Part shown: piece after piece, positions 1-64,000 of the stretch
How the letters are laid out: every line of letters starts with the position of its first letter
Position numbering within the stretch: position 1 is the stretch's first letter
Virus record (IMG/VR): IMGVR_UViG_3300005937_000001
Coordinates: 1 to 64,000 of that record
Strand: one strand, 5' to 3'
DNA length: 64,000 bases
DNA from: a virus
Taxonomy: Duplodnaviria; Caudoviricetes
Program-made: the position numbers and the translations under genes
Notes under the pieces: generated by a model
What the model saw: only the letters and a program-made list of their open reading frames with translations
Told to the model about the DNA's origin: nothing
Database searches by the model: none

Positions 1-72
1 CAGTCGCCGACATGGGCTGATGGCCTGCCGATCAAGGTCAAGGCCTGGATCAACAAGCGATACATGAAATGA
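1..72 (+). CDS. C-terminal end of probable family-A phage DNA polymerase (partial, 5' truncated)
   Basis: Frame 1 reads QSPTWADGLPIKVKAWINKRYMK*, matching the P-x-WA-x-GLP...G/W...RY-x-K end typical of phage PolA; its stop overlaps the next ATG; it sits in a replication module. Confidence 0.55.
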   Translation, partial: QSPTWADGLPIKVKAWINKRYMK

Positions 73-509
73 CCGACCCGTTCGAGGATTTCGCCGATCG
101 CAATTCGACCGCGTACAATCGTGCGCGCATGCGTGCGGCCGAGACCAAGGCCGAGCGCGAGCTAGCCAAGAAGCAGTTCGAGCGTGACTTCATCTTCGAG
201 GAGTGGAAGAAGTGGCATGAGGAGCGCAAAGTAGCGCTGCTCGCGGGTCCGCATGGCGAGCAGGCGCAGGAGCTGTGCTATTTTCTCGAGACGATGACCA
301 TCGCGGACGCCGCGGCGCTGGTCGAGCTGGTCAAGCGCGGGGCCTGGCACGAGACCAACGCCGACACGCGCTTTCTGGTTCAGACACTGATCGGCCGCAC
401 CATCATGTGCGTACGCGAATGCGAGGGTCTGCCGCCGTTCGACGATCCGCTTCCGTTTAGTGATGAAGAGTTGAACGCGTCGCTGATCATCAGGGAGTTG
501 CTGAAGTGA
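69..509 (+). CDS. hypothetical protein, 146 aa
   Basis: ATGA-coupled to the upstream gene; natural composition; phage-like codon use. Confidence 0.7.
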   Translation: MTDPFEDFADRNSTAYNRARMRAAETKAERELAKKQFERDFIFEEWKKWHEERKVALLAGPHGEQAQELCYFLETMTIADAAALVELVKRGAWHETNADTRFLVQTLIGRTIMCVRECEGLPPFDDPLPFSDEELNASLIIRELLK

Positions 510-703
510 CCATCCATCGCGTCCATGGCTGCATCGCGTTTGAGTGTGACGGTTGCGGCGAGGTACTCGAAACCAATCAGGGAGATTTCTACGATGCACT
601 CGCAGAGCTTAAAAAGACGGACTGGAGAATAATAAAGGTCGTAGGTGGGCACACCGAAACGTGGGAGCATCGTTGCCCTGATTGTGAGGATGAAGAAGAA
701 TGA
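506..703 (+). CDS. small zinc-ribbon protein (CxxC...CxxC)
   Basis: FECDGCGE...HRCPDCE; overlapping start/stop coupling on both sides. Confidence 0.7.
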   Translation: MTIHRVHGCIAFECDGCGEVLETNQGDFYDALAELKKTDWRIIKVVGGHTETWEHRCPDCEDEEE

Positions 704-1779
704 GCATCATCAAAGAGGCATTCGAGAAACACGCGCGCAGTGCGCGGCAGAAGTTCAAGCGCGCCCGCGAGCAGACCGTCGGCGCCAGCGAGATCGGCCA
801 GTGTGCGCGCAAGATTTGGTACCGCAAGCATGGGCATCCGTACGATGAGAACTACGCCGACGGCTGGGGCGCAGCACGCCGCGGCAACGTGTTCGAGAAG
901 AGCTTCTTCGTGCCGGCGCTGCGCAAGCACTACGGCGATAAGCTGATCTTCGCTGGTGGTCAACAGCAGCGCTACGTCGACAAGCTGTTGAGCGCAACGC
1001 CCGACGGCATCTTGATCGACCAGCCGCGCAATCTGCTTGCACACCTAATGGTGCCCGACATCGGGCCCAGTCGCTGCGTGGTGATCGATTGCAAGACCAT
1101 CGACCCTCGTATTAACCTTTCGGAGCCGAAGGGTGAACATGTCTTCCAAGTGCAGGTGCAGCTCGGGCTCGTGCGCAAGCTGACTAAATTCAAGCCGGAC
1201 TTTGGTATTTTGGCCTACACCAACGCCAGCTTCTTCGACGACAACGTGGAGTTCGTTGTTAAATTTGACCCAGAAGTATTTCAAGAGGCAGTTAAAAGGT
1301 CAGTCGCCATCATGACCAGCGTCAACGCCTCGGACCTGAAGCCCGAGGGCTGGATCGACGGCGGCGACGAATGCAAGTATTGCCCATTTCTAGCTAGCTG
1401 TAGGGCCCTGCGGGGTCGGGTGCCACTAAATGATGATGTGGCGCAGGACAAGCAGTTTATAGCGGAGCTTGTGGACCTGGCAGGGCAGGAACGTGCAGCC
1501 CATGGCAAGGTTGATGAGGCCTCAAAGGCCCACCGTGAGCTACAAGAAAAAATTAAATCGAGGATGAGGGAAAAGGGCTTGCGCTTTATCAAGACCCGTG
1601 AACTTAATGTGACGTGGTCGGCCGTGAAGGGCAGACCGTCATACGACATGGTGGGGATCAAAGCAGCTGCAGCCGCAGCCGGCATTGACCTCCAGCGGTT
1701 CGAGACAGTCGGTGAACCTTCCGACCGATTGCTAGTCAGCGTCACTAAACAGGATCGTTTGGTGACGCGGAAGCCGTGA
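700..1779 (+). CDS. Cas4-like / PD-(D/E)XK exonuclease
   Basis: ASEIGQCARKIWY N-terminal Cys, TPDG...IDCKT nuclease core, QVQVQL motif, CKYCPFLASC C-terminal Fe-S-type Cys cluster. Confidence 0.85.
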   Translation: MSIIKEAFEKHARSARQKFKRAREQTVGASEIGQCARKIWYRKHGHPYDENYADGWGAARRGNVFEKSFFVPALRKHYGDKLIFAGGQQQRYVDKLLSATPDGILIDQPRNLLAHLMVPDIGPSRCVVIDCKTIDPRINLSEPKGEHVFQVQVQLGLVRKLTKFKPDFGILAYTNASFFDDNVEFVVKFDPEVFQEAVKRSVAIMTSVNASDLKPEGWIDGGDECKYCPFLASCRALRGRVPLNDDVAQDKQFIAELVDLAGQERAAHGKVDEASKAHRELQEKIKSRMREKGLRFIKTRELNVTWSAVKGRPSYDMVGIKAAAAAAGIDLQRFETVGEPSDRLLVSVTKQDRLVTRKP

Positions 1780-1829
1780 GCCGAGCGCGGCGCTTTGATC
1801 TCGGTCATACAACGTTGAGGACTTCAACG

Positions 1830-2594
1830 ATGGCTAACAACCTGCAGACTACCTCGTCACTGACGCCGGCGGAAATCGATCCGTTCGATGCGTTCGGTAA
1901 CGAGTTCGGCGGCCAGACGCATATCCACGGCCACCTCCTCCGCTTCACCAAACATGGTGATTACAAGTACGGTCAAGACCAGGAAGAGATGGACGAGGGC
2001 ACGCGCATGCTGGCCTACCTGCCAGGCCTGATGAAGGGCATGGTCAAGTGGGAAGATCAGAGACCGGTGAAGCACTTAATCGGTCTGGTGGCGGAAGGCT
2101 TTCAGCCTCCCCTGCGTGAAGAACTCGGCGACCACGACAAGTCGAAGTGGCGCGAGCTTAGCGGCCAGCAGATCGATCCGTGGCAGTTCACGGCCTATCT
2201 TCCGATGCTCGATGATCAAGGCGAGCTTTATACGTTCGTCACTTCCTCGAAGGGCGGACTGGGCACGCTGAGCGAGTTGAGCAAGTCGTTTGCAAGACGG
2301 CGCAAGATGCATCCGAACGATATCCCAATCGTGAAGCTGCTGCGGCGCTCGTATCAGCACGCTGAGTTCGGCGAGACGTTTGCGCCGGTGTTCAGGGTAG
2401 ACGGCTGGTCCAAAATTCCGGCGGACTTCGACGAGCTGAAGAGCGCGTTGACGAACGGCGGAGCGGTGGATGCGATCGAGGACAAGGCCACTGAGGTGTT
2501 CGTGTCCAAGACCACCAGGGCCAAGCCGAAAGAGAAGGTGCAGGAGCGCCCAGCCAGAAAGGCCGCGAGCGGCAAGAAGGGCGTGCGCTTCTAA
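1830..2594 (+). CDS. probable single-stranded DNA-binding / recombination protein
   Basis: GAGG RBS before ATG 1830; LLRFTKHGDY...DPWQ...YTFVTSSKGG...PVFRVDGW pattern; lies between the exonuclease and the primase. Confidence 0.6.
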   Translation: MANNLQTTSSLTPAEIDPFDAFGNEFGGQTHIHGHLLRFTKHGDYKYGQDQEEMDEGTRMLAYLPGLMKGMVKWEDQRPVKHLIGLVAEGFQPPLREELGDHDKSKWRELSGQQIDPWQFTAYLPMLDDQGELYTFVTSSKGGLGTLSELSKSFARRRKMHPNDIPIVKLLRRSYQHAEFGETFAPVFRVDGWSKIPADFDELKSALTNGGAVDAIEDKATEVFVSKTTRAKPKEKVQERPARKAASGKKGVRF

Positions 2595-2701
2595 GTTCAC
2601 AGCGTTCTAGCCGTCTGCCTCCCCGTCCGCAGCGGGGTCGTGAGAACTTCTACGACGGGAGCATCGATGGCTCCCTGTTCCCGTCGCTCTGCGGATCAAT
2701 C

Positions 2702-5161
2702 ATGCCCAAGCGCGTTCAAGAGACGGAGTGCCTGCGCGCTGTTCTCCATTACGCTGACCCCGCCAAGAGCTACGGCTGGAGCTTGTTTCCGGCTTACCTC
2801 AAGGACGGCAAAAAGAAGAGCTTTCTGTCGGCCAAATACGCGCCTGGTGGCGCAAACTGGGGCGCGACCGCGGACCTCGGGCAGCTGCGCAAGAACTTCC
2901 TGCGCTACACCACGGCCGGCGTCGGCCTGCCCACGGGCACTGTGAATAACCTCATTGTTGTTGATGTTGACACCATCAAAGGCCATGGGGTTGATGGCAA
3001 GGCCGCGCTCAGGGCGCTGGAGAAAAAGCACGGCAAGCTGCCGAAGACGCTGATGGCGAAGACGCCCAGTGGCTCGGAGCATTATTACTTTAGGCGCCCA
3101 GACGTACCTTTCAAGCTCAAGAGCATGACGATCGCGGCCGGCGTTGATGTCAAGGCCGATGGCGGCATGGTGATCGCACCCCCAAGCACGCGCCCTGACG
3201 GCAAGTGTGAGTGGGTCGATCCTGATGTAGCGATTGCGCCGGCGCCGGACTGGCTAATCGACGAGATCAAGGACGAGGATCACCAGGGCAACGGCCACGA
3301 TCCGTTCGCAGAAGGCCTGTACGAGCCGCTGAGCGAAGACAAGATTACTGAGGGCTGCGAGATCATCGCGACTAGCCTGCCGAACGACGATGACGATTGG
3401 GACAGCTGGAACACCAAAGGCTTGAAGATTGTCGCGGTGGCGCCTGATGATCGCGGGTTTGCAGCATTCGACGGTTATTCGCAGCGCTCGAACAAGTACG
3501 ACGCCGACGTCACTCGCGACAAGTGGAACAAGTTTCACACCTCACCACCAACTAAGATTTCGCCTGGTTCGTTCATTCACCTGGTCAGGGAAGCTGATCC
3601 CGACTGGAGCCCGCGGGGTGATAGTGATGAGCCGGCCGAGGAGTGGAAGACCAAGCCGAAGACCAACGGCGCCACTCCACCCACGGATGTGGGTATCCCC
3701 ATCGATTTGTGGAGCGGATCACAGACCTCGGTGGCGTTGCCGCGCGGACTGCTGCCATCGATCATCGAGGCCTTCGCATTTTCTCATGCTGATCAGAAGG
3801 GCTGCGACCCCGCCGGCTTCGCGCTTGGCGCACTGGTTGCATGCTCCACCGTAATCCCCGACAAGATCAAAATACAGCCTAAGCGCAACGATCCTGGATG
3901 GCGGCAGAGCGCACGGTTTTGGTTTGGCTTGGTCGGTGATCCAAGCACGATGAAAACAACGATTTTCAGCGAGACTATGGCTCCAATTGATCGCATCAAC
4001 CGCAAGATGGTGATCGAGTACATGAAGGCGATGGAGGAGTGGGAGCAGCTCGATAGGGACGAGAAGCGCGAAACGCCCAAGCCCACAAAGGAGCGGATCA
4101 AGATTGAGGACGTTACGGTCGAGGGCGTTCAGCAGATCATGGCTGACAGCCCTGAAGGTGTGATCCTGTGCCGCGACGAGTTGTCGGGCTACTTCGGCGG
4201 GATGGATCGCTACAGCGGTGGCAAACGCGGCAGCGCGAGCTTCGATCGTAGCTTCTATTTGCAGGCCTACGACGGCCGCTCCTACACTGTCGATCGTGCC
4301 AGTGCCGACTCCAGGCACATCGAGAACTTGAGCATCAACATTTTTGGAGGCATCCAGTCTGATGTGATCCGCAAAGTAGTGCTGGAGGCTTCGCACGACG
4401 GCCTGATCGAGCGCTTCAACATGATTATGCTGCGCAGCGCCACGGTCGGCAAAGACGTGCCGGTGTCGCCGGAGGCAAAGCTTTACGAGACACTGATCGA
4501 CAAGCTGTACAAGCTACGCAAGCGGCACGATGATGACCTGGTCAGGTTCGATGATGAGGCCATCAAGGTGCGCGAGGAGTTGGAGCACAAGCACCTCAGG
4601 TGGGCTGAGCTGACCCGCTCCAGCAGTCCGCGCCTGGCGTCACACATCGGCAAGTACAACGGAATGTTCGCGCGCCTGTGCTTGCTCTGGCATGTGATCG
4701 AGCACCACGAGGACGCCTGGCAGGCTGATATCGATCTCGATACCGCGCGACGCGTCGAGGCCTTCCTGCACAAGTTTCTTTTACCGCATGCAGTGACGTT
4801 TCACTTCAACGTGCTCAACACCAGTGATGACCACGAGAAGCTGCGCGCGATCGCCGGCTACATCCTCGCTAATGATCACCTGGAGACGCTTACCAGCCGC
4901 GATATCCAGCGCGGCACTAACAGCCTGCGTGGTCTCGAACGCAAAGAGATCGAGCGCATTTTTGATCAGTTGGACGCCTACAAGTGGGTGGACCGCTTGC
5001 CGCCGAAGCGCGCCGGCGGTCCTTCACACTGGAAGGTCAACCGCCAGGTCCATGAGGTTTACCATGAAACAGCCAGGCGGGAGATCAAACGGCGCCAAGA
5101 GGTGCGGGAGTGGCTGACTGAAATCCTACCGCAAGAACAAGGCAGGAACTCAAAGTCGTGA
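2702..5161 (+). CDS. bifunctional primase-polymerase (Prim-Pol) with PriCT-2 and DUF3987-type P-loop helicase domain
   Basis: LIVVDVDT...TPSGSEHYYF...GVDVKADGGMVIAPPS Prim-Pol motifs; WNTKGLKI...WNKF PriCT-2; LVGDPSTMKTT Walker A-like, RDELSG Walker B-like, FYLQAYDG. Confidence 0.9.
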   Translation: MPKRVQETECLRAVLHYADPAKSYGWSLFPAYLKDGKKKSFLSAKYAPGGANWGATADLGQLRKNFLRYTTAGVGLPTGTVNNLIVVDVDTIKGHGVDGKAALRALEKKHGKLPKTLMAKTPSGSEHYYFRRPDVPFKLKSMTIAAGVDVKADGGMVIAPPSTRPDGKCEWVDPDVAIAPAPDWLIDEIKDEDHQGNGHDPFAEGLYEPLSEDKITEGCEIIATSLPNDDDDWDSWNTKGLKIVAVAPDDRGFAAFDGYSQRSNKYDADVTRDKWNKFHTSPPTKISPGSFIHLVREADPDWSPRGDSDEPAEEWKTKPKTNGATPPTDVGIPIDLWSGSQTSVALPRGLLPSIIEAFAFSHADQKGCDPAGFALGALVACSTVIPDKIKIQPKRNDPGWRQSARFWFGLVGDPSTMKTTIFSETMAPIDRINRKMVIEYMKAMEEWEQLDRDEKRETPKPTKERIKIEDVTVEGVQQIMADSPEGVILCRDELSGYFGGMDRYSGGKRGSASFDRSFYLQAYDGRSYTVDRASADSRHIENLSINIFGGIQSDVIRKVVLEASHDGLIERFNMIMLRSATVGKDVPVSPEAKLYETLIDKLYKLRKRHDDDLVRFDDEAIKVREELEHKHLRWAELTRSSSPRLASHIGKYNGMFARLCLLWHVIEHHEDAWQADIDLDTARRVEAFLHKFLLPHAVTFHFNVLNTSDDHEKLRAIAGYILANDHLETLTSRDIQRGTNSLRGLERKEIERIFDQLDAYKWVDRLPPKRAGGPSHWKVNRQVHEVYHETARREIKRRQEVREWLTEILPQEQGRNSKS

Positions 5162-5328
5162 CAGTGTCGACAATCTTTCGCGCGGAGGTTTGTAAAATGC
5201 AATCAGCAGGCGAACAATGTCGACAATGTCGTACGCGCGTACGGGTATAGATTATTAAAGAGGTTTTTTCTTCTTCTATGCCACAGCGGACGGACTCGCG
5301 CGCGCGTACGACAATGTCGACAATGTTG
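5159..5328. repeat. putative replication origin: repeated (A)CAATGTCGACAAT units, CGTACGCGCGTACG palindrome and an AT-rich core
   Basis: TGTCGACA palindrome at about 5165, 5218 and 5315 inside near-identical ACAATGTCGACAATGT units; AT-rich TATAGATTATTAAAGAGGTTTTTTCTTCTTCTAT between them; immediately after the primase/helicase stop. Confidence 0.6.
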
Positions 5329-5341
5329 CAGGAGGCTAGGG

Positions 5342-5617
5342 ATGATTGCCGATCAAAATACTTGGCCCGCGTTCAAAGTGGAGTGCGAAGCATGGCTTGC
5401 GGGGGATTTGCGAATAGAGCGTGCTGAGGGATCGGTGTTTCACCAGCTTGTTGAGGCTTGGTGTGTTTCTTGTTTGGACCGTCCAACAGCTCTCGGGCGC
5501 TATGATGGTGTGTTTCATTGGTTCGATTCTCATTTGGAGTTTGTGAAGACCTGGATACGCTGGATGCTGGTCGGTGATCCTGATCTCGGCTTCATCGACA
5601 AACACTATCGGGTGTGA
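5342..5617 (+). CDS. hypothetical protein, 91 aa
   Basis: GGAGG RBS upstream; overlaps the next gene by 4 nt. Confidence 0.6.
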   Translation: MIADQNTWPAFKVECEAWLAGDLRIERAEGSVFHQLVEAWCVSCLDRPTALGRYDGVFHWFDSHLEFVKTWIRWMLVGDPDLGFIDKHYRV

Positions 5618-6330
5618 CGATGCCACGAGGCAAACGCAGTCTAGGATTTCCGACGATCAAAGAAGCTGTAGCTGCAGTGAGGGAGATCGTCGGCACGCCG
5701 GCCAGTCCGCGTTACAAATTGGACGAAGAGTTTTTTCACCCGCTGCTGCAGCGGTTGTTTATCGAGCAGCCGTACTGGTGCGAGCCACCTGGTCCGCGGT
5801 GCACGAAGTTCAAATGGACAACGCGTGTGCTGGCGTATGGTGCGACGACCGAGTGGCAGTTCATGGCGTACTGTGAGGAGGATGGATGGAAGAAAGCGAA
5901 TGGTGGGAATGGCTGGAAGAGCGTGTCGTGGCGCAAGGCTGTCAGGTGGTACAAGTTTGATATTGTGAAAGAGTTGCGAGAGGTTGCTGATCATCGGATC
6001 AGTATTCTCACGGCCACGCATCGGGAGCAGTTTCGTTTTTGTGAGCAAGAGGGATGTACGCGGTTCGCTGATCACGTGCATCATTGTGTGATGACGCGAA
6101 AGGAGATCGTTGATGAGGCATTGGCTGATTTGAGTGACGAGGAGTTCGACAAGATCAGGGAGCTGTACGATTGGTTTACGGATGCGGTGTTTGCGTTGCC
6201 AGACGAGCACAAGTTCATCCAGGCGATCATTGCGCGGCACGGACCTGGTACGATGCGATCGTTGTGTAGGAAGCATCACAACGATGCGCATGGGCATCAG
6301 ACGCACGGAGGTGATAATGACGGTGCATGA
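5614..6330 (+). CDS. hypothetical protein with HNH-like C-terminal metal motif (possible DUF3223-like N-terminal part)
   Basis: FCEQEGCTRFADHVHH...SLCRKHHNDAH resembles an HNH/Zn site; KSVSWRKAV resembles the DUF3223 S-[YW]-RK motif (weak). Confidence 0.55.
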   Translation: MTMPRGKRSLGFPTIKEAVAAVREIVGTPASPRYKLDEEFFHPLLQRLFIEQPYWCEPPGPRCTKFKWTTRVLAYGATTEWQFMAYCEEDGWKKANGGNGWKSVSWRKAVRWYKFDIVKELREVADHRISILTATHREQFRFCEQEGCTRFADHVHHCVMTRKEIVDEALADLSDEEFDKIRELYDWFTDAVFALPDEHKFIQAIIARHGPGTMRSLCRKHHNDAHGHQTHGGDNDGA

Positions 6331-6616
6331 ATTACGTTGCTGGCCGGAGTTCTTCGCGCCACTGCTGAGCGGGGAGAAGACCGCGGAGCTGCGCTACAAC
6401 GATCGCGACTACCAGGTTGGGGATATCTTGCTGTTGCGTGAGTGGGAGCCGAAGGGAGAGGTGTACACTGGGCGCGAGTGCAAGCGTGTGGTGACGCACG
6501 TGCTGCACGGTGCCGGCACGGTTGGAGTGATTGCGCCGCTGCGTGGCTTGAGCTTGAAATATGTAATGCTATCGTTGCAGGAGATGGGCCAGGCCGAGTT
6601 ATGGAGAGCAGCATGA
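6317..6616 (+). CDS. ASCH/PUA-like DUF3850-type protein
   Basis: HELRCWPEFFAPLLSGEKTAELRYNDRDYQVGDILLLREW...YTGR signature; GGAGG RBS. Confidence 0.85.
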   Translation: MTVHELRCWPEFFAPLLSGEKTAELRYNDRDYQVGDILLLREWEPKGEVYTGRECKRVVTHVLHGAGTVGVIAPLRGLSLKYVMLSLQEMGQAELWRAA

Positions 6617-6858
6617 GGGACATTCCAGGCACGAGCAGAATTTTTCAGGGCGGTCAGATGGTGCGTACGATCGTGTGGCGTGAGATCGCGACGGCGCCGA
6701 GAGATGGGAGGATCATCGAGGTTGCTTGGATGGAGGGACCACTGAAGGGGCGCACGCCGAAGCGTACGCAGTGGGTCAATGGGGAGTGGTTGGGTGGCTA
6801 TCACCCGACGCACTGGAGGACAATCGAGAGGATCGGGAGACAGTGGCAAGGACGTTGA
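6613..6858 (+). CDS. DUF551-like small phage protein
   Basis: WREIATAPRDG...PTHWR signature; ATGA coupling. Confidence 0.7.
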   Translation: MRDIPGTSRIFQGGQMVRTIVWREIATAPRDGRIIEVAWMEGPLKGRTPKRTQWVNGEWLGGYHPTHWRTIERIGRQWQGR

Positions 6859-7004
6859 TGGAAATACGGAAGCGCGAAGATGTTTTGATTGATAAGCTTT
6901 GGGACATGATCAAGCAGGAGGCGGACAAAGAAGTGAAGGCGGTGTATTTGGAGTTGGTTGCTGTGCTTATGCGACAGCAAGCGGAGAGGCCACAGACGAG
7001 ATGA
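6858..7004 (+). CDS. hypothetical protein, 48 aa
   Basis: TGATG coupling; amphipathic helix MEIRKREDVLIDKLWDMIKQ. Confidence 0.5.
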   Translation: MEIRKREDVLIDKLWDMIKQEADKEVKAVYLELVAVLMRQQAERPQTR

Positions 7005-7276
7005 TGAGATGCAGCGAGAGCATCGGGAAGCGGCAGGTGCTGAGTCGGATCACATCAACCGTACCGATGTCTCTCGCTGCGCCAAAAAATATTTTCGTTG
7101 GAAATTCTCCAATGCTTCTGGAGAAAGATTGCTGCTAAGTCATTGATGTTCGAGTTGAGTACGCAGAAGCGAATCAACACGCCTGGAAAATTTGTTGACA
7201 GTGTGCTAGGATGCTTGCGCTTGAAGAAAAGGCCCGACGCGAGGTCGGGCCAAGTCATCTGTAACGGAGAACGATC

Positions 7277-7648
7277 ATGGCGAAACGCCGTGCAAGGGTC
7301 AAGCTCTCCAAGGCCCAAATTTTGGAGAATGACAGCAACAAGTGGCAAGCTAAGAAAGCAGCTGCGATCGAGCAGCTGATTAAGTCGATGGCTCACCTCA
7401 AAGATGTTGAGCGACGTCAGCGACGCCTCGACAAGGCGGTGGCCAAGCCCAAGCCGAAGCGCAAGGCGAAGACGTTGAGCGAGAGCAGCTCGGACATCGC
7501 GAGTGCGATGATCCAGGGCAAGAGCTTTGAGGAGGCTGAATCACCTCCGCAAGCTAAGCTTGATGACCGTGAGTCGAGAATGAAGGCGATGGGTTTTCGC
7601 AAGACTAGGCGCCGAAATGAGAAGGCTCAATCGGTAGTAACTGGTTGA
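7277..7648 (+). CDS. basic Lys/Arg-rich hypothetical protein
   Basis: GGAG RBS; followed by a terminator. Confidence 0.7.
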   Translation: MAKRRARVKLSKAQILENDSNKWQAKKAAAIEQLIKSMAHLKDVERRQRRLDKAVAKPKPKRKAKTLSESSSDIASAMIQGKSFEEAESPPQAKLDDRESRMKAMGFRKTRRRNEKAQSVVTG

Positions 7649-7669
7649 TTGTAATTGCTGATTAGCCCT

Positions 7670-7705
7670 GAGGGTCGCGTTGAAAGGCGCGGCCCTCTTC
7701 TTTGT
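7670..7705 (+). terminator. Rho-independent terminator
   Basis: GAGGGTCGCGT-tgaaag-GCGCGGCCCTC stem (with GU pairs) followed by TTCTTTGT. Confidence 0.7.
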
Positions 7706-7806
7706 GTGCGTGCTTGTGGGGGCTTGTGTTTGAAACCCGACAGGTGTAAGGCGAACTTGGTACGGGTGGTATGACACACTCGCGGGATATCGAGATGTAG
7801 GCGCAA

Positions 7807-8364
7807 ATGTCGGACTGGGCATTGGCAACAACTCCGCCCAATGCGGAGCATCTTGTTTCAGCCGATCTTGCGCGCCTCAACTATTCCCACTTGTTTTTCA
7901 AACGGCGCACCACGCGCGTATGGCATGGACGCATCGTGCTGTCGATGCCGCCGGCGTTTCCGCGTTACGTGATGGTGCCGCTTGAGCAGTGCTGGGACAT
8001 CTTGCGCGATGTGTGGCGCGTGATGGGTATTGTTTGCTTTGGTGAGACTGTAGCTCGGGTGCGTGGGCGTGAAGTAGAGGCGCTAGTCGAGCGTTGTGGT
8101 GGCGGTGACGTACTGCCGCCTGATGTGGTGCCAGAGCCATACGCGCGTGGGGAACGCGTGCATGTCGGTGGCACTGGACTGATCTCAGGACACGATGCGA
8201 CCTACGACAGCGTGACTGAGGAAGGCAAGTTGAGGCTGGTGTTCGACATGATGGGACGCATGGTCCCGATCGATGTCGATGAACGCGATGTCTTCAGCAT
8301 CGCGAAAAAAGCAAAGCGACGTCGACGGCGCAGGCCCAATCGACGACATAGAAAAGCGGCGTGA
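7807..8364 (+). CDS. NusG-family transcription antiterminator (NGN + KOW) with Arg-rich C-terminal tail
   Basis: W-ALAT-PNAE N-terminus, PAFPRYVMV (NGN P-x-FPGY-like), GERVHV.G.G..SG...YD KOW and LVFDMMGRMVPIDV; tail KKAKRRRRRRPNRRHRKAA. Confidence 0.85.
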   Translation: MSDWALATTPPNAEHLVSADLARLNYSHLFFKRRTTRVWHGRIVLSMPPAFPRYVMVPLEQCWDILRDVWRVMGIVCFGETVARVRGREVEALVERCGGGDVLPPDVVPEPYARGERVHVGGTGLISGHDATYDSVTEEGKLRLVFDMMGRMVPIDVDERDVFSIAKKAKRRRRRRPNRRHRKAA

Positions 8365-8430
8365 TCAACGGTTCAACCGGATTGCTTTTCGTTTGACTAG
8401 ACGCCACTGGACATGAAGCCCATGTCAGGG

Positions 8431-8460
8431 GGCGACGCTATGTGCGTCGCTTTACGTTTA
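8431..8460 (+). terminator. hairpin plus U-tract directly upstream of terS
   Basis: GGCGACGC-tatgt-GCGTCGCT stem followed by TTACGTTTA; preceded by a second hairpin GACATG-aagcc-CATGTC (8410-8426). Confidence 0.55.
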
Positions 8461-8945
8461 TGACACGACGCAAAAACAAAGTTCACTCGTCACCGACACC
8501 AATGGTGACCAGTGCGAAGAAGAAATTGTTTTTGGAGCGGCTCAAGGATGGCGATGCGCCAGGCTGTGCCGCCGCTGCAGTTGATGTTGCTCGTTCGACT
8601 GCGTATGCCTGGAAAAAAGACGATACCGAGTTCAGCGCGCTATGGGATGATGCTGTTGCGACATATCTCGACTCGATGGAGACCGAGTACGTCAATCTCG
8701 CAAAAGATGATCCTGAGAACGTCGCTGTTCGTGCGAGGATCATCGAGTACACGCTGAGCCATCGGCGCCGTGATCAGTGGGGCGAGCGCGATGATAATCA
8801 AGCACCAGCTACGCAGAACAATTATTTTCTTGATGTCACGATGCAGGAGCGGCTCGAACGTCTCGATCGATTAGGCTTGCCGCGGCCAGTGTTCGAGAGC
8901 GATCGTGAAGAGGACTATGCTCCACAAACCAACGACGATCCATGA
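8460..8945 (+). CDS. terS: terminase small subunit (HTH type)
   Basis: KKLFLERL...CAAAAVDVARSTAYAWKKDDTEFSALWDDA HTH pattern; overlaps the terL start; start codon uncertain (8442, 8460 or 8502). Confidence 0.75.
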   Translation: MTRRKNKVHSSPTPMVTSAKKKLFLERLKDGDAPGCAAAAVDVARSTAYAWKKDDTEFSALWDDAVATYLDSMETEYVNLAKDDPENVAVRARIIEYTLSHRRRDQWGERDDNQAPATQNNYFLDVTMQERLERLDRLGLPRPVFESDREEDYAPQTNDDP

Positions 8946-10401
8946 GGACCTGACGTCTCGGGTTGCTGACACACAGTACGGCGAGATCGAACTTGCCGAA
9001 GCGCTTAGAAATTTCTGGCACTATCGCATTTTGATGAACCCACGTCTGCGCTTGCAGAACATGTGGTTCCCGCGCATGCTCGCGACCAAGCTGCGCACAT
9101 TCTATAACGATTTCAAGGCCGGCAAGAAGCCGGTGATGCTGTTGTGCACGCCGCCACAGCACGGCAAGTCGCTCAGCGTAATCGACTTCATTGCCTGGTG
9201 CGTTGGTCACGATCCAGAGCTGCGCGTGATCTACAGCTCGTTCTCGGATCGCCTCGGTATCCGCGCAAACTTGCGCATGCAGCGCGCGCTTGACAGCAAA
9301 CTCTATCGTCTATTGTTTCCGAATACGCGGCTCAACGACAAGCACATCGTCACCATCGCCGAGCGATCGCTACGCAATCACGACGTCTTAGAGTTCGTTG
9401 GGCATGAGGGCTACTTCCGCAACACGACGGTGCTAGGCTCGATCACTGGTGAAGCGCTCGACCTGGCCGTGATCGATGATCCGATCAAAGGACGTGCTGA
9501 AGCGCAGTCGGAGCTGCAGCGCGAGAAGACCTGGAACTGGATGACCGATGACGTGCTCTCGCGCTTCTCTGAGCACGCTGGCATGATCATGATCATGACG
9601 CGTTGGCACGTCGATGATCCCGCGGGCAGGATGATCGAGCACTTCGGCAAGCACGTGACCGTGGTGCGCTTCCCTGCTCTCGCCGAGCACGATGAGCTGT
9701 ATCGTAGAGCAGGCGCGCCGCTGTTTCCTCAGCTCAAGTCGCTCGAGTTTTTGCTTGAGCGCAAGAAGCTCTACACGCAAGCATCGTGGGAAGCACTCTA
9801 TCAGCAGAACCCGTTTATCGTTGGCGGTGGCATCTTCCCGATCGACAAGCTGGTGCCGCTGCAGGTGATGGATCGTTCGCGCATCTTGAAGAGCGTGCGC
9901 TTCTGGGACAAGGCTGCGACCGAAGATGGTGGTGCGTTCACTGCTGGCGCACTGCTGCACATGACGAAAGATAATCGCTTCATCATCGAGCATTGTGTGC
10001 GTGGTCAGTGGTCGTCGCTTGATCGCGAGGAGCGCATCAAGTTCTGGGCCGAGCATGATCGCAACAACAGCCGGCCAGGCGCGTATGAGGTGGGCGTTGA
10101 GCAGGAGCCAGGAAGCGGCGGCAAGGAAAGCGCGGAGAGCACGATCCGCAACCTTCGTGGCTTCAAGGTCTACGCGGACAAGGTCACGGGTTCGAAAGAG
10201 GTACGAGCCGAGCCGTTCGCTGCGCAGGTGCAAGGCGGCAACGTCTACATCGTCGCCGGCAACTACCAAGTTGATCTGCTTGATGAGATGGTGTCGTTCC
10301 CTAACGGCAAATATCGCGACCAAGTTGACGCTTGTTCGGGGGCGTTCAACCGACTAATCTCTGGGCCGGTGTACAACCTGTTCGGAGGCGCGGTTGATTG
10401 A
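8905..10401 (+). CDS. terL: terminase large subunit
   Basis: Walker A PPQHGKS, Walker B AVIDDPIKG, coupling motif IMTRWHVDD, nuclease WDKAAT...EQEPGSGGK...DQVDACSGAF. Confidence 0.95.
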   Translation: MKRTMLHKPTTIHEDLTSRVADTQYGEIELAEALRNFWHYRILMNPRLRLQNMWFPRMLATKLRTFYNDFKAGKKPVMLLCTPPQHGKSLSVIDFIAWCVGHDPELRVIYSSFSDRLGIRANLRMQRALDSKLYRLLFPNTRLNDKHIVTIAERSLRNHDVLEFVGHEGYFRNTTVLGSITGEALDLAVIDDPIKGRAEAQSELQREKTWNWMTDDVLSRFSEHAGMIMIMTRWHVDDPAGRMIEHFGKHVTVVRFPALAEHDELYRRAGAPLFPQLKSLEFLLERKKLYTQASWEALYQQNPFIVGGGIFPIDKLVPLQVMDRSRILKSVRFWDKAATEDGGAFTAGALLHMTKDNRFIIEHCVRGQWSSLDREERIKFWAEHDRNNSRPGAYEVGVEQEPGSGGKESAESTIRNLRGFKVYADKVTGSKEVRAEPFAAQVQGGNVYIVAGNYQVDLLDEMVSFPNGKYRDQVDACSGAFNRLISGPVYNLFGGAVD

Positions 10402-10994
10402 TGGCGTACCTACGCAGTAAAAAATGTCTGGTGTGCAAGAAGCTCGTGTATGCCAGGAATTTTTGTAGAAAGCATTACGAGTACAATCGAAAATACGGTG
10501 ACCCCTACATCAGGCCACCGATAGGAGCGCCACGAAAGGGTGGGTTGAGTTGGGTCAAGCAGCATGTGAATTATCGTGGTCGACGTTGTTTGCTTTGGCC
10601 GTTTCCAAGAAGTGGATCAGGTTATGGTCAAGTGCGAACTGAAGAAGGGAGACGAATAGGCGCTCACGTGTTCATGTGTGAATTAGTGAACGGTTCAGCG
10701 CCTTCGGATCAATATGAGGCATCACATCTGTGCGGACGTGGGAAGTTAGGGTGCGTGCACCCCAAACATGTGATTTGGGAAACTCCGTCCGAGAACAATT
10801 TGCGTAAAAGAAAACATGGGACAGATTTTCGTGGCGAGCGCGGTACGAATGTCAAGTTGACAAATGCTGACGTGATTGAGATTCGAAAACGAGTAGCTGC
10901 CAAAGAAGTGCAATGGAAAATTGGAATGGACTATGGAGTAGGCAGTCGGGCGATTTCTAAAATCGCAACTCGGGTTACGTGGCGGCATATATGA
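10401..10994 (+). CDS. free-standing HNH / zinc-binding-loop homing endonuclease
   Basis: CLVC...FCRKHY N-terminal motif; CLLWPF...GYG...AHVFMC...SHLCG...GCVHPKHVIWETPSEN; lower GC than its neighbours. Confidence 0.85.
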   Translation: MAYLRSKKCLVCKKLVYARNFCRKHYEYNRKYGDPYIRPPIGAPRKGGLSWVKQHVNYRGRRCLLWPFPRSGSGYGQVRTEEGRRIGAHVFMCELVNGSAPSDQYEASHLCGRGKLGCVHPKHVIWETPSENNLRKRKHGTDFRGERGTNVKLTNADVIEIRKRVAAKEVQWKIGMDYGVGSRAISKIATRVTWRHI

Positions 10995-11143
10995 CTGAGC
11001 GCGTCGAGGTGTTCAAGCGGGTCATGGATCGCTTTCTGGCTGATCTCCTCGATGGTAAGGTCAGTGATGAAGAGGTCGACGCAGTGCTGCGTGCGCTTCA
11101 CCATCTGCAACGCCTGCTGAAAGAGCACGGGGTTGTGCATTGA
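10991..11143 (+). CDS. hypothetical protein, 50 aa (not in ORF track)
   Basis: MTERVEVFKRVMDRFLADLLDGKVSDEEVDAVLRALHHLQRLLKEHGVVH; ATGA-coupled to the HNH gene. Confidence 0.6.
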   Translation: MTERVEVFKRVMDRFLADLLDGKVSDEEVDAVLRALHHLQRLLKEHGVVH

Positions 11144-11148
11144 GCTAC

Positions 11149-11352
11149 ATGACCAAGATGCAACCGTTTTGTCCGTGGTGCCACAGGGAGAGTGGCAATA
11201 CCGTTGTGGTTGACTTTCCCAACCCACCGATCGTGCAGACAGTTGATCTGATCTGTGCCGAGTGTGCGTGCGAGTTCACGCTACGCGTCGCGCACGATGG
11301 CATGAACACGATGCAACGAATGGTGCGCGTGCACGATCTCAAGCTGCTATGA
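11149..11352 (+). CDS. small zinc-finger protein
   Basis: FCPWCH...LICAECACEF. Confidence 0.6.
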   Translation: MTKMQPFCPWCHRESGNTVVVDFPNPPIVQTVDLICAECACEFTLRVAHDGMNTMQRMVRVHDLKLL

Positions 11353-11570
11353 TGTCAAAGCTCGATACGATGACCGTCGGTGAGGCGATGGACGAGTTCA
11401 TCGAGCATCTAAGAATTGAGATCGCCGATGGCACGCTCACTAAGGATGAAGAGGAGCTGCTGCTAAAGCTGCTCGACGCGCCGAGAGGCGAGAAGCTCAC
11501 GCAAGCGCAACGCGATCAGCCATTCGTGGAGTTCGTTGCAGAATGCCTACGCAAGCAGAACGAGCACTGA
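11349..11570 (+). CDS. hypothetical protein
   Basis: ATGA coupling; acidic helical sequence. Confidence 0.6.
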   Translation: MMSKLDTMTVGEAMDEFIEHLRIEIADGTLTKDEEELLLKLLDAPRGEKLTQAQRDQPFVEFVAECLRKQNEH

Positions 11571-11776
11571 CGGACGAAGAGATACTTGATCGGATCAGCA
11601 AAATGACGCTCGCTGAAGCACTCAAGTTTCTCGATGATGAGCAAGACAAGATTAAGCAAAAGATGGCCAACACTCTGATCGAGATACGCAGAAATTGTCG
11701 ATCAGATTTTGCGGATCGAGTAGAGAAGCACATGCTGGAGAATGATCTGCTCCCGCGTGGACCGAAAGCGAATTGA
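11543..11776 (+). CDS. hypothetical protein, coiled-coil
   Basis: ORF track; helical EEILDRISKMTLAEALKFLD. Confidence 0.55.
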   Translation: MPTQAERALTDEEILDRISKMTLAEALKFLDDEQDKIKQKMANTLIEIRRNCRSDFADRVEKHMLENDLLPRGPKAN

Positions 11777-11994
11777 TGTTGCGGCGTCGCTTCCTGGTTG
11801 GGTTAAGTGCGTTGCTATGCGCGCCGGCGATCGTGCGCTTCGAAAGCATCATGCCGGTGCGCGCGATCGTGATGCCATTCAGTGGACCGGTGCTTGAGGT
11901 GATTGGCATCGATGGTGAGATAGAAAAATTGACCGCGGTCGACGAGACCACGGTCAAGAAGATACTTAACGCCCAACTTGTTTTTGTTCGCTAG
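11776..11994 (+). CDS. small protein with twin-arginine (Tat-like) signal
   Basis: LRRRFLVGLSALLCAPAIVR...IMPVR. Confidence 0.65.
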   Translation: MLRRRFLVGLSALLCAPAIVRFESIMPVRAIVMPFSGPVLEVIGIDGEIEKLTAVDETTVKKILNAQLVFVR

Positions 11995-12140
11995 CGCTGC
12001 CGTTGCATGGCTTCGTCGCGCGCCTTCTGTGCCTCTCGCTCTTGCTGCAGCTGCTCTGCAGTCTTTGGGTTGCCTGGGTGCTGTGGGTTAGGATTTGGCG
12101 GCTTCTGATCTTCCGCCTCTTGATCCTTCTTCTCGGCCAT
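11991..12140 (-). CDS. 49-aa hydrophilic microprotein (not in ORF track)
   Basis: MAEKKDQEAEDQKPPNPNPQHPGNPKTAEQLQQEREAQKARDEAMQRQR*; GAGAGG RBS upstream on the - strand. Confidence 0.6.
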   Translation of the reverse strand: MAEKKDQEAEDQKPPNPNPQHPGNPKTAEQLQQEREAQKARDEAMQRQR

Positions 12141-12380
12141 TGTCGCCTCTCAGGTTGACGCCCTGGTGGCAATACAATTCACTGGAGCTTGACCAGTTCC
12201 ATGAAACGATCTGAGCGCATTCAGCGACTGCTGCGTGCAGCTAGCACCAGGACGTCTTACCGCTATGCGGTCGGTGGTCGATTGAAAACGCGAGACAAGC
12301 CGCGCGCAGTCACCTTGCGCTATGGCTACACTGAACAGGGGCCGACCGGACCCCTTTGCTCAATCTGCGAGGAGAGAACG

Positions 12381-12746
12381 ATGCCGATCACCATTACAGG
12401 CGACATGACGCAGGACGAAGTTGATCAGGCAATGATCAACGACTTGAACGACCTGCTTGTCAGCAACGCACCTGGCACTCTGATCCAAATCTCACATAGT
12501 CAGATCGAGCGCATTCTCGAATTGCTCGGCGACAAGGGCAAAAAGAAAGAGATCAAATCGGAGGTGAAAGCCGCGGCACGTGCTGCGGCGCCAGCAGCGC
12601 AAAGCACCGAGCCGAAGAAGACGCGGGCCCAGCTCAATGAGATGACCAAGGAAGAGCTGGTCGAGTACGCCGATGATCACGACATCGATGTGACGCCGAG
12701 CTGGCCCAAGGCTGACATTGTCGACGCCATCGTCAAGCACAAATGA
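12381..12746 (+). CDS. protein with C-terminal Rho-N/HeH-like helix-extended-helix domain
   Basis: LNEMTKEELVEYADDHDIDVTPSWPKADIVDAI; GGAG RBS before ATG 12381. Confidence 0.7.
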   Translation: MPITITGDMTQDEVDQAMINDLNDLLVSNAPGTLIQISHSQIERILELLGDKGKKKEIKSEVKAAARAAAPAAQSTEPKKTRAQLNEMTKEELVEYADDHDIDVTPSWPKADIVDAIVKHK

Positions 12747-12967
12747 CGCACGCCGCGATCGACAGCAACCTCTGCCGTGCGTTGCATTTCTCGATGCACC
12801 GTGTCGATCAGCTGCGCATGAAGCTTAATATGAGTGAGCCGCTCAACGTGCTCGAAGAGTTCTTGATGCGACGCGCGCTACTGCGTGCCCGCTACGCCAT
12901 GCAGCAGAGCAACGAGGTTGAAGCGATGCGCATGCTCAGGGTGCTCAAACGATTTGAGCAACCTTGA
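12743..12967 (+). CDS. hypothetical protein
   Basis: ATGA coupling. Confidence 0.55.
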   Translation: MTHAAIDSNLCRALHFSMHRVDQLRMKLNMSEPLNVLEEFLMRRALLRARYAMQQSNEVEAMRMLRVLKRFEQP

Positions 12968-13301
12968 TGTGGTTAAGAAAGCGTTTGAAAATGGGGCTTG
13001 GCGCAACTGGCTGCTGGGCATTGTCGGGACCATCATCGCCTCGCTGTTAGTGAGCAACATCGCTTTCCAACGCGAGATGCGCATGCACATCGCCACTAAC
13101 GAGCAGCGCATCAAGCAGCTCGAACTGCGTGACGAAAACATCATCAAGTTCATGCAGCAGCGTGCAGATGAGCAGATCAAGTTTCGCGACGATCTGATCC
13201 AACGCTTAGAGCGGCGTATCGAGCGGCTGGAGGCGCAGCAGGGCTACAAGCTACAGAGCGACGAAACCAAGCCGTGGCCTGACCCACCTGATCCGAAGTG
13301 A
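12954..13301 (+). CDS. membrane protein, one TM helix plus coiled coil
   Basis: WLLGIVGTIIASLLVSNIAF followed by heptad-like RIKQLE...RIERLE; start uncertain. Confidence 0.6.
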   Translation: MSNLDVVKKAFENGAWRNWLLGIVGTIIASLLVSNIAFQREMRMHIATNEQRIKQLELRDENIIKFMQQRADEQIKFRDDLIQRLERRIERLEAQQGYKLQSDETKPWPDPPDPK

Positions 13302-13307
13302 GGCCAC

Positions 13308-13436
13308 ATGCGCGATTGGCAGAAGCAAGAACAGATCGCTATTTGGGCCATGATCACGGTCGTGCTCACGCTGCTGGGCTTGGCGTTGTATGGCTATCTC
13401 ACCGGCGCGTGGGAACCGCCACCGAACGCGACATGA
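13308..13436 (+). CDS. 42-aa single-TM peptide (not in ORF track)
   Basis: MRDWQKQEQIAIWAMITVVLTLLGLALYGYLTGAWEPPPNAT; GAGG RBS; ATGA coupling downstream. Confidence 0.6.
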   Translation: MRDWQKQEQIAIWAMITVVLTLLGLALYGYLTGAWEPPPNAT

Positions 13437-13618
13437 TGTGGATCGTGCATCGCGTTGTTAAAGATGATCGCTCATCGACTGGATCACGCTTGCAGTCGAT
13501 TGGCTGGATCAAGGCCGAGACCGATGAAGAGGCGAAAGACAAAGCACGCAAGGTCTTTGGCACCTCGTTGAAGCTTGTTCGTGTCAGTGACAAAGAACGC
13601 GATTGGGGTTGGTTGTGA
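13433..13618 (+). CDS. hypothetical protein, 61 aa
   Basis: MMWIVHRVV...IKAETDEEAKDKARKVFG. Confidence 0.55.
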   Translation: MMWIVHRVVKDDRSSTGSRLQSIGWIKAETDEEAKDKARKVFGTSLKLVRVSDKERDWGWL

Positions 13619-13731
13619 ATTTTGATAATTGGAACGCGGTCAGCAAGCGCATTGTCATCGGATTGATGGTGGCGTTCAGCGTGGCGATGATCTTTCTGTT
13701 CTTAGCGTTGGCGTTCACAAATGGTGACTGA
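13615..13731 (+). CDS. 38-aa single-TM peptide (not in ORF track)
   Basis: GTG start; IVIGLMVAFSVAMIFLFLALAF; stop overlaps the portal ATG. Confidence 0.5.
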   Translation: MNFDNWNAVSKRIVIGLMVAFSVAMIFLFLALAFTNGD

Positions 13732-15230
13732 TGGCATCACTGCTGCAATTTCCGCGCATACGCTTTCCGTTTCAGGATAGCTTCAAGAACCTGCTCGCCG
13801 GCTTCGGCATGCCTGGTCGCGACAAAGCCGCGACGCAGCAGTTCACGCTCAACCTGCTCGATCCAGTGCAATTGCACAACGCCTACCGCGGCGACTGGGT
13901 GAGCAGGAAGATTTGCGACATACCGCCGTTCGATGCATGCCGCGCCTGGCGTGAATGGCAAGCCGAGCAGGACCAGATCGAAAAGATTGAGAAGGCTGAG
14001 AAGGACTTCAACCTGCAGCACAAGCTGATGTGGACGCTATCGAAGGCGCGTCTCTACGGCGGCGCTGTGATGGTGATGGGGATTGAAGGCCAGAAGTTCG
14101 AGGATGAACTGGACGTTGAAAGCGTAGGCGAGGGCGATCTCAAGTTCATTCACTGCGTAACACGTTGGCAGATCAGCGCGGGCCCGTTGATGCGCGACAT
14201 CACCAGCCCATGGTTCGGTGAGCCAACCTACTACTACCGCACTAACTCACCAGTGCCCGATCCGCCTGGTGGCGTGCAGCCACCCGAGGGATCGAGCTTG
14301 GGTCATCAACCTGGTCAAGACCTGTGGATACATCCAAGCCGTGTCGTGCGCCTGATTGGCCTCGACTATCCCGACTGGGAGCAGGCGCCCGATCAGTGGG
14401 GCGACAGCGCGCTGCAGCCAGTGTTCGACGCCATCGCCAACGCTGGCCTGGTCTCCAGCTCGATTGCGCACATGATCAGCGAAGCCAAGCTCGATGTGAT
14501 CAAGGTGCCTGGCTTGATGGAGATGTTGTCGACCACCGAGGGTAGCTCGAAGGTGCTCGATCGCTTCAGCCAGGGCAATGCCGCGAAGAGTGTCGTCAAT
14601 GCCACGCTGCTCGACAGCACCGAGGAGTGGGAACGCATCCAGATCGCGTTCGCCGGCATGGACAACGTCATGTCGATGTACTTGATGATCGCAGCGGGGG
14701 CTGCGGATATCCCCGCGACGCGCTTGCTTGGACGCGCGCCCGCGGGAGAGAATGCGACTGGCGAAAGCGACATGCGCAACTACTATGATCGCCTGCAGGC
14801 CGATCAGAAGGTACGCATTCAGCCGGCACTCGCGCGCCTCGATGAGGTGCTGCTGCGCCACGTGTTCGGCGATCGCGACGAGGACATCTACTACGAATGG
14901 TCGCCGCTCTGGCAGCTCGACGAAGAGCAGAAGGCCGCGGTCGCGCTCGCGAAAGCGCAGGCACACAAGATCGACGTCGATGCTGGCCTGATCAATCCCG
15001 AGGTGTTGCGTGAAGCGCGCGCTAATCAACTGATCGAGGATGGGTTCTATCCTGGCATCGAGGCAGCGATCGACGAGTACGAGCTTGAGCCCGACGAGGA
15101 AGATGAACAAGCTCACGCTGCGCTCGATCTGAAACTGAAAGAGCAGACACTCACCAATCTGAAAAAGCCGCAGCCAATGCAGAAGCCTGGTGCGGCGCCG
15201 AGGCCTAAGCTGGCCTCGTTGCAGAAGTAA
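13731..15230 (+). CDS. portal protein (DUF1073 type)
   Basis: DSFKNLLAGFG..GRDK, AYRGDWVSRKICDIPPFDACRAWRE, ARLYGG, IHPSRVVR, AGAADIPATRLLG, SDMRNYYD; between terL and MuF. Confidence 0.9.
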   Translation: MASLLQFPRIRFPFQDSFKNLLAGFGMPGRDKAATQQFTLNLLDPVQLHNAYRGDWVSRKICDIPPFDACRAWREWQAEQDQIEKIEKAEKDFNLQHKLMWTLSKARLYGGAVMVMGIEGQKFEDELDVESVGEGDLKFIHCVTRWQISAGPLMRDITSPWFGEPTYYYRTNSPVPDPPGGVQPPEGSSLGHQPGQDLWIHPSRVVRLIGLDYPDWEQAPDQWGDSALQPVFDAIANAGLVSSSIAHMISEAKLDVIKVPGLMEMLSTTEGSSKVLDRFSQGNAAKSVVNATLLDSTEEWERIQIAFAGMDNVMSMYLMIAAGAADIPATRLLGRAPAGENATGESDMRNYYDRLQADQKVRIQPALARLDEVLLRHVFGDRDEDIYYEWSPLWQLDEEQKAAVALAKAQAHKIDVDAGLINPEVLREARANQLIEDGFYPGIEAAIDEYELEPDEEDEQAHAALDLKLKEQTLTNLKKPQPMQKPGAAPRPKLASLQK

Positions 15231-15256
15231 TCTGTCGACGCTCCTCGGCTCGGTAG

Positions 15257-15718
15257 TTGTTCCCCCGACCCCGCCCCGCGGCGCCCGACGATGCCGAGTG
15301 GCTCCGGCTGGGCCCCAACACCGGCGCGGCCTCAGACCGGAGCTGCTCTGGTGAATGGACACACACTCTGGTCTGCGGCGTTCTTCCTGATGACGCTGCT
15401 CGCGGTAATGATCGGCTATTACGATCTGATCTTCGCTGTGATCTTTTGGACGATCGCAACCTTGATCTTGATCACGTTACGACCGGAGTAAGGCCAACGC
15501 GCACAGTCGAATACGTTGTAACGCTTGGTGTCGACTACGCCGACAATCGCGCACCCACGCGCATCATTTACGAACTGTTCCGCGGTGATCCTGACGAATG
15601 CATGCAGCTGATGTATCGCGTCTCAACGCCAAGCGACGATCGTCGCTCAATCACGCATTGGTGGATGCAGTACGGGCCGGCAGTCGATTGGGAAGCATTC
15701 ATCAGCTCGCAGACTTGA
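15257..15718 (+). CDS. hypothetical protein; probably only the 3' part is coding, start uncertain
   Basis: C-terminal half (EYVVTLGVDY...HWWMQYGP) looks protein-like; the 5' part overlaps a GC-rich structured region. Confidence 0.4.
   Translation: MFPRPRPAAPDDAEWLRLGPNTGAASDRSCSGEWTHTLVCGVLPDDAARGNDRLLRSDLRCDLLDDRNLDLDHVTTGVRPTRTVEYVVTLGVDYADNRAPTRIIYELFRGDPDECMQLMYRVSTPSDDRRSITHWWMQYGPAVDWEAFISSQT
15351..15491 (+). CDS. 46-aa two-TM membrane peptide
   Basis: GGAG upstream of GTG; LWSAAFFLMTLLAVMIGYYDLIFAVIFWTIATLILITL. Confidence 0.55.
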   Translation: MNGHTLWSAAFFLMTLLAVMIGYYDLIFAVIFWTIATLILITLRPE

Positions 15719-15763
15719 GGTCCTCCCTGAACTTGGCTGCGCGCCAATGCGCGGCTCTTTCTG

Positions 15764-15982
15764 ATGATCCTCAAGCTCACCGATCCTGATGGCGGTCCAA
15801 TCTGGATCGTTGCTCGCTGGGTGACGCAGCTCAAGTTGCCGCCCCGCGGTCAATACTCCGAGCATGCGCGCACGCTTATCGTGCTTGGTGCACGCGAACA
15901 GGCTGTGCGCGAAACGCCTGAGGAGATCGTCAAGCTTTTGAAGGACAACGATGACGCTGGCGCAACTGTTCGACGCGCATAA
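15764..15982 (+). CDS. FlbD-like small phage protein
   Basis: MILKLTDPDGGPIWI...TLIVL...AVRETPEEIVKLL pattern. Confidence 0.6.
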   Translation: MILKLTDPDGGPIWIVARWVTQLKLPPRGQYSEHARTLIVLGAREQAVRETPEEIVKLLKDNDDAGATVRRA

Positions 15983-18900
15983 AGCACGCGATCCAACGCA
16001 AACGATCAAGCTGCGCAAAGCGTTTCGTGCCACTGCTAAGCTTCGCTTGCGCCAACTGCGTGCGGCCATGCGCGTCGCTGTGGTCGACCACAACTTGCTC
16101 AGCTACTCGACCCAGGGCGCACTCGCTTACGCGCCCGCGCACACGCGCCTGGAAGCGTTCGTCGGTTGGATCGAGGCGACTGGTGGGCAGTATCTACTCG
16201 GCTCTGACTGGGCGCGGCCTTTCATCGAGCGTGCCTGGCGCATGGGTGAAGCTAAGGCGGTGCGCGAGACTGGCAAGGCTGCTGGCCCCGACGAGTCCGA
16301 TGACCTGGTCGCACGGGCGCGCAACGAGATCACTGGCATTCTTGCTGCACTGGTGCAGCAGACCAGCCGGCAAGCGGCGAGCATCATCGCTCGTGGTACG
16401 CGTCGGCAACAAGCGTTGCGCGAGTTGTTCGCTGTGTTCGATCGAGTTGCGCTGCCGCGCCTGATCGCGGTGGCCGACGTTACGGTGATCAAGGCCTACA
16501 ACGAAGCCAAGTTGAATTGCTATGCCGCCGGCGGCATCAAGCACGTGGGCGTCCATGCTGAAACACTTCCTAACAATCATCGAACGACTCGCATGGATGC
16601 TGCTGATCGTGTTGCGACGCCGGAGGAGATACTTGCCGAGGAGGAAGAGCTTGTCGGCATCCTGACCGCCGGCGACGACAAGGTCTGTCAGCGCTGCGAG
16701 GACTGGGCAGAAGATTCGCCCTACGAGATCGAAGAGGTGCGTGACGTCTATCCACTGCACCCGCGCTGTCGCTGTGCAGTCTATCCATGGGAAGACCTGC
16801 GCTTCAAAGGTGAGGACAAGGAGTGGGAGGAAGAGAAGCACCCGCGCGTGGCTGCGGGCTCGCCTGAGGGCGGACGCTTCACGAGCTGGGGCGGTGCCGA
16901 GCACGGCGAAGAGGTTTCAGAGAAACAAGCTGCATCGGTCAAAGCGCTGGCCGAAGCGGTGCCAGGCCTGAAGAATTTCCTACCCTATATGGCGCCCGAT
17001 GAAGTCAATCGGGTGAAGAAGGCCAACGTCAAGCGCATGGTCGAGCTGTTCACCACGTTTCCGGTGGAAGCTGAGGAGATGGCCGCGGTTGCTTACTCTG
17101 GCGGCGCCAAGCGTGGTTGGTATCGCAAGAGCGCAAAGGCTTTGCTCGACGTGTTCGGTGCAGTCGACGCGCCGCGTTTTGCTTCGCTGCTGGCAGCGCT
17201 CTCGCCGCAGACTGGCGTCGAGGATAACGCGATCAATGCACTCAACACCTGGACCAACTGGGTGCGCGCTGGCCGGCCGACCGATCGTGACAGCATCGTC
17301 AAGGTACTCGGCCAGAGCGTGCAAGGTGAGAAAGGCGCCGAGAGCATCCTGCCTGCGTGGATCAACAACTCAGTCACCGCACTGAGCACGCCCGATCCCG
17401 AGGCGATCGTGCTGTCTGGCCCGAAGGTCGATTCGTTCGCCTACAATCTTCGCGACCACGTCAACGCGGTCACGCTCGACAGCTGGATGGCGAACTATCT
17501 CGGCATTAAGCAGGCACTGTTCGCACGGCGCCAGGCGGTGCCTGGTGTGCGACCAGGCAAGGGGCCGATGTACATCGCCACTGCGGCGATGACGCGACGA
17601 GCTGCTGAGATACTGACGCAACGCACCGGTGAGAAGTGGACGCCGGCAGAAATTCAAGAGACCATCTGGTCGTGGGCAAAGACGCTGTACGAACGCGCGA
17701 GCGCGGACAAAACCACAGTGGCGCAGCTGCTCGAAGCTGGCAGCGTCACGCACAAAGACATCGCCGACACGCCAGACTTTGCGATACTGTTCACGCAGAA
17801 CGTCTATCGCAAAATTCTCGAGGAAGGCGGCTATGGCAAGCAAGCGGCGGCGATTGCAGCAAGCAATCGAGAACCTGATCTCACTGCAGGAGGAAGAAGC
17901 AGCCTTACGTCAGCCGAAGGCTCAGGCATTCCTCAGGATGCTTTCACCCGTCACCTCCTCAAAGCCGCGGGGCGGCTCGACCTCCTCCGAGAAGAGCGAG
18001 CCAAGCGAAAAGCCGGAGAAGAAGAGGTAGACAGCCTCGACGCCTGGATCGAGTTCGAAGACTACGATCCTGACGAGCCACGCGATCCACTCGGCAAGTG
18101 GACCACTGGCGGTAGTGGGCATCCAGGCGCAGGCTACAGCGCCAGCGCTCGCATCGACAGCAAGGGCGTCATCCACACCTCGAACGTTTATGACGCGCAG
18201 CGCGCGCTGTTCGAAAACCGCAAGGTCGAGCTAAAGCAAATCAAGCAGGTTTCAACGCTGATTAAGCGCCTGGGTGAGACCGCAGCCGAGATGGCCGAGC
18301 ATGGCGAGAAGGCGCCGGTATTCAATCTCTGCAACGTCAGCGTCGAAGGCACCAACCTCTTTTGCTCCGAGCACAAGGGCATCCCGCGCATCAAGATGCC
18401 GGTGATTCCGCGCAAGCAGACCAAGGAGTTCATCAAGCACCTTGAGGCGCGCGGTTACAAAACCGAGAAGAGCACCGAGCGCGCTGATCACTTACGCGCC
18501 ACGCAAGACGAGATCGACGGCGCCAAGGTGGCGCAGTCAATGGCGCGCATCGATAGAGAAGGCTTCTACAAGCGCCTGGTGGTGTCGCGCGACGACTACA
18601 TCGTCGATGGCCATCACACCTGGGCGGCGCAGCTCGGTGTTGATGCGCGCGACGGCACGCTCAAAGGCGACAAGACGGTCAAGATCACGCGCGTCGACAT
18701 CGGCATCATTCAGCTGCTGCACGAAGCCAACGCTTGGACCACCAAGCAAGGCATCCAGCGCAAGGCGGCTGGTGATGCACTCGACTTCAATCCCGATCAG
18801 CCGCGCGTGCCCGCGGGTGAGAGCACTGGCGGTCAATGGACCAGTGGCGGCGGTGGCATCGAGCATGGAATGATCGAGGTGCCGGCGCGCACCTTCGTGG

Positions 18901-20732
18901 AGTCGCGCGACGTCTCGACCCGTCAACAGTTTCTCTCACCGCATCCTGCGGAAGAGCTGGGCCAGCACACGCTGCTGCTCAATCGTGAGGGCAACGTTGG
19001 CATCTCAATCGATCAGCACGGCGATGTGCAGAATGTGTTCAACAACGGCGGACCCAAAGGAGGTGCAGCAAAAGCGATGGTAGCAGCAATCGAGCACGGC
19101 GGCCGTACGCTCGACTGCTACGATGGGTTTTTACCTAGCTACTACGGCCAGTTCGGATTCAAAGAAACGCAAAGAATGAAGTTCAATCCGGCGTACGCAC
19201 CGCCAGGATGGGACTTTGCGAAATACGACAACCCCGATATTGTCTTCATGAGTTGGGGCGGCTATGTGCAGGGAGGCGAGCGTGAAGCGATTGCGCGCGC
19301 CTCCTCGCGCAAGGACTGGATCAAGGTTGAGAGGACGCAAAGCTATGGCGACGACTGGGATGCCGCAAAAGCCGCAAGCCGAGACGCAGCAGCAGTTGGA
19401 GCTGCAGTTCATCGAGGAGCTGGAGCAGCACCACGGCCGCAAACTCAGTCCGCAGGAAGCCGCGCTGGCTTTGGAGCAGGCGAAAGCTCTGGGGGAGATA
19501 AGCTCCTCCTAGTCTCCGAGCAGCCTGGCGCGGCCAAGCTCGACAAGTGGCAAGCGGAGATCAAGGCTCGACGCGACGAGAAAGAAAAAGCCGAGCAGTT
19601 CGGCGATCGCGAAGACGATCAGCTCGCCTACATGGCCAAGGCGCTGAAAGAGTACAGCGATATTGACCAGCTCGATGCGGGCCGTGCTGGCATCAACGTT
19701 GTCTACGGTGGGCCGCACGATAGCGACGAGACCAAGCTGCTCGCTGCTGTGCTCACTCGCTTCAACCCACGTCAAGGCGTCGCCCGCATCACGCTCTCTG
19801 GTGGCATCGATGCCGACGCGCACATCAAGGCACTGCAACAAGTCGTAGCACGTTACGGGTCTCAGGCTGAACGCATCGAGGCGCAAATCTGGGGTGACGA
19901 CCTAGAGAGCGCAATCATTTACGAGAAGGCTGGCTTCAAGATCAGCGGCACCACCGATCTTGGGATGACGCGGCTAGTTTATGGCAAGGAAGGACCCACC
20001 GCACGCGAGCAGGAGGCGGCAGAGAAGCTCGCGGTCGCGCGGAAGAACGAAGTTGAGTCGAAGGCTCGCATCGCTGCCGCGCAGCTCGACTTCAACCCCG
20101 ACAACGTCGAGTTCACTGACGCCGACGACACGTTCGAACTTAATGGCGTGAAGATGCATTTCGCCGGCTCCTACACGCGCGGGTCTGCGAAGGTCAAAAT
20201 CTATCATCAGCATGTGGCGCTTGCCAGCGTCGCCGGCGTCACTGCGCATGAGATCGGACACCGCAAGCTCGACGCCTTGCGCGCACGCTACCGCGACGAA
20301 TACCGCGACATGCTGGCCGAGCCTGGTGCGCCGCCTGATCCACAAGGCGAACGTTGGTGGCAACAGCGCGGCGGCCACGAGACCGTCATGATGGCGAGTG
20401 GTGAGCTGCGCGAACCCTACGCCTCAAAATATCCGGTCTATCATCAGTGGGAGACCAACGTTGAACTTAAGCGTGACAAGCTGCGCAAGAGCGACGGTGT
20501 CACCGACTACTCGAAGGAATACTGGAAGGGCTTCGAGAAGGGCGAGATACCGATCGACAAGGCGATGCACGAGACCATCGCCGAGATGACGCGGATCAAG
20601 TTCGAGACTGGCAAGCTGCCAGGCTCACCCGAGTGGAAGACGCTGTACAAAATGATCGAAGAGAACTGGTCGAAGATGTCACCGCTTGAACGTGCAGTCG
20701 AACAGCACAGCAGTGAAAAGGCGAGATGGTGA
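15951..20732 (+). CDS. MuF (Mu gpF / SPP1 gp7-like) minor head protein fused to several enzymatic modules (polyvalent protein, 1593 aa)
   Basis: ARDPTQT N-terminus and TAGDDKVCQRC...HPRCRC MuF core; then a WY...AALSPQ...GPKVDSF...VTLDSW module, ParB-like ATQDEI...DGHH, GNAT-like LDCYDGFL..YY.QFGF, a second GNAT-like IYEKAGF, and zincin HEIGH...HETIAE; between portal and protease. Confidence 0.85.
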   Translation: MTLAQLFDAHKARDPTQTIKLRKAFRATAKLRLRQLRAAMRVAVVDHNLLSYSTQGALAYAPAHTRLEAFVGWIEATGGQYLLGSDWARPFIERAWRMGEAKAVRETGKAAGPDESDDLVARARNEITGILAALVQQTSRQAASIIARGTRRQQALRELFAVFDRVALPRLIAVADVTVIKAYNEAKLNCYAAGGIKHVGVHAETLPNNHRTTRMDAADRVATPEEILAEEEELVGILTAGDDKVCQRCEDWAEDSPYEIEEVRDVYPLHPRCRCAVYPWEDLRFKGEDKEWEEEKHPRVAAGSPEGGRFTSWGGAEHGEEVSEKQAASVKALAEAVPGLKNFLPYMAPDEVNRVKKANVKRMVELFTTFPVEAEEMAAVAYSGGAKRGWYRKSAKALLDVFGAVDAPRFASLLAALSPQTGVEDNAINALNTWTNWVRAGRPTDRDSIVKVLGQSVQGEKGAESILPAWINNSVTALSTPDPEAIVLSGPKVDSFAYNLRDHVNAVTLDSWMANYLGIKQALFARRQAVPGVRPGKGPMYIATAAMTRRAAEILTQRTGEKWTPAEIQETIWSWAKTLYERASADKTTVAQLLEAGSVTHKDIADTPDFAILFTQNVYRKILEEGGYGKQAAAIAASNREPDLTAGGRSSLTSAEGSGIPQDAFTRHLLKAAGRLDLLREERAKRKAGEEEVDSLDAWIEFEDYDPDEPRDPLGKWTTGGSGHPGAGYSASARIDSKGVIHTSNVYDAQRALFENRKVELKQIKQVSTLIKRLGETAAEMAEHGEKAPVFNLCNVSVEGTNLFCSEHKGIPRIKMPVIPRKQTKEFIKHLEARGYKTEKSTERADHLRATQDEIDGAKVAQSMARIDREGFYKRLVVSRDDYIVDGHHTWAAQLGVDARDGTLKGDKTVKITRVDIGIIQLLHEANAWTTKQGIQRKAAGDALDFNPDQPRVPAGESTGGQWTSGGGGIEHGMIEVPARTFVESRDVSTRQQFLSPHPAEELGQHTLLLNREGNVGISIDQHGDVQNVFNNGGPKGGAAKAMVAAIEHGGRTLDCYDGFLPSYYGQFGFKETQRMKFNPAYAPPGWDFAKYDNPDIVFMSWGGYVQGGEREAIARASSRKDWIKVERTQSYGDDWDAAKAASRDAAAVGAAVHRGAGAAPRPQTQSAGSRAGFGAGESSGGDKLLLVSEQPGAAKLDKWQAEIKARRDEKEKAEQFGDREDDQLAYMAKALKEYSDIDQLDAGRAGINVVYGGPHDSDETKLLAAVLTRFNPRQGVARITLSGGIDADAHIKALQQVVARYGSQAERIEAQIWGDDLESAIIYEKAGFKISGTTDLGMTRLVYGKEGPTAREQEAAEKLAVARKNEVESKARIAAAQLDFNPDNVEFTDADDTFELNGVKMHFAGSYTRGSAKVKIYHQHVALASVAGVTAHEIGHRKLDALRARYRDEYRDMLAEPGAPPDPQGERWWQQRGGHETVMMASGELREPYASKYPVYHQWETNVELKRDKLRKSDGVTDYSKEYWKGFEKGEIPIDKAMHETIAEMTRIKFETGKLPGSPEWKTLYKMIEENWSKMSPLERAVEQHSSEKARW
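17833..18030 (+). CDS. nested +1-frame ORF inside the MuF polyprotein (65 aa)
   Basis: AGGAAGG RBS; MASKRRRLQQAIENLISLQEEEAALRQPKAQAFLRML...; host-frame codons over the first half are unusually A/T-ending. Confidence 0.5.
   Translation: MASKRRRLQQAIENLISLQEEEAALRQPKAQAFLRMLSPVTSSKPRGGSTSSEKSEPSEKPEKKR
19345..19512 (+). CDS. nested +1-frame ORF inside the MuF polyprotein (55 aa)
   Basis: GAGGA RBS 9 nt before ATG; MATTGMPQKPQAETQQQLELQFIEELEQHHGRKLSPQEAALALEQAKALGEISSS; +1 frame is CAG/CTG/GAG/TTC/ATC-rich while the host frame is GCA/GGA/GCT low-complexity. Confidence 0.65.
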   Translation: MATTGMPQKPQAETQQQLELQFIEELEQHHGRKLSPQEAALALEQAKALGEISSS

Positions 20733-20947
20733 GTGAACGTGTTACTGCGCCCTGGACTGAAGAGCAGGTTGCTGCGCTCAACGAGTATCAGCATTCTGGC
20801 TGCTTCCATCCCTACACGTGCCCATTCAACAGCGGCGCCTGTCTTGTCGCGACACGTGAGGGCTGGGTCTGCGAGCATTGCGGCTACACCCAAGACTGGA
20901 TGCTCTGGCCAATCCCCGAGGTCCCAATACTTGGGAGGAAAGCGTGA
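20726..20947 (+). CDS. small Cys/His-rich phage protein
   Basis: PWTEEQVAALNEYQ..G.FHPYTC...LVATREGWVCEHCGYTQDW. Confidence 0.7.
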   Translation: MVSERVTAPWTEEQVAALNEYQHSGCFHPYTCPFNSGACLVATREGWVCEHCGYTQDWMLWPIPEVPILGRKA

Positions 20948-21117
20948 CGATTGAAACCGCGGTCGTAAAAAACCGGCCGGCAATCGTGTCGTACCTTAAC
21001 GATCGCTTCGAGCCAGTCGAGAAGACAATCGCCACGTTGGTGAAGGTCAACTTCACCGACGACGAGGCCGGCGCGTTCTTTGCAGTGGTGGATCGTGAAC
21101 CCGCGCGAGTTGGTTGA
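20944..21117 (+). CDS. hypothetical protein, 57 aa
   Basis: GGAGG RBS, GTGA coupling; IETAVVKNRPAIVSYLNDRFEPV...LVKVNF. Confidence 0.6.
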   Translation: MTIETAVVKNRPAIVSYLNDRFEPVEKTIATLVKVNFTDDEAGAFFAVVDREPARVG

Positions 21118-21283
21118 AGTATCGTGGGAGACTCCGCTTGGCCGGCAGGAGTGGCGCCAGGCGGTCATTCTCTGCGTGATGCCGCGGCTGCTGATTATCC
21201 AATACCAGGATGGTCGGCGGCACTGCTTGCCGAAAGAGCATGTGCGGCCGATGCTTCAGCCGGTCATGCGCATGACGATGTAG
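21080..21283 (+). CDS. hypothetical protein, SH3-like beta pattern
   Basis: LVEVSW...AVILCV...LIIQYQDG; start uncertain. Confidence 0.45.
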   Translation: MQWWIVNPRELVEVSWETPLGRQEWRQAVILCVMPRLLIIQYQDGRRHCLPKEHVRPMLQPVMRMTM

Positions 21284-21795
21284 GTGTCGTTGGCCCAAAC
21301 TCTGGGCCAGAGAGCACGGTTGGGATCGTTCGCAAGAAACTCGCCCAGATCATCTTTCCTGAGCATGACGTGGTTATTCCAAATGCGACCCCTTCCGAGC
21401 GCTAGTGGAATGTCTGGGGTTAGATGCTTCAGTAAATCGTGCAGCCACGAATTAGCTATCATCTCTTTGAGTTGATCCACAGGCGGCTGCCGCTGCTTAA
21501 AATAGTCTTCCGCCACTTTGGCTTCAGCTTTTTTCTCGGCTTGGTGTTTTAGAAATTCCTCTGCCGCTTTGTGCGCCTCTCTGCGTGTCAACTCCGCGGT
21601 TGGTGGATTGATGTAGCTGCGCTGTTGCAGCGGCACTGGATCGTAACGCAAACGATTGCTGTCGGGATGTGTCTCGATCAGGCCGACTGCTTCGATCTCG
21701 TGCTGACACTGCGTCATGTCACCCCACTCGTCATCGAAATCAGGATCGACGCTCGGGCAATCGGGGATGAGAAAGAACCCTTGTGTCGGTTTCAT
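21256..21795 (-). CDS. hypothetical protein on the opposite strand inside the head module (about 179 aa)
   Basis: Only long ORF over this interval; natural sequence (EAHKAAEEFLKHQAEKKAEAK); weak RBS. Confidence 0.55.
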   Translation of the reverse strand: MKPTQGFFLIPDCPSVDPDFDDEWGDMTQCQHEIEAVGLIETHPDSNRLRYDPVPLQQRSYINPPTAELTRREAHKAAEEFLKHQAEKKAEAKVAEDYFKQRQPPVDQLKEMIANSWLHDLLKHLTPDIPLALGRGRIWNNHVMLRKDDLGEFLANDPNRALWPRVWANDTYIVMRMTG

Positions 21796-21830
21796 TCGCT
21801 CACTGTAGCACAGTAAAGCGGAGATTGAAA

Positions 21831-22004
21831 ATGACTCTTGGTCTCGCTTTTTGGATTTTAATGCTGATCTGGCTGGTGTTTGGCCTGGTCTGGCACTTCG
21901 GCTACGCCCCCGCATCCTGGGCCGTCGGGGTCAATAGCCTGCTGCTGTTCGTGCTGTTCGTCTTGCTTGGTTGGCAAGTATTTGGCGCACCGCTGCACAG
22001 GTGA
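21831..22004 (+). CDS. 57-aa two-TM membrane protein
   Basis: MTLGLAFWILMLIWLVFG...NSLLLFVLFVLLGWQVFGAPLH; GGAG RBS. Confidence 0.75.
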   Translation: MTLGLAFWILMLIWLVFGLVWHFGYAPASWAVGVNSLLLFVLFVLLGWQVFGAPLHR

Positions 22005-22007
22005 CTC

Positions 22008-23270
22008 ATGCCGCTCACAGCGAAGGGTGAAAAAATTCTCGCCGCGATGATCGAAGAATACGGCGAAGAGGAAGGCAAGCGCATTTTCTACGCCAGCAAG
22101 AACGCCGGCAAGATCACTGGAGTTGATTGCGACATGAACGACGCATTGATTCTCGAGTTCGACGACCGCGCGAACGCAGCGATCATCGACGGCGGTTACA
22201 TGCGCGCGATGCCACGCATAGCACGTACCGGCATTCAGATTTATCACGGCAAGGAGTGCGGTCGCCCTGAGATGGAAAAGGTGCGCGTGTTCCGCCCGCA
22301 AGATGCAGTGTTCGGTAACGCCGCAGTGAAATCCTACACGCACCTACCCGTCACGCTCGATCATCCTGGCGTGTCCGTCGATTCCACCAACTGGAAAAAG
22401 TACGCAGTCGGCGAGACCGGCGAGGACGTACTACGCGATGGCGGCACCGTGCGCGTGCCGATGATGCTGCGCGATGCCACTGCAATCGCTGCAGTGAAGG
22501 ACGGCAAGAACCAAATCAGTGTTGGCTATTCGTGTGACCTCGAATGGGTCGATGGCATCACGGAAGACGGCCAGAAGTACGACGCGGTGCAGAAGAACAT
22601 CCAGGGCAACCACGTGGCCATCGTTTCCACCGCACGCGGTGGCCCTGAACTGAAATTCGGCGATAGAGGAGATGACGTTATGGCCGAACTCAAGACACTC
22701 ATGATCGACGGCATCGCGTGCCAAATGACCGACACTGCTTCGGTGCTCGTGCAGAAGCTGCTCGACAATTTCGAGGAGTTCAAAAAGAAGAAAAAGAAGG
22801 AAGAGGAGGCCGAAGAGGACGGGCTCAAGAGGGATATCGCAGCCAAGGACGCTGCGATCGTCGTCAAGGATAAGGAGATCGTCGAGCTGCAAGCGAAGCT
22901 TACTGATGCACTCAAGCCCGAGCGCACCCGCGATGCAGCCATCAAGCTGCTTGCCGTCATCGACAAAGCGCAGAAAGTCACCGGCAAGGCCATCAAGTTG
23001 GACAGCGTCACCGATGCTGCAAACGTCATGCGTGAGGTTGTCAACGGCAAGCTTGGTGATGCAGCCAAGGGCTGGGATGACAACAAGATCGACGCTGCTT
23101 TCGACGCCATCACGCTGACGACGTCCAGCAAGCCGATCAACGACGCGATCAACGCATTCAATCGGCCGGCCTTCCACCATCCAAGCGGCACGACTGATCC
23201 GCGTGACCAGGCCTACTACGACTCTGTCAAAGAGTTGGAAAACGCTTGGAAGAAGCCGGTAGCTTCGTAA
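22008..23270 (+). CDS. DUF2213-type prohead protease / scaffold
   Basis: PRIARTGIQIY, FRPQDAVF, SYTHLPVTLDHP, QISVGYSC, QKNIQGNHVAIVSTARGG; C-terminal helical scaffold; extra N-terminal MPLTAKGEKIL...FYASKNAGKITGVD micro-domain. Confidence 0.9.
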   Translation: MPLTAKGEKILAAMIEEYGEEEGKRIFYASKNAGKITGVDCDMNDALILEFDDRANAAIIDGGYMRAMPRIARTGIQIYHGKECGRPEMEKVRVFRPQDAVFGNAAVKSYTHLPVTLDHPGVSVDSTNWKKYAVGETGEDVLRDGGTVRVPMMLRDATAIAAVKDGKNQISVGYSCDLEWVDGITEDGQKYDAVQKNIQGNHVAIVSTARGGPELKFGDRGDDVMAELKTLMIDGIACQMTDTASVLVQKLLDNFEEFKKKKKKEEEAEEDGLKRDIAAKDAAIVVKDKEIVELQAKLTDALKPERTRDAAIKLLAVIDKAQKVTGKAIKLDSVTDAANVMREVVNGKLGDAAKGWDDNKIDAAFDAITLTTSSKPINDAINAFNRPAFHHPSGTTDPRDQAYYDSVKELENAWKKPVAS

Positions 23271-23313
23271 CTTGACCACTCAACGACCAGGGCATCGATA
23301 GGAGACTCCCCCC

Positions 23314-24162
23314 ATGGGTACTACAGTCGTTCAAACCCGCTATGCGCCCTATATTGCGCCGGCGGTTGAAGGAATGATCTCCGAGATGACTGGCTCGGAG
23401 GTTGGCACTCGCATCTGCGAGACGCCCGCCGGCATCACGTTCGGCAAGGCTGTGAGCCAAGGCAACAGATCGAAAGGTTGCGTCCTTGGTGGCGCAAGCT
23501 TCGTCGGTATCAGCGTGCGTGACATCACGCTCGATCTGGTGTCGGTCGACCCACTTAGCACGGTCCCCAATCCACTTGACGCTTATGGCCAGTGGACCAA
23601 CGTCGCGGTGCTGAGCCGCGGTCACATCTGGGTCAAGCCGCAAGGCTTGGTCGCAGCTAACGACGCTGCTTTCTACGATCCTGCCACTGGCAGGTTCGGC
23701 AACAGCGCTAGCGGTCTTGCGGCTTCTGGCTGGGTGACGTTCGCACGCAATCCGTCGAACAACGAGACCTTGGTTATCAACGGCGCCACGCTCACGTTCG
23801 TGACCGGCACGCCGACCGGTGATCAAGTCAAGATTGGCGACACGCTGGGTGACACCCTTGCCAACGCAGCTGCGGTGATGGACGGCAGTGCGACTGCAGG
23901 CTTTGCCGCTCTGACGTTCCGTGCTGATCCTCCAGTCTATCCAGGCACGAGCAGCGGCGCCGATACGATCTTCATCCAGGCCAACGCTGTCGGCACTGCC
24001 GGCAACGCACTGGCGATCACTTCGGGCCCCGCGGGTATGACCAAGTCTGGTGCCACGCTTGCGGGTGGCACGGCCGCAGCCACAGCCATCGTCGCCGCTA
24101 AGTTTCTTGACGCTGCAGTTGCAGGTCAGCTGGCGCGCGTTTCGCTTGGCATCCAACAGTAA
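23314..24162 (+). CDS. head decoration / cement protein with an inserted beta domain
   Basis: Between protease and MCP; GITFGKAVSQG, FVGISVRD, VAVLSRGHIWV, AKFLDAAVAGQLARVSL. Confidence 0.75.
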   Translation: MGTTVVQTRYAPYIAPAVEGMISEMTGSEVGTRICETPAGITFGKAVSQGNRSKGCVLGGASFVGISVRDITLDLVSVDPLSTVPNPLDAYGQWTNVAVLSRGHIWVKPQGLVAANDAAFYDPATGRFGNSASGLAASGWVTFARNPSNNETLVINGATLTFVTGTPTGDQVKIGDTLGDTLANAAAVMDGSATAGFAALTFRADPPVYPGTSSGADTIFIQANAVGTAGNALAITSGPAGMTKSGATLAGGTAAATAIVAAKFLDAAVAGQLARVSLGIQQ

Positions 24163-24192
24163 CCAGGGCTGATGAGATAGGAGCACACGACT

Positions 24193-25143
24193 ATGTCGTT
24201 CAATATGTTTGCCGCAGATGCTCAGCAGCAAGCCCTTGGTTTCCTGGTGAGCCAGACCACCTACATCGAACCGCTCGTGTACAAAATTCAGTACCCAGAG
24301 CTGAATTATCGGGACCTTGTCCCGATCGATGCGAGCGCTAGCGAGTGGGCGAAGAGCGTTACTTTTTTCAGCGTTGACATGGTTGGTCGCGCTGATTGGT
24401 TCAACCATCTCGCACGCGACGTCCCGCTCGCTGACATCACTCGCGGCCGGCATGAGATCGGCATCGAGATGGCAGCCGTCGGATATCGCTACACGCTCGA
24501 AGAACTCGGGCAGGCGATGATGGTGCCGAACGTGAACTTGACGACGGATCGCGCGGCTGCGGCCAAGCGGGCGTACGAAGAGTTCGTCTACAACAAGTGT
24601 CTGTGGGGTGCGGTCGAGAAGAACTGGCTCGGCTTGCTCAACCACTCCGCGCCGACAGTGATCAACGCCGGCGCCACGTGGGCTTTCCAGCTCGCGCAGT
24701 CACCGGTGGGCACAACGCCCATCCTCAACGACATCAACGGCGTACTAACCAACATCTGGCAGGCATCGTTGACGATCGAGACCGCTGACACGTTGTTGCT
24801 CCCGCTCAAGAGCATGGCGCAGCTCGGCATCACGCAGCTCCCGAACACGACCATGAATCTCATGGAGTGGATCAAGCGCAACAATATCTACGCACAGACT
24901 ACCGGCACCCCTCTCAACATCACCGGTGTGCGTGGTCTTGACACTGCAGGCGCGAGCGGTAACGCGCGTGCGGTCGCGTATCGCAAATCACCAGACATCG
25001 TGAAGATGCACATCCCGATGCCGCATCGCTTCCTGCCTGTGTGGCAGACAGGGCCGATGGTGTTTGACATCCCTGGCATCTTCCGCCTCGCCGGCGTCGA
25101 GATCAGGCGTCCAGGTGCCTTCCGCTATCTGGATGGCATCTAA
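24193..25143 (+). CDS. major capsid protein (DUF2184 family, HK97 fold)
   Basis: ALGFLVSQTTYIEPLVY..QYPEL, YRYTLEEL..A, G..GLLN, RAVAYRKSPDIVKMHIPMP, AGVEIRRP.AFRYLDGI; strong ATAGGAG RBS. Confidence 0.9.
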   Translation: MSFNMFAADAQQQALGFLVSQTTYIEPLVYKIQYPELNYRDLVPIDASASEWAKSVTFFSVDMVGRADWFNHLARDVPLADITRGRHEIGIEMAAVGYRYTLEELGQAMMVPNVNLTTDRAAAAKRAYEEFVYNKCLWGAVEKNWLGLLNHSAPTVINAGATWAFQLAQSPVGTTPILNDINGVLTNIWQASLTIETADTLLLPLKSMAQLGITQLPNTTMNLMEWIKRNNIYAQTTGTPLNITGVRGLDTAGASGNARAVAYRKSPDIVKMHIPMPHRFLPVWQTGPMVFDIPGIFRLAGVEIRRPGAFRYLDGI

Positions 25144-25156
25144 CCAAGGAGCACTC

Positions 25157-25594
25157 ATGGCTGAACAAGCACGCGAAATTAACATTATCCGCGGCCCCGA
25201 TCTGCAAGCGCAGTATCACGCGCCAATGCGACCGGAGCCGTCACCTGAGCGACTGGCGGCCGATCACTCACGGGTAACGGTGACCAACACCAGCCCGAAC
25301 CAGAACCACATCGTGATCGACCGCTTCAATGTTGGCCACGAACTGCGGCCTGGTGAGAAGCGTGAGTTGGTTATGCTCAACGATGAGATCGCCAACTTTC
25401 AAGAGAATCGTCGCCCTGGGCGTTACTACCCTGAAATTCAAGCGGGGGACGAGCCCAAGCCGAAACCACCGCACCCGATCTTGATCGAAGGCGTGCCGGA
25501 CATGGTCGACGACGTGCGTGCGCGGCAAGAAACGCAGCAACGAGAAACTATGCGCAGGCGCGTAGAGGAAGCGAGAACCAAGGGCCGTGGCTAG
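25157..25594 (+). CDS. hypothetical virion-associated protein after MCP
   Basis: AAGGAG RBS; synteny. Confidence 0.65.
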   Translation: MAEQAREINIIRGPDLQAQYHAPMRPEPSPERLAADHSRVTVTNTSPNQNHIVIDRFNVGHELRPGEKRELVMLNDEIANFQENRRPGRYYPEIQAGDEPKPKPPHPILIEGVPDMVDDVRARQETQQRETMRRRVEEARTKGRG

Positions 25595-26006
25595 TAGCCA
25601 AGAGGTCATCGCTTTCCGCCTTGGCTATCCAGAGTTCAAAGCACTCTCGGACCCAGACATTGCGTCAGCATTCGATGATGCTGACGTGTGGCTCGATCCG
25701 CTCATGTGGTCAGTGCGGGACTATCCTACAGCCCGCGCTCTGTGGGTTGCGCACAATCTCAACATCTTGGCGATCCTGCTCGCGCAACAGCAGACCATGG
25801 GCGATCTGATGGGCTTCACCAACAATCAATTGAGGTCGATCGGTTTTGGTGAGCGACGTGTGGCCTTCGGCCAGGTACGCGGGCTCATGACCAAGCCCGC
25901 AGGGCCGGCGGCGAGCGCATCTGATCAGACGCTCGAAGAGACCTACTATGGCAAGCTGTTCTTGATGCTGATGCGACGCAACGTTCCGGCAATCATGACT
26001 GTTTGA
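25587..26006 (+). CDS. head-tail adaptor (DUF4054-like)
   Basis: FRLGYPEF...D..I...F...AH.L...ETYYGKLFLML. Confidence 0.8.
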   Translation: MASSQEVIAFRLGYPEFKALSDPDIASAFDDADVWLDPLMWSVRDYPTARALWVAHNLNILAILLAQQQTMGDLMGFTNNQLRSIGFGERRVAFGQVRGLMTKPAGPAASASDQTLEETYYGKLFLMLMRRNVPAIMTV

Positions 26007-26020
26007 GGGAAAAGTAGCTC

Positions 26021-26440
26021 ATGCCTCCAGTCCTCTGGCGCGGTTTCGAGCGTCTCGTCGACAAGATGGTCGACGCACAGTTCGGCGAGCCAGTCGAGCT
26101 GCACCCTTGGACGACAGCCACGGCCGCGACCGAGGGCGGGCCTGATCCCGCGCGTGAGGTGCTCGTTACGTGGGGTATTCTAGTGATGCCTGGCGCTGCG
26201 GCCCTCGGTGAGGGTGGCTCGGTATCAGTCGGCATGTCCACGCGCGTGGTCGCCAACGACACCTGGCTGAGCATTCAAGAGGACCGCTTGGCCAAGGCGA
26301 GACTGGAGACCTGGAAGGAAGGCGATCGTGTTTACTTCCCCGATCGCGATCAGTGGTTCACGGTTCTCTACCCCACGCCATCTGTGACAGCGCGTCCGCA
26401 GATTGAGCTTGCGCGTATGCAGAAGGGCACCCTAGAATAG
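26021..26440 (+). CDS. head-tail joining / closure protein
   Basis: VDKMVDAQFGEPVELHP...GDRVYF pattern; synteny. Confidence 0.65.
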   Translation: MPPVLWRGFERLVDKMVDAQFGEPVELHPWTTATAATEGGPDPAREVLVTWGILVMPGAAALGEGGSVSVGMSTRVVANDTWLSIQEDRLAKARLETWKEGDRVYFPDRDQWFTVLYPTPSVTARPQIELARMQKGTLE

Positions 26441-26443
26441 GGA

Positions 26444-26917
26444 ATGGGCGAATGTTCCGTTTCCGGCTGTGACCGCAAAGCGCGTGGCCATGGTTACTGC
26501 AAAAATCACTACTATCGCTTTGTGAAACACGGTGATCCACTGCACGTGGACAATGCTTGGGGCGAGGCTCAAAAGTTCTTTGAAGCACGTGTCCTCACGT
26601 ATCGGGGCAACAAATGCTTGATCTGGCCATTTGCGCGTAATGATTTCGGATACGCAATGCTGTGGCATGAAGGCCGGATGCATCGAGCTTGCCGATTGAT
26701 CTGCGAGGCTATCCACGGGTCGGCGCCAAAGCTGTTCTCAGCGCATTCGTGTGGCAAGGGCAAGCTGGGTTGCGTCAACCCAAAGCATCTTCGCTGGGCG
26801 ACTAAAGCGGAGAATGAAGCAGACAAACTGAAACACGGAACGAGCAATCGAGGACGACGACGTGTCATTACTCCGGCCAGTCATCAGAACGTGCGTAGTC
26901 GCCGCACTCAGAGATAA
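26444..26917 (+). CDS. second free-standing HNH / zinc-binding-loop homing endonuclease
   Basis: CSVSGC...YCKNHY..F.KHGDP; CLIWPF...GY...AHSCGKGKLGCVNPKHLRWATKAEN; paralog of 10401..10994. Confidence 0.85.
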   Translation: MGECSVSGCDRKARGHGYCKNHYYRFVKHGDPLHVDNAWGEAQKFFEARVLTYRGNKCLIWPFARNDFGYAMLWHEGRMHRACRLICEAIHGSAPKLFSAHSCGKGKLGCVNPKHLRWATKAENEADKLKHGTSNRGRRRVITPASHQNVRSRRTQR

Positions 26918-27770
26918 GACTTGGGCTGAAGAGCGTGTTTATGATTCTGACCTCACGCCGTTGGCAGAAGCAATTCTTGGTCAAGCTGCAAAGCCTTACA
27001 TCGTAGTTTACACTGACAGTGATGAGCGTACGCCAGAAGCCGGCGGCGAGATGTATAACGGCCGCTCCCGCTTACTGCAGATCGCAATCGAGATCGGCGT
27101 AGCATCAGCAGTGCACGACCCCGATCAGAGCGACAACATCGTTATTAAATTTAGCTCGGCCGATGAAGGACTAGAGTGGGCTTGCGATATTATCGAGAGC
27201 CAGGCCATTGCCGCTCTCTACGGTGATCCGCATTCCGACTGGGGTGACTTGCTCAAGCGCTTTGCCCCAACCGTCAAAAAGATGCCAAGCCGCCGCGGCG
27301 GCCAGAGCGAGAAGGGCATAAAGTTTGCGGCCAGGCGCACGGTCTTTGTGGTCAACACCATTGGCGACTTCGCGCCTGGCGTGGTGCCTGTGCCAGGCAG
27401 TCCGGTGTGGGACTTTCTACGTCTATGCAAGGCTTCTCCTGCTCTTGGCGTTGTGGACCGCGCTAGTATTGTGGAGCAGCTATTGACGACGACACCAAAC
27501 GCAGATTGGCGCATCGCACAGGCCTATCTCGGGCTCGACACGCAGAGCATCAAGAATCTCAACCCTGATGGCGTGCCGCTGCCGTGGGGTAAGTACAAGG
27601 TCGAGTTGCCGATAGAAGAGCCACCACTTGACGACAGTGATAAGCGCGATGAGCCCCCGCCGCTGAAGGACATCACGTTGCACGATGACGATCCGCGCGA
27701 GTTGCCGTCGCCGTGGGGTGTGGAGATCGAGCAGCTCGTGATTACGCGTCCGCTGCTGACCAGGAAATGA
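26862..27770 (+). CDS. tail completion / terminator-like protein
   Basis: AALRDKTWAEERVYDS...PYIVVYTDSD; neck-region synteny. Confidence 0.6.
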   Translation: MSLLRPVIRTCVVAALRDKTWAEERVYDSDLTPLAEAILGQAAKPYIVVYTDSDERTPEAGGEMYNGRSRLLQIAIEIGVASAVHDPDQSDNIVIKFSSADEGLEWACDIIESQAIAALYGDPHSDWGDLLKRFAPTVKKMPSRRGGQSEKGIKFAARRTVFVVNTIGDFAPGVVPVPGSPVWDFLRLCKASPALGVVDRASIVEQLLTTTPNADWRIAQAYLGLDTQSIKNLNPDGVPLPWGKYKVELPIEEPPLDDSDKRDEPPPLKDITLHDDDPRELPSPWGVEIEQLVITRPLLTRK

Positions 27771-28408
27771 CGGCGCGAGTCAAGGTTAAAGCTGACGATA
27801 TCTTGAGATGGGCGCGCTATCTCGACGCCGTGCCAAAGAAGACGCGGCCGGCAGTTGCGCGTGCGATCAACGATTATGGTTCACGCGCGGCTGAGAGCTA
27901 CTCGGAAATGCTCTCCGCGCGTACGGGCCTGGACGCGCACGAGATACGCAATCTGATCGAGATCAAGGAAGCGACGCCGGACAATCTGATCTGGGAGATG
28001 GATGCGAGCGCGGTCGCGATGCCGCCCTCTAATTGGGAGCGTCCTTGGGAAGCGCGCAGCGACAAGACGTTCCAACAGCAAACGCTGGTGAAAATCGTCA
28101 CCTCAGGTGATGACGTCACTTGCGATATCTGTGCGGAAGCTGCGTTGAACTCTCCCTACACGATGGAAGAGATCGGCAACCTTTCGAAGCGCTGGCAGCA
28201 CTGGGAACCAGCGGCAGGGGTGACCGGTACGCGCACCAATCTCCTGCACCCGAATTGCCGTTGCGTGCTGCAGCCATGGCGAGAGACGCGACGGTTATCA
28301 GTGTCGTTCGGCGGTAAGAGTGCGCCGCCTGAGTTACTCAACGCACGCCAGTTCGGGCGCCGCGTCGCAGACGAGCTGAAAGTGGTCATAAGGGCGATCA
28401 AGCTATGA
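27767..28408 (+). CDS. neck protein (lambda gpZ-like) carrying a MuF-type Cys/His segment
   Basis: PAVARAIND gpZ-like helix; internal VTSGDDVTCDIC...SPY..EE...HPNCRC. Confidence 0.6.
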   Translation: MTARVKVKADDILRWARYLDAVPKKTRPAVARAINDYGSRAAESYSEMLSARTGLDAHEIRNLIEIKEATPDNLIWEMDASAVAMPPSNWERPWEARSDKTFQQQTLVKIVTSGDDVTCDICAEAALNSPYTMEEIGNLSKRWQHWEPAAGVTGTRTNLLHPNCRCVLQPWRETRRLSVSFGGKSAPPELLNARQFGRRVADELKVVIRAIKL

Positions 28409-29355
28409 TCTTCAACGCACACGAACGTTTGTTGCATACCTTGGCTGAAACGCAGCGCCGAATGGCGACCGCCGATCGCATGGGCACGGTGCATGAGGTC
28501 AAGCAGGAAGGCGGCGAGCAAAAGATCAGGGTCGAGATGGGGCTCGATCCGAACGGCAAGCCGCTGATCGGCCCTTGGATGAACACCACCGACAAGCGCG
28601 GCGCCACGCGCGAGCAGCACCAATACAAAAAAGGCCAGAACGTCCGCATCAGCGGCCAGGATGGCGACTACCGCCAGGCCACGGTGACGGCATGGGCCGA
28701 GGGCAAGAGCTTCCCGCAGCCCGATAGCGCACCCGAGCACGGCTATGGCGACAGCTATCAGGCCGGCAAGCTCCACACCGGCAAATGGCTACCGGAAGAC
28801 GACCAGCAGCAAGGTGGCGGTGCAGGCCCCCAGGGTGGCGGCCAGAGTGGGGGCCAGAGCGGCCAGGGAGGCCAGCAGGGCGAGAAAAACCACCGGCATG
28901 AGGTCTGGATAGCCAAGGACGACAATAAGCCGCCAGCGCACTCGGGAAAGTCACGGATAATGCAAGGTGGGGATGGGGGTGGGCAGCAAGGGCAGCAACA
29001 AGGACAACAGGGGCAACAGCAAAAGAAGCTCGAAGAAGCGGTCATGGTTTCGACCGATGAAAAGAACGGCTTCACAGGTCGCGTAGGTAAAGACGTCAGA
29101 GTTGCTGCACATCCTGAAGGTGCAAAGACCCGCGCCGGCAAGACTTACTACTCGGCAAAGAAAGACGACAACGCGGTGATGCATACCGAGAAGCATCTCT
29201 ACAACCGCGTCAAAAAGAATTTCTATTACTTTGCTGAAGACGGCGTGCCGTACATCAACAAACCTTGGCAGATCAAAGAAGAGAAGAAGGACGATGAAGT
29301 GCCCAACGATGATCAATTGGGCAACAAGAAGTCAAAAGGCGGCGGTGGAAAATAG
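28405..29355 (+). CDS. baseplate central spike (P2 gpV-like) with G/Q-rich inserts
   Basis: GTVHEV...IRVEMG...IGPW...GQNVRI OB-fold pattern; position before W, J and I. Confidence 0.75.
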   Translation: MIFNAHERLLHTLAETQRRMATADRMGTVHEVKQEGGEQKIRVEMGLDPNGKPLIGPWMNTTDKRGATREQHQYKKGQNVRISGQDGDYRQATVTAWAEGKSFPQPDSAPEHGYGDSYQAGKLHTGKWLPEDDQQQGGGAGPQGGGQSGGQSGQGGQQGEKNHRHEVWIAKDDNKPPAHSGKSRIMQGGDGGGQQGQQQGQQGQQQKKLEEAVMVSTDEKNGFTGRVGKDVRVAAHPEGAKTRAGKTYYSAKKDDNAVMHTEKHLYNRVKKNFYYFAEDGVPYINKPWQIKEEKKDDEVPNDDQLGNKKSKGGGGK

Positions 29356-29364
29356 GAGGCTGCA

Positions 29365-29604
29365 ATGGCATCGCACAACACCAGTGCACGAAATCAATAC
29401 TTGGAACGTGAGGCCGGACGCAAGCCGGACCCGCTGTTCGAATACGAGGTGACTGATCCGAGCCACAAGCCCGATCTCAATGGTGAGCTGGCCGGTGGCA
29501 AAGTTTATCGCAAGGGCACCAAGGAGTTCGTACAGCTCACCAAGAGCCAGGCGATGTTTTATCTCGACAGTGGTTCGATCAAAGCTGTCGAGCCGCCGAA
29601 GTAA
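29365..29604 (+). CDS. small baseplate-region protein
   Basis: AGGAGG RBS; synteny. Confidence 0.65.
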   Translation: MASHNTSARNQYLEREAGRKPDPLFEYEVTDPSHKPDLNGELAGGKVYRKGTKEFVQLTKSQAMFYLDSGSIKAVEPPK

Positions 29605-29609
29605 ACTAG

Positions 29610-30731
29610 ATGGCAAAACAAGTTCTACCTGGCGCACCGTTTCTGATTGTTGGTGCGCCAGTCTTTGGCGTACCGACACTCAGAAGTCTTGCAGCTGCTA
29701 GTCTTACTGTTGCCTCGCCGGTTTTCGGCGAACTGATCATCCAGCGTGGTTTTCTCGATCCGTTAGGCATTACGACGGCGCCGGCGGAAGCCGGCATTGC
29801 AATTCAGTACACGACTGTTCTCAAACCGATCGACGATTCGATTGGTTCGCCAGTCATCGGGCAACCGTTACTGCGGCGATACATCCGGCCAACCGATCCG
29901 TTTGTCATTGGGTCGCCTGTACTGGGAACGCCGCGCTTCAGGATGCAGCGCATCCTAGGCTCGATCTCCACCGAGGCCGGCGCTCCTGTATTCGGCGATC
30001 CGTGGTTTTTCATCAACTACCACCTCACGCTGCCGCCCGCGGTTGGGTTGGTAGCTGGATCGGAAGACCTTGAAGCGCCCGCGCTCGGACTTCAGATCAA
30101 TCTCTCCGCCTGGTCGCTGCAGGTAGGCGCGCCAGTTTTTGGCAGCCCGTACTACACGCAGCGCTTCGCCGGCGTCGGTGATCTTCGCGGCCTGCCGGCA
30201 GAGCCCAGCAAGGCGACGCCCTACTTTCGCGAAATCAACGCGATCTGGCCGGACCTACTTAACCAGCGGGCAATCATCTCGCCCGCGCGTAATGGGGTCA
30301 ACCGCGAGACTGGTCGGCTACTCCAGGGCTGGGAGCACGTCGAGCAATCGATGAAGGTGATCTTCGCGACGCCGTTCCACGAGCGCATCTTGCGTCGCTG
30401 GGTCGGCAGCTATGTGCCGTACATCCTCGGCGAGACCTACGTAGCGCGCATTGTTACGCGGTTCTTCTGGGCGATCTCCGTTTCGATCGATCTCTGGGAG
30501 CCGAACTACCGCATCAAGCAGGTCTTCTACATGGGCGACGCGCTGAGCAAGTGGTCGCCCAAGATACTCGACGCGGTTGGCGAATATCGGCTCGGTCACG
30601 GCATCTTCCGCACCGAGGGCGTCTATCGCCCGCGCGCTCACCTCGGCGACGCCTCTCCATATCAGCCGCGCGCGGTCGCTCTGGTCGGCAACGGCACTGA
30701 AATTTGGGACCCAGCACTAGCGCAGCCATGA
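29610..30731 (+). CDS. baseplate wedge protein (gpW/gp25-like C-terminus) with N-terminal VGxPV[LF]G repeats
   Basis: GVNRETGRLLQGWEHVEQSMKVIFATPFHERILRRWVGSYVP...AISVSIDLWEPNYRI; about 7 repeats upstream. Confidence 0.8.
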   Translation: MAKQVLPGAPFLIVGAPVFGVPTLRSLAAASLTVASPVFGELIIQRGFLDPLGITTAPAEAGIAIQYTTVLKPIDDSIGSPVIGQPLLRRYIRPTDPFVIGSPVLGTPRFRMQRILGSISTEAGAPVFGDPWFFINYHLTLPPAVGLVAGSEDLEAPALGLQINLSAWSLQVGAPVFGSPYYTQRFAGVGDLRGLPAEPSKATPYFREINAIWPDLLNQRAIISPARNGVNRETGRLLQGWEHVEQSMKVIFATPFHERILRRWVGSYVPYILGETYVARIVTRFFWAISVSIDLWEPNYRIKQVFYMGDALSKWSPKILDAVGEYRLGHGIFRTEGVYRPRAHLGDASPYQPRAVALVGNGTEIWDPALAQP

Positions 30732-31696
30732 GCCGACTGAGCGTTATCAATCTTGCAGAACTGAAACGGATGGTGGTGCTGGAAAGCATTAGCACCGAAA
30801 AGATTCTGTTCGACCGTATGGAGCGCTTCAAGACGCTCTGGCTCACCTACGACCCACCCAACGGCGCGCAGTACGACGTCGGCGGGCTCGAGTTCGATCC
30901 GATAAAAATAACTCAGGAAAACTCCACCTTCTTCGAGTTGTTGTTGCGTGACCGTGTTAACCAGGCAGCCCGCGCAGTGACGCTCGCCTATGCAATCGGA
31001 ACCGACCTTGACGCCATCGCTAGCCGCTATCCTGGCGGCGTACCTCGTTTGCCTGACGAGCGTGATGATCGTTATCGCCGTCGCGTTTGGCTGAGCCCCA
31101 ACGTTCTCTCGCCGCACGGCACCGCCGAGATGTACGTGTTCTGGGCGCTCACCGGCGATCCGACCCTGCACGATGCCAGCGCGACGACGATCGAAGGCAC
31201 CGGCAAGGTGTTTGTCACGATCATGGCTGAGAGCGGCAGCTTGGCGAACGTTGCTTGGGTGCGCGATTACGATCGTCTCACTGGTCAATTTCTCCAAACC
31301 AGATGCGAGCCGGTGTTCGATCCGGTGCCAACGCTACAGCAGATCATCGACGTGCGCCTTTACATCCTCGATGAAGCGCGCCGCGGCTTGACGGACGAGA
31401 TCATCGTCTACGGTCCTCAAGTCACGAACGTCAACTACAAGTGCCGTATCTGGTTGTTTCCGAACGTCACTGTCGATTTGGCAATTTCCGCGATCGAGCA
31501 AGCCTTCACTGAGCTGATCGAGAAGCAACGCTGGATCGGTTATGACCACTCGCGCATGGAGATCGATGCCGCGCTGGCGCAAGTCGGTGTGCACCACGCC
31601 ATCATCGACGAGCCAGTCAAGGATGTCATGGTCGGTGACCGCGGCGTGGTGAAGGTCAATTCTGTTGAGGTGAGACTGGTCGGAAGGATGGAATAA
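30728..31696 (+). CDS. baseplate J-like protein
   Basis: RDRVNQAARAVTLAYAIGTDLDAIA, DERDDRYRRR, SPHGTAEMYVFWAL. Confidence 0.9.
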   Translation: MSRLSVINLAELKRMVVLESISTEKILFDRMERFKTLWLTYDPPNGAQYDVGGLEFDPIKITQENSTFFELLLRDRVNQAARAVTLAYAIGTDLDAIASRYPGGVPRLPDERDDRYRRRVWLSPNVLSPHGTAEMYVFWALTGDPTLHDASATTIEGTGKVFVTIMAESGSLANVAWVRDYDRLTGQFLQTRCEPVFDPVPTLQQIIDVRLYILDEARRGLTDEIIVYGPQVTNVNYKCRIWLFPNVTVDLAISAIEQAFTELIEKQRWIGYDHSRMEIDAALAQVGVHHAIIDEPVKDVMVGDRGVVKVNSVEVRLVGRME

Positions 31697-33064
31697 ATGG
31701 CTATCCCCGACATCGAGAATTTTCCCGATGCGGAGATGCTGGCGGACCCTCCGCGTATCTATCTCGATCGACCTGGCAAGGAGACACTCTACCAAGCGGC
31801 GACGGGGCTAGAGAAAGCGCTCGCTGACAGCGACGCTGAGCGCCTGATCCGCATCTACGCTGAAGCGATCATCGACGTCTGGGACCCGTACCGCATCGCC
31901 TTCCGCAATTTGCCGTTCCTGGCTTGGGCCATGGGCGTCAATATGTGGCAGGACGAATGGCACGAGATTACCAAGCGCACCTGGGTCGCGCGGCAGTGGA
32001 CGTTCAAGTCGTTGCGTGGCACTGCCGACGGCACACGCATGGCGATCGATTACATTGGTCGCGACGTCTCGCCGTTCGGCTATCAGGCACTTCACTTCAC
32101 GGTGCCACCGCAGCGCGTGTACTCCGGCCCTTCGTTAACGAAGGAAGAGCGCGAAGCCTGGCTGGCAAACATGCCGCAGCTTCGCGTCTGGCGCGTGCAA
32201 GAACGCGGTTGGGCTCCGCGGGGCAAATGTTTCTACGGTGGGTCCAGCAGCGCACGACAGCGCAATTTTAGGTTCTATCTCGGCGGTGTCGATGCCAGGC
32301 CTTTCGGTTGCTGCATCACACCTACGACCGCGATCGAGCGCCTGCACAGGCGTGCACGCTGGATCGTGCGTGGGGTGGAGACCGACGTCAAAGTAACCGA
32401 GTTCGGCTCTTACTGGCGCTTGCACTTGCGCGGCCAAGAGGGCAGCTCGGTCTATACCAAGCGACCGTTTCACACGGTACGCCCGAAGCGGTTCTATATT
32501 CCAACCACCGCGGCCAAGCGTCTGATCACGATCATGGCGCGCGAACGCCTGCCCTGGCGCACGCCCGCGTGGGCAAGTCTCGAACCATTGACGGTGCAGC
32601 CGGATCACATCGTCATCAACAGCACGCGCAGACGGAGCGTGTTCTGCGACGTGCCGGCGACTGGGCCTTTAGTCCCTAATCCGCTCAGCCAATACTACGT
32701 GCCGTCGGATGCGTGGTCGCGCATCTACGAGCGCTACTCCATCAACGACGGTTCCACCGAGCTGAACAGTCGGCGCCCCGTGCAATTCATGGGGACTGGA
32801 CGTTATGGCTTCCCGAAGTACACCGCGTGGATACGCGTCTCGCTGCGCAGTCTGCGTCCGTGGGCAGTGTTCGGCGGCATTCCGCAAGATCGCTACTTCC
32901 AACCGCATGATCCGACGCCAGTGCAGCGAGCCAAGACCGCAGTGCTGGCCTCGAAGAAGATCGCTGATCGCGTTCTGCTGGAGCTGGGACCGGTGCCGAG
33001 CTTCATCGCTGGTCGACCATTCCTGGCAGGCAAGCAGAGTTTCATCGTCGGCAGATCAATTTGA
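31697..33064 (+). CDS. P2 gpI-like tail formation protein (extended)
   Basis: WDPYR...LPFLAWAMGVNMW...KRTWV...SLRGTADG. Confidence 0.85.
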   Translation: MAIPDIENFPDAEMLADPPRIYLDRPGKETLYQAATGLEKALADSDAERLIRIYAEAIIDVWDPYRIAFRNLPFLAWAMGVNMWQDEWHEITKRTWVARQWTFKSLRGTADGTRMAIDYIGRDVSPFGYQALHFTVPPQRVYSGPSLTKEEREAWLANMPQLRVWRVQERGWAPRGKCFYGGSSSARQRNFRFYLGGVDARPFGCCITPTTAIERLHRRARWIVRGVETDVKVTEFGSYWRLHLRGQEGSSVYTKRPFHTVRPKRFYIPTTAAKRLITIMARERLPWRTPAWASLEPLTVQPDHIVINSTRRRSVFCDVPATGPLVPNPLSQYYVPSDAWSRIYERYSINDGSTELNSRRPVQFMGTGRYGFPKYTAWIRVSLRSLRPWAVFGGIPQDRYFQPHDPTPVQRAKTAVLASKKIADRVLLELGPVPSFIAGRPFLAGKQSFIVGRSI

Positions 33065-33087
33065 TCGACGATCCATAGGAGCTTCAA

Positions 33088-35427
33088 ATGGAATCGAAAG
33101 TGATCTTCCGCGACTATCAGGAGCAGCAAGCTCAGGATCACAACGATCTGCAGACCTTCACCGAACGGACCTTCGATCACCTCGTGCTCGATGCCGTCAC
33201 TGCGGAGAGGCGTTACGCAGGGTTCAACGTTACCAAGACTGGACAGACCGAAATTCAGATTGAGCCTGGCCGTATGTACGACGTGCTGGGCGTGATCTAC
33301 GCAATTAACACCACGACCGTGCAGTCGATGGTGTCGTATCTGGCGCCGGCATACTACCGCTACATTCTGCTTACCGCGGTCGGCAACGATGTCGAGACCG
33401 ACATCGAGGAACGCGACTATCTGATCGACGTCACCTCGGGTGCAACTGAGCCACGCGCGGTCGCCACCACGCGCGCTCGCGTGGCCGTGCTCACGTTTAT
33501 CAGCGGCACGCCGAGCGGTGATCCGATCAAGCCTGCAGTACCAGTAGGACACGTTGCCGTCGCCTACATTCTCGTCGATCCCACGCAAGTGGTTTCGATC
33601 GAGATGGTGGAGAACAACAAGGTCACCTCCACCGACAGCCTCGATCTGCGCACCGATGCGCTGGAATTGTTTGCCGAGATTATCGGCCCCAAGGTGGCGG
33701 CGCTCGCTGCCGACCTGGCAGACCTACGCAACCGGCTCAACCAGATGGGCAACCAGCGCCTGCTGATGGCGGTAGCGCAGGACGTTGCACGCGTGAAAGC
33801 CTCGCTGCGCTACAACGTGACTGGAGCGATTGATTACAGCACTGAGTGGTTCCTCGACGATATCTACAGCGACACCCAAGATACGCACATGCAGGGCTAC
33901 GACTGCATGATCGATGAGGGGTTGCGTTTCGGCTATGACAACATGGACGAGTGGGAAATCAAGCTGTTCAGCGCCAACGACGCGAACGCAGCTTATTCCA
34001 ACGGTCTGCTGCTGCCGAAGTACGAAGAAGTGCTGCGCATGGCGACTACGACGTCCACATCGCCTGATCTCACGCTCGGGATCGCGCAGTATGGCTACCA
34101 AGACATCGAGATGAAGCAGGGCTTTATGAGCCGCACGCGCTTGCGCTACGGCGACTCGTTCTGGGTCTGCTCGAACTCGCTGCAGTGGGACTACAATGAT
34201 GTTTGGGGCTCGACCAATCGCCTGGTCAATGCCTACGGCATGAACCCGATCGCTCCACTCTATGATGAGAACACCGGTGTGACGTCGACGCGCATGACGA
34301 TGATCGGTGCGCAAATTTACGGCGCCGGTCTCACCATCAATCACGAGCTGTCACGCTACGACCACTACTGGCTCGACACGTGGAACGAGCCATTCATGTA
34401 CGCCATCACGGTCGACCACGAGATTAGGGGCGCGTTCGTCGCCCAGACATTCTTAGTGGCCAACGATATCTGGGCCACGTCGCTGCACTTCTATGTCAGC
34501 GCCAAAGGCGCCAACGAGAACATTCACGTCGCGCTTACCGAGCTGCACGCCGGCGTGCCGGACCCTGAAAAGACGATGGTCAAGGTTGTCCACCCCGAGG
34601 CCAGCATCGTGGTTGGCTGGAACAAGGTGATGATCCCACCGACGTTCATGCGCAAGGGCGCGAAGTACGCGATGTGCTTGATCAGCAACGCTAACCATCA
34701 GGTCGGCATGGTGTCTGGTCAGAAGTATCTTGACGGCACCTTCTTCTACTCGACTGACGGCGTGTATTATCAAGGCGATCTGACTAAAGACTTGATGATG
34801 CAGGTTTGGGGCGCCTACTTCAATAATTCGCAGGTCGTCATCGAGTTCGAGCCCATCAACCTTGATGGCGGTTTCCGCAATATCGATCTTCTCGCTGAAA
34901 TGTGGGTGCCGTCGTCAGCAAAGATCATTTTCGAGATGAAGCCCAACGGTGTTGGCGAGTGGCAGCCGCTACTGCAAGACAACACCGACGTGCTCTCGAT
35001 TGCACCGACGATGGCTTACTTCCGTGCTCGCTTCGATGGTAGCCGCGACATGCATGGTGCGATCAGGCTCACCGGTTCGCGCATGCGAGCGTGGCGCCCA
35101 AAGACGCACCTCACGCACACATCCAACGGGATTGTGCTGGCATCTAACTGCGGAACAGTCCTGGTCACTTGTGTGCTGGAGCATTTCGATGAAATCCCGC
35201 ACGATCACACGTGCAAGCTTTTGACTGGACCGACCTACACGACCATCGAAGACCCCGATGCAACGGTGACCAAGCTCACTGACGCATTGGCTGGACGATG
35301 GGAGCGCGTCTATACGTTCAATATGTCGCCGGCGATCTCGCAATTCTTGGTGCTGCAAACCGGCGCCACTAATTCCGCGCAGAATACGTTCCACGTCGCG
35401 GAGCGAACATTCTTAGGTCTACCGTAG
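33088..35427 (+). CDS. large baseplate / fibre-attachment structural protein (DUF4815-like)
   Basis: 779 aa; VAQTFLV..DIWATSLHFY, GTFFYSTDG..YQGDL.KDL motifs; between gpI and the fibre. Confidence 0.6.
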   Translation: MESKVIFRDYQEQQAQDHNDLQTFTERTFDHLVLDAVTAERRYAGFNVTKTGQTEIQIEPGRMYDVLGVIYAINTTTVQSMVSYLAPAYYRYILLTAVGNDVETDIEERDYLIDVTSGATEPRAVATTRARVAVLTFISGTPSGDPIKPAVPVGHVAVAYILVDPTQVVSIEMVENNKVTSTDSLDLRTDALELFAEIIGPKVAALAADLADLRNRLNQMGNQRLLMAVAQDVARVKASLRYNVTGAIDYSTEWFLDDIYSDTQDTHMQGYDCMIDEGLRFGYDNMDEWEIKLFSANDANAAYSNGLLLPKYEEVLRMATTTSTSPDLTLGIAQYGYQDIEMKQGFMSRTRLRYGDSFWVCSNSLQWDYNDVWGSTNRLVNAYGMNPIAPLYDENTGVTSTRMTMIGAQIYGAGLTINHELSRYDHYWLDTWNEPFMYAITVDHEIRGAFVAQTFLVANDIWATSLHFYVSAKGANENIHVALTELHAGVPDPEKTMVKVVHPEASIVVGWNKVMIPPTFMRKGAKYAMCLISNANHQVGMVSGQKYLDGTFFYSTDGVYYQGDLTKDLMMQVWGAYFNNSQVVIEFEPINLDGGFRNIDLLAEMWVPSSAKIIFEMKPNGVGEWQPLLQDNTDVLSIAPTMAYFRARFDGSRDMHGAIRLTGSRMRAWRPKTHLTHTSNGIVLASNCGTVLVTCVLEHFDEIPHDHTCKLLTGPTYTTIEDPDATVTKLTDALAGRWERVYTFNMSPAISQFLVLQTGATNSAQNTFHVAERTFLGLP

Positions 35428-35434
35428 GAGATGA

Positions 35435-35668
35435 ATGATGGCAGTCGATCTAGGCACTTTGTCTGACGACGTTCAGTATCGCGTAAAACTCAGCAAGCCC
35501 GTCGTGATCGGACAGCTGACATTGTCACCCACCACACTGAACACCGTGAAAGGCAGAGTGCTGAAAGGTTTCCCAGCTGACTCGGTAGAAGCGGTGGAAG
35601 AACTACGCGCAGGAGATGCCGGTGGCGCAGCGTTTCGAGCAACAATACAGAACCAAGAGGCTAGATAA
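35435..35668 (+). CDS. small tail-region protein
   Basis: AGGAG RBS; YRVKLSKPV. Confidence 0.6.
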   Translation: MMAVDLGTLSDDVQYRVKLSKPVVIGQLTLSPTTLNTVKGRVLKGFPADSVEAVEELRAGDAGGAAFRATIQNQEAR

Positions 35669-37475
35669 TCTTGGTGATCCTGAGTTTCATAACCGGCGCT
35701 GGGCGGATATCGACCGGCGCATGGATGCGCGTGAGAACGACGCAACCAAGATCGACAATGCAGTTGACTCTCTCAAGACCGTAGCGCTTTCCCGCCTCAA
35801 CGACGATCTGACACCGATCATTCAACAGGCGATTGATCGACTGGTTCAGTTCGGTTTGCTGTTCAGCGCGCATTCACACACTGAGCGCACGATCGAACTA
35901 GGCAATATGCAGTTCTTGATCGACGAGGGCGAGCGTGAAGGGTTCGTTGCCACGGGGTTTCTGATCATTCGGCCGGTGGCCAACCTTGCCATCGGCATGA
36001 CTGCGCGCACGCTAGATTATGTTCCGCAAACGGGCGTGCTCACGGTCGAGTCCTATACCGCTATCGGTGGCGGTGTTTACGCGGAGTGGTCGATCGGCGT
36101 CACCGGCGATCCCGACCTGGCGCACTCGACCCGCTCCGATAACCCACACCAAGTCACTGCGGAGCAGGTTGGTGCCTACAGTAAGCAGCAGAGCGATAAT
36201 CAGTTCACGGCGGAGATAGCGGCACGCACCGCTATGATCACCGATGCATTGAACACGCTGGTCGGGGGTGCTCCGAGTACGCTCAACACGTTGGCTGAAA
36301 TTGCTCAAGCGCTCGGCAACGATGCCAACTACTCTGGCACGATCGAGACCGCGCTCAGCAACCGCGTTCGCTACGACGACAACCAGACGCTGAGCATTCC
36401 GCAGAAGCAGCAAGTCGGTCTCAACGTCGGTGGCACCTCTGCGCGCATGCTGTTGCCGATGGATACGGCTGGACGCCTTCCGCGTGTTGATGCTTCCGCG
36501 ATCGAGTTTGTCTCGCGAGTGCCAGAGGGACGATTAAATCTCAACACGTGGCAAACTGGAAATCTGAGCAACACGTATTCGCAGGTCATCTACTACAATC
36601 CGGTTAATGGCAAGACTGTGCCGGTTTATGACCCTGCCTACGGTTACTTCCGCGCTCGTCAATTCACGCTCAACGATACCTCTCTGACAGGCTTGTCGTT
36701 GAACATGGCCGGCAATGCCGCCTTTCCAGTTGGTGTCTACGACCTATGGATAGCTGACGTCGGTGGTGCGATCGCTCTTGGCGTAGGTCCATCTTGGCCA
36801 GTGAATCACAACTGGTCCGGCGGCGCGCCGATACGCAACGTGGCGCAAGGTGGAGTGCCCACGCCTTACGCTGGTTTGTTCGTCAACAGCGCACCAATGC
36901 CCTTCCGTTACGGTGTGACGAACTTGATCACTGTCCCAGCCGGACATGCAACGTGGGTCGGCACCTGTTGGGTTTATCCGACTGTTGGCATCGTTCGCAT
37001 GGATCGCCACAAGGGCGATGAGCCTGGGCAATATGGCTGCTGTGGTCTTTGGAACAAGTACAACAAGATCAGACAAGCCATCAGTCGCTCCGACACGCTT
37101 GGCAGTTACACGCACGCATCGGGCGGTGCCTGGTCGCCACAGGCCAATCACACTGGTTGTAACGATTACATCTTCTGGGTTACCGGCGAGACTGCTCCAT
37201 ACTCGGCCTATTATCGCCAGATGTGTTATGCCCACAGCGCCGGCGGCATTGCGTACATCAGCATTGGGTTGAACGGCAATCCAGGTTACAGCACGTACGG
37301 CTACGCGCACATTCAGATCGGTGGCAACTACATGGACATGTATGCGTTCGCTGATCTCTGGAACGTCAATCCAGGCATGAACTATCTGTCAATGTACACT
37401 GTGAGCAGCGGCGTCTATTTCCAATTTTTCGGCACTCACCCAAACTGTCAAATGACGCTGAATTGGGATTGTTGA
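35616..37475 (+). CDS. tail fibre protein
   Basis: DNPHQVTAEQVGAYS and APSTLNTLAEIAQALGNDANYS fibre motifs; aromatic beta-rich C-terminal tip. Confidence 0.85.
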   Translation: MPVAQRFEQQYRTKRLDNLGDPEFHNRRWADIDRRMDARENDATKIDNAVDSLKTVALSRLNDDLTPIIQQAIDRLVQFGLLFSAHSHTERTIELGNMQFLIDEGEREGFVATGFLIIRPVANLAIGMTARTLDYVPQTGVLTVESYTAIGGGVYAEWSIGVTGDPDLAHSTRSDNPHQVTAEQVGAYSKQQSDNQFTAEIAARTAMITDALNTLVGGAPSTLNTLAEIAQALGNDANYSGTIETALSNRVRYDDNQTLSIPQKQQVGLNVGGTSARMLLPMDTAGRLPRVDASAIEFVSRVPEGRLNLNTWQTGNLSNTYSQVIYYNPVNGKTVPVYDPAYGYFRARQFTLNDTSLTGLSLNMAGNAAFPVGVYDLWIADVGGAIALGVGPSWPVNHNWSGGAPIRNVAQGGVPTPYAGLFVNSAPMPFRYGVTNLITVPAGHATWVGTCWVYPTVGIVRMDRHKGDEPGQYGCCGLWNKYNKIRQAISRSDTLGSYTHASGGAWSPQANHTGCNDYIFWVTGETAPYSAYYRQMCYAHSAGGIAYISIGLNGNPGYSTYGYAHIQIGGNYMDMYAFADLWNVNPGMNYLSMYTVSSGVYFQFFGTHPNCQMTLNWDC

Positions 37476-37477
37476 TC

Positions 37478-37744
37478 ATGCCGCATCCGGTCGTTCCAGG
37501 TTTCGTTACGCCTTTCGATGCTACGCCGCAGGCAACGGGTCTCTTAGGCCGCGGACCAGTCGTGCAGCTTGACGACAAGATACGCACGCTGTTTCCAGTT
37601 GTTGTCGCTGTCAGCATCGGCAACATCGACGACAAATCGACCTGGAAACTTTACTTCAAGCCAGAGGCAACGCAGGCCGAAAAAGATGCGGCACAGCAAG
37701 GTGTCAACGACCTGGACGTTCAAGAGGCGTTGAAGCAGCCATGA
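37478..37744 (+). CDS. putative fibre assembly / chaperone protein
   Basis: Directly after the fibre; VSIG..DDKSTW.L.F..EATQAEKDAAQ. Confidence 0.6.
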   Translation: MPHPVVPGFVTPFDATPQATGLLGRGPVVQLDDKIRTLFPVVVAVSIGNIDDKSTWKLYFKPEATQAEKDAAQQGVNDLDVQEALKQP

Positions 37745-37941
37745 GGATACGGGTCAAGGACACTGAGGTTGAGTATTACTCGCGGGCGAAGCGTGATGGC
37801 GCGCTGGTGCGCGTGCAAGGGCAGATGTGGCACGTGCAGGGTGTCACCGCTGACTTGGTTTCCAACCCAGACTCAATTCCCCAGTTTAGCGGCTCGCAGG
37901 GCGAGCAGCGGCAGTGGTGGGTCGAATTGATCGAGGCTTAG
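37741..37941 (+). CDS. hypothetical protein
   Basis: ATGA coupling. Confidence 0.55.
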   Translation: MRIRVKDTEVEYYSRAKRDGALVRVQGQMWHVQGVTADLVSNPDSIPQFSGSQGEQRQWWVELIEA

Positions 37942-38193
37942 ATGAACCAAATCAAGACCACGCGGTATGAGGTCGAGCTAGAGACCGTCAGCGACGTTGC
38001 TGTCACTGCTATTTTTCGTGACGACGTGGTAGGCGATTTCTATCGCGACATCGTCTTCTTTGGTGAACCGCCGGAGCCGGTAGAGGGCACAGCAGTAGTC
38101 GACACATCGACGATCCCCACGCTGATGAGGGTCAGGATCAGAGCGTCCGCTGTCGATTCACTCAAGATCACGGTGCCGCAGGACGAGTTCTAA
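37942..38193 (+). CDS. hypothetical protein
   Basis: GAGG RBS. Confidence 0.55.
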   Translation: MNQIKTTRYEVELETVSDVAVTAIFRDDVVGDFYRDIVFFGEPPEPVEGTAVVDTSTIPTLMRVRIRASAVDSLKITVPQDEF

Positions 38194-38205
38194 CAGGAGA
38201 TCGCC

Positions 38206-38427
38206 ATGCCTTACCCAAACCCTTCCGTTGCGCCTCGTATCTTGAGCATCTTCACCGCGCGCACTCCACTCGCTACTGTCAGGCAGTACAACTACGTCGG
38301 CTACTTCGATGCCACCATGGCGCCGACCCTTCCGATATTCACCAACGCGCCAGTCTCGAAGCTGCTCGCGCTTCGCACCGGTGTTCGGTTTCCATACGCG
38401 ATCGTGCCGATGAAATTTAAGGTCTGA
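38206..38427 (+). CDS. hypothetical protein
   Basis: AGGAG RBS. Confidence 0.55.
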   Translation: MPYPNPSVAPRILSIFTARTPLATVRQYNYVGYFDATMAPTLPIFTNAPVSKLLALRTGVRFPYAIVPMKFKV

Positions 38428-38603
38428 TGGAGGACCTGACCGGCAGCATTCAGCGAGTATGCGACGGTCTCGCTGATGAAGCAGCTAATCGTGTGAGTGC
38501 TGATCTCTCTGGTGAGCAGATCGATATTCACTCCGTTGTCTATCGTCACGTCAGACAAGTTCTTATCGACTGGTTCCTGGGTGAGTTCATCCCTGGGCGC
38601 TGA
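38427..38603 (+). CDS. hypothetical protein, 58 aa (not in ORF track)
   Basis: TGATG coupling; MEDLTGSIQRVCDGLADEAANRVS...VLIDWFLGEFIPGR. Confidence 0.5.
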   Translation: MEDLTGSIQRVCDGLADEAANRVSADLSGEQIDIHSVVYRHVRQVLIDWFLGEFIPGR

Positions 38604-38648
38604 GTCGTTCGCTCTCATCAATCGCCACTAACGCAAAGGAGCACCGTC

Positions 38649-40559
38649 ATGGCGCGCCCGACTTTTGGCTTGGAATTTTTTCGCGTGGACGATCAACCGC
38701 AGCCCGTCGTCGGCGCGAACATGGACGTCATTGGCATCGTCGGCCCGTGCTCCACAGCAGACGAGGAGGCATTCCCACTCAACACTCCCGTCTACATGTA
38801 TTCCAACGATCTCCCCACCCTCGCCAAGCTCGGTGATGGCAGTGGGTACTTCGACGGGTACATCGCCGACGCCATCAACGGCATCAACGCCCAGCTCGCC
38901 GATTTCCAAATCGCCGCGCAGCTGATCATCGTGCGAACCGAATACGGCACGCACGCCGACGCCAATCTCAAGCTGCAGCAGACTATCGCCAACATCATGG
39001 GGCAGTCGGTGATGGGCAACGGCATCTGGGCCCTGCTCAAGGCGCCGAACAAGCTCTACTGCACCCCGCGCATCATTATTTGCCCTGGCTACACCGGTCA
39101 GATGGCGAACTCGCTCAATACGCTCAAGACCAGCACTGTTGGCCGCGGCTACATCCCGTGGGGTGAGTACACCGTCAGCTTCGGGCCTGGTGTCGCCGAG
39201 ACCAATGGCGCGAACCTGGTCATGCCCACCGCGCACGTCGTAGCCAACGCTGAGGGCGAAATCCACGACGACGACATCTACATCGATGGTTGGGGTGCCT
39301 GGCTCACCGATGCTCCGACCGCCACCATCACGCCACCGGACGGCCCCCCGATTGACGCTCTCGCGGCTAGTGGCCAGATCATCTTTTCGCGTGAGCCTGG
39401 CATCGGATCGACGATCTCGCTCGGCGGCACCACGATCACCTTCGTGTCGGGCACGCCGACGGGCAATCAGGTGCAGATCGGCGGCAACCTCGACATTACG
39501 CTCACGCGGCTGCTCGACTTTCTGCAGAACTCACCCGACCCCAACATCGGCGACAACGATTACTCGCTGGTGCAAGGCACGCTGCTGATTGTGCAGAAGG
39601 AGACCGGCGCAGCTGGCAACGGCTATCAGCTGCGCAGCACGGTCACTGGCTCCTCGCTCTCAGGATCGCACCTCACGGGCGGGCGCGACGCGCAGCCACC
39701 GACGCAGGCGGTGCTGGTCGCCACCATGGCGCTCGGGGCCAATCCGATCGCCTCGATGCTCGGCGGAGTGCTCGACGGTCTCATTGGCCATGCTATCGTG
39801 GAGAGCGCCGGTATCAGCGAGGTCGCCGATAAGAACTGGCGCACGACGCTCAACCATCCTCGCCTGATCGGCGTGAGCGGCGGCGTCAAGATCATGGACC
39901 CGATCACCGGCGACATCATCGTGCGTCCGATCGCCGGCCGCATCGCCGGCCTCATGGTTGCGCAAGACTTCCGCATCGGCTTCCCCTCGCACTCGTGCGC
40001 GAACCGGCCGATCCAGGGCATCGTCGGTCCTGCACGCTCGATCGAGTTCTCGCTCACCGATGGCGACACCGAAGGGCAGCAAATTCTCGCTGCCAACCTC
40101 GGGGTCGTTGTGCGCGGCTTGATCGGTGTCGAGACCGCCATCAGCTCCGGCGGCTTCGTCTTCATCGGCACCGACAACATGGGCGACGATGAGTTGTGGA
40201 GATTTTACAACGTTATGCGCATGCGCGATTACATCCACCTTTCGCTCATGCCGGCGCTACGCACCTATCTCGGCCGCAGCAACATCACGCGGCAGACGAT
40301 CAGGAACGTTCTCTCCACGGTCGATCACTTCCTCTCGTCACTGGTGGCGATGGGGCAGCTGCTCGGTAAGAAGGTCACTTTCCGCGGCAACCTTAACTCT
40401 GCCGAGGAGATCAGGCTCGGGCATCTCACCATCGGCTTCCAGGCGGAAGAGCCGACAGTCCTGCGTCGTATCACCACGATGAGCGCGAGGTACAGACCTG
40501 CAATTGATCAAATGGTAGCTCAACTCGAACAGGAGTTGAACATCGGTGCAGCGGCCTAA
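38649..40559 (+). CDS. contractile tail sheath (P2 FI-like) with an inserted domain
   Basis: MDVIGIVG...FPLNTPV, TPRIIICPGY, HSCANRPIQGIVG, F.FIGTDN, WRFYNVMRMRDYI, IRLGHLTIGF. Confidence 0.9.
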   Translation: MARPTFGLEFFRVDDQPQPVVGANMDVIGIVGPCSTADEEAFPLNTPVYMYSNDLPTLAKLGDGSGYFDGYIADAINGINAQLADFQIAAQLIIVRTEYGTHADANLKLQQTIANIMGQSVMGNGIWALLKAPNKLYCTPRIIICPGYTGQMANSLNTLKTSTVGRGYIPWGEYTVSFGPGVAETNGANLVMPTAHVVANAEGEIHDDDIYIDGWGAWLTDAPTATITPPDGPPIDALAASGQIIFSREPGIGSTISLGGTTITFVSGTPTGNQVQIGGNLDITLTRLLDFLQNSPDPNIGDNDYSLVQGTLLIVQKETGAAGNGYQLRSTVTGSSLSGSHLTGGRDAQPPTQAVLVATMALGANPIASMLGGVLDGLIGHAIVESAGISEVADKNWRTTLNHPRLIGVSGGVKIMDPITGDIIVRPIAGRIAGLMVAQDFRIGFPSHSCANRPIQGIVGPARSIEFSLTDGDTEGQQILAANLGVVVRGLIGVETAISSGGFVFIGTDNMGDDELWRFYNVMRMRDYIHLSLMPALRTYLGRSNITRQTIRNVLSTVDHFLSSLVAMGQLLGKKVTFRGNLNSAEEIRLGHLTIGFQAEEPTVLRRITTMSARYRPAIDQMVAQLEQELNIGAAA

Positions 40560-41065
40560 CGCGAACGTGGGCGACGATTGTTAGCCTGTTGCTTCTTCGT
40601 CGCCCACCTCACGTTGCCTGGACGATAGTCACCGTTCTTGTCTGGGTAGCGATCAAGTGAATGCTGCGGCGATGGGCGCCGGCCTATGTGGTCACGAAAG
40701 GCTGCAAAGTTTCGTCGCCACTTCGCGCTAACTTTGACACCAATCGCGCCATAAAACTTGAAGCTCTCGGTGTTGGGATTGTAGCAACGCCTAATCATCT
40801 CGCACCAAGCACTGTACTCAGGTGTTTGGCGCCGTCTCAACTTGCCGCCGTGCTTAGTTTTGATCTTGCGCCCCACTTCTACACGAAGGTGTCCGCAGGA
40901 CTTGGTGATGCCTCGTCGGAGGTTGGTGCCGATGACGGTCGTGCGCTTGCCGCAACTGCAGCGGCATTCCCAGATCGCAAAGCCGCAAGTCTGAGAGCTG
41001 CCGGCGTGGCGGAGGACGGTCAGTTTGCCGAAGCGTCGGCCCGTGAGGTCGATCATCTGTGTCAT
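40556..41065 (-). CDS. third homing-type endonuclease (IDLTG.RFG.LTV...SLDR...GDY.PGNVRWAT family)
   Basis: MIDLTGRRFGKLTVL, WECRCSCG, TKSCG, TPEYSAW..M..RC, SLDRYPDKNGDYRPGNVRWATKKQQANN; antisense insertion between sheath and tube. Confidence 0.85.
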   Translation of the reverse strand: MTQMIDLTGRRFGKLTVLRHAGSSQTCGFAIWECRCSCGKRTTVIGTNLRRGITKSCGHLRVEVGRKIKTKHGGKLRRRQTPEYSAWCEMIRRCYNPNTESFKFYGAIGVKVSAKWRRNFAAFRDHIGRRPSPQHSLDRYPDKNGDYRPGNVRWATKKQQANNRRPRSR

Positions 41066-41101
41066 GGGTTCAGATAGTACCATATGAATAGGTGACGACA
41101 A

Positions 41102-41614
41102 GTGCCCAACCATCCGTTAGTTCTCGACTACGCAAATCTCTATTGCGGCTCAGCTCCGAACGACGAGACGAAGAGCAATCATCTCGTTCTGACGGAGCTG
41201 ACTTTACCGACGCTTGAAATCCAATACGTCGATCACCGTGCCGGCGGCGCGCCGGTGGCGGTCGAGATCGACGTTGTCATGACGCGGATGGAGCTGTCAT
41301 TCGAGATTGTCGGCATCACACCGCAGATCATGGCGCTGCTGCGCAATCTCGAGTCAAGCAAGCACGACTTCTTCGCCTACGGAAATTTGCGCGACTACAT
41401 GAGCGGCGACGCGATGCAGCTCGAAGCGATCTTCCGCGGGCAGCTCGCGCGCGTGGAGCCGCGCCCGATCAGGCGCGGCAACGTCTTTCACATGAAATAT
41501 CAAGTGCGCGGGCTCATGCGCTACGAGCTGTACATCGGTGACGACAACGTTCCGATCTATCGCTGGGACTTTTTCAACAACGAGTTTGAGTCCGGCGACA
41601 TCATTGGCACATAA
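41102..41614 (+). CDS. tail tube protein 1 (P2 FII-like)
   Basis: ELTLPTLEIQYVDHRAGG, LSFEIVGITPQI, F.AYGNLRD; follows the sheath. Confidence 0.8.
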   Translation: MPNHPLVLDYANLYCGSAPNDETKSNHLVLTELTLPTLEIQYVDHRAGGAPVAVEIDVVMTRMELSFEIVGITPQIMALLRNLESSKHDFFAYGNLRDYMSGDAMQLEAIFRGQLARVEPRPIRRGNVFHMKYQVRGLMRYELYIGDDNVPIYRWDFFNNEFESGDIIGT

Positions 41615-41627
41615 GGGAGCATGACCC

Positions 41628-42233
41628 ATGCCGAATCCCGTCTATGTAATGGACTACGCCAACTTGTTCTGCGGTTCTGGACCCGCAGATGATGAGGCCT
41701 CGAACCACCTGATCCTTACAGAAGTCAATCTTCCGGCGATGGACGTGCAGTACGCTGACCATCGTGCGGCCGGCGCGCCAATCTACATCGAGCTTGATAC
41801 CGGCATGGCGCGTCTGGAATGCACCTTTGTCCTTGTCGGCATCACGCCACAGGTGATGAACCTGGTGAACAGTTGGATCACCACGGAGCGCAAGTTCTTC
41901 TGCTACGGCAACGTGCGTGATCACAACAGCGGCGTCGCTCTGCAGGCTGCTGCTGCTTTCATCGGTCAGCTTGGACGCGCCGATCCGCAGAACTTCCGCA
42001 AGGGCGATGTGATGCACACCAACTATGCCATCCGTAGCATCACGCACTACGAGTTCGCGCTTGCCGATCAGCCTTTGGTGCTATGGGACTTTTTCACCAA
42101 CACCAGGTTTTTCGGTGGCATGGATAAGAACGCGGAGATCAACTCCAACCTCAACATCATGGCGCCGGCGCCAGAAGTTCTGCTCAGAAACTTCCAGGTC
42201 GCGCTCGATCCAGGCGCCGGCGGACCAGGCTAA
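41628..42233 (+). CDS. tail tube protein 2 (paralog of tube 1)
   Basis: EVNLPAMDVQYADHRAAG, CTFVLVGITPQV, YGNVRD; GGGAG RBS. Confidence 0.8.
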   Translation: MPNPVYVMDYANLFCGSGPADDEASNHLILTEVNLPAMDVQYADHRAAGAPIYIELDTGMARLECTFVLVGITPQVMNLVNSWITTERKFFCYGNVRDHNSGVALQAAAAFIGQLGRADPQNFRKGDVMHTNYAIRSITHYEFALADQPLVLWDFFTNTRFFGGMDKNAEINSNLNIMAPAPEVLLRNFQVALDPGAGGPG

Positions 42234-42236
42234 TCG

Positions 42237-42722
42237 ATGACGCTAGATATTCTGCGCAAGCATGGCGGCTGGTGCGTTGAGTTGCAGCAGCCGCTCAAAT
42301 ATCGCGGCGACGATGTGTCGGCGATCGAGCTACGCCGGCCAACGGCCGAGCAGACTATCCGCTGGAGCAACTGGCAAATTCCCTCGACGCTTGCACTGCT
42401 GAGTGAGTTGTGTGGTCTGCCAGAAAAATTAATCCGTCAGCTGCCATCGGACGATTTTGAGCGCGTGATGTTCGCGCTCACTAACGTTGTGCCGCCTTGG
42501 CTCAAGACAGATATGGACGAGGGCAAACGTCCACTCGCAACACCGGACGAGGTTCTAGCGGAAGCCGAACAAGCTGTCGTCGTGCCTGATCAGCAAGACC
42601 CGCGCTTCCCCGCGGTTGATGGTCCGGTCGTGCGCCTGCGCGAGCGCGAGCCGAAACCCACGCCGCCACCTGAGAAGCCAATCAACCTTGCACCGCCTGC
42701 AACGTCCGAGGTGGTGAGCTAA
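42237..42722 (+). CDS. tail assembly chaperone (P2 gpE-like)
   Basis: VELQQPLKY.G...IELRRPT...LSELCGLP...I.QL...DFERV; directly before the tape measure. Confidence 0.75.
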   Translation: MTLDILRKHGGWCVELQQPLKYRGDDVSAIELRRPTAEQTIRWSNWQIPSTLALLSELCGLPEKLIRQLPSDDFERVMFALTNVVPPWLKTDMDEGKRPLATPDEVLAEAEQAVVVPDQQDPRFPAVDGPVVRLREREPKPTPPPEKPINLAPPATSEVVS

Positions 42723-45700
42723 TGGCTGACGACGAAACTACCATCAAGTTACTAATCGAAGCTGAGGATCGCAGCCGCGAGACCTTCGAGGCTGCCAAAA
42801 AGCGGGCTGAGGACCTGGCTAAGCTTGAGATCGATCTTGCGAACAAAGTCAGAGATGCGCAAGAGAAGCAGGCTAACGGTCAGTACAAACTAAACATCTC
42901 CGCCAAAGAATTTTTTGATCTGAAAAAGCAGGAGATGAACGTCCATGCGCAGCTGCAGCAAGCGCAGATGGCGCAGTACGCTGCTCTGCAGAACTTGGTA
43001 GCTGCACATCAAAAACTCACCGCCGCAGTGACAGCGCACGGCAATGCGGCTACGCGTGCTTTTGGCTCCGCAGGCCAAGCTCTGCTTACTTATGGCAAGC
43101 ACTTCTTGGCAGTCTCTGCGATTATAGAAACTGGTCGCCGCGCGCTTGTAACCTTCGCCGAGTACGAGCGCGGCATGAACCGGATCGCATTGGAGTCCGG
43201 TAAGACCAGCAAAGAGCTTAACGATCTAGGCCACACCTTCACTGCGCTGTCGGGTATGACCGGCCGCCATATGTCGGACCTGCAGGCTAGCTTTCTCAAG
43301 ATGAAGGAGCAGACTACCGGACCATTTCAAGACGTCGTGCATCTGTTTGAGCGTGTCACAACTGCAGCGCACGTCGCCGGCGTTCAGTCAGAGACTGTAG
43401 CGAAGATTGCCGCTACTGCGATGGCGGATTTGAAAATTCCGATAACTGAGATGGGTGACTATCTCGACACGCTGGTCAAGACAGTACCGGCATCGATGAT
43501 GGAAACATGGGGTCATGTCGGCCCGCATCTCACGCAAGTTTTGAAAGATATAGGTTTTACCGGCAAGGAGAACGCCGAACTTTTACAAGCTGGATTTGCT
43601 GGAGCTGCGCGGGCACTCGGCAGTGCCGAGCGTGCGGGTCAAGGCGTGTCTAAAGTCATGACCATGGCTGGAGACATCTCAACTCGGCTCGGCACACTGA
43701 TGGTGCCGCAAATTCAGAGGATTCAGCAAGCTGGCGGCGACGCCAGTGACGTTATGATCGAAGCTTACGAACGAATGAGAGCGTTGGGTGTCGATGACCC
43801 CAACCTGGTCAAACGCTCGCTTGCTCAACGAATGTTTGGCGTCACTCAGACCGATATCGATGCGTTGAAAGAGGCAGTCGAGCAAACACGCATACTCAAG
43901 GAGGTTGCGCACGAAGCCGGCACCGATGTCAACACGGTTCAGAAAGCGCTTGGTCTATTAGGCAAGGATTCTAAAACGTCGCTCGACACCATCACTGCCA
44001 GCTTCAACAACATGCTGGAGTCGCTTGGCGACATATTGGTGATGAGCGGTCTGCCGAACGCACTCAGTGAATTTCTAAAATCCACTGCTCGCGATATCGA
44101 AATGATCGTCAAGCTGTGGAAGTGGGTTGAAGAGCACGTCCCAGGCATGGGCAGCAAAGGCTACTCGGAACCTGGTGCTGAGCCTGGTGCACCGACGAAG
44201 CCTACTGCGCAAGGGCAAATGTTTGGCGGGGTCGGTCAGTTTTTTGGTCAGTCTGGTCAGATGAAGTGGGACCTGCTGATGCGTATGTTCGGCATCGGCG
44301 GCATGGTCCCAGGCGGAGGTGGCGAGCCGCAGGGGCCTGTGCTCCCGCCCGCGGTGCGTCAGAAGCTCGAAGACGACGCCAAAGCCGCCGCAGAAGCACG
44401 GCAGAAAAAAGAAGAGGAGATCAAAGAGAAGTACGAGCAGCGCAGACTGCTCATTGAGCAGCGGCGACAGCAGCGCAAACCGGCTTATGCGACTGGTGGT
44501 AGCTTCGAGGTTGGCGGTCAAGGCGGCGTTGACTCTCAAGACGTTTCCTTCCGCGCAACGCCTGGTGAGCGTGTAGACGTCACCACACCGCTGCAAGAAA
44601 GCCTGCAGCAGCAACAGGACAAAGCCGATATTGCGATGCGCGAGCATTTCTCGCGCTTCCACCAGACGGCCTTCACTAAAACGACTCCTGCATCTTGGTG
44701 GCCTAGTGGTGGTGTCCGTGAGCCTGGTGCTGCCGGCGGTGGCGGTGGGCGTAGTCCACTCAGTGGCGGTGGTCACCCCAGTTCTGGTGCTTCGACCCGA
44801 GGGCCTAGCAGTGGTGGCGGCCAAGATGGGTCAACTGGAACGACCGAGGCTCCTGGCACCGGCTCGACACCTCTCAAAACACCGACCAACCTCGATGTGA
44901 CTTCACCTCAAGGGCCAGCACAAGACATCCAAACTGCTATCGAGCGAGGCTATCTAAAGCCGCCAGACGCGGGTGGCACTGCAACAGGCGGCGGTAGTCC
45001 CTATCTCGCAAACCAACGCGCAGCTCTGTTCAAGGAGCTAGATGCCAATCCAGCCTTGAAGACGACAGTCGCCCGTCTCATCGCTACCGAGAACCACTCA
45101 ACGGCTCCTGGCGCACGCGCTGCCATCTTGGAACGTCTCGTCAATGAGGCAGTCCGCACCGGCAAAACAGTCGAGCAGATGGTCGGCAAGAGCGGCACCA
45201 GTTGGTATGGTCCCATCAAGAATAATAACCTGCGCAATTTAAGCGACGAAGAAATGAAGGTTAGCCTGCGCGAGATGGAAACGGTGCGCGGCGGCAGCAA
45301 CCTTATCGATTTCCGCACTGAACAGGGTATGTGGAACGATAAACATCGAGAGCATCCCTGGACGAAAAAAGTTGGAGTTGAGAAGTCCCGCCTCAAGAAC
45401 ATCCTTGGTGAGTATTTCAGCGACGCGGATCAAGAAGCTCAGAACTGGGCCAATAAGCAACGCGAGGCGATGAAGACCTATGATGCTGCGCATCCGGCGG
45501 ATGGGAAGCCAGCAGGGGCTACAGGCGCGCCAACAGTCGGCACTGCAAGCTCCGTCAAATCAGCAGTCTATGCTGGTCAGTCTTTCGACGCACAAGGTAA
45601 TGTAGTCGATGCGCCTGCTGGGGGATCAGTCGACCTCCCGACTTCGAAAACAGCTGTATGGGCGCCGTCCGTCGAGAAGGACCCAAACTACCCCAACGTC

Positions 45701-46732
45701 ACCGAGCTGCAGCCCAAGGTCGCCAAGGACCGCAGGCAAGGTCTCGATCCTCGGCTTAAGTCCGCGCTCGACGTTGCAGCTGGTGAGAACGGTCTTAAGG
45801 TCGTTGTCACTTCTGGCGGTCAACACAAACACGGCGAAGGCGGCACGCGCACCGGAAGCCTGCGCCACGATCACGGTGGAGCAGCAGACTTTGATCTGGT
45901 CGACCCCAAGACTGGCAAGACGCTTGAGCGTAATGATCCGCGGCGTCTAGCGTTCTTGCAGCGTGCAGCCTCACTCGGTGCCGGCGGTGCTGGTACCGGC
46001 TACATGTCGGACAAGCGCAAAATCCACATGGGCATCACTGGTGCCTCATCAAGAGTCGGCGAAGGCCTTGGCGCGTATGCCGGCAATGATGCTGAACGAG
46101 CTGCCATCAACAAAGGCGTCGAGGAGTGGAAGAAGGACCCGACCAAGCTCGCTCGCATCATGAAGGAGCGCCGCGAGCTGGCGCAGAAGAAGGCTCAAGA
46201 GCAACAGGCGGCCAATAAGCCGGCCACTGCCCCAACCAACACCAAATCGGAAACTTCGAAACCTGCCGACGGGAGAGCCGCCGGCAAGAGCGCCGCTGCC
46301 GTTGCAGCTCACAACACTCAGATCGCTGCTGCTGATACTGGCGACAAAGCTGCCGGCAAGAGTTCAGCTGCTGTTGCCGCTCACACCGCAGCGAACTCAC
46401 CGGTCGCTGATAAACCTGGTGGCATCGGCTCTCGACAATGGGGCGGTGGAGTTCGTGCTGGCCGGCCGTACATGGTGGGCGAGAGCGGGCCCGAGTTATT
46501 CACGCCCGCGGGGCCTGGTCAGATCACGCCTGGTGGCTTTGATATCGGCGGCATGGCTGCACAGTATCAGCAGTTCGCCGAAATGATGCGCACACCAATC
46601 CGTCCACAGATCGAGATGCCACGCGCGGGTCCGATCATGCGGCGTGCATCTCGACGCATCGAGCAGCAACGCGAGATCGACGTTAGCCGCATGTCGCGGC
46701 ATGCCGCTCACTCTGACATTGGATTTACCTGA
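42722..46732 (+). CDS. tape measure protein with C-terminal probable peptidoglycan-hydrolase domains
   Basis: Helical N-terminal 600 aa; YATGGSF.VGG.GG.DSQ.V.FRATPGE.V and RQWGGGVRAGRPYMVGESGPELFTP motifs; M15-like TSG...HDHGGAAD. Confidence 0.9.
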   Translation: MADDETTIKLLIEAEDRSRETFEAAKKRAEDLAKLEIDLANKVRDAQEKQANGQYKLNISAKEFFDLKKQEMNVHAQLQQAQMAQYAALQNLVAAHQKLTAAVTAHGNAATRAFGSAGQALLTYGKHFLAVSAIIETGRRALVTFAEYERGMNRIALESGKTSKELNDLGHTFTALSGMTGRHMSDLQASFLKMKEQTTGPFQDVVHLFERVTTAAHVAGVQSETVAKIAATAMADLKIPITEMGDYLDTLVKTVPASMMETWGHVGPHLTQVLKDIGFTGKENAELLQAGFAGAARALGSAERAGQGVSKVMTMAGDISTRLGTLMVPQIQRIQQAGGDASDVMIEAYERMRALGVDDPNLVKRSLAQRMFGVTQTDIDALKEAVEQTRILKEVAHEAGTDVNTVQKALGLLGKDSKTSLDTITASFNNMLESLGDILVMSGLPNALSEFLKSTARDIEMIVKLWKWVEEHVPGMGSKGYSEPGAEPGAPTKPTAQGQMFGGVGQFFGQSGQMKWDLLMRMFGIGGMVPGGGGEPQGPVLPPAVRQKLEDDAKAAAEARQKKEEEIKEKYEQRRLLIEQRRQQRKPAYATGGSFEVGGQGGVDSQDVSFRATPGERVDVTTPLQESLQQQQDKADIAMREHFSRFHQTAFTKTTPASWWPSGGVREPGAAGGGGGRSPLSGGGHPSSGASTRGPSSGGGQDGSTGTTEAPGTGSTPLKTPTNLDVTSPQGPAQDIQTAIERGYLKPPDAGGTATGGGSPYLANQRAALFKELDANPALKTTVARLIATENHSTAPGARAAILERLVNEAVRTGKTVEQMVGKSGTSWYGPIKNNNLRNLSDEEMKVSLREMETVRGGSNLIDFRTEQGMWNDKHREHPWTKKVGVEKSRLKNILGEYFSDADQEAQNWANKQREAMKTYDAAHPADGKPAGATGAPTVGTASSVKSAVYAGQSFDAQGNVVDAPAGGSVDLPTSKTAVWAPSVEKDPNYPNVTELQPKVAKDRRQGLDPRLKSALDVAAGENGLKVVVTSGGQHKHGEGGTRTGSLRHDHGGAADFDLVDPKTGKTLERNDPRRLAFLQRAASLGAGGAGTGYMSDKRKIHMGITGASSRVGEGLGAYAGNDAERAAINKGVEEWKKDPTKLARIMKERRELAQKKAQEQQAANKPATAPTNTKSETSKPADGRAAGKSAAAVAAHNTQIAAADTGDKAAGKSSAAVAAHTAANSPVADKPGGIGSRQWGGGVRAGRPYMVGESGPELFTPAGPGQITPGGFDIGGMAAQYQQFAEMMRTPIRPQIEMPRAGPIMRRASRRIEQQREIDVSRMSRHAAHSDIGFT

Positions 46733-47382
46733 TGGCCAACTTTGAAGAACGCTGGAACGGTGAAGCGGCCAGTGGGCCGTTCCCCGAAATCCCTGACAGT
46801 GAAATCCACCAGTACCAGCCGCGAGCGGAGAAGGTGTCGTGGCGCAACATCGCCGATCCATCAACTGGTCTTACGCACCGCACCAACACGCCGGCCTATG
46901 GGTTGTCGCAGCCGACCTACGATCCACAACCAAAGTCAGCGCTCTACATGTGGGGCCCGCTGGCGTTTGAAGTCTGGCCGCTTAACATCCACGAGTTCGA
47001 CCACGAGACCGACACCGACTGGGCGCAGAAAGAGATCGCCGGCTCAGCGATCTTCCGCGAGTGGGTCGGAGAGAACGACGAGAACCTCTACTTCCGCGGC
47101 AAGATTTTTCCTTATCGCATCGGCGGCATGAGTGAGCTGGAGCTGCTGGAGGCTTCACGTCGCAAAGGCATTGCGCAAGCGCTGATCCGCAGCGGCGGCA
47201 ACGAGGGTACGCATCTGGGTTGGTACGTGATTGAGAAGCTCGTGCGCGCGCACAAGTTTCTCTCCTCTGAGGGTGTCGGCCAGGTAATTGAGTTCGAGGC
47301 AATCTTTACGCGCGTGCCCGTGCCCGATGATCCGACCGGACACTTCGCGCAGATGTGGACTGCAGGCTATGTTGGGGGCTGA
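46732..47382 (+). CDS. P2 gpU-like tail protein
   Basis: LYMWGPLAF...H....DWAQKEIAG...EWVGE...G.IFP. Confidence 0.8.
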   Translation: MANFEERWNGEAASGPFPEIPDSEIHQYQPRAEKVSWRNIADPSTGLTHRTNTPAYGLSQPTYDPQPKSALYMWGPLAFEVWPLNIHEFDHETDTDWAQKEIAGSAIFREWVGENDENLYFRGKIFPYRIGGMSELELLEASRRKGIAQALIRSGGNEGTHLGWYVIEKLVRAHKFLSSEGVGQVIEFEAIFTRVPVPDDPTGHFAQMWTAGYVGG

Positions 47383-47384
47383 GC

Positions 47385-47705
47385 GTGGCCATCATCGGTT
47401 TCGAGTTGCACAGGGTCGCTAGTGAATACGTCACGGTCGATCTAATCATTTGGAAACGCTACCGTGGCCGTGCCGAGGGCATGGTCGAGCTGATGCTCGA
47501 CGCTAATCCGCACATCTCACACGTTCACCGCGTCACGCCGTTCTTGCCCGTCGGCGTCTACATTCGCGTGCCAATCGATCCCAACCTCGTTCTTGGCAGG
47601 CCTGCACCGCTCGCGCAGGACAGCCTGTGGACCGATCGTGAGGGCTATCGGCTCGGTGTTGGTCAGCTGCCGCCCCCAACACCAGCATCAACGACGACAC
47701 CCTAA
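47385..47705 (+). CDS. P2 gpX-like (LysM-like) tail protein
   Basis: TVDLIIWKRYRG...VELMLDANPH...LPVGVYIRVP. Confidence 0.85.
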   Translation: MAIIGFELHRVASEYVTVDLIIWKRYRGRAEGMVELMLDANPHISHVHRVTPFLPVGVYIRVPIDPNLVLGRPAPLAQDSLWTDREGYRLGVGQLPPPTPASTTTP

Positions 47706-48916
47706 TGGCGACCTTCGACGACAGATTTAACGCTGTTAATGAGCTGCACTACGATCCGCTCAAGCGCGACACGCTGATCGGTGAGCTAGACCCGTTCCGT
47801 GGTGCCTACAATCAAACCAATCGAATGCGGGCGTACGTCGAGGTTATCGTCGATGGCGTTGATATCACCAACAAGATCGAACCTTTTCTGATCAGCGTAC
47901 GCTTTCGAGACGGCAAAGAAAAAGATTGCGAAATTGAAATCGATGACCGCGACGGCAGGTTGCCAATCCCACCATTGTACGCCCCTCTGCAGATATCGCT
48001 CGGGTGGGCACGTGAGGGTCTCTACAATTTATTTCACGGCACCATCACGGACCTCGAACATGGTTTTGGCCGCAAGCAAGGCGGCCGTCGCATGTGGGTA
48101 AAAGGCAAGGGCTTGAACGACGTCGAGACGCGTTTCAAGGAGCCTATGCAAGACGTGCTCGGCCAGGGCGCGCCGCCTGGTCAGAAGCAAGGTGCCATGC
48201 ATGGCCTGCCAGATTGGATAAAGCAGATTGGAAAGAACGCTGGTGTCAGCACCTACGTCAACTCTGCATTCTCGAAGTTCAAGCAGGACCACTGGCAGAT
48301 GATGGGTGCCAGCCCGATGCATGAGTTTACATCGCTTGCAGACAAGTTCGGATCGATGCTGGAGTTTGGTCCGAACAACACGGTCTCGTTTCTGGTGCCA
48401 GGAGAACGCGGTGTGAGCTGTCGTGCAGTCTGGCGCGACAATTTAATTGGTTATCGTGTGCGCCCGTGGGAAGCGCGCACGTCGTATGGTGGCGCACAGT
48501 CCATGTCATTCGACAACATGGCCGGCGAGTGGCTGAAGCAATTCACTGACACGGCTAAAAAAGCGATTGGGCCAGGAATAGCTGCTGTCGCAAAGGGCGG
48601 ATCACCAGGGCCGCAGGCAACTGAACAAAGCGCCGGCCAAGCCAACGAAGGCGCTGGCACCACCATGGACTCCGCCTCCTCTGGTCAGGGGCGGATCGTC
48701 ATCAATGGCGAGCCCCGCGCGCAGTACGCTAGCATGGTCAGCTTGGAAGGTGTTCGTCCAGGCGTTGATGGTCACTACCACATTTGGATCGCTGAACACA
48801 TCTACTCGCGCCAGGGCTATGTAACTTGGCTCGACGTCACGCCGGTCGCTAAAGCCGAGGGTTCCAACAACGTTTGGTACGGCTTTCAGCCGCGACCCCA
48901 GCCCAATATCGGCTGA
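47705..48916 (+). CDS. P2 gpD-like baseplate hub
   Basis: VDGVDIT..I.PFLISV.F.DG...D..EIEIDDRDG.L.IP...SLGW; RIVINGEP.A...V.LEGVRPGVDG.Y. Confidence 0.85.
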   Translation: MATFDDRFNAVNELHYDPLKRDTLIGELDPFRGAYNQTNRMRAYVEVIVDGVDITNKIEPFLISVRFRDGKEKDCEIEIDDRDGRLPIPPLYAPLQISLGWAREGLYNLFHGTITDLEHGFGRKQGGRRMWVKGKGLNDVETRFKEPMQDVLGQGAPPGQKQGAMHGLPDWIKQIGKNAGVSTYVNSAFSKFKQDHWQMMGASPMHEFTSLADKFGSMLEFGPNNTVSFLVPGERGVSCRAVWRDNLIGYRVRPWEARTSYGGAQSMSFDNMAGEWLKQFTDTAKKAIGPGIAAVAKGGSPGPQATEQSAGQANEGAGTTMDSASSGQGRIVINGEPRAQYASMVSLEGVRPGVDGHYHIWIAEHIYSRQGYVTWLDVTPVAKAEGSNNVWYGFQPRPQPNIG

Positions 48917-48946
48917 CTTTACTTCACATCGCAGAGGAGACTGGAC

Positions 48947-49321
48947 ATGGCTGCCAGCCTGGAAGATCGCGTATTGGACCTTGGGCTAAACGTCCTCGAC
49001 AACGAATCTACAACGATCAGCGTTTGCTCAACCGAGCCGACGTCCATCGCCATTGCAGCGACCTCGGGCTTGCTCGGCTTCAAGACCGGTGCTGCTGGCG
49101 CCATGTTTGGCGCACCAAGCGCCGGCGCCCCTAACGGCAGGCAGGTGGCCTCGGTGGCAATCTCCGACGGCACCATTACCACCTCTGGTACTGCCAGCTG
49201 GTGGGCAGCCTATGCTGCCGGCACGCTGCACGCCCACGGCACGCTCTCGGGTGCGCAAGTGGTCACCGCTGGCAACACCTTCACGCTGGCGAGCTTCACG
49301 ATCAAGATTCCGGCGAGCTGA
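48947..49321 (+). CDS. small structural-type protein (beta-rich)
   Basis: AGGAG RBS; DRVLDLGL.VL...ISVCS.EPT...GNTFTL.SF.I.IP. Confidence 0.7.
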   Translation: MAASLEDRVLDLGLNVLDNESTTISVCSTEPTSIAIAATSGLLGFKTGAAGAMFGAPSAGAPNGRQVASVAISDGTITTSGTASWWAAYAAGTLHAHGTLSGAQVVTAGNTFTLASFTIKIPAS

Positions 49322-49500
49322 TGAAAGAGCCTCCGCTCGATATCCAAGCCGAGTTCGCAGAAGAGTGCGAACATGTCATCCGCGCGCTGTCGGGGATGTG
49401 CTTCAGCTTCGATCAGAACGGGCATTTCTTTCCGCTCGCTTCCGACATGGCCGTGCTTGCAGCCGCAGTAGACCTGCTCAAACGTGCTCGCTCAAAGTGA
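49321..49500 (+). CDS. hypothetical protein, 59 aa
   Basis: TGATG coupling. Confidence 0.5.
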   Translation: MKEPPLDIQAEFAEECEHVIRALSGMCFSFDQNGHFFPLASDMAVLAAAVDLLKRARSK

Positions 49501-49967
49501 TCCTCGTTCTTGTAGCGTTGTTATTCGCAGCTCCGGCCTCAGCACGCGATCTTACGCTGCCCAACCACAAGCTAACGCCAGGCGTCACACGATCGCTCTC
49601 CCACGCCAAAATCTGCTCTACGATCTGGTCCCGTGATCGCCGTTTCGTCACAGCTAAAATGAAGCTCAACGTCTATCATAGCTACGGACTGATCGGCCCG
49701 CGCGATCGGCGGTGCGTGCCCGATGCACACGGGCGCCGGTGCGAGATTGACCACCTGATCCCGCGTTCGCTCGGCGGTGCTGATGTGCCCGCCAATCTCT
49801 GGCCGCAGCCGTTCGGTACCAGGCCGTGGAATGCAGCCCGTAAGGATCGCTTGGAGGTGAAGCTGAGCAGAGAAGTCTGCGCCGGCAAACTTGCGTTGAG
49901 AACTGCGCGCCGCATGCTAGTCAACGACTACAGGATTGCTTATCGTCGCTACATTGGCAATCCGTAG
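49497..49967 (+). CDS. exported HNH-signature protein
   Basis: Signal peptide ILVLVALLFAAPASA; LTPG...C...EIDHLIPRSLGGAD..NLWPQ...KDRLE..L...VC.G. Confidence 0.75.
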   Translation: MILVLVALLFAAPASARDLTLPNHKLTPGVTRSLSHAKICSTIWSRDRRFVTAKMKLNVYHSYGLIGPRDRRCVPDAHGRRCEIDHLIPRSLGGADVPANLWPQPFGTRPWNAARKDRLEVKLSREVCAGKLALRTARRMLVNDYRIAYRRYIGNP

Positions 49968-49976
49968 GAGGAGGGA

Positions 49977-50177
49977 ATGGGCGTAGACAATCTCAAAGCC
50001 GCTTCTTTGGTCATTACCGTGGGCTGGCAGCCAATGGACACGTTCCCAAAGGATGGCAGCACCGTCGAGATCACCGACGCGAAAGGCTTCATCTGCAGAG
50101 CGCAGTGGCATAGTGGACGCATCTTGACTGCGAGCTTGAACATCGTCGATCCGACAGGGTGGCGAAACTTGGAGTAA
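49977..50177 (+). CDS. DUF551-like small protein
   Basis: WQPMDTFPKDGSTVEI...PTGWR; GGAGG RBS. Confidence 0.65.
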   Translation: MGVDNLKAASLVITVGWQPMDTFPKDGSTVEITDAKGFICRAQWHSGRILTASLNIVDPTGWRNLE

Positions 50178-50180
50178 CCA

Positions 50181-52133
50181 ATGCAAGGCGCGACCAGGGC
50201 AGCGCTCGTATTTGAAGACACCAACATCACCAACGTCGGCATCAAGACTACGATGCACACGCGTACCATTGAAACTCGTCACGGCACCTTCACCGTTTTC
50301 GACGAGGATGAGCTGGTCGGGCTCTCGCTCGTTACCTACGGCGAGTACAGCGAGGGCGAGGTTGAGGTCTTTAGAAAGGTTCTAAGGTCTGGCGATGTGG
50401 CGATCGACGTCGGCGCCAACATCGGCGCGCTTACGGTGCCGATGGCCAAGCTGGTCGGTGAGCAGGGCAAGGTTTGGGCTTTCGAAGCCAGCGACGCCAA
50501 CCTCAAGCTCCTCTACAAGAACATCGAGCAGAATAACCTAAGCAAGGTTGAAGTTCTCCCATTTGCAGCCAGTGACAAGAGTGGCTTTCTAAAGGTCGAC
50601 AAGCAATCAGCCCTGCACGCCTATAGCCGTCGCGATATCAACGAAGGCGAGTTCGAGGTCTCATGCATGACCATTGACGAGCTGAAGCTCGCCAAGGTCA
50701 AGCTGATCAAGATCGATGTCGACGGCCACGAGCTGCAAGTGCTCAACGGTGCAGTCGAAACCATCAAGCGCTGCCGGCCGATCATCTACATCGAGAACGA
50801 GATCGCGGAGAAGCGCGAGGCCCTAGTCGCCTGGTTCATCGATCACGGCTACCGCCTGTACTGGCACCGGCCCTACCTCTTCAACATCGACAACTGGCGC
50901 GATGACAAGAAGAACATCTTCGGGGCACTGGTCTCGATCATGAACGTCTGCATCCCCGATGAAGAGGGCTACGAGGTACTGGCGCTCGAAGAGGTCAGCG
51001 ACTATCGCAACGATGATCGCATGTTCGATCGCGAGTGCGAGCGCTATCTTCGCTATGTCAAGCGCGATCCTGGCGACCTGCAATCGCGCTGGATGGCAGC
51101 GCACTACACCAACCTGATGCAGCGTCGACGCGAGGCCTGGGAGCTGGTCGAGGACAATCTCGCGCGCGATCCCGAGCACGTGCCCACGCGCGCACTATCC
51201 GCGTTGATGCAGCTGCAGGATGGCAACTACGGTCGTGAAGGTTGGGCAGGCTACGAGATCAGGCACCGGCAGCCCAACCGCCATCAGTTCGGCGGCGATC
51301 GTAACTTCGGCCCGCGCATCAAGCGTTGGGACGGCGAGAAGACCGACAAGCCGCTGCTGATCTGGAGCGAGCAGGGCTTCGGCGACAACATTATGTTTGC
51401 CCGCTTCTTCAAGCACGTGCTTAAGCGCGCGCCTAACGCCATCTTGGAGTGCCGGCCCGAGCTGTACGAGCTGTTCGAGTATTCTGGCGTCGCTCCGATC
51501 GAGTGGCGCAACAATTATTCCCGCCCCCATCTCTTTCGCCTTGGCCGCACGCTGCCGCGTGTTGAGCTGCAACTCCCCCTCCCTTCCACCGCGTGGGCGC
51601 TCGGCGCCGATGACAACATGATCCGCACCGGCCCGTATCTCGACGTCGACGGGACGCTGGTCGACAACTGGCGCGGTCACGGCAACATCCGGCTCGGCCA
51701 GACGCCGGAGGGTCCGCTGCATGGTGCGCGCATCGGCCTGTGCCACAAGGGATCGGCCACCTCCGAGCGCCCCTACACCCGTGACATCCCCAAAGAGCTG
51801 CTGATGCCGCTGGTCCGAAAATTCGGACCAGTGTTTCCGCTCGACCAGGTGGGACAGTTCGAGAGCTTCGCCATGACCGCGGCGGCGATCAAGGCGCTCG
51901 ATCTGGTGATCACCGTCGACACCTCGATCGCGCACCTCGCCGGCGCGCTCGGCGTGCCGACCTGGCTGCTGCTGAGCTTCGATCCCGACTTCCGCTGGGG
52001 GCTCAAAGGCAATCGCACGCTCTGGTATCCGAGCGTGAAAATCTTTCGCCAGCCAAAATTCCGCGACTGGCAGAGCGTGGTCGACGAGGTGATGGCAGCG
52101 CTCGATGGCCCTCCAGACTTTTCCTCTTCCTAA
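50181..52133 (+). CDS. FkbM-family methyltransferase fused to TPR and GT9-like glycosyltransferase
   Basis: YGEYSEGE, IDVGANIG, AFEA, KIDVDG.E..VL.GA; SEQGFGDNIMFARF; LDLVITVDTSIAHLAGALGVPTWLLL...RW. Confidence 0.9.
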   Translation: MQGATRAALVFEDTNITNVGIKTTMHTRTIETRHGTFTVFDEDELVGLSLVTYGEYSEGEVEVFRKVLRSGDVAIDVGANIGALTVPMAKLVGEQGKVWAFEASDANLKLLYKNIEQNNLSKVEVLPFAASDKSGFLKVDKQSALHAYSRRDINEGEFEVSCMTIDELKLAKVKLIKIDVDGHELQVLNGAVETIKRCRPIIYIENEIAEKREALVAWFIDHGYRLYWHRPYLFNIDNWRDDKKNIFGALVSIMNVCIPDEEGYEVLALEEVSDYRNDDRMFDRECERYLRYVKRDPGDLQSRWMAAHYTNLMQRRREAWELVEDNLARDPEHVPTRALSALMQLQDGNYGREGWAGYEIRHRQPNRHQFGGDRNFGPRIKRWDGEKTDKPLLIWSEQGFGDNIMFARFFKHVLKRAPNAILECRPELYELFEYSGVAPIEWRNNYSRPHLFRLGRTLPRVELQLPLPSTAWALGADDNMIRTGPYLDVDGTLVDNWRGHGNIRLGQTPEGPLHGARIGLCHKGSATSERPYTRDIPKELLMPLVRKFGPVFPLDQVGQFESFAMTAAAIKALDLVITVDTSIAHLAGALGVPTWLLLSFDPDFRWGLKGNRTLWYPSVKIFRQPKFRDWQSVVDEVMAALDGPPDFSSS

Positions 52134-55100
52134 ACCACTGACAGTTGGTTCACCGGTCCTCGGGTCGGTGGCCATTTTACCGCGCCGGCTCTACACCGGC
52201 CCGCTCACCGTCGGTCGTCCCGTCATCAAGATCGCCGATCTGTTCGGTGAGCCCGTCGATCTCACCGTCGGCAGTCCCATCATCGAGGATGCGCCGCTCT
52301 ATCCGACGTTTCCCTGGTTCAACGGCCAGGTCGAAATTCTGAACGACTGGAGCCGACGCGATCCCGAAGTCTGGCCGCTTAACTGCCTGAAGTACGATCC
52401 CGAAGACGGTAGCGAGTGCAAAGAGGCGTTGTTCAGCAACTTCAACGCCAAGCTGATGCTGGAGTGCGACGGCGAAAGCTTGATCGGCCGTACCGTCCCA
52501 GGCCGCGGCGTCGCCAAGAAAATTCCGTTGATGCCGCCGCTCGCGTTCATCGATGGTCAGCTGCAGATCGAAGGGCCCCTCGGCGGCTTCGGTGAGACCG
52601 AAGACCCACTCATCGTCGAGGATGAAGTTCTCAAGCTCAAGATCGATGAACCGCTGGAGATCATCAACGGCAAGCTGACGGTCGAGCTGCCGCCTGGCCA
52701 GCCGCCCATCCTCGCAATTCGCGTTCTCACTTCGACCGGCGAGTTCATCCCCACGCCAGGCATGAGCTGCAGCATCGTCGAGATGGTCGGTGCAGGCGGC
52801 GGAGCTGCCGGCCTTTCTGGCGGCGCCGGCGGCTACAGCTGGTCGCCTGGTGGCGGCAGCGGATCGTACAGTCGATCGCTCCTCACCAAGGAGCAGATCG
52901 GCAGCTCAATTTCGATAGTCGTCGGACTTGGTGGAAATGGCGGCGGTGCTAATCAACCTGGCTCGAACGGCGGTCTTTCAAGCTTCGGCTCGTTGGTCAT
53001 CGCCAATGGCGGAAAGGGCGCCACGATATGGCAAGGTGGTCTCGGCGGTGATCCTGGCACCGGCGACTTCACCTCTGCAGGCAACGCCGGCGGTGGCTAC
53101 AGCGGCATCAATGGAGCTGCAGTTGAAAATGGCTTTGGCGGCGCCAGCTTCTTCGGCGGCTCGACGCCAGGCCAGTATTGGGACGCGATACGCAACGGCT
53201 TGCCTGGTGCCAAGTATGGCGCGGGTGGAGCGGGTGCTAGTAACGCAGCGCAAACCGCAGGATTGTCAGGAGGCCGCGGCGCCGATGGCGTCATCGTGGT
53301 CACAGAGTACGCAGCTCCACGCGGCACTAAAGGCGACGTTGGGCCTGCAGGTCCGCAAGGCATACAGGGGCCGCAAGGCGTTCAAGGTCCCATCGGCAGC
53401 ACCGGCCCGCAGGGGCCGCAGGGCGCCGTGGGTCTGCAGGGGCCGCAGGGGCCGATAGGCTTCACTGGAAACGCTGGCCCCGTTGGCCCCAAGGGCGACG
53501 TTGGCCCGCAAGGCGTCCAGGGTATTCAAGGCCTCACTGGTCAGACTGGACCCCAGGGTGTCAAAGGGGACAAAGGCGTTCAGGGCGACACCGGTTCGCA
53601 AGGTCCGCAAGGTAACGTTGGGCCGCAGGGTCCGCTCGGCTTGACCGGCCCAATGGGGCCAGTCGGTGCGACGGGTCCGCAAGGTCCAATCGGCAACACT
53701 GGCCCGCAAGGCCCGCAGGGCACCGGCCTCACCATCCAAGGCACGGTGCCGACCTCAGCTAATCTGCCGACAGGGCTCACCACTGCCGACGCCGGCGACG
53801 GCTACATCACCGCTGACACCGGCCACATGTGGGTGTGGGATGGCGACAGTTGGACCGATGCCGGCAACGTCACAGGTCCTGAAGGTCCGCAGGGTCCCGT
53901 AGGTCCGCAAGGTCCGCAAGGCATTCAAGGCATCGAGGGCGACGTAGGTCCGCAAGGTCCGCAAGGTATCCAAGGCGTGCAGGGCCCAATCGGCAACATC
54001 GGCCCGCAAGGCGTGCAAGGTCCAATCGGATTGACCGGCCCGCAAGGTCCAGTCGGCTCGACCGGCACCGGCGTCACGATGAAGGGTTCGGTCGCCACGT
54101 CGTTTGATCTGCCGGTCACCGCTGTTCAAGGCGACGCCTACATCGTACAGGCCGACGACAGCTTGTGGATTTACAGCGGCTCGCAATGGGTGAACGGCGG
54201 TTCGATCCAGGGCCCGCAAGGCATCCAAGGCACGCAAGGTATCCAGGGCGTACAGGGCCCGAAAGGCGATCAGGGTGATCAAGGCATTGCGGGACCGATC
54301 GGCGACATTGGACCAGAGGGACCGATCGGCAACACTGGCGCGCAAGGTCCGCAGGGCGTCAAGGGTGATACTGGTGACACCGGCCCGCAGGGCATCCAAG
54401 GCCCTATCGGCAACACCGGCCCGCAGGGCGTCAAGGGCGACACCGGTGACACCGGCCTGCAGGGCATCCAAGGCATTCAAGGTCCAATCGGCAACACCGG
54501 CCCGCAGGGAGAGCAGGGCGTCAAAGGTGATACTGGCGACATCGGCCCGCAGGGTATCCAAGGCGATCAAGGGCCAATCGGTGTGACGGGGCCAGAGGGT
54601 CCAATCGGCCCGCAAGGCGTGCAAGGCATTCAGGGCGTCGTCGGCCCGATCGGCTTGACGGGTCCGCAAGGCACCAACGCCTACACCGCGCTCGCTGCCG
54701 GCTTCACCGTCCCGCCGATAGGGCAAACCGTTTCCGTCATGCTCACCGATGCGAGCTGGGTCACTGTTGGTCAGATGATCTGGGTGCAGGACGCTGGCGT
54801 CGGCACCGACACCGCGGGCGCGTTCAAGGTCACTGCCAAAGTTGGTAACACCATCACGCTGCTCAACATCGATCTTGGCGGACCTGGTGGCGTACCCGAC
54901 GCGCCGCTCACAGGCACCCTGTACGCGCGCAGGAACGGCACTTGGGTTGCTATCAACAGTTTCCCCGAGGCACCGCTCGACGGTGCACAGTACGCGAGAA
55001 AGTCAGCGAGCTGGCAGATTGTCGCGACGCTGCCCGAGGCACCGCAGAACGGTCTCCCGTTCGTGCGCAAGGACGGCGCCTGGGCTGCTACGATAGTCGA

Positions 55101-55503
55101 CGTTCCGACTGACAATAAATTTTACTTCCGTAAAGACGGCGCGTGGATCGAGCAGAAGGTGCCGTTCGCATTTCCGATCGCCGGCCGACCCGTTGCGAAT
55201 ATGCGGATCAACGTGCCGATGGCGATCGCGATCATCATCCCTTCTGGTCTCACTGGATCAATTGGCTACGGCGGCACTGCAGCGACAGCGTCGACGCAGT
55301 TCGTTCTCAATAAAGTCACCATGGGAGGATCGATAACGCAGCTCGGCACCGTCACCGCGCCCGCTGGCTCTAGCGGCCCATTCACGTTCGCAGGCGCAGG
55401 CGGACCACTCGCAGCGGGTGAGATGCTGCAGATCGCAGCGCCGGCCACGCCGGACAACACGCTCGCCAATCTCGGCATAACAATCCTGGCGACGAGGGCG
55501 TGA
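52105..55503 (+). CDS. collagen-like accessory fibre (Gly-rich domain, interrupted Gly-X-Y, four foldon-like repeats)
   Basis: Gly-X-Y runs 53323-54672; PEAP.DG..Y.RK.G.W repeats 54892-55152. Confidence 0.9.
53323..54672 (+). repeat. collagen Gly-X-Y repeat tract (GPQG-rich) with two globular interruptions
   Basis: GGC/GGT CCG CAA/CAG GGC periodicity. Confidence 0.95.
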
Positions 55504-56318
55504 TGCCGCAAATTTTTCTCTTCACTGATGGTACTTCTACATACGTTCGGTACTGGTCTGATCCTGGCGACTGGAATCCAGACGACAACACGGTCGAGTG
55601 TCTTGGCGCCGGCGGCAGAGGCGCGGCGCAGATAGCCGCCCCTCAGGACAACAGTTGGGCTGGCGGAGGTTCGGGTGGCGGTGCTTACGCCAAGGGCGTC
55701 AATATCAACCCAGCTTTCCCTGTTCCCTATGTCGTGCAGCCGCAGTCATTAGTCTACTCACCTTCTACCCTCTATCACACCGTCTTCGGTTCTACTGCGT
55801 ACTACTTTCAAGACCCGCGTCCTGGCGTCGTGCAGGCGGAGTGTGGCTCTGCTGGAATAGGCGGCAACCCTCAAACGGCTCCTGGCGGTCAGTGGAAATA
55901 CCCAACGGGATATGCTGGAGGATCAGGTGGAGGTGGTTGGGCGCAGCTCGGTGGTGCGCCTTACGGCGGTGGTGGCGGCGGTGCAGCTGGACCGCACGGC
56001 GCCGGTGGCAATGGCACGGCCGCCAATGCCAGCACGCTTGGTACGCCTGGCTACGGTGACGCTGGCTACACTGCCGCACCTGGGCAAGGCGGAGCTGGCG
56101 TCAACGGCACGCAGTGGGGTTCATGTGGCTGCGGCTCTGCCACCTGGGGCGGCTGGCCGGAGTACGGGCCGCAGAACGGCGGCAACTACGGCGCCGGCGC
56201 CGGTGGTGCGACTGGCATGCTCACTGGTGCTCGATACCAAGCGGCCGGCAGTCCTGGCCTCATCGTCATCACCTATACGCCGCGCGTGTCGAACGAAATC
56301 GTGATGGTCATAGTCTGA
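55500..56318 (+). CDS. glycine-rich fibre-associated protein
   Basis: WNPDDNTVECLGAGG...GGGSGGGAYAK...GSPGLIVITY. Confidence 0.8.
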   Translation: MMPQIFLFTDGTSTYVRYWSDPGDWNPDDNTVECLGAGGRGAAQIAAPQDNSWAGGGSGGGAYAKGVNINPAFPVPYVVQPQSLVYSPSTLYHTVFGSTAYYFQDPRPGVVQAECGSAGIGGNPQTAPGGQWKYPTGYAGGSGGGGWAQLGGAPYGGGGGGAAGPHGAGGNGTAANASTLGTPGYGDAGYTAAPGQGGAGVNGTQWGSCGCGSATWGGWPEYGPQNGGNYGAGAGGATGMLTGARYQAAGSPGLIVITYTPRVSNEIVMVIV

Positions 56319-57946
56319 TGGCGGAAATCAACCCGCTCGCAGACCCTGGCAAAAACGTAAGCAGCGGTGGCTGGGTCTCTCCGGCTGGCGAATCTGGATT
56401 ACAGGGCCCGCAAGGCACGCAGGGCACGCAGGGCACGCAGGGCATTCAAGGCGTGCAAGGCGACACCGGCGCGCAGGGTCCGCAAGGCGTCAAGGGCGAC
56501 ACCGGCGACACCGGCCCGCAGGGTGTCAAAGGCGACACCGGCAACACTGGCGCGCAAGGTCCGCAGGGCATTCAGGGGCCCGTCGGCGCCGGTCTGCAAA
56601 TTCAAGGGCACGTCGCAGACGCTGCAAGCCTGCCGACGGGACTGACAACCGCCGACGCTGGCAAGGCATGGGTCACCGACGACACCGGCCACACCTGGAC
56701 GTGGAGCGGCACAGCTTGGGTCGATGTCGGTGCGCTCGAAGGCGCGCCTGGTGCGGATGGCCCTCCTGGTCCTGCAGGGGCTGATGGGCCTGAAGGTCCT
56801 GGCTATCGCGCCACCAGCACGACGTCGGACACGATCTCGCTCGGCCCGCATACCTTTACCGTTCCAGCCGGCCTCGCGTACACGCCAGGCGCCCGTGTAC
56901 GCGTGGCCTCGCAGAGCGATCCCGAGCAGTGGATGGAGGGTGAGTGCACCGCTTACAGCGGCACCTCGCTCACCATCAACGTCGACGACACCAGCGCGAT
57001 TGCCGATCCCGCTGGCAGTTATGTCTCCAAGGCCGGCGACACGATGACCGGCGATCTAACCGTCAATAAGAACACACCGACTTTAATTCTCAACAAGACC
57101 GCAAGCGATCAGAATGCGATGCTCTACTCGCAAGTTAATGGAAGCTCGCGCTGGGCTTTCGTTATCGGCGACAACGATCCAGAGACGGGTGGCAACGTTG
57201 GTACCAACTTTGCCATCGGCAGTTACGCAGACAATGGTTCTTATCTACGCACGCCACTGCGGTTTGATCGAGCAACTGGACTTGGTGTTGTATCCGGCAA
57301 TCCAGTTGCTGCACTCGGCATAGCGACCAAGCAGTATGTCGACACTCATCCGCTATCGACGCATACCGTGCTCAACACAGTTGGCTCGGGCACGTACACC
57401 ACACCAGCAAATTGCAGACGTCTCAAAGTCAGGCTGCTCGGCGGCGGCGCGGGTGGCAGCAGCTTCAACGTAAACGGACAGTCCGGCGGCAACACCATAT
57501 TCGGCCCAGCAACGGCAGGTGGAGGGCAGGGCACTGGCGGTTACTACCTCTCTGGCGCTGGCGGCGTTGTGACTGGTTGCGATTTTGCTGTCCGAGGTGC
57601 TTCAGCATCTGCCATCGCGAGCGCTAACCTATCGCAAGATCGTGGTGGTGGGACGGGCGCATCTGGTCCCTTTGGCGGTGCCGGTGCTGGGAGCTGGGCG
57701 ACTACTGCAGCTGGAGCCGCTTCAGCGAATAGCGGCAGCGGTGGTGGCGGCGGTGGTTCGAACGGCAGTAGCAATCCTGGTGCAGGCGGCGCCGCCGGCG
57801 GCTACGGTGAATTGGTCATCGATAATCCTGCTGCATCTTACTCCTATACTGTTGGTGCAGGCGGACTTGGTGCAACAGCTGGCACTAACTCAGGCGCCGG
57901 TGGTGCCGGTGGTTCAGGGGTCATTCTTATCGAGGCAATCTTCTGA
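56318..57946 (+). CDS. collagen-like fibre with Gly-rich C-terminal domain
   Basis: [11 protein letters not shown] + Gly-X-Y; [13 protein letters not shown] fibre motif; [19 protein letters not shown] Gly-rich domain. Confidence 0.85.
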
Positions 57947-58692
57947 TGACGTTCACAGACTGGAGCGTAAATATCGCAGGATTGCGCGGGCGTGGCGCTG
58001 GACCAACTGGACCCAAAGGTGACACCGGCGCGCAAGGATCACAAGGCGCGCAAGGAATAAGTGGACCGCAAGGCTCCAACGCGTACACCACGACGACCGC
58101 GCCCTTCACTGTTCCGCCTGTTGGTCAGACTGTCAGCGTTACGCTCGCCGATGCGAGCTGGATCACCATCGGCCAGATCGTGTGGGTGCAGACCGCGGGC
58201 GGTTCGGGCAACGCCGGCGCGCTGCGCGTCACCGCTAAGGCCGGCAACACCGTCACGCTGCTCAACCAAGAAGGTGGACCCGCGGGCATTCCTGATGCTG
58301 TCGATAGCAAGACGTACGTGAGAAGATACGGCGCGTGGGTCGAGCTGACGATCCCCGTTGTATTCCCATTCGCAGGCAAACCTCTCGCCAGTGCCAAGGT
58401 CGTTGTACCAATGGCGATTGGACTAATTATTCCTGCAAATCTTACGGGCTCGACGGGCTACACCACCGTCAACTCAACAGGTTCTCCAGTGTTCACAGTC
58501 AATAAATTGGCTACCGACGGCACCGCGACTACAATTGGATCGATCACGTTTTCGGCGGGAGTACGTGCCGCCGCAGCTGCCGGTGCAGGTGGCTCGCTCG
58601 CTATCGGCGAAGCACTTCAGCTTGTTGCGCCGGCGTCGCCAGACGCGACACTTGCTGATCTTGGCATTTCTATTCTTGCAGCGAGGGCGTGA
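57946..58692 (+). CDS. short fibre protein, paralog of the C-terminus of 52105..55503
   Basis: NAYT...FTVPP.GQTVSV.L.DASW, one foldon-like repeat, FPFAGKP...LADLGISILAARA. Confidence 0.8.
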   Translation: MTFTDWSVNIAGLRGRGAGPTGPKGDTGAQGSQGAQGISGPQGSNAYTTTTAPFTVPPVGQTVSVTLADASWITIGQIVWVQTAGGSGNAGALRVTAKAGNTVTLLNQEGGPAGIPDAVDSKTYVRRYGAWVELTIPVVFPFAGKPLASAKVVVPMAIGLIIPANLTGSTGYTTVNSTGSPVFTVNKLATDGTATTIGSITFSAGVRAAAAAGAGGSLAIGEALQLVAPASPDATLADLGISILAARA

Positions 58693-59531
58693 TGCCACGC
58701 GCATATCTCACTACGCCTGGCAATAACGCTGTTCAGTACTGGCCCCGCCCCGACGATTGGAACCCAAACGACAACACAGTCGAGGTGATTGGCGCAGGAT
58801 TTCTAGGTGGCATTCAGGGTTTCGCACCGCGAATGGCACCGCACGAAGCGGGCGCGCCAGCTCCACGGGCAATCACCTACGGTGGAGGCGGTGGCGGCGG
58901 AGGTGCTTACGCCAAGGGCGTTAATCTCGATCCAACGTTTCCTGTGCCTTGTATCATCGCCTCAGGAAGCTCTTATGGATCGGCTGGATATCATTCTGGC
59001 TTCAACATCACGACCCCTACTCCGACGTACGCTCCTGGCATGGTCGTGGCGCGCAATGGCGACCCTGCTGGATCGTATTCTGGCCTCGGTGGTCAAGGCG
59101 GCCCCGCTTTTTATCCAACCGGTTTCAAGGGTGGCAACGGCGGCAACGCACCAAATCAAAGTGATGGCAAGGGTGCAGGTGGCGGCGGTGCTGGCGGTCC
59201 TAATGGTGCAGGCAGCAACGGCGGCAACTCAACATCTGCTGCTGGAGGGACTGGCGGAGCCGCTGATGGCGGGACTGTTGCAGGTAGCGCAGCAAGAGAA
59301 GACGGCCGCAGCGGGCAAGAGTGGGATATGTCGCATGGTTGCGGCGCAGGTGGCGGTGGGCTCACCGGCGGCGTTCCTGTTCAAGGACTCACTGGTCTGG
59401 GCGGTAAGTATGGTGGTGGCGGTGGAGGTTCTACGAGTGGCACAAACCAACCTGGCTCTGGCGGCGACGCTCTCATCATTATCACCTGGACATCGCTACC
59501 TCCTGTTCCGCGAGCGCTCATCCTGACCTAA
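58689..59531 (+). CDS. glycine-rich protein, paralog of 55500..56318
   Basis: WNPNDNTVEVIGAG...GGGAYAKGVNL.P.FPVP. Confidence 0.8.
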   Translation: MMPRAYLTTPGNNAVQYWPRPDDWNPNDNTVEVIGAGFLGGIQGFAPRMAPHEAGAPAPRAITYGGGGGGGGAYAKGVNLDPTFPVPCIIASGSSYGSAGYHSGFNITTPTPTYAPGMVVARNGDPAGSYSGLGGQGGPAFYPTGFKGGNGGNAPNQSDGKGAGGGGAGGPNGAGSNGGNSTSAAGGTGGAADGGTVAGSAAREDGRSGQEWDMSHGCGAGGGGLTGGVPVQGLTGLGGKYGGGGGGSTSGTNQPGSGGDALIIITWTSLPPVPRALILT

Positions 59532-59533
59532 CC

Positions 59534-60649
59534 ATGTCTCTTCCTGGTCAAGCAGTCAGCACTGGTGCAGAAGTCTCTCCCGCGGGCGACGGCGGCCTGC
59601 AGGGTGTGCAAGGCGTGCAAGGACCAGTTGGGCCCGCAAGCACGGTGCCAGGCCCACAGGGCATTCAGGGAATACAAGGCGTGCCTGGCCCTGGTTACGC
59701 ATCGACGAGCCCGACCTCGAATGCCATCGGCACCGGCTTAAAAACTTTCACCACTCAGCTCGGGCTTGCATACACCGCGGGCGCGCGTGCGCGCATCTCC
59801 TCACGCGGCACGCCGACGAAGTGGATGGAAGGCATCGTCAACGCCTACGATCCAGCAAGCGGCGTGCTGCAGCTCAACGTCGACATGACCAGCGACACTG
59901 CCGCAGCTGCAGCCACTCCCACGCCGATTGTGTTTCGCAATTATCTCGGCGGGCTCGAGTTGGCGCCTGCTGCAACTACGATCACGATCGCGACCGGTTG
60001 CGCCTGCTCCGATGATGGCTCGACGATGATGACGCTGTCAGCGGCGATCACCAAGGTGATCAACGCTGCTTGGTCTGCGGGCAATGGCAATGGTGGTCTC
60101 GACACCGGTGCGATCGCTAACAACACCTGGTACAACGTCTTTTTGATCGGCAACGTGAGCAGCGGCGCAGTCGACGTGCTCTTCGTCGTCGGAGCATTAG
60201 GCTCAATACCGGCGCCGACTATGCCGACGGGCTACACCGTCAAACGACGCATTGGATCGTTCGCTACAGGTTCGACTGGGCAGGTCACACCGTTCACGCA
60301 ACTCGGCGATGATTTTCTTTGGGTAACGACGCCCATAAACTACAGCAACGCCACGATGGTTCAGGCGCAGACCTCGTACTATCTCAGCGTTCCACCAGGC
60401 CTCAAAGTGATCGCTTTCTTCTCGATCCACGTGAATGTGGGCACTGCCAGCTGGATGCTTGTTCAATCGCCAGACGCGACTAATGCGCCCAACGACCCTC
60501 CAGGGAATAACAACATGTACACTCTTCCCCAGAGCAACGATTTTCGCATTCGCACCAACACCAATCAGCAGATCAACATTGGGTGCGGTGCGACGAGCGG
60601 CGGCCTCTATCTCCTCACCAGAGGCTGGAACGATAGTCGGGGCAAATGA
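59534..60649 (+). CDS. fibre protein, N-terminus paralogous to 56318..57946
   Basis: VSPAGDGGLQG; GPGY..TS.....G..TF...GLAYT.GAR.R..S......WMEG. Confidence 0.8.
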   Translation: MSLPGQAVSTGAEVSPAGDGGLQGVQGVQGPVGPASTVPGPQGIQGIQGVPGPGYASTSPTSNAIGTGLKTFTTQLGLAYTAGARARISSRGTPTKWMEGIVNAYDPASGVLQLNVDMTSDTAAAAATPTPIVFRNYLGGLELAPAATTITIATGCACSDDGSTMMTLSAAITKVINAAWSAGNGNGGLDTGAIANNTWYNVFLIGNVSSGAVDVLFVVGALGSIPAPTMPTGYTVKRRIGSFATGSTGQVTPFTQLGDDFLWVTTPINYSNATMVQAQTSYYLSVPPGLKVIAFFSIHVNVGTASWMLVQSPDATNAPNDPPGNNNMYTLPQSNDFRIRTNTNQQINIGCGATSGGLYLLTRGWNDSRGK

Positions 60650-61680
60650 CCTTCACCGATTGGGACATCGACGCTGTAGGCGTGCAGGGACTGCGAGGGC
60701 CGCGAGGATCGACGGCAACCTCAACTCCGAGCGCTGACGCTATCAACCTATCACGTGCAGGACGTGACGGCTTGCTGTGGACGCCGGCCACGCTCAACAA
60801 CCTGATCAATGGCAAGGTGATCTTCACTCCCCCGTACTTCCGCATCAAGACACTGTTGGGAAACGATCCATCTGCAGCGGACCCAGTGTTCTGCGTCATG
60901 CCGGATGCGACGACGATCATCAAGATTACAACGGCCAGCGTGCTCACGATGCTCCCTGGCGTCACTTTTGGGGGGCAGGCATCTTCCGCCGCCATCCGGT
61001 TATGGCTCTACTTGTTTGCCGACGGTCGGCTTGGTGTTCGCTGCAACATGGCGGCGAACAAGATACTCGGGCCACCACCTGATCGGATGACTACCGCGAA
61101 TTTTGCTGCGCCTGGTGCGGCCGGTGTGACTTATGGAAGCTCAAGCGGTCAGATGCTCTATCGGCCGATCGCTTACGTGGACTTTGACTCCGCTCCAGTG
61201 TCGGGCGGTGATTGGTACGGATCACCCAGCCGCATCACGATGGTAGGGCCGAACACGCCAATGCCTGGTGCGCGCTTGCAGGAGAGCGGCCAGGCGCAAC
61301 AGAGCCAAATTACTTGCAACACCGGCGGCTGGACACAAACAACGATCTACAACTACATCCAACCAAGCTGCGTGCAACATGCCGTACGTGTGAGCTGTAA
61401 CTCAGATGGGCATCTCTCGGTCCCAGCTCAGACCGAGTATTGCGTTGCGCAAGTGTTCAGGAACGACGCCACTGCGCTTGCTCAGGTCAATTACTCGTAC
61501 ACATGGACAGCGACTGCTAGCTCCTCGTTCATCATCTACGCTGGCGGCTTCATCGATTATCCATACACGATCGCCAACACGCTCTACCGCCTTTACGTGC
61601 ACCTTTCGGTCAACGGCGGCAACACGCTGTATATTCCGCACGGCGGAGGCTGGATGCAGACCACCGAGCTGATGACATGA
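60646..61680 (+). CDS. accessory fibre / receptor-binding-like protein A
   Basis: MTFTDW N-terminus; paralog of the next gene along its whole length. Confidence 0.75.
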   Translation: MTFTDWDIDAVGVQGLRGPRGSTATSTPSADAINLSRAGRDGLLWTPATLNNLINGKVIFTPPYFRIKTLLGNDPSAADPVFCVMPDATTIIKITTASVLTMLPGVTFGGQASSAAIRLWLYLFADGRLGVRCNMAANKILGPPPDRMTTANFAAPGAAGVTYGSSSGQMLYRPIAYVDFDSAPVSGGDWYGSPSRITMVGPNTPMPGARLQESGQAQQSQITCNTGGWTQTTIYNYIQPSCVQHAVRVSCNSDGHLSVPAQTEYCVAQVFRNDATALAQVNYSYTWTATASSSFIIYAGGFIDYPYTIANTLYRLYVHLSVNGGNTLYIPHGGGWMQTTELMT

Positions 61681-62726
61681 CGTTCACCGATTGGGACATC
61701 AACGTTGCGGGTCAGCTCGGGCAGACGGGACCGACTGGGCCAGCTGGAACAATAGGGTTGAGCACCGACGCGAACAATCTCTCGCGTTTAGGAAGCGACA
61801 GTCTGATCTGGACGCCGGCGACGGTGACCAACAACTTGATCAATGGCAGGGTGACGGCGACGGTCGCTGCCAACACGACCACCTTCTGGATCAAGAACAC
61901 CTTGTCCGGTGGCGATCCATCGCCGAGCTATCCAGTCTACTGCGTAATGCCGGATGCTACTGTCGTGCGGCTCACGGCGGCAACATCGATCACAATTCCG
62001 GCCGGCTTCACCTTTGCTAACCAAGCGACTTCATGGATTCGCATCTGGGTCTATTTGCTAGCAACAGGCGTGCTCGCGGTGCGCTGCTGCATCACCGGAG
62101 GCAAGCTAGCAGGGCCGGCACCCGATCGTATGTCGGTTCTCGCCTTCAGTGGCGCCGGCGTCTTCGGCAACAACTACGCAGCCGCGCCGGCGACCGCGAT
62201 CCCGTATCGTCCAATCGCGTACCTGGACTATGACCTCTCGCCGCAAACAAGCGGCAACTGGATCAATACACCGACCCGCATCACGCAGGTCGGGCCTAAT
62301 ACGTTGATGCCTGGTGCGATGATCCAAGAGCTGGGGCAAGCGCACCAGAGCCAAGTGACTTGCCAAACTGGTGGTTGGACGCAGACGAGCACCTGGTGCT
62401 ACATCCAACCGAGCTTCGTGCAGCACGCAGTGCGGGTCGAGTGCAACGCCGACATGCTGCTCAACTGCGCTGCCTCTAACGAATACATCATGTCGCAGGT
62501 TTGGAGGAATGACGCGACCCCGATCGGACAGATCAACTACGCGTACGGTTGGGCGCAGACTGTAGTGTTTTCATTCATTGCGCATGCTGGCTGCCTCCTC
62601 GATTATCCAGGCACGACAGCAAACACGCTCTACCGTTTGTACTTCCACATCTACGTCAGTGGCTCGAACATCGCGTACTGCCCACATGGTGGCGCGTGGA
62701 TGCAGCTAGCGGAGCTGATGACCTAA
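61677..62726 (+). CDS. accessory fibre / receptor-binding-like protein B
   Basis: MTFTDW N-terminus; YRPIAY.D.D...P.RIT.VGPNT.MPGA..QE.GQA.QSQ.TC.TGGWTQT shared with A. Confidence 0.75.
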   Translation: MTFTDWDINVAGQLGQTGPTGPAGTIGLSTDANNLSRLGSDSLIWTPATVTNNLINGRVTATVAANTTTFWIKNTLSGGDPSPSYPVYCVMPDATVVRLTAATSITIPAGFTFANQATSWIRIWVYLLATGVLAVRCCITGGKLAGPAPDRMSVLAFSGAGVFGNNYAAAPATAIPYRPIAYLDYDLSPQTSGNWINTPTRITQVGPNTLMPGAMIQELGQAHQSQVTCQTGGWTQTSTWCYIQPSFVQHAVRVECNADMLLNCAASNEYIMSQVWRNDATPIGQINYAYGWAQTVVFSFIAHAGCLLDYPGTTANTLYRLYFHIYVSGSNIAYCPHGGAWMQLAELMT

Positions 62727-62737
62727 GGAGAGCAGCA

Positions 62738-63031
62738 ATGGCACTGAGTTATGAAGAGACCGCGAACCTGATGCGGGACGCTACGTTCATCAATCGTATC
62801 AAGATCGCGTGCCTCGTCTACATGCATGAGATCATGAACGAGCCGTACGAGACGCCCGCGCACGTGACGCGTCTGAAGTGGGCACAGAGCGTCTCGCAAA
62901 CACCCGACAGTGTCGCGATGCAGCTCGCGCCGATCGTGGTCATGGACCCCGCTATTCAAGCCGCAGGCGCCAACGTGACCGACTCTGACCTGCAGGTCGC
63001 GGTCGTCGGCGCCATCAACAAAATGCTATGA
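62738..63031 (+). CDS. hypothetical protein, 97 aa
   Basis: AAGGAG RBS; MALSYEETANLMRDATFINRIKIAC. Confidence 0.7.
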   Translation: MALSYEETANLMRDATFINRIKIACLVYMHEIMNEPYETPAHVTRLKWAQSVSQTPDSVAMQLAPIVVMDPAIQAAGANVTDSDLQVAVVGAINKML

Positions 63032-63288
63032 GCTGGAAACGCGAAGGATACTGCTGCAAATGTGGACAGTGCTGTCGTGGCGCGATTGACGGATTACCTG
63101 CTCAGGACGACGGCGCTTGCCCTTATCTGGCAGCGACGAACGCTGCGGGCGAACGTCTCTGCCGTATCCATGACACCGTCGACACCTACTGGGCGCGCGG
63201 CTGCAACGTCTGGCCAAGCGTCCCGCATCACATCGAAGCCTACGACCGTTGCACCTTTACGTTCGTCTGGGTAGACGATGCCGACTAA
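63028..63288 (+). CDS. YkgJ-like cysteine-cluster protein
   Basis: CCKCGQCC...CPYL...CRIH...CNVWP. Confidence 0.7.
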   Translation: MSWKREGYCCKCGQCCRGAIDGLPAQDDGACPYLAATNAAGERLCRIHDTVDTYWARGCNVWPSVPHHIEAYDRCTFTFVWVDDAD

Positions 63289-64000
63289 GACTTTCTATCT
63301 GCTCAACACCGCTGCTGTTGCACCCAACTACTGGGGTAACATGCAGGATGGCGGCAGCGCGCCTGCAGCGGCTTCGTGCACCTACGGTTGGACGGTTGCC
63401 AAGACCGTGGTCACATCCGGCACCTTCCGGGCGCGCCTGGGTGCAAACGCGCTCGCGACCGTCGGCGGCACTGTCACGAGCGGGATCACCAATACGCTCG
63501 CTCCACGCCCAGGCACTGCCGCGACCAACACGGCGGCTGGCGACAGCTTCGTGGTCGGTCCACTCAACGGCTCATTTGCGGCTGGCAACTGGACTTTCAA
63601 CTGGCAATTCCGCACTGCCGCCGCGACCACGGTCGGCTACCTGCGGATGCGGGTGTGGAAGGGCTCCGACCCGAGTGGCGCAGGCGCCACTGATCTGTCC
63701 CCCAGCGGCGTCCCCATCGATGGCGCCAGCGTCACCATGTCGTCGATCACGACGAGCTACAACAGCTCAATGACGTGGAACGCTCCCGCCATCACGCTCA
63801 ACAACGAGTACCTGTTCTTCGAGGTCGAGTGGCGCGAGACGACAGCCGGCACTTCGAACCAGAGCGGCGCCACTTTCCGCCAGGGCGAAAGCTCGATTGT
63901 CACTACCAACTTCACCTTTGCGGCGATCAGCTTTCCGGCAGCCACCAACCTTGCAGTGTCGCAGCCTGTCGTCGGTGGAGGTCTTGGACCTCTTTGGCAA
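63278..64000 (+). CDS. beta-rich structural protein, 3' truncated by the window (not in ORF track)
   Basis: Open from ATG 63278 (MPTKTFYLLNTAAVAPNYWG...) to the window end with no stop; Thr/Ser/Ala/Gly-rich. Confidence 0.75.
   Translation, partial: MPTKTFYLLNTAAVAPNYWGNMQDGGSAPAAASCTYGWTVAKTVVTSGTFRARLGANALATVGGTVTSGITNTLAPRPGTAATNTAAGDSFVVGPLNGSFAAGNWTFNWQFRTAAATTVGYLRMRVWKGSDPSGAGATDLSPSGVPIDGASVTMSSITTSYNSSMTWNAPAITLNNEYLFFEVEWRETTAGTSNQSGATFRQGESSIVTTNFTFAAISFPAATNLAVSQPVVGGGLGPLWQ

Follow-up and report, generated by a model that had tools for sequence, protein, structure and literature searches.

What does a 1,593-aa protein that begins like a MuF head protein and continues into several enzyme-like segments do among the head genes of a phage? 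The window analysed here is a stretch of 64,000 nt from an 87,424-bp record of an uncultured phage, whose completeness is put at 98% by CheckV. The gene is a single open reading frame of 1,593 codons without stop, with a ribosome-binding site (GAAGGA) 6 nt upstream of its ATG, and its flanking virion genes encode TerL, the portal, the protease/scaffold, a cement protein and the capsid protein (Table 1). As the first-pass annotation had stated, it lies between the portal and protease genes, identified here by PF06381 and by DUF2213/phrog_530, in an interval that also holds two small ORFs. The order portal, small ORFs, MuF polyprotein, DUF2213, cement and capsid is also found in two related contigs. 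One full-length relative (P0002) and about 70 partial relatives, located in syntenic head modules, indicate that the gene is real.

Table 1. Features of the polyvalent protein gene and its neighbours (window positions; residues of the 1,593-aa protein)
Feature	Residues (aa)	Position	Strand	Evidence
Portal protein (context)		13731..15230	+	PF06381, E 7e-100
Whole polyvalent protein gene		15951..20732	+	Open frame, RBS-preceded start, full-length relative P0002 at 65% identity
Module A, MuF-like head anchor	1-290	15951..16820	+	phrog_758; tblastn to Hardycor1 protein
Tag 1, A/B junction	295-315	16833..16895	+	Regex and junction mapping
Module B, DUF7178, HhH-GPD glycosylase-like fold	316-705	16896..18065	+	PF23802, E 2e-9; AF2 pLDDT 85.7; VIA-align
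Module B hairpin LSGPK		17412-17438	+	One glycine in hairpin
Module B K492	492	17424-17426	+	Alignment of 25 sequences
Module B D510	510	17478-17480	+	Alignment of 25 sequences
Tag 2, B/C junction	706-723	18066..18119	+	Regex and junction mapping
Module C, ParB/Srx-like	724-945	18120..18785	+	phrog_2859, E 6e-23; profile matches 1vk1, 5x0j
Module C core motif DDYIVDGHHTW		18591-18623	+	DGHH motif
Tag 3, C/D junction	947-969	18789..18857	+	Regex and junction mapping; disordered in model, pLDDT < 50
Module D, GNAT-topology domain	971-1154	18861..19412	+	AF2 secondary-structure order; hhalign
Module D NNGGPKGGA loop		19026-19079	+	At pyrophosphate-loop place after strand 4
55-codon +1-frame ORF over D end and D-E linker		19345..19512	+	Candidate partner of D; GAGAGGA 9 nt upstream
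Module E, GNAT fold	1183-1348	19497..19994	+	VIA-align Z 12.4 (4u5y); Foldseek prob 1.0
Module F, zincin-like metallopeptidase	1351-1585	20001..20705	+	HExxH...E conservation; weak Pfam zincin matches
Module F motif HEIGH		20247-20261	+	Conserved in relatives
Module F motif HETIAE		20568-20585	+	Conserved in relatives
Head maturation protease/scaffold (DUF2213, Pa193 gp24 family; context)		22008..23270	+	PF09979, E 5e-49; phrog_530, E 3e-84; PMC11456595

The N-terminal module A lies right after the portal gene and matches the head morphogenesis family phrog_758 (E 1.4e-8 over aa 10-279) and, by tblastn, the annotated MuF-like protein of Halorubrum phage Hardycor1 (23% identity over 93%, E 2e-11). 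Compared with MuF and SPP1 gp7 proteins the likeness is remote: Pfam MuF is not matched and TIGR01641 stays below the cut-off at E 0.15. Module A ends with CxxC...HPxCRC (aa 246-275, positions 16686-16775), a Cys/His motif that we take to be a mark of the MuF/SPP1 gp7 family. The end of the MuF core, first placed near 16790, is in accord with this motif, with the extent of the phrog_758 match and with a MuF end at about aa 290.

Borders of the remaining modules were derived from the shuffling pattern among 69 long relatives, and they agree with the segment borders drawn at first pass. Behind MuF, the chain consists of four independently shuffling cassettes with glycosylase-like, ParB/Srx-like, GNAT, and GNAT plus zincin folds, of which B, C and D are each preceded by one short disordered tag. 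The earlier count of five modules thus holds for folds, five distinct ones being joined behind MuF in one polypeptide with the disparate activities that characterize polyvalent proteins, but not for mobile cassettes, since the last two modules (E and F) always travel together among the relatives and behave as one evolutionary unit. No Pfam model matches any of modules C-F. The cargo set varies among close relatives having nearly identical head genes.

The tag has the consensus PRDxxGxWT-GG, and all three copies in the window are located on shuffling borders. Its pattern was matched 182 times in the collected proteins versus 14 times in shuffled copies. It also opens many free-standing relatives: the first tag lies at most 45 residues from the N-terminus in 42 proteins, and in one contig (L157) two consecutive free-standing cargo genes each start with it. 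Among the matches listed, however, only 1 of 120 free-standing DUF7178 proteins has the tag. A role as a cleavage site of the head protease is unsupported, because the tag is absent from all other proteins of this phage, including its protease/scaffold and capsid proteins. Self-processing of the chain by module F is likewise unsupported, as F is found in only 4 of the 69 long relatives whereas tags are found in 40. For the tag, a function as a portable signal that loads or docks each cassette is more probable than one as a simple cleavage site; if loading is indeed its function, it could serve to direct proteins of choice into phage capsids. The text of Iyer et al. 2017 (PMC5512222) does not describe a recurring tag under 'linker', 'glycine' or 'low-complexity'.

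Module B belongs to DUF7178, and its AF2 model is most similar to Tm1821 Ogg of T. maritima (3n0u; VIA-align Z 10.1, 183 residues, rmsd 3.7 A), with further HhH-GPD matches that include EndoIII-3 of D. radiodurans (8a5g; Z 8.9, 204 residues) and E. coli EndoIII (2abk; Z 7.2, 182 residues). HhH-GPD glycosylases or Qng1 (DUF2419) fill 21 of the 24 best VIA-align rows, with Z from 10.1 to 5.3. For all-helical models a Z of about 10 is indecisive on its own, and the HhH-GPD assignment is therefore based on the dominance of one superfamily in these rows together with the Lys/Asp register. In E. coli EndoIII, the catalytic dyad K120 and D138 lies on either side of the second helix of the hairpin. 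The equivalents of K492 and D510 are invariant in 25 sequences, lie 18 residues apart and flank helix 176-184 of the model, so that, as we read the alignment and the model, they would occupy the places of K120 and D138. The two-lobed all-helical HhH-GPD fold predicted for module B is thus supported, in line with the initial guess of an HhH/EndoIII-like segment. The accompanying remark that this would be unusual cargo did not hold: module B is the second commonest cassette (28 of 69 relatives) and has at least 179 shorter relatives. DUF7178 is absent from 14 control cellular genomes and, at the sequence level, is seen in metagenomes only.

Although module B resembles Ogg2/EndoIII-type enzymes in its predicted fold and, as we read it, in an invariant Lys that comes after the hairpin and precedes an invariant Asp by 18 residues, it differs from them in its larger core (about 310 versus about 200 residues), in sequence (6-12% identity) and in a hairpin with one glycine (LSGPK); it has no cysteines and therefore no iron-sulfur loop, and no family model matches it as a glycosylase. 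Indeed, Pfam gave no match to PF00730 (HhH-GPD) at E up to 10, the PDB profile search yielded no HhH-GPD match, Foldseek with the model found no PDB match, and hhalign to an alignment of E. coli-type Nth/MutY/AlkA, a low-diversity reference, gave 0.3%. This lack of a sequence match to any glycosylase family would also suit a module B that is not a DNA glycosylase but either a non-catalytic clamp, whose HhH grips the leading genome end, or a small-molecule N-glycosidase that hydrolyses nucleotides like the queuosine-5'-phosphate hydrolase Qng1, which provides the third and fourth best structural neighbours (Z 8.7 and 8.0) and the longest alignments (213-215 residues). We regard this alternative as rather doubtful. 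The invariant Lys and Asp, placed like the EndoIII dyad in our register, speak against it. Sequences that are only 40-62% identical to the module of the window still have over 50 invariant positions, a good part of them polar, as would be expected of an enzyme and not of a clamp.

Module C was first read as ParB/Srx-like, and this is borne out by a profile built from 19 relatives, which matches Pyrococcus PF0380 (1vk1, E 1.8e-3) and the archaeal free serine kinase (5x0j, E 9e-3) at DGHH(R)W, albeit with marginal E-values. With these proteins and the DdrB-type ParB of phage P1 it shares D-D-Y-I-V-D-G-H-H-x-W and an upstream Q-x-E strand, whereas some 80 additional residues, which form an N-terminal subdomain, set it apart. 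Moreover, the conserved active-site Arg of the superfamily is replaced by Thr890 in the window and by Thr in its 12 closest relatives; one relative has His and five distant ones retain Arg, as does the DdrB-like ParB of Iyer et al. 2017 (PMC5512222). Cassette C is fused to portal proteins in other phages (P0010, P0015, P0057, P0060 and P0061) and to protease-capsid fusions in two more proteins (P0043 and P0047).

For module D, PDB and Pfam profile searches were empty, and the fold-search rows of the model containing D, E and F all fall on module E. The model of D nevertheless displays the full strand and helix order b1-a1-a2-b2-b3-b4-a3-b5-a4-b6-b7 at pLDDT above 90, and by hhalign D aligns with E. 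coli GNATs in the a3-b5-a4 register at a probability of 61% (P 8e-5), compared with 0.1-0.3% for controls, which agrees with the earlier assignment of a first GNAT here. An invariant N-x-x-N-x-G-x-x-G is located where the Q/RxxGxG/A loop belongs, and we read the NNGGPKGGA segment as a putative equivalent of the pyrophosphate-binding loop. Free-standing relatives of D have 218-303 aa, and a free-standing D comes after a portal-kinase fusion. Behind D, a small candidate partner peptide is encoded in the +1 frame, also in L035-38, L044 and L045; in L157 and L159 it has a small gene to itself, and in L158 it begins the protein of the following gene. That the GNAT cassette brings along a small gene, part of it overprinted, may point to an enzyme and its antidote encoded within a structural gene.

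Such a small conserved ORF tied to D could be immunity-like and, together with the N-terminal MuF-like domain, would fit a MuF polymorphic toxin of a temperate phage, which lysogens would use against competitors and whose toxic C-terminus an immunity protein encoded downstream would keep neutral. MuF toxins are a documented family (Jamet et al. 2017, PMC5576092) in which a single toxin tip varies, whereas the protein of the window has five modules. Its C-terminus is a zincin with no recognisable toxin, the partner ORF lies mid-protein behind D and not past the gene end, the ORFs downstream of the gene have no family match and include no classical immunity gene, and no tyrosine integrase was found in the record despite its near-completeness. 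Hence, a toxin of this type is very improbable.

The second GNAT proposed earlier corresponds to module E, for which all 50 VIA-align rows listed are GNATs, aligned on model residues 236-416 (AF2 pLDDT 88.7); the best, 4u5y, is superimposed over 141 residues with an rmsd of 2.9 A. No conserved GxG/A follows strand 4 in 22 sequences, and in our reading the Q/RxxGxG/A acetyl-CoA loop is not clear. In module F, the HEIGH motif was found exactly at the position given for it at first pass, and the call of a zincin is upheld by the conserved HExxH with a downstream HETxAE: across 43 sequences, H248, E249, H252, E356 and E360 show conservation of 90% or more. The model of F shows a beta-sheet and then a long HExxH helix, both motifs being on helices. 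Weak matches of its relatives fall within the zincin clan of Pfam (SprT-like in five, best E 0.0018; M48 in three; and other zincin families), Ste24 is matched at E 1.5, and an Atlas cluster is named zincin-like.

Collectively, these modules place the protein in a known class. MuF, ParB, GNAT and zincin MPTase domains are hubs of polyvalent proteins (Iyer et al. 2017, J Bacteriol, PMC5512222), consistent with the first-pass label of a MuF-anchored polyvalent protein, and relatives carry families defined in such proteins (ART-PolyVal PF18760; LPD families PF18857, PF18834 and PF18838) as well as PF11697, PF03496, ADP-ribosyltransferases and oxidoreductases. We consider that the window protein is probably a phage-type polyvalent protein, that is, a carrier inside the head which brings several enzymes into the capsid and, along with the DNA, most likely also into the next host. 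The cassettes of the window occur elsewhere on portals, on protease-capsid proteins or free-standing, also in tail gene clusters, and DUF7178 proteins of 562-616 aa sit between tail-tube and fibre genes in T7-like contigs; the fusions to portal and protease-capsid proteins and the location of DUF7178 in the T7-like internal-virion block support the capsid-cargo reading. LC-MS on virions of Pa193, whose head genes fall into the same Pfam families, detected proteins, gp20 and gp21 among them, whose genes lie close to those of capsid, neck and tail and have no assignment (PMC11456595).

The enzymes might instead act in the producer cell or capsid on the DNA or head proteins of the phage itself during assembly (e.g. 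base modification or repair during packaging, head-protein acetylation or scaffold trimming), with the MuF fusion only positioning them at the portal and no injection. MuF proteins act at the portal in head morphogenesis (PMC5512222), phage enzymes of the HhH-GPD fold can be DNA-modifying transferases, with PaMx11 gp46 among the structural neighbours of module B at Z 5.1, and a zincin encoded next to the protease/scaffold gene could join in maturation. It is hard to see, however, what cassettes at T7-like internal-virion positions and in tail clusters would do for assembly at the portal, and close relatives whose head genes are almost the same differ in their cargo, a pattern typical of conflict genes, not of assembly factors. 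We therefore judge action restricted to assembly unlikely.

In the favoured carrier reading, the MuF domain would dock the chain to the portal or procapsid, like MuF/SPP1 gp7 proteins, and thereby bring the cargo inside the head; the chain, or pieces cut from it, would then exit via the tail along with the genome. Module B would bind DNA by its helix-hairpin-helix and, using K492/D510, carry out base-excision/AP-lyase-type chemistry on the DNA of the host or of the incoming phage, module C would be a nucleotide- or DNA-binding ParB/Srx module whose chemistry, given the missing Arg, is presumably altered, and module D would acetylate a host target, possibly restrained in the producing cell by the small partner whose +1-frame ORF overlaps its 3' end. 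The C-terminal zincin and its GNAT-fold companion may trim or release modules. That the window protein is injected and acts in counter-defence is an inference. A more specific proposal is offered tentatively, as a possibility less likely than not: with Lys492/Asp510, DUF7178 would be catalytically active as a DNA N-glycosylase/AP lyase, which hundreds of uncultured phages may deliver in the virion, on polyvalent proteins or as T7-like internal proteins, to cut or repair DNA at entry. Cargo cassettes would moreover be portable units of an N-terminal loading tag plus an enzyme, the GNAT unit having an overprinted small gene that perhaps tames the enzyme in the producer.

The host is believed to encounter polyvalent proteins before any other proteins of a phage, and they therefore represent a store of untested counter-defence and takeover enzymes. 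The protein described here is a rich example of this class; it leaves the known concept unchanged and adds parts and testable details, of which the glycosylase-like fold of DUF7178, the tag and the small +1-frame partner gene behind D are unpublished. DUF7178, a common domain, thereby gains a concrete and testable fold assignment as a base-excision-type enzyme, and cargo is seen to move as cassettes under one short tag among MuF, portal, protease-capsid and free-standing forms.

Among known systems, MuF/SPP1 gp7 proteins and MuF toxins share with the window protein an N-terminal MuF-like domain after the portal and variable C-terminal additions. The T7-type internal virion (ejection) proteins are comparable in that their gene block is, in T7-like contigs, the place of free-standing DUF7178 proteins. 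Another such system is gp60 of Pseudomonas phage H66 (Hollowayvirus) with its relatives. This giant virion protein, verified by mass spectrometry according to its database record, contains a C-like module (33% identity, E 1e-8); in contrast to the window protein, this podophage protein of about 3,800 aa has methyltransferase-like parts and no MuF. No glycosylase or HhH-GPD domain is mentioned in the text of Iyer et al. 2017 (PMC5512222), yet the window protein is like the polyvalent proteins described there (Iyer, Burroughs, Anand, de Souza and Aravind), which also join many unrelated enzyme domains in one polypeptide among the head genes of portal-terminase phages.

By word-index search, 69 further proteins (885-2,770 aa) related to the 1,593-aa polyprotein were retrieved, and local BLAST against them shows the polyprotein to be a mosaic, each segment of which occurs in varying positions and in varying company. 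Its modules are referred to as A (MuF-like), B (DUF7178, glycosylase-like), C (ParB/Srx-like), D and E (first and second GNAT) and F (zincin). In the relatives, the segments are joined to ART-PolyVal, LPD families, ADP-ribosyltransferases, FAD oxidoreductases, portal proteins and protease-capsid fusions. Such shuffled segments, together with these partner families, are the signature of the polyvalent proteins, in whose phage-type network the hubs are MuF, GNATs, a ParB family and a zincin peptidase (Iyer et al. 2017, PMC5512222), and the proposal that the polyprotein belongs to this class is thus borne out. When the six segments were searched separately against Pfam and NCBIfam, DUF7178 was the sole match; in particular, the DdrB-type ParB and MPTase-PolyVal Pfam models matched none of them. 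PDB sequence and profile searches with the whole polyprotein, B, D and E+F gave either no match or insignificant ones.

The polyprotein gene is real, and the first-pass annotation had placed it correctly. It lies within the head genes (see table) of an 87,424-bp virus record that is rated 98% complete by CheckV, has the window as its first 64 kb and in which neither terminal repeats nor a tyrosine integrase were found. Nearly all genes of the window are on the plus strand. The head gene order is kept in two related contigs, where the polyprotein is 65% identical in one and partly identical in the other. Between the polyprotein and DUF2213 genes (20733-22007, ~1.2 kb), only ORFs unmatched in Pfam and PHROGs are present, including two on the minus strand. 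The DUF2213 protein is a head maturation protease according to PHROGs, and its homologue, gp24 of Pseudomonas phage Pa193, has been modelled as a scaffolding protein (PMC11456595).

Features of the polyprotein gene and its neighbourhood (nucleotide positions in the window unless marked aa)
Feature	Position	Size or placement	Remarks
Large terminase gene	8905-10401		
HNH-type endonuclease gene	10398-10994	directly 3' of large terminase gene	zf-His_Me_endon, E 2.5e-6
Portal gene	13731-15230		PF06381, E 7e-100
Two small ORFs		between portal gene and polyprotein ORF	
Polyprotein ORF	15951-20732	1,593 codons	GAAGGA 6 nt 5' of ATG
Segment A	aa 1 to ~300		in 13 of 69 relatives
Segment B	aa ~320-700		in 28 of 69 relatives
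Segment C	aa ~705-945		in ~31 of 69 relatives
Segment D	aa ~945-1180		in ~20 of 69 relatives
Segment E+F	aa 1186-1593		in 4 of 69 relatives
Tag copies	aa 295-315, 706-723, 947-969	A/B, B/C and C/D shuffling borders	
+1-frame ORF	17833-18030	65 codons	behind module B
+1-frame ORF	19345-19512	55 codons; overprints module D end and D-E linker	own RBS, GAGAGGA 9 nt upstream
Minus-strand ORFs	20884-21168, 21256-21915		unmatched
DUF2213 protein gene	22008-23270		phrog_530, E 3e-84
Cement protein gene, then major capsid protein gene		3' of DUF2213 gene	

Module A matches the head morphogenesis family phrog_758 (E 1.4e-8, aa 10-279) and, with 23% identity over 93% (E 2e-11), a protein of Halorubrum phage Hardycor1 that is annotated as MuF-like, and is closed by a CxxC...HPxCRC motif. 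Since the Pfam MuF model gives no match to module A, its membership in the MuF family is remote.

Module B corresponds to DUF7178 (Pfam, E 2e-9). Over 50 residues, including many polar ones, are invariant in its alignment of 25 sequences, which share 40-62% identity with the module of the window. The AlphaFold2 model built from this alignment is confident (pLDDT 85.7, pTM 0.85) and all-helical. Foldseek of this model against the PDB returned no match at E <= 0.001. When the model was compared exhaustively with 48,161 representative chains by VIA-align, rows 1-21 were HhH-GPD enzymes except for two Qng1/DUF2419 structures, which have the same fold. The closest is the 8-oxoguanine glycosylase Tm1821 (3n0u, Z 10.1, 183 residues aligned, rmsd 3.7 A), and the list includes EndoIII-3 (8a5g, Z 8.9), MagIII (1pu6, 7.5), Mag1 (3s6i, 7.4), AGOG (1xqp, 7.4), MutY (1rrq, 7.3), E. 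coli EndoIII (2abk, 7.2), OGG1 (8vx4, 7.0), NTHL1 (7rdt, 6.9), ROS1 (7yho, 6.4) and AlkA (3ogd, 5.3), although for helical models Z scores below ~13 can be trivial. What lends weight to the HhH-GPD reading is that the leading rows come from a single small superfamily, and the model thus supports the earlier guess of an HhH/EndoIII-like fold. An SLT/lysozyme fold, considered by analogy with T7 gp16, is not favoured, being absent from the 50 VIA-align rows listed. In BFVD, proteins of cultivable phages have the module B fold as well, namely those of Streptomyces phage Tefunt (A0A291LIQ2), Synechococcus phage S-CBP42 (G8EYE9) and Mycobacterium phage Myrna (B5LJA6). Furthermore, a short helix and a hairpin, L-S-G-P, are followed in module B by the invariant K492, which opens a helix, and 18 residues further the invariant D510 opens the next one. 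The catalytic residues of E. coli EndoIII are K120 and D138, and their arrangement and spacing are alike, with the register set by eye rather than by computed structural alignment. The link to HhH-GPD enzymes is at the level of fold only, because profile-profile comparison (hhalign) of module B with an alignment of Nth, MutY and AlkA found nothing; this reference alignment was poor, and a scan of genome contigs with E. coli Nth yielded only Enterobacterales sequences and related ones, 87-100% identical to it. From its predicted fold, module B would be a DNA-directed enzyme of base-excision/AP-lyase type. Such a module had been regarded as unusual cargo; it turned out to be common, as it is found in 28 of the 69 long relatives and in at least 179 further proteins (214-683 aa), all without a name. 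We found no published paper on DUF7178, and no glycosylase is mentioned in the text of Iyer et al. 2017 (PMC5512222).

Module C matches phrog_2859 (E 6e-23). A profile of 19 trimmed IMG/VR relatives matches the ParB/Srx-fold structure 1vk1 (E 1.8e-3) and the archaeal serine kinase 5x0j (E 9e-3), in both cases exactly on the D-Y-I-V-D-G-H-H-R-W motif of the profile, in agreement with its earlier designation as ParB/Srx-like. At 18591-18623, the clade of the window has DGHH-T-W, whereas distant relatives and solved members have DGHH-R-W: the window and the 12 relatives closest to it have threonine (T890) in place of the arginine, which five distant relatives keep. A whole subfamily has lost the superfamily arginine. 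Arginine at this motif is typical of the ParB/Srx active site (Iyer et al. 2017, PMC5512222). Both the fold and the motif of module C are therefore ParB/Srx-like, although the substitution may give it another chemistry; it would be a module that binds nucleotides or DNA and lacks the usual arginine.

For modules D, E and F, one joint model was built from a checked alignment (A6) including two spanning sequences, and its confidence is high (pLDDT 88.7). The fold searches used this whole model, and the rows listed all fall on module E (aa 1183-1348). All 50 are GNATs, with Z 12.4 to the PAT GNAT domain 4u5y, RimI, RimJ and RimL among the neighbours and a Foldseek probability of 1.0, so that the modelled structure agrees with the first-pass reading of this module. 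No clear acetyl-CoA loop was seen in E. Because the fold-search rows are all on E, module D (aa 971-1154) is rated only as a likely GNAT, as had been suggested. In the model, its strands and helices follow the same order as in E, an invariant NNGGPKGGA-type loop lies past strand 4, and hhalign against 18 E. coli GNATs placed it correctly in the a3-b5-a4 register at 61% (P 8e-5), with 44% for E and 0.1-0.3% for B, C and F. An Atlas search with D returned unnamed clusters only. Sequence kinship between D and E is not detectable, since hhalign of D against E+F matches only the border motif (tag) that they share.

Module E rarely occurs without F behind it, and 486 relatives of E+F were found by exhaustive HMMER search, comprising many proteins of 400-600 aa that span both and many more with F alone; IMG/VR scans for E and F gave no relatives. 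In the related protein P0164, an E-like GNAT domain precedes a different HExxH region (HETGH), and the GNAT-fold companion may therefore pair with more than one type of zincin. The HExxH of F is nearly invariant, as is HETxAE ~105 residues downstream, and in the model both are on helices behind a five-stranded sheet. Relatives of F weakly match zincin families (SprT-like, M48, M78 and reprolysin-like), and Ste24 gives a weak alignment to the F profile that spans the sheet and the HExxH helix. These motifs, and more weakly the matches, support the zincin-like assignment. Chain processing has been proposed for polyvalent-protein MPTases in general (PMC5512222), and by analogy F, with E as its companion, may be a zincin that processes the chain.

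Two +1-frame ORFs lie within the polyprotein gene. The 35-residue C-terminal core of the 19345-19512 product recurs behind D in at least six other architectures: it is in the +1 frame inside the polyproteins of contigs L044, L045/46 and L035-38, forms the N-terminus of the gene after D in L158, and in L157 is a separately called 53-codon gene (7599-7760, E 2e-13) that overlaps the end of a free-standing D and passes its stop; L159 probably has a similar separate gene. This recurrence makes 19345-19512 a genuine coding element linked to the GNAT cassette, a segment that shuffles as a unit, and probably the partner gene of that cassette. It is a reasonable guess that its product is an antidote or chaperone for D, which would then be an acetyltransferase with a private partner. 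The 17833-18030 ORF is similar in L044 (69%) and L041 (41%), in both only along stretches with main-frame homology, and such conservation is non-discriminating, as homologous stretches score in all frames. This ORF is absent from T7-like DUF7178 genes.

The tag has the consensus [FWY]-[DEN]-[PS]-x-[HEQ]-P-R-D-x-x-G-[RK]-[WF]-T-G/D-G, is disordered in the D+E+F model and occurs 182 times in all collected proteins versus 14 times in shuffled sequences. In 42 proteins its first copy falls in the N-terminal 45 residues, and many free-standing F proteins begin with it. In L157 (7001-8748), within a tail-gene cluster (DUF2460, BR0599-type genes), the same extended tag opens each of two consecutive genes for free-standing cargo, one a D-type GNAT and the other a Zeta-toxin-like P-loop kinase-like protein. 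Among 120 free-standing DUF7178 proteins listed, including those on T7-like contigs, one has the tag, and it was not found in any other protein of this phage. The tag could be a cut site for F or for the head protease. However, its placement at borders and N-termini, its absence from the other phage proteins and its presence in 40 of the 69 long relatives, as opposed to 4 with F-type zincins, are better explained if it serves as a portable N-terminal loading or docking signal for each cassette.

Three different head-internal proteins carry the cassettes: MuF, portal and protease-capsid proteins. In L158 (3548-6004), an 818-aa protein joins a portal to a Zeta-toxin/AAA_33-type kinase and has a free-standing D-type GNAT directly 3', which makes this fusion another carrier for head cargo. 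DUF7178 proteins on T7-like contigs hold the gene position of the T7 ejected core proteins. Moreover, the giant protein gp60 of Pseudomonas phage H66, verified by mass spectrometry according to its database record, holds a module 33% identical to C. In portal-terminase phages, MuF proteins form part of the head (PMC5512222). Since the three carriers, the T7-like position, the C-like module of H66 and the MuF head role all point to the capsid, the polyprotein would be capsid cargo. Host DNA, incoming phage DNA and defence proteins are candidate targets of its modules. Its parts are directly testable. The DUF7178 fold, the ParB variant lacking the arginine, the GNAT+zincin unit, the tag and the partner ORF are unpublished details; the class of polyvalent proteins is known, and the polyprotein is well supported as a rich example of this known strategy rather than a new kind of system.

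Follow-up and report, generated by a model that had tools for sequence, protein, structure and literature searches.

A widespread peptide motif precedes modules of a phage head polyprotein and may act as a leader for head cargo

Layout of the head polyprotein and its three tags

The window analysed here, a 64-kb stretch of the 87,424-bp virus record of a soil phage, carries among its head genes a single open reading frame at 15951–20732 that encodes a 1,593-aa MuF-anchored polyvalent head protein, P0002 (this gene, its parts and the DUF2213 and major capsid genes lie on the plus strand). On one side of this gene lies the portal gene (13731–15230; PF06381); on the other are a DUF2213 protein presumed to combine prohead protease and scaffold (22008–23270; PF09979, E = 5e-49), a cement gene and the major capsid gene (24193–25143; PF09950, E = 2e-67). 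P0002 opens with a MuF or head-morphogenesis anchor domain (aa 1–287; 15951–16811) that matches phrog_758 head morphogenesis over aa 10–279 (E = 7e-11) and is modelled by AF2 with pLDDT of about 90 at aa 20–200 and 250–280. Cargo module 1 follows at about 16914–18038, an extent reflected in homologue HSPs spanning about aa 320–700, and contains a DUF7178 core at 17112–17672 (PF23802, E = 1.8e-8, aa 388–574; phrog_3842). Cargo module 2 (18138–18773) is ParB/Srx-like, matching phrog_2859 at E = 2.8e-24 with a weak match to the ParB-like phrog_8071; it contains a DGHH sequence at 18606–18617, has AF2 pLDDT of about 80–97 and recurs in 49 other proteins at different positions. Cargo module 3 (18876–19352; HSPs about aa 944–1184) matches phrog_2563 at E = 8e-14 and is GNAT-like only by the JGI names of its homologues P0012 and P0013 (GNAT acetyltransferases). 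Cargo module 4 (19521–20084) has no family match in Pfam or PHROG and is separate from its neighbour modules in P0014 (HSP 1186–1330). At the C terminus stands a zincin-like module (20103–20729) with a HEIGH sequence (HExxH) at 20247–20261, aa 1433–1437, read directly from the translation; the segment aa 1374–1593 has no Pfam, PHROG or NCBIfam match, and the module recurs in P0003, P0004, P0018 and P0057. Each of these modules (DUF7178, ParB-like, phrog_2563, unknown and zincin-like) is found apart from the rest in other proteins. As polyvalent proteins do, P0002 joins at least two unrelated effector-type domains in one polypeptide, carries a virion structural anchor (MuF) and is encoded among head genes.

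Three related peptides, here called tags, open successive modules. Translation of 16812–18857 gives exactly the peptides quoted in the original prediction, all in the one frame of the 1,593-aa open reading frame, and together they define the motif aromatic-[D/N]-[P/E]-x-x-[Q/E/H]-P-R-x(3-10)-G-[K/R/Q]-[W/F]-T-x-GGG. Tag 1 (16812–16913) has a W...H-P-R long-loop ...G-R-F-T flavour and scores 29.9 bits against the tag HMM (E = 2.1e-11 in a genome search), tag 2 (18051–18137) has the short-loop flavour Y-D-P-D-E-P-R-D-x-x-G-K-W-T (34.7 bits; E = 7.1e-13), and tag 3 (18780–18875) has an F-N-P-D-Q-P-R long-loop ...G-Q-W-T flavour (39.2 bits; E = 2.3e-14). The consensus first proposed describes tags 2 and 3 and misses tag 1, which has E-W in place of D-W and one extra residue before P-R. 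A six-frame HMM scan of the complete virus record recovers these three sites only (E = 2e-11 to 2e-14 per genome). A looser regular expression (PR, 2–10 residues, G[RKQ][WFY]) likewise matches only the three in-frame tag sites within the protein; in the other frames of the window it yields five scattered matches, most of them with stop codons. AF2 assigns pLDDT of 26–50, 43–58 and 36–55 to tags 1, 2 and 3, compared with about 90 in adjacent modules, and the tags are thus predicted to be disordered. No docking of tag 1 onto MuF in cis appears in the AF2 model, which comes from a shallow alignment and single-chain folding.

A full tag stands at three of the five cargo junctions, and the claim that a tag precedes each cargo module is therefore too strong; since two junctions in P0002 are untagged, a tag is also not obligatory for a fused module. 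One untagged junction is an Ala/Gly-rich stretch (aa ~1135–1190; 19353–19520) with two D-A dipeptides (aa 1137 and 1145), no HMM match and HSP breakpoints at about aa 1180–1186; the tag is absent here and in P0003, and a full tag occupies the equivalent place in P0004. At the other, the hexapeptide LDFNPD (20085–20102) was put forward as a partial tag. It has the same six residues as tag 3; the PR...G-x-W half is missing, and the HMM gives the hexapeptide no score. LDFNPD is kept ahead of the peptidase module in the orthologues P0003 and P0004, and the equivalent peptidase module of P0018 is preceded by a full tag. It could be a decayed tag of which the N-terminal half is left, or it could belong to the peptidase module.

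Distribution and position of the tag

We searched a profile of the tag against 1.84 billion representative proteins (50% clusters), which returned 2,664 representatives at a cutoff of E ≤ 1e-3 and 427 at one of E ≤ 1e-10. A single protein has as many as 21 matched stretches. Domains in tagged proteins include ART (ADP-ribosyltransferases), Zeta toxin, Acb1, InPase, NUDIX, 2′-5′ RNA ligase, MuF and XkdF protease. Aligned on P-R, the anchor present in 794 of 873 tags, the motif carries 2–4 bits per position over 794 distinct tags, with G at +5 conserved in 99%; this information is limited to positions −6 to +13 around P-R, giving a core of about 20 residues followed by a Gly-rich run. Two flavours co-vary across the core, W...H-P-R...F and F/Y...[E/Q]-P-R...W. 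At least 120 matches came from scanning genomes with an exact DNA pattern, and among the matches listed the genome titles include Alphaproteobacteria, Mycobacterium and other actinomycetes, Bacillota, Gemmata and other planctomycetes, Opitutales, Nitrospinota and Terriglobus; matched strains include Afipia clevelandensis ATCC 49720, Bradyrhizobium sp. BRP22 and Goodfellowiella coeruleoviolacea DSM 43935. The aromatic residue, P-R, G, W/F and T are kept across phyla that differ in base composition. Co-occurrence with DUF2213/DUF1073 heads had been anticipated, but the tag is not specific to them: at locus L004 the accompanying protease is an HK97-type S78 enzyme, the capsid belongs to PF05065 and the portal to PF04860, and the precomputed Pfam match of the tagged protein P0010 is PF05136. 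Proteins that consist of one module and stand alone carry tags too, as do portal or protease–capsid fusions.

In tblastn searches of 50,697 cultured-phage records, no convincing copy of the tags was found besides one weak in-frame N-terminal match in Nocardia phage P3.1, and the same search against plasmids gave zero matches. Matches in Pseudomonas phages were rejected: they run antisense to an annotated MuF gene and score just 4 bits by HMM. In Pseudomonas phage H66 and Limnohabitans phage DC33, giant virion proteins have modules in common with the tagged proteins and no tag. A PDB sequence search with tag 1 returned tectonin-like lectin repeats (E = 0.046), a chance match. Cutting the proteins at the tags and clustering the resulting modules placed all in one single-linkage cluster, and this grouping was dropped. 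We found no published description of the tag, and the 20-residue peptide is apparently undescribed.

Positional bias had been set beforehand as the feature whose absence would count against an address, and the tag proves strongly N-terminal to modules and proteins and almost never lies near a C terminus. The first tag falls within 30 aa of the N terminus in 39% of tagged proteins and within 60 aa in 56%, and the last tag falls within 60 aa of the C terminus in 3%; the median tag-to-tag spacing is 247 aa. None of 75 prophage open reading frames has a tag fewer than 40 codons from its stop, and single-module prophage proteins begin directly with the tag. At one locus (L046), three small tandem open reading frames each have a tag in their first 13 residues, and at another (L019) the MuF gene is followed by a separate open reading frame with a tag at aa 5. 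On one Mycobacterium MAG contig MuF and tagged cargo are adjacent but separate genes, and at L009 the order runs from portal to a standalone MuF-like gene to a 1,854-aa polyprotein whose tag lies at about aa 23. Within the window, all three copies are internal to a polyprotein. Tagged modules are of effector type and encoded beside head genes; together with the N-terminal bias, this is more in keeping with a portable leader or address than with a simple linker, and we favour such a role as the putative one.

Candidate cleavage sites and a possible role in head cargo

D-A dipeptides lie close upstream of two of the tags in P0002 and are candidate protease sites: one at aa 697–698 (18039–18044), six residues before the aromatic of tag 2, and one at aa 942–943 (18774–18779), three residues before that of tag 3. 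Within the clade that has this MuF, D-A occurs in the 12 residues before the tag in 18 of 32 cases (56%, against a background of 8.8%; p = 1.4e-11), an enrichment that comes from related proteins, so that the 32 tags are not fully independent; the corresponding figure outside the MuF clade is 7%. Where 4.9 D-A dipeptides would be expected in the DUF2213 protein there are 12 (p = 0.0015), including eight in its C-terminal part (aa 281–379), and the N terminus of the major capsid protein (...F-A-A-D-A-Q-Q) has one at aa 9–10. D-A is not enriched across the whole polyprotein (15 versus 12.8 expected), nor is [LIV]-x-E over the 12 positions that precede tags (6% within the clade and 14% elsewhere, with a background of 13%). 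D-A before the clade tags and in the scaffold region suggests that a head protease cuts just before the tags. The acidic, Asp-containing stretch that the original prediction described ahead of each tag is indeed present, but it is a separate clade-specific element, most often D-A, that falls outside the conserved core. Self-cleavage at Asp-Pro was rejected, the W-D-E-x-K-H-P-R flavour having no Asp-Pro, and Arg-specific ADP-ribosylation of the invariant Arg is unsupported, ART being missing from most tagged proteins.

The tag probably marks proteins carried in the capsid. From the observed motif, its distribution, position and protein-level conservation, and from its predicted disorder, we infer how binding, loading and cleavage might proceed. 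An exchangeable cargo unit, travelling inside tailed-phage heads, would consist of the tag as leader, a Gly-rich spacer and an effector module. The leader would be a peptide recognised and bound by a conserved component of the procapsid during assembly, this binding would load as head cargo anything that stands after the leader, and the leader may possibly be handled at ejection as well. Units could be separate genes or could be strung behind a head anchor, which would be MuF here and portal or protease–capsid fusions elsewhere. In the strung forms the head maturation protease would probably cut a few residues upstream of each leader, at Asp-Ala-like sites in this lineage, and release leader-bearing modules within the capsid. 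If anchoring of the chain is already provided by MuF, address tags within it would seem superfluous. Taken whole, the reading of this widespread disordered motif of about 20 residues as the N-terminal leader of exchangeable head-cargo units has, in our judgement, an even chance of being right. A bolder form, in which many otherwise unrelated tailed-phage lineages across many phyla share the tag as a near-universal address for capsid cargo, sufficient to load any protein for delivery with DNA and with its two flavours reading out two receptor variants, we regard as doubtful.

The tag might instead be only a recognition or cleavage site for a protease, either the prohead protease or the zincin of polyvalent proteins, that splits polyproteins into single enzymes with no addressing involved. 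Tags at module junctions, a candidate D-A site adjoining them and the terminal HEIGH module of P0002 agree with such a role, and passages of Iyer et al. (2017; PMC5512222) predict that polyvalent proteins are processed by built-in zincins. However, the tag also sits at the extreme N terminus of single-module proteins (loci L046, L019 and L028), where a cut would release nothing useful, and it occurs in varied head and protease contexts (DUF2213 here, S78 in L004 and XkdF fusions), with this zincin module in only 4 of about 40 tag-bearing homologues. The two flavours of the conserved core moreover agree on no P1-type residue, and the clade-specific D-A lies outside the core. We consider this explanation unlikely.

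Slightly less likely again is a role mainly at or after ejection, in N-terminus-first entry into the portal–tail channel or in recognition within the host cell, for example release by a co-injected zincin. An N-terminal peptide that is predicted to be disordered and is followed by a poly-Gly spacer would suit threading, and the enzymes in the modules, which serve counter-defence or act as toxins, need to reach the host. Yet standalone tagged proteins must still enter the capsid, and the tag is the sole feature common to them; the present data do not separate an ejection role from loading.

It is quite improbable that the tag chiefly serves as a recombination joint for swapping module cassettes, comparable to the VENN boundary of CdiA toxins and functionless in the protein itself. 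Homology breakpoints do coincide with tags: HSP ends of P0002 against 70 homologues cluster there, and its modules are reordered and recombined elsewhere. Tags upstream of the ParB-like module are more alike in class (23 of 36 share one) than those downstream, and codon identity between tags is in excess at some other loci (for example 12 of 13 at L002 and 25 versus 16.8 expected at L005). In the window, however, synonymous codons are identical in 9 of 21 same-residue pairs against 7.9 expected from codon usage, and the longest nucleotide run in common is 9 nt, so that conservation acts at the protein rather than the DNA level. Specific residues persist across phyla of differing base composition, and the tag is found at true N termini as well. 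A passive flexible linker, alike through composition or recent internal duplication, can be set aside: despite Ala/Gly-rich, predicted disordered flanks, it is already contradicted by the near-invariant G at +5 and the information content of the tag, by thousands of unrelated proteins that carry it and by codons that differ between the three copies.

Phage-head enzymes disarm host defences the moment DNA enters, and to our knowledge the way in which head proteins are selected for packaging is known for only a few model phages. If the tag marks such cargo across thousands of phage protein families, injected effectors could be listed from sequence in metagenomes, the plugging of new effector modules into head proteins would be accounted for, chosen proteins could be loaded into phage particles with a small tag, and the predicted processing of polyvalent proteins would become directly testable.

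Comparison with known systems

P0002 resembles the phage-type polyvalent proteins (Iyer, Burroughs, Anand, de Souza and Aravind 2017, PMC5512222) and the MuF polymorphic toxins (Zhang et al. 2012, PMC3482391; Jamet et al. 2017, PMC5576092) in having a head anchor (MuF) with several effector domains unrelated to one another, and a putative zincin-like peptidase, behind it, in its location among head genes and in the shared repertoire of ART, Zeta toxin, InPase and DUF7178. Term searches of Iyer et al. turned up no conserved leader or junction peptide and no mention of a linker, the motifs given there being catalytic; those of Jamet et al. turned up no motif, linker, cleavage or junction, and the passages of Zhang et al. 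on MuF and pre-toxins list other pre-toxin domains. Unlike in these accounts, the tag extends to fusions with portal or protease–capsid and to standalone proteins of a single module. Pre-toxin and junction motifs, including VENN of CdiA, PT-TG and the Rhs DPxGL boundary described in passages of PMC3482391, are likewise short conserved motifs at the start of a variable module and mark a point of exchange. They occur once, before the C-terminal toxin of secreted proteins, whereas the tag repeats before every kind of module, and unlike at a recombination-type boundary the tags in the window are not homogenised at the DNA level. Neither whole P0002 nor its pieces matched any pre-toxin Pfam family, even at E ≤ 1.

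The capsid-targeting sequence (CTS) of the T4 internal proteins IPI–III and Alt is removed by the gp21 prohead protease. Both it and the tag are short peptides on unrelated proteins, with protease sites nearby (candidate sites here) and portable in principle; the CTS is N-terminal on cargo that ends in the head, and the tag is N-terminal in 39–56% of tagged proteins and internal in the window. In contrast to the CTS, which belongs to one phage group, the tag is repeated inside polyproteins and kept across many phage lineages and phyla; it would also stay on its cargo because the putative cut lies upstream of it. The two have no sequence similarity and there is no L/I-x-E enrichment near the tag, so the original prediction's comparison with T4 internal proteins stands as an analogy of role only.

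Encapsulin cargo-loading peptides are short and conserved, have a flexible Gly/Ala/Pro-rich tether and direct unrelated enzymes into an HK97-fold shell; they are usually C-terminal. The tag differs from them in sequence and in position, and resembles them in its conserved core of about 20 residues, its Gly-rich run and its pLDDT below 60.

The head polyprotein and its tagged junctions

The tag lies in a single plus-strand ORF of 1593 aa (15951-20732), which contains all coordinates of the original prediction. Residues 1-287 match MuF/gp7-type head-morphogenesis families (phrog_758, E = 7e-11) and are followed, in order, by DUF7178, a ParB-like module (phrog_2859), phrog_2563, a module with no family match and a C-terminal HEIGH module. 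The gene is flanked by a PF06381 portal gene on one side and by DUF2213, cement-protein and PF09950 capsid genes on the other, in a virus record of 87,424 bp with an estimated completeness of 98%. Within the MuF region, an acidic loop modelled at low confidence by AlphaFold2 (window 16596-16700; aa 206-244) holds a D-A dipeptide (aa 216) and a Glu-rich run, and is a possible further site of processing or a hinge.

All three predicted peptides are in frame within this ORF (tag 1, 16812-16913; tag 2, 18051-18137; tag 3, 18780-18875), and a loose regular expression finds no other in-frame site in the polyprotein. A profile constructed from 19 tags scores the three at 30-39 bits and detects no further copy anywhere in the genome, all six frames of the window included. 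The consensus first proposed describes tags 2 and 3; tag 1 represents a second flavour, with one additional residue ahead of P-R. The proposal that a tag precedes each cargo module holds for three of five junctions, because one junction (aa ~1135-1190) is untagged and the partial LDFNPD at 20085 is incomplete. The former has no tag in the polyprotein or in its closest relative, P0003; the homologue P0004 carries a complete tag at the equivalent position. LDFNPD does equal the opening hexapeptide of tag 3 and is kept in orthologues, N-terminal to the peptidase module, but lacks the P-R...G-x-W half.

Sequence anatomy and predicted disorder

P-R is found in 794 of 873 detected tags, and these 794 distinct sequences were aligned on it. 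Positions -6 to +13 hold all of the information content, giving the core [K/W]-[Y/F]-[D/E/S]-[P/S/E]-x-[Q/H/E]-P-R-[D]-x-x-G-[R/K]-[W/F]-T-x-G-G-G between featureless Ala/Gly-rich flanks. One flavour combines an upstream W and H-P-R with a downstream F, often across a long loop, and the other an upstream F/Y and E/Q-P-R with a downstream W. The aromatic positions co-vary accordingly (F/Y/H...W, 50; W...F, 22; W...W, 2). AlphaFold2 models of aa 690-985 (29 aligned sequences) place the ParB-like module at pLDDT 80-97 and its two flanking tags at 36-58; likewise, in a model of MuF plus tag 1, pLDDT is about 90 for MuF and 26-50 for the tag, which does not dock on MuF. In these models the tag thus behaves as a disordered linear motif, outside any module fold.

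Position of the tag and putative processing sites

The positional bias looked for in other proteins is present, favouring the N-terminal side and leaving C-terminal ends nearly free of tags. Of 186 proteins carrying the tag (836 copies in all), 39% have their first copy starting no more than 30 aa from the N terminus and 56% no more than 60 aa from it; only 3% have their final copy ending 60 aa or less from the C terminus. Median tag-to-tag spacing is a domain-sized 247 aa. Searching bacterial genomes with a single DNA pattern gave an independent sample of 85 ORFs, almost all of them bearing one tag; in none does a tag come as near as 40 codons to the stop, and the median tag-to-stop distance is 187 codons.

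Individual loci display the same arrangement in several contexts. The tag occupies residues 5-6 in two of them (L019 and L028). In the first, from a Mycobacterium sp. MAG (contig DASTKA010000867.1, 3487-5928), a standalone MuF-like gene (weak PF04233 match, E = 1.1e-5, under the curated cut-off) lies about 40 nt upstream of a 468-aa ORF whose tag is at residue 5; with the MuF-like gene standing alone just upstream, this locus is a natural split form of the fusion in the window, broken exactly ahead of the tag, which the cargo keeps. Locus L009 runs from a portal through a standalone MuF-like gene (phrog_324) to an 1854-aa polyprotein that starts with a tag. Tags also occur after portals and ahead of protease-capsid fusions. 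One IMG/VR contig (L004, 7764-11159) joins cargo N-terminally to protease and capsid: its 1131-aa ORF encodes a tag and the ParB-like cargo module together with an S78 prohead protease and a capsid domain of HK97 type. A Bacillota MAG contig (JAKQFQ010000457.1, 373-1743) has tandem ORFs of 165, 151 and 144 aa with differing bodies, each with a tag within its first 13 residues, an apparent array of cassettes for leader-tagged cargo or toxins.

Nocardia phage P3.1 is a possible cultured test case. Between its portal and capsid genes is one for a basic protein of 236 aa (4986-5696; QSL67859.1), annotated as a 'capsid maturation protease', with a weak but recognizable N-terminal tag, K-F-N-P-x-Q-P-R-D-x-x-G-R-W (8.8 bits); an M67 metallopeptidase gene comes next. 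Giant virion proteins of Pseudomonas phage H66 (gp60) and Limnohabitans phage DC33 (3125 aa) have single modules in common with tagged proteins and are themselves untagged, so other junction solutions must exist. The filing of the DC33 record under Inoviridae appears to be a taxonomic mistake, given its 39 kb and its giant protein.

The Asp-containing stretches noticed before the tags were followed up as D-A dipeptides in the clade of 14 proteins that have the MuF domain in common with the polyprotein, and the observation stood. D-A occurs in the 12 residues preceding 18 of 32 clade tags, versus a background of 8.8% in other windows of these proteins (p = 1.4e-11, among related clade members), and D-[A/G/S] precedes 23 of 32. 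Outside the clade, D-A precedes 7% of 732 tags, equal to background. D-A also occurs at the untagged junction (aa 1137 and 1145) and shortly after LDFNPD (aa 1390); the polyprotein overall has no D-A enrichment. The DUF2213 protein of this phage has 12 D-A versus 4.9 expected (p = 0.0015), eight of them in its C-terminal scaffold-like part (aa 281-379; window 22830-23270), and the major capsid protein has D-A at residues 9-10 (24193-24225). This clustering accords with an Asp-specific head protease, and the sequence pattern as a whole fits one that would cut D-A-like sites a short way upstream of a universal tag. The papers searched yielded no documentation of the cleavage specificity of DUF2213 proteins.

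Readings of the tag, its distribution and its cargo

We propose, at about even chances and from sequence evidence, that the tag is a recognition peptide, a leader on each cargo unit that would serve in loading, in ejection or in both; in polyproteins a protease would cut shortly before it, making the tag the new N terminus of each released module. A pure cleavage site does not explain tags at the very N terminus of single-module proteins, nor tags alongside different head types and protease contexts.

Modules are exchanged around the tags. When the polyprotein is compared with its homologues by BLAST, alignment ends concentrate at aa 300-330, 700-725, 940-990 and about 1180, and modules recur with other partners and in other orders; in the homologue P0013, the module that follows tag 3 here stands before the ParB-like module. 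Tag class is more uniform ahead of the ParB-like module (23 of 36 in one class) than behind it, which weakly suggests that a tag and its downstream module travel together. Among the three tags of the window, same-residue codon pairs use the identical codon in 9 of 21 cases versus 7.9 expected from the gene's codon usage, and the longest common nucleotide run is 9 nt; conservation here is therefore at the protein level. Some other loci have excess codon identity between tags, which looks like recent duplication. A pure recombination joint leaves residue-specific conservation without codon conservation unexplained, and a passive linker is ruled out by tag conservation itself.

We did not find the tag described in the literature searched. 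The words 'linker' and 'HPR' are absent from Iyer et al. 2017 (PMC5512222), and 'motif' and 'linker' are among terms absent from Jamet et al. 2017; the MuF and pre-toxin domain passages of Zhang et al. 2012 mention no such peptide, and the single passage that a 2026 study of the phi24B virion devotes to its polyvalent protein gp47 describes none. Full-text searches, with most subscription journals outside their scope, found no other description.

The tag itself is widespread. At a permissive threshold its HMM finds copies in 39 of 70 polyprotein homologues (98 instances), and a profile run against 1.84 billion protein representatives matched 2664 of them at E <= 1e-3 and 427 at E <= 1e-10, the maximum in any one protein being 21 matched stretches. 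P0074 (7334 aa, 21 stretches) and P0075 (5313 aa, 17 stretches) are encoded on one 409,570-bp NCBI contig, possibly from a phage or element of very large size whose cargo polyproteins are extreme. An exact DNA pattern back-translated from the tag occurs in at least 120 places in bacterial genomes and MAGs. Titles among the listed matches include Alphaproteobacteria, Mycobacterium and other actinomycetes, Bacillota, Gemmata and other planctomycetes, Opitutales, Nitrospinota and Terriglobus; cultured strains such as Afipia clevelandensis ATCC 49720 and Goodfellowiella coeruleoviolacea DSM 43935 are represented. In a Pfam scan of 40 tagged proteins we found ADP-ribosyltransferases, Zeta toxin, DUF7178, MuF, 2'-5' RNA ligase, Acb1, InPase, NUDIX and XkdF protease domains, which is the repertoire of effectors that Iyer et al. 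2017 describe for phage polyvalent proteins.

What the first reader, a model, noticed from the sequence alone, without database searches (positions are those of the whole stretch)
19345..19512. Hidden +1-frame gene nested in the linker after the first GNAT-like module
Seen: GAGGA lies 9 nt before an ATG formed by TAT-GGC (Tyr-Gly) of the host frame. The +1 frame gives MATTGMPQKPQAETQQQLELQFIEELEQHHGRKLSPQEAALALEQAKALGEISSS using CAG/CTG/GAG/TTC/ATC codons typical of the genome. Over the same bases the host frame is a low-complexity A/G/S linker with atypical GCA/GGA/GCT codons. Inference: an originally separate small partner gene (immunity, antitoxin or chaperone for the GNAT) was kept as an overlapping gene when further modules were fused. 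GNAT toxins with small antitoxins (AtaT/TacT class) are the established analogy.
Basis: partly seen in the sequence, partly recalled or inferred. Interest (0 to 1): 0.75.

Follow-up and report, generated by a model that had tools for sequence, protein, structure and literature searches.

The report
Hidden partner gene inside phage GNAT effector
A 55-codon gene for a small two-helix protein is written in a second reading frame inside a giant phage virion-protein gene, right after an acetyltransferase-like domain. It is conserved in dozens of related phages and is predicted to bind that domain, so it is a real gene that standard annotation misses and a likely built-in inhibitor.

Summary
Window 19345-19512 is a +1-frame ORF with GAGAGGA 9 nt upstream. 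It lies inside the 1593-aa MuF-type polyvalent virion gene (15951-20732), just after a GNAT-fold module.

The same small ORF is found in 23 distinct phage loci. It is always +1 to the GNAT module, always nested and always has an ATG.

Selection acts on the +1 frame only. Changes silent in +1 but altering the host protein accumulate as fast as fully silent ones. The reverse class is about 129 times rarer. The host frame is kept free of stops in 23/23 loci, against 19% expected.

The product belongs to an unannotated family of about 40-60 aa proteins: 587 clusters, no Pfam, NCBIfam or PDB match. Members also stand alone in bacterial mobile islands.

A controlled complex prediction supports binding to the GNAT module over its acetyl-CoA cleft (ipSAE 0.81, best control 0.01). 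The model supports binding but does not show it.

Most likely reading: a separately translated partner, probably an inhibitor, of the injected GNAT effector. Translation and function are untested.

The closest analogues are Rz/Rz1 embedded spanins and GNAT toxin-antitoxin pairs. It is a member of neither. The scan has already reported similar nested genes in polyvalent virion genes on other DNA.

The parts
15951..20732 (+). Host gene: 1593-aa MuF-type polyvalent virion protein. It reads through the nested gene in frame 0.
   Evidence: ORF list and translation. PHROG head-morphogenesis/MuF hits at the N-terminus, DUF7178, phrog_2859 and phrog_2563. The gene lies just downstream of the ORF 13731-15230; in relatives L001/L002 the equivalent upstream gene has a Phage_portal_3 Pfam hit. 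65% identical full-length relative P0003.
18870..19373 (+). First GNAT-fold module of the host protein (aa 974-1141). Its last residues (SYGDDWDAAK) overlap the start of the nested gene.
   Evidence: AF2 model with pLDDT 94 and canonical GNAT strand/helix order. All top Foldseek PDB hits are GNAT acetyltransferases, prob 0.99-1.0, TM about 0.5. The NNGGPKGG loop between beta4 and alpha3 is conserved in 33 homologues.
19329..19335 (+). Shine-Dalgarno-like GAGAGGA, 9 nt upstream of the nested ATG. It is built from host codons GAG-AGG-A.
   Evidence: AGG at 19332 is the only AGG among 114 Arg codons of the host gene. The same position is GAGAGGA, GGAAGGA, AAAGGAG or AAGGG in L001, L002, L003/L022, L006/L020 and L004/L018, always using an AGG Arg codon.
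19345..19512 (+). Nested +1-frame gene. It encodes 55 aa plus TAG (protein P0002).
   Evidence: Profile match to the small-protein family at E 6e-25. Conserved and nested in 23 distinct loci. Selection acts on this frame only.
19360..19362 (+). Second in-frame ATG (Met6), formed by host GAT-G. It is a possible alternative start.
   Evidence: Among the seven closest distinct loci, six have the first ATG, four have this one, and L007 has only this one. Every locus keeps at least one.
19399..19497 (+). Conserved core of the small protein (residues 19-51). It forms a helix-loop-helix ending in ...LEQA[KR]ALGE.
   Evidence: Alignments A4, A5, A7. AF2 helices 10-30 and 36-49 with core pLDDT above 90. 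Predicted contact residues 22-30 and 35-51.
19375..19520 (+). Host-frame passenger linker (A/G/S/R-rich). It is kept open but its sequence is not conserved.
   Evidence: Mean pairwise identity is 0.26 in the host frame and 0.48 in +1. Host-altering changes are as frequent as silent ones. The host frame is open in 23/23 loci against 19% expected from synonymous recoding. It has the lowest codon adaptation in the gene.

Best explanation
Window 19345-19512 is a genuine, separately initiated overlapping gene. It encodes a 55-aa helix-loop-helix protein of a widespread but unannotated small-protein family. It lies wholly inside the gene for a MuF-type polyvalent virion protein, in the +1 frame, starting in the last codons of a GNAT-fold module and running through the following linker.

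The DNA is truly dual-coding. The small protein's sequence is under purifying selection. The host frame is selected only to stay free of stop codons so that the downstream modules remain fused.

Mechanism, inferred: ribosomes start at the internal SD plus ATG on the late mRNA. The small protein binds the GNAT module encoded just upstream, with its conserved C-terminal helix lying across the acetyl-CoA cleft (beta4/P-loop/alpha3 and beta5/alpha4). This keeps the acetyltransferase inactive, or protected, in the producing cell until the polyvalent protein is packaged and injected into the next host.

Nesting ties the effector module and its partner into one unit that cannot be split by recombination.

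My sub-probabilities are: real translated gene about 0.9; binds the GNAT module about 0.7; acts as an inhibitor about 0.5. The confidence given for this explanation is for the whole chain up to binding.
For: SHOWN

1. Anatomy: SD-like site, ATG, 55-aa ORF, +1 frame.

2. Conservation: of 42 viral loci fetched with the GNAT-module profile, plus the window, L001 and L002, 23 distinct loci carry the small ORF. It is always +1 to the GNAT frame, always nested, and always has an ATG before the core.

3. Selection on nucleotide positions: variability by +1 codon position is 1.12/0.63/1.46, so the host wobble position is the least variable. Amino-acid identity is 0.48 in +1 and 0.26 in the host frame.

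4. Selection by change class: isolated differences per site are SS 50.8, SN 50.8, NS 0.4 and NN 9.9, where the first letter is the effect in +1.

5. Host frame kept open: 23/23 loci are open, against a mean of 19% under synonymous recoding. Four of eight free-standing homologues have stops in that frame.

6. Start signals: the only AGG of 114 Arg codons in the host gene forms the SD, and AGG is reused at that site in the five nearest distinct relatives. In L057 and L029 the +1 frame opens only one codon before the ATG, which leaves almost no room for frameshift entry.

7. Family: at least 169 called small proteins and 587 clusters at E<=1e-3 among 1.84 billion representatives. The domain sits almost always at the extreme C-terminus.

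8. GNAT fold of the upstream module.

SUPPORTS, DOES NOT SHOW

9. The complex model gives ipSAE 0.81 (runs 0.81/0.89/0.81) with best control 0.01. The tool's calibration: this mark was reached by 58 of 80 solved complexes and 2 of 110 mismatched pairs. The runs agree in at least 93% of contacts, and the partner's pLDDT is at least 77. The interface is GNAT residues 56-66, 84-91, 117-122 and 144-152 with peptide residues 37-51. No solved homologue of either chain was found by sequence, so a pass from memory is unlikely.

10. Other gene arrangements keep the linkage. In L045 the small gene is a separate convergent gene ending 8 nt from the GNAT ORF's stop. In L035 there is a possible in-frame C-terminal fusion.

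11. Known precedent: the C-terminal helices of antitoxin KacA impair acetyl-CoA binding by the GNAT toxin KacT (PMC6698736).
Against: There is no direct evidence of translation. No RNA run holds the locus, and no proteomics exists.

Free-standing family members lie in bacterial mobile islands with no GNAT-module homologue within the flanks read. One MAG with three copies has no match to the module at all. The family therefore does not always need this GNAT.

About five distinct GNAT-module variants carry no nested ORF.

Nothing shows the GNAT module to be toxic or even active.

Binding is a model output. Both interfaces consist of residues that are conserved anyway.

The sequences in the selection statistics are related, so the combined p-values are not independent.
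Confidence: 0.62

Rival explanations
1. The nested gene is real and translated, but its product does not act on the GNAT module. It would be a small regulator or adaptor with another target, for example a host or mobile-element protein. It would travel with the GNAT module only because the two were neighbours when the modules fused.
For: Free-standing homologues sit in integrase-bearing islands and next to a DUF3631 gene with no GNAT-module homologue nearby. A MAG with three copies lacks the module. The domain is also fused to unrelated N-terminal regions.
Against: The ORF holds the same position and frame after the GNAT module in 23 distinct loci whose module identity falls to about 46%. The separate-gene form in L045 still abuts the GNAT ORF. 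The complex prediction passed with clean controls. A second, unrelated small ORF family occupies the same slot in other GNAT variants, which suggests that the slot itself matters.
Confidence: 0.2
2. The +1 sequence is not made as a free protein. A programmed +1 ribosomal frameshift near the end of the GNAT module would instead produce a truncated polyvalent protein ending in the two-helix domain.
For: L035 appears to carry a related domain fused in frame to the C-terminus of its GNAT ORF, so a covalent form may be viable. In the window the +1 frame is open for 31 codons upstream of the ATG.
Against: An ATG precedes the core in all 23 loci. An SD-like site made from a rare AGG codon is conserved in the GC-rich group. 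In L057 and L029 the +1 frame opens only one codon before the ATG. No shared slippery motif was seen. Family members are normally free-standing proteins of 37-60 aa.
Confidence: 0.06
3. The giant ORF is an annotation illusion. Two separate genes would flank an ordinary small gene, and the frame-0 reading across it would never be translated.
For: The host-frame sequence across the overlap is unconserved, low-complexity and has the worst codon usage in the gene.
Against: The host frame is free of stops across the overlap in 23/23 distinct loci, against 19% expected. Indels between the window and L001 are 3 and 21 nt. No stop ends the upstream part, and no conserved start or SD was seen for a downstream gene. 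Free-standing copies often have stops in that frame.
Confidence: 0.03
4. The ORF is a chance open frame in GC-rich DNA and is not expressed.
For: GC-rich genomes carry many spurious ORFs; 101 ORFs of at least 40 aa overlap 11 kb here.
Against: All the conservation and selection results argue against it, as does homology to a free-standing protein family at E 6e-25.
Confidence: 0.02

Closest known systems
Embedded two-component spanin genes, lambda Rz/Rz1 (architectures reviewed in PMC6139136; genetics in PMC5295617)
   Same: A small phage gene lies wholly inside a larger one in the +1 frame with its own start. The two products are partners: shown for Rz/Rz1, predicted here. Relatives show other arrangements of the same pair: a separate gene in L045 and possibly a fused form in L035.
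   Different: The proteins and the process are unrelated, since no membrane or lysis function is involved. The host here is a roughly 1600-aa multi-module virion effector. The overlapped part of the host gene is an unconstrained linker. The embedded gene is the older, conserved one.
GNAT-RHH type II toxin-antitoxin pairs (AtaT/AtaR, TacT/TacA, KacT/KacA; PMC6698736, PMC7470980)
   Same: A GNAT-fold enzyme is paired with a small protein that is encoded with it. In KacA, the helical C-terminal part binds the toxin and impairs acetyl-CoA binding. The model here places the small protein's C-terminal helix on the same face.
   Different: There is no RHH DNA-binding domain and no detectable sequence or fold homology. 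The gene is nested out of frame rather than placed upstream in an operon. The GNAT is one module of an injected virion protein, and its substrate and toxicity are unknown.
comS inside srfAB of Bacillus subtilis (PMC12915044)
   Same: A gene for a very small protein is encoded in a different reading frame inside a giant multi-modular gene and is co-transcribed with it.
   Different: ComS acts on an unrelated pathway (competence), not on the protein whose gene hosts it. It is a bacterial rather than a phage gene, and no family of free-standing homologues is involved.
Polyvalent proteins of phages and conjugative elements (Iyer et al. 2017, PMC5512222)
   Same: The host gene fits this class. It has an MuF-type head-anchoring N-terminus followed by several enzyme-like modules, including GNATs, and these proteins are thought to be packaged and injected.
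   Different: That survey treats the proteins as single-frame polypeptides. Its text has no occurrence of 'overlap' or 'frameshift'. The GNAT family here has no significant Pfam hit.

Membership tests
Unnamed small two-helix protein family (core ...EE..II..LER..GR.LT.QEINLSLEQARALGEL-COOH) | Significant profile match over the core | tested here: met
   The window ORF matches the profile of relatives at E 6e-25 and 4e-17 against A5. There are 587 clusters at E<=1e-3.
Unnamed small two-helix protein family | Domain ends the protein (stop within 0-4 residues of ...GE[LIV]) | tested here: met
   The window peptide ends ...ALGEISSS, four residues after the motif. Most members end at the motif.
Unnamed small two-helix protein family | Helix-loop-helix fold | tested here: met
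   The AF2 model has helices 10-30 and 36-49, mean pLDDT 82 and core above 90. This is a prediction only.
Embedded overlapping gene pair of the Rz/Rz1 kind (an architecture, not a homology family) | Small gene wholly inside the larger gene, same strand, +1 frame | tested here: met
   The same holds in 23 distinct loci.
Embedded overlapping gene pair of the Rz/Rz1 kind | Own translation start signals | tested here: met
   SD-like GAGAGGA lies 9 nt before the ATG and is conserved through the rare AGG codon. The region around the start is less structured than 198 of 200 shuffles. Use of these signals is not shown.
Embedded overlapping gene pair of the Rz/Rz1 kind | Both reading frames are translated | not testable with these tools
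   This is inferred from selection on the +1 peptide and on host-frame openness. No RNA or proteome data exist.
Embedded overlapping gene pair of the Rz/Rz1 kind | The two products interact | tested here: inconclusive
   The complex model passed (0.81, best control 0.01). It supports binding but does not show it.
GNAT-RHH type II toxin-antitoxin systems | Antitoxin carries an N-terminal ribbon-helix-helix DNA-binding domain | tested here: not met
   The model has two helices and no strand. There are no Pfam, NCBIfam or PDB profile hits.
GNAT-RHH type II toxin-antitoxin systems | Bicistronic operon with the antitoxin gene next to a stand-alone GNAT toxin gene | tested here: not met
   The partner is nested in the +1 frame inside a 1593-aa multi-module gene.
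GNAT-RHH type II toxin-antitoxin systems | GNAT acetylates aminoacyl-tRNA and is toxic; the partner neutralises it | not testable with these tools
   Only the fold and a predicted contact over the acetyl-CoA cleft are available.
Polyvalent proteins (Iyer et al. 2017), applied to the host gene | Several unrelated enzyme-like modules in one polypeptide, anchored by a virion-packaging domain and encoded among head genes | tested here: met
   There are MuF/head-morphogenesis PHROG hits at the N-terminus, DUF7178, phrog_2859 and the GNAT module. A portal gene lies upstream in relatives.

The most novel reading that the evidence does not exclude
Hidden out-of-frame partner genes may be a general design rule of phage polyvalent effectors. 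Each potentially harmful module would carry its own antidote inside its coding sequence or trailing linker, so that module and antidote shuffle as one unit.

The free-standing 'antidote-only' copies in bacterial islands and satellites would then be a defence. They would neutralise the injected GNAT effector of incoming phages, much as orphan immunity genes do.

Support so far: a second, unrelated small ORF family occupies the same +1 slot in other GNAT variants, and it is fused to two copies of this domain in one bacterial protein.
Probability: 0.2. Interest if true: 0.85.

Novelty: new variant of a known kind. Interest (0 to 1): 0.72.

Why it matters
Polyvalent virion proteins are thought to be the first weapons a phage injects. 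How the producing cell tolerates their enzyme modules has not been explained. A conserved antidote-like gene hidden in a second reading frame gives a concrete, testable answer.

It also adds an unannotated small-protein family (587 clusters) to the catalogue.

The case is an unusually clean example of dual coding, because selection falls entirely on the embedded frame while the host frame is merely kept open. Here the larger gene seems to have grown over an older small gene, which is the reverse of classical overprinting.

In practice, gene callers miss these genes when the giant ORF is present. Any engineering or recoding of such phage genes would silently destroy them.

Tried and rejected
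- Nucleotide search of the region and tblastn of the peptide against 50,697 isolate phage records gave no match. No cultured phage with this gene was found.
- Pfam, PHROGs, NCBIfam and PADLOC scans of the small protein and its relatives found no family.
- A PDB profile search and Foldseek of the two-helix model gave nothing significant. The ESM Atlas gave no usable hit.
- None of 57 homologous giant proteins carries the peptide in its main frame. This excludes a compensated double frameshift in this genome.
- Species-representative genomes yielded one MAG (Roseiarcus) with three copies. The family was not found in the 300 other genomes of that order that were searched.
- Pfam scans of the neighbours of free-standing copies gave no informative family.
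- The promoter and terminator scan of 18900-19800 found no internal promoter-like site.
- An upstream CCUCC that could pair with the SD is not conserved in L001, so it was dropped.
- Sequencing runs: no RNA holder is listed and only two DNA metagenome runs hold the stretch.
- L035's in-frame fusion falls below the profile threshold and is treated as tentative.
Full report
**1. The observation**

The window is part of an 87,424-base IMG/VR virus record that is about 98% complete. The source is a rhizosphere metagenome.

The ORF 15951-20732 encodes a 1593-aa protein. It has MuF/head-morphogenesis PHROG hits at the N-terminus, a DUF7178 domain, phrog_2859 and a phrog_2563 segment. In relatives the homologous gene lies just after a portal gene. 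This is the architecture of a polyvalent virion protein as described in PMC5512222.

At 19345 an ATG, made from the host codons TAT-GGC, opens a 55-codon ORF in the +1 frame that ends with TAG at 19510-19512. GAGAGGA lies at 19329-19335, 9 nt upstream.

Over the same bases the host frame reads an A/G/S/R-rich stretch. The codon figures are:

| Reading | GC3 | CAI-like index |
|---|---|---|
| +1 frame, 19345-19509 | 0.82 | 0.66 |
| Host frame, same bases | 0.38 | 0.44 |
| Reference genes of the window | 0.73 | 0.71 |

The five worst host-frame 55-codon windows, out of 1539, all start at 19332-19362.

**2. Conservation**

The closest full-length relative is P0003, at 65% identity, in locus L001. 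It keeps the host frame through the linker, with indels of 3 and 21 nt. It has the same +1 ORF with the same GAGAGGA and ATG. L002 has the ORF too (tblastn E 1e-14).

Searching viral and metagenome contigs with the peptide alignment gave further nested copies, plus two free-standing ones on bacterial-looking contigs.

I then searched viral contigs with a profile of the upstream GNAT-like module instead. This query does not depend on the small ORF. It returned 42 loci.

A profile of the small protein finds it in 29 loci, counting the window, L001 and L002. These amount to 23 distinct sequences. Module identity falls to about 46%. In every case the small ORF is in the +1 frame relative to the module. 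The host frame runs on past its stop, and an ATG precedes the conserved core.

None of 57 homologous giant proteins contains the peptide in its main frame. The window does not simply carry a compensated frameshift.

**3. Which frame is selected**

I used 30 gap-free core codon columns of the 23 sequences.

- Nucleotide entropy by +1 codon position is 1.12, 0.63 and 1.46. The host-frame wobble position, which is +1 position 2, is the least variable. That is the opposite of what host-frame coding would give.
- Mean pairwise amino-acid identity is 0.48 in +1 and 0.26 in the host frame. BLOSUM62 per site is 2.36 and 0.68.

I then classified isolated differences in the last 19 codons by their effect in each frame.

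| Change class (effect in +1 / effect in host) | Rate per site |
|---|---|
| Silent / silent | 50.8 |
| Silent / amino-acid change | 50.8 |
| Amino-acid change / silent | 0.4 |
| Amino-acid change / amino-acid change | 9.9 |

Host-protein changes here are effectively neutral, while changes to the +1 protein are strongly rejected.

The host frame is nevertheless kept open. I re-drew the small ORF's synonymous codons from each locus's own codon usage. Under that recoding the host frame stays free of stops in only 19% of trials on average. It is open in 23 of 23 loci. The summed log10 p is -20.8, but the loci are related, so that figure overstates the evidence.

Four of eight free-standing homologues have stops in the corresponding frame. 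Both frames are thus maintained, for different reasons.

**4. How it starts**

- In the window's host gene, the AGG that forms the SD-like site is the only AGG among 114 Arg codons.
- The five nearest distinct relatives also use AGG for that Arg, giving GAGAGGA, GGAAGGA, AAAGGAG and AAGGG at the same distance. AGG makes up 1-20% of Arg codons in their host genes.
- Among the seven closest distinct loci, six keep the TAT-G start. Four have a second ATG from GAT-G, and L007 has only that one.
- In L057 and L029 the +1 frame opens a single codon before the ATG. That all but excludes entry by frameshifting and points to independent initiation.
- The RNA around the window's start is less structured than 198 of 200 shuffles. 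This is weak support.
- No internal promoter-like site was found. The gene is probably read from the late mRNA of the host gene.

**5. What the product is**

A profile of the nested peptides finds at least 169 small called proteins. It finds 587 clusters at E<=1e-3, and 194 at E<=1e-10, among 1.84 billion representatives.

Most members are 37-60 aa. All are 'hypothetical', with no Pfam, NCBIfam, PADLOC or PDB relative. The conserved core is about 37 residues and almost always ends the protein. Some proteins carry it twice.

AF2 gives a helix-loop-helix with helices 10-30 and 36-49, mean pLDDT 82 and core above 90. There is no significant fold match.

Free-standing copies lie in an integrase-bearing island (L011), beside a DUF3631 gene (L012), and three times near contig ends in a Roseiarcus MAG. 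The family was not found in the 300 other genomes of that order that were searched. This is a patchy, mobile-element distribution.

The nested versions add an N-terminal extension of about 15-20 residues. Its sequence is dictated by the conserved end of the GNAT module in the host frame.

**6. The link to the GNAT module**

The upstream module folds with pLDDT 94 into the GNAT strand and helix order. All its best PDB matches are GNAT acetyltransferases. Its conserved NNGGPKGG loop sits between beta4 and alpha3, where GNATs bind the CoA pyrophosphate. That placement rests on established knowledge of the fold.

The small gene is tied to the end of this module in three arrangements:

- Nested in +1, in 23 distinct loci.
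- A separate convergent gene whose stop lies 8 nt from the stop of a GNAT-terminated ORF, in L045.
- Possibly an in-frame C-terminal fusion followed by a separate ADP-ribosylglycohydrolase-like gene, in L035. This one is below the profile threshold and is tentative.

A controlled complex prediction of the window's own module and peptide gave ipSAE 0.81 (runs 0.81, 0.89, 0.81). The best of three controls scored 0.01. The runs agree in at least 93% of contacts, and the partner's pLDDT is at least 77. According to the tool's calibration, this mark was reached by 58 of 80 solved complexes and 2 of 110 mismatched pairs.

The model supports binding but does not show it. No solved relative of either chain was found by sequence, so a pass from memory is unlikely.

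The predicted contact joins the peptide's conserved C-terminal helix (residues 37-51, including the invariant Gln45) to module residues 56-66, 84-91, 117-122 and 144-152. These are the end of beta4, the P-loop, the start of alpha3, and the end of beta5 with the start of alpha4. Together they form the acetyl-CoA face.

This is how the helical C-terminus of the antitoxin KacA impairs acetyl-CoA binding by the GNAT toxin KacT (PMC6698736).

**7. What weighs against a strict GNAT partnership**

- Free-standing copies have no homologue of the module within the flanks read.
- The MAG with three copies has no match to the module (the genome is incomplete).
- About five distinct variants of the module have no nested ORF.
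- Nothing shows that the module is active or harmful.

I therefore put the gene's reality at about 0.9, binding at about 0.7 and an inhibitory role at about 0.5.

**8. Origin (inference)**

The small protein is widespread as an ordinary gene. The host-frame reading across it is unconserved and compositionally like an off-frame read. The simplest history is that a GNAT-ending gene, a small partner gene and a downstream module gene were once separate, as in L045. Loss of the first stop codon then let the large ORF run across the small gene in the -1 register and join the next module.

A comparable route has been proposed for embedded spanins (PMC6139136). Nesting keeps the effector and its partner together when polyvalent genes exchange modules.

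**9. Comparison with what is known**

In architecture the closest case is Rz/Rz1. There a +1-embedded small gene encodes a product that binds the product of the surrounding gene, and relatives have overlapped, separated and unimolecular forms (PMC6139136, PMC5295617).

In proposed mechanism it resembles GNAT toxin-antitoxin pairs. It fails two of their defining features: there is no RHH domain, and the genes are not arranged as an operon.

comS inside srfAB (PMC12915044) is another small gene inside a giant modular gene, but its product acts on a different pathway.

The survey that defined polyvalent proteins does not mention overlapping or frameshifted genes. Two literature searches found no description of nested genes in them.

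This scan's own earlier notes report similar nested small genes in polyvalent virion genes of other genomes, some beside GNAT-like or peptidase modules. I could not compare those sequences with this family. A word-based look-up with this module and with a family member found no look-alike elsewhere in the scan.

**10. Verdict**

It is a new variant of known kinds, namely an embedded partner gene and an antidote-like partner of a GNAT. It involves a new small-protein family. The function is a well-motivated hypothesis that remains untested.

Noticed in passing
L037:1691-2113, L040:1919-2134, L047:767-1099 (+1 frame relative to the GNAT module): A second, unrelated small ORF family (about 70 aa, motif ...LP.E...W.N.L.P......E..L..VGE.DF...W......L...) occupies the same +1 nested slot after divergent GNAT modules that lack the first family. 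The same domain follows two tandem copies of the first family in the 227-aa bacterial protein P0180.
   Followed up: partly
Differences peak at the host wobble position (9/17/12 by +1 codon position). No match was found in L002. On this evidence it is not distinguishable from a passenger frame.
   Followed up: partly
L045:1979-2485 (minus strand): Here the polyvalent ORF stops right after the GNAT module. A convergent gene encodes a longer protein of the P0147/P0199/P0206 type that ends in the small domain. This is the 'separated' architecture of the pair.
   Followed up: partly
L035:1117-2199 and 2045-3124: The GNAT ORF ends with a weakly similar two-helix segment fused in frame. An ADP-ribosylglycohydrolase-like gene then starts in another frame, overlapping it. 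This may be a 'fused' architecture, or the similarity may be chance.
   Followed up: partly
Proteins P0180, P0184, P0185, P0187: These proteins share an N-terminal domain of about 65 aa (..KYGSLEG.PVRF.D.EAWVF...) of unknown family, placed in front of the small domain. It is a possible clue to the function of free-standing copies.
   Followed up: no
window 16812-16895, 18060-18113, 18783-18857; L002 about 6817-6870: A recurring tag...[FY]NPDQPR.P.G...GGQWTSGG..., precedes successive modules of the host protein. In L002 one follows directly after the nested ORF's stop, so the nested gene fills the space between the end of a module and the next tag.
   Followed up: no
G001 contigs C3, C200, C178 (L015-L017, L060-L062): All three free-standing copies in the Roseiarcus MAG lie within about 1 kb of a contig end. 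Two share 87.5% identical flanking DNA over 1 kb, as expected for a repeated mobile element.
   Followed up: partly
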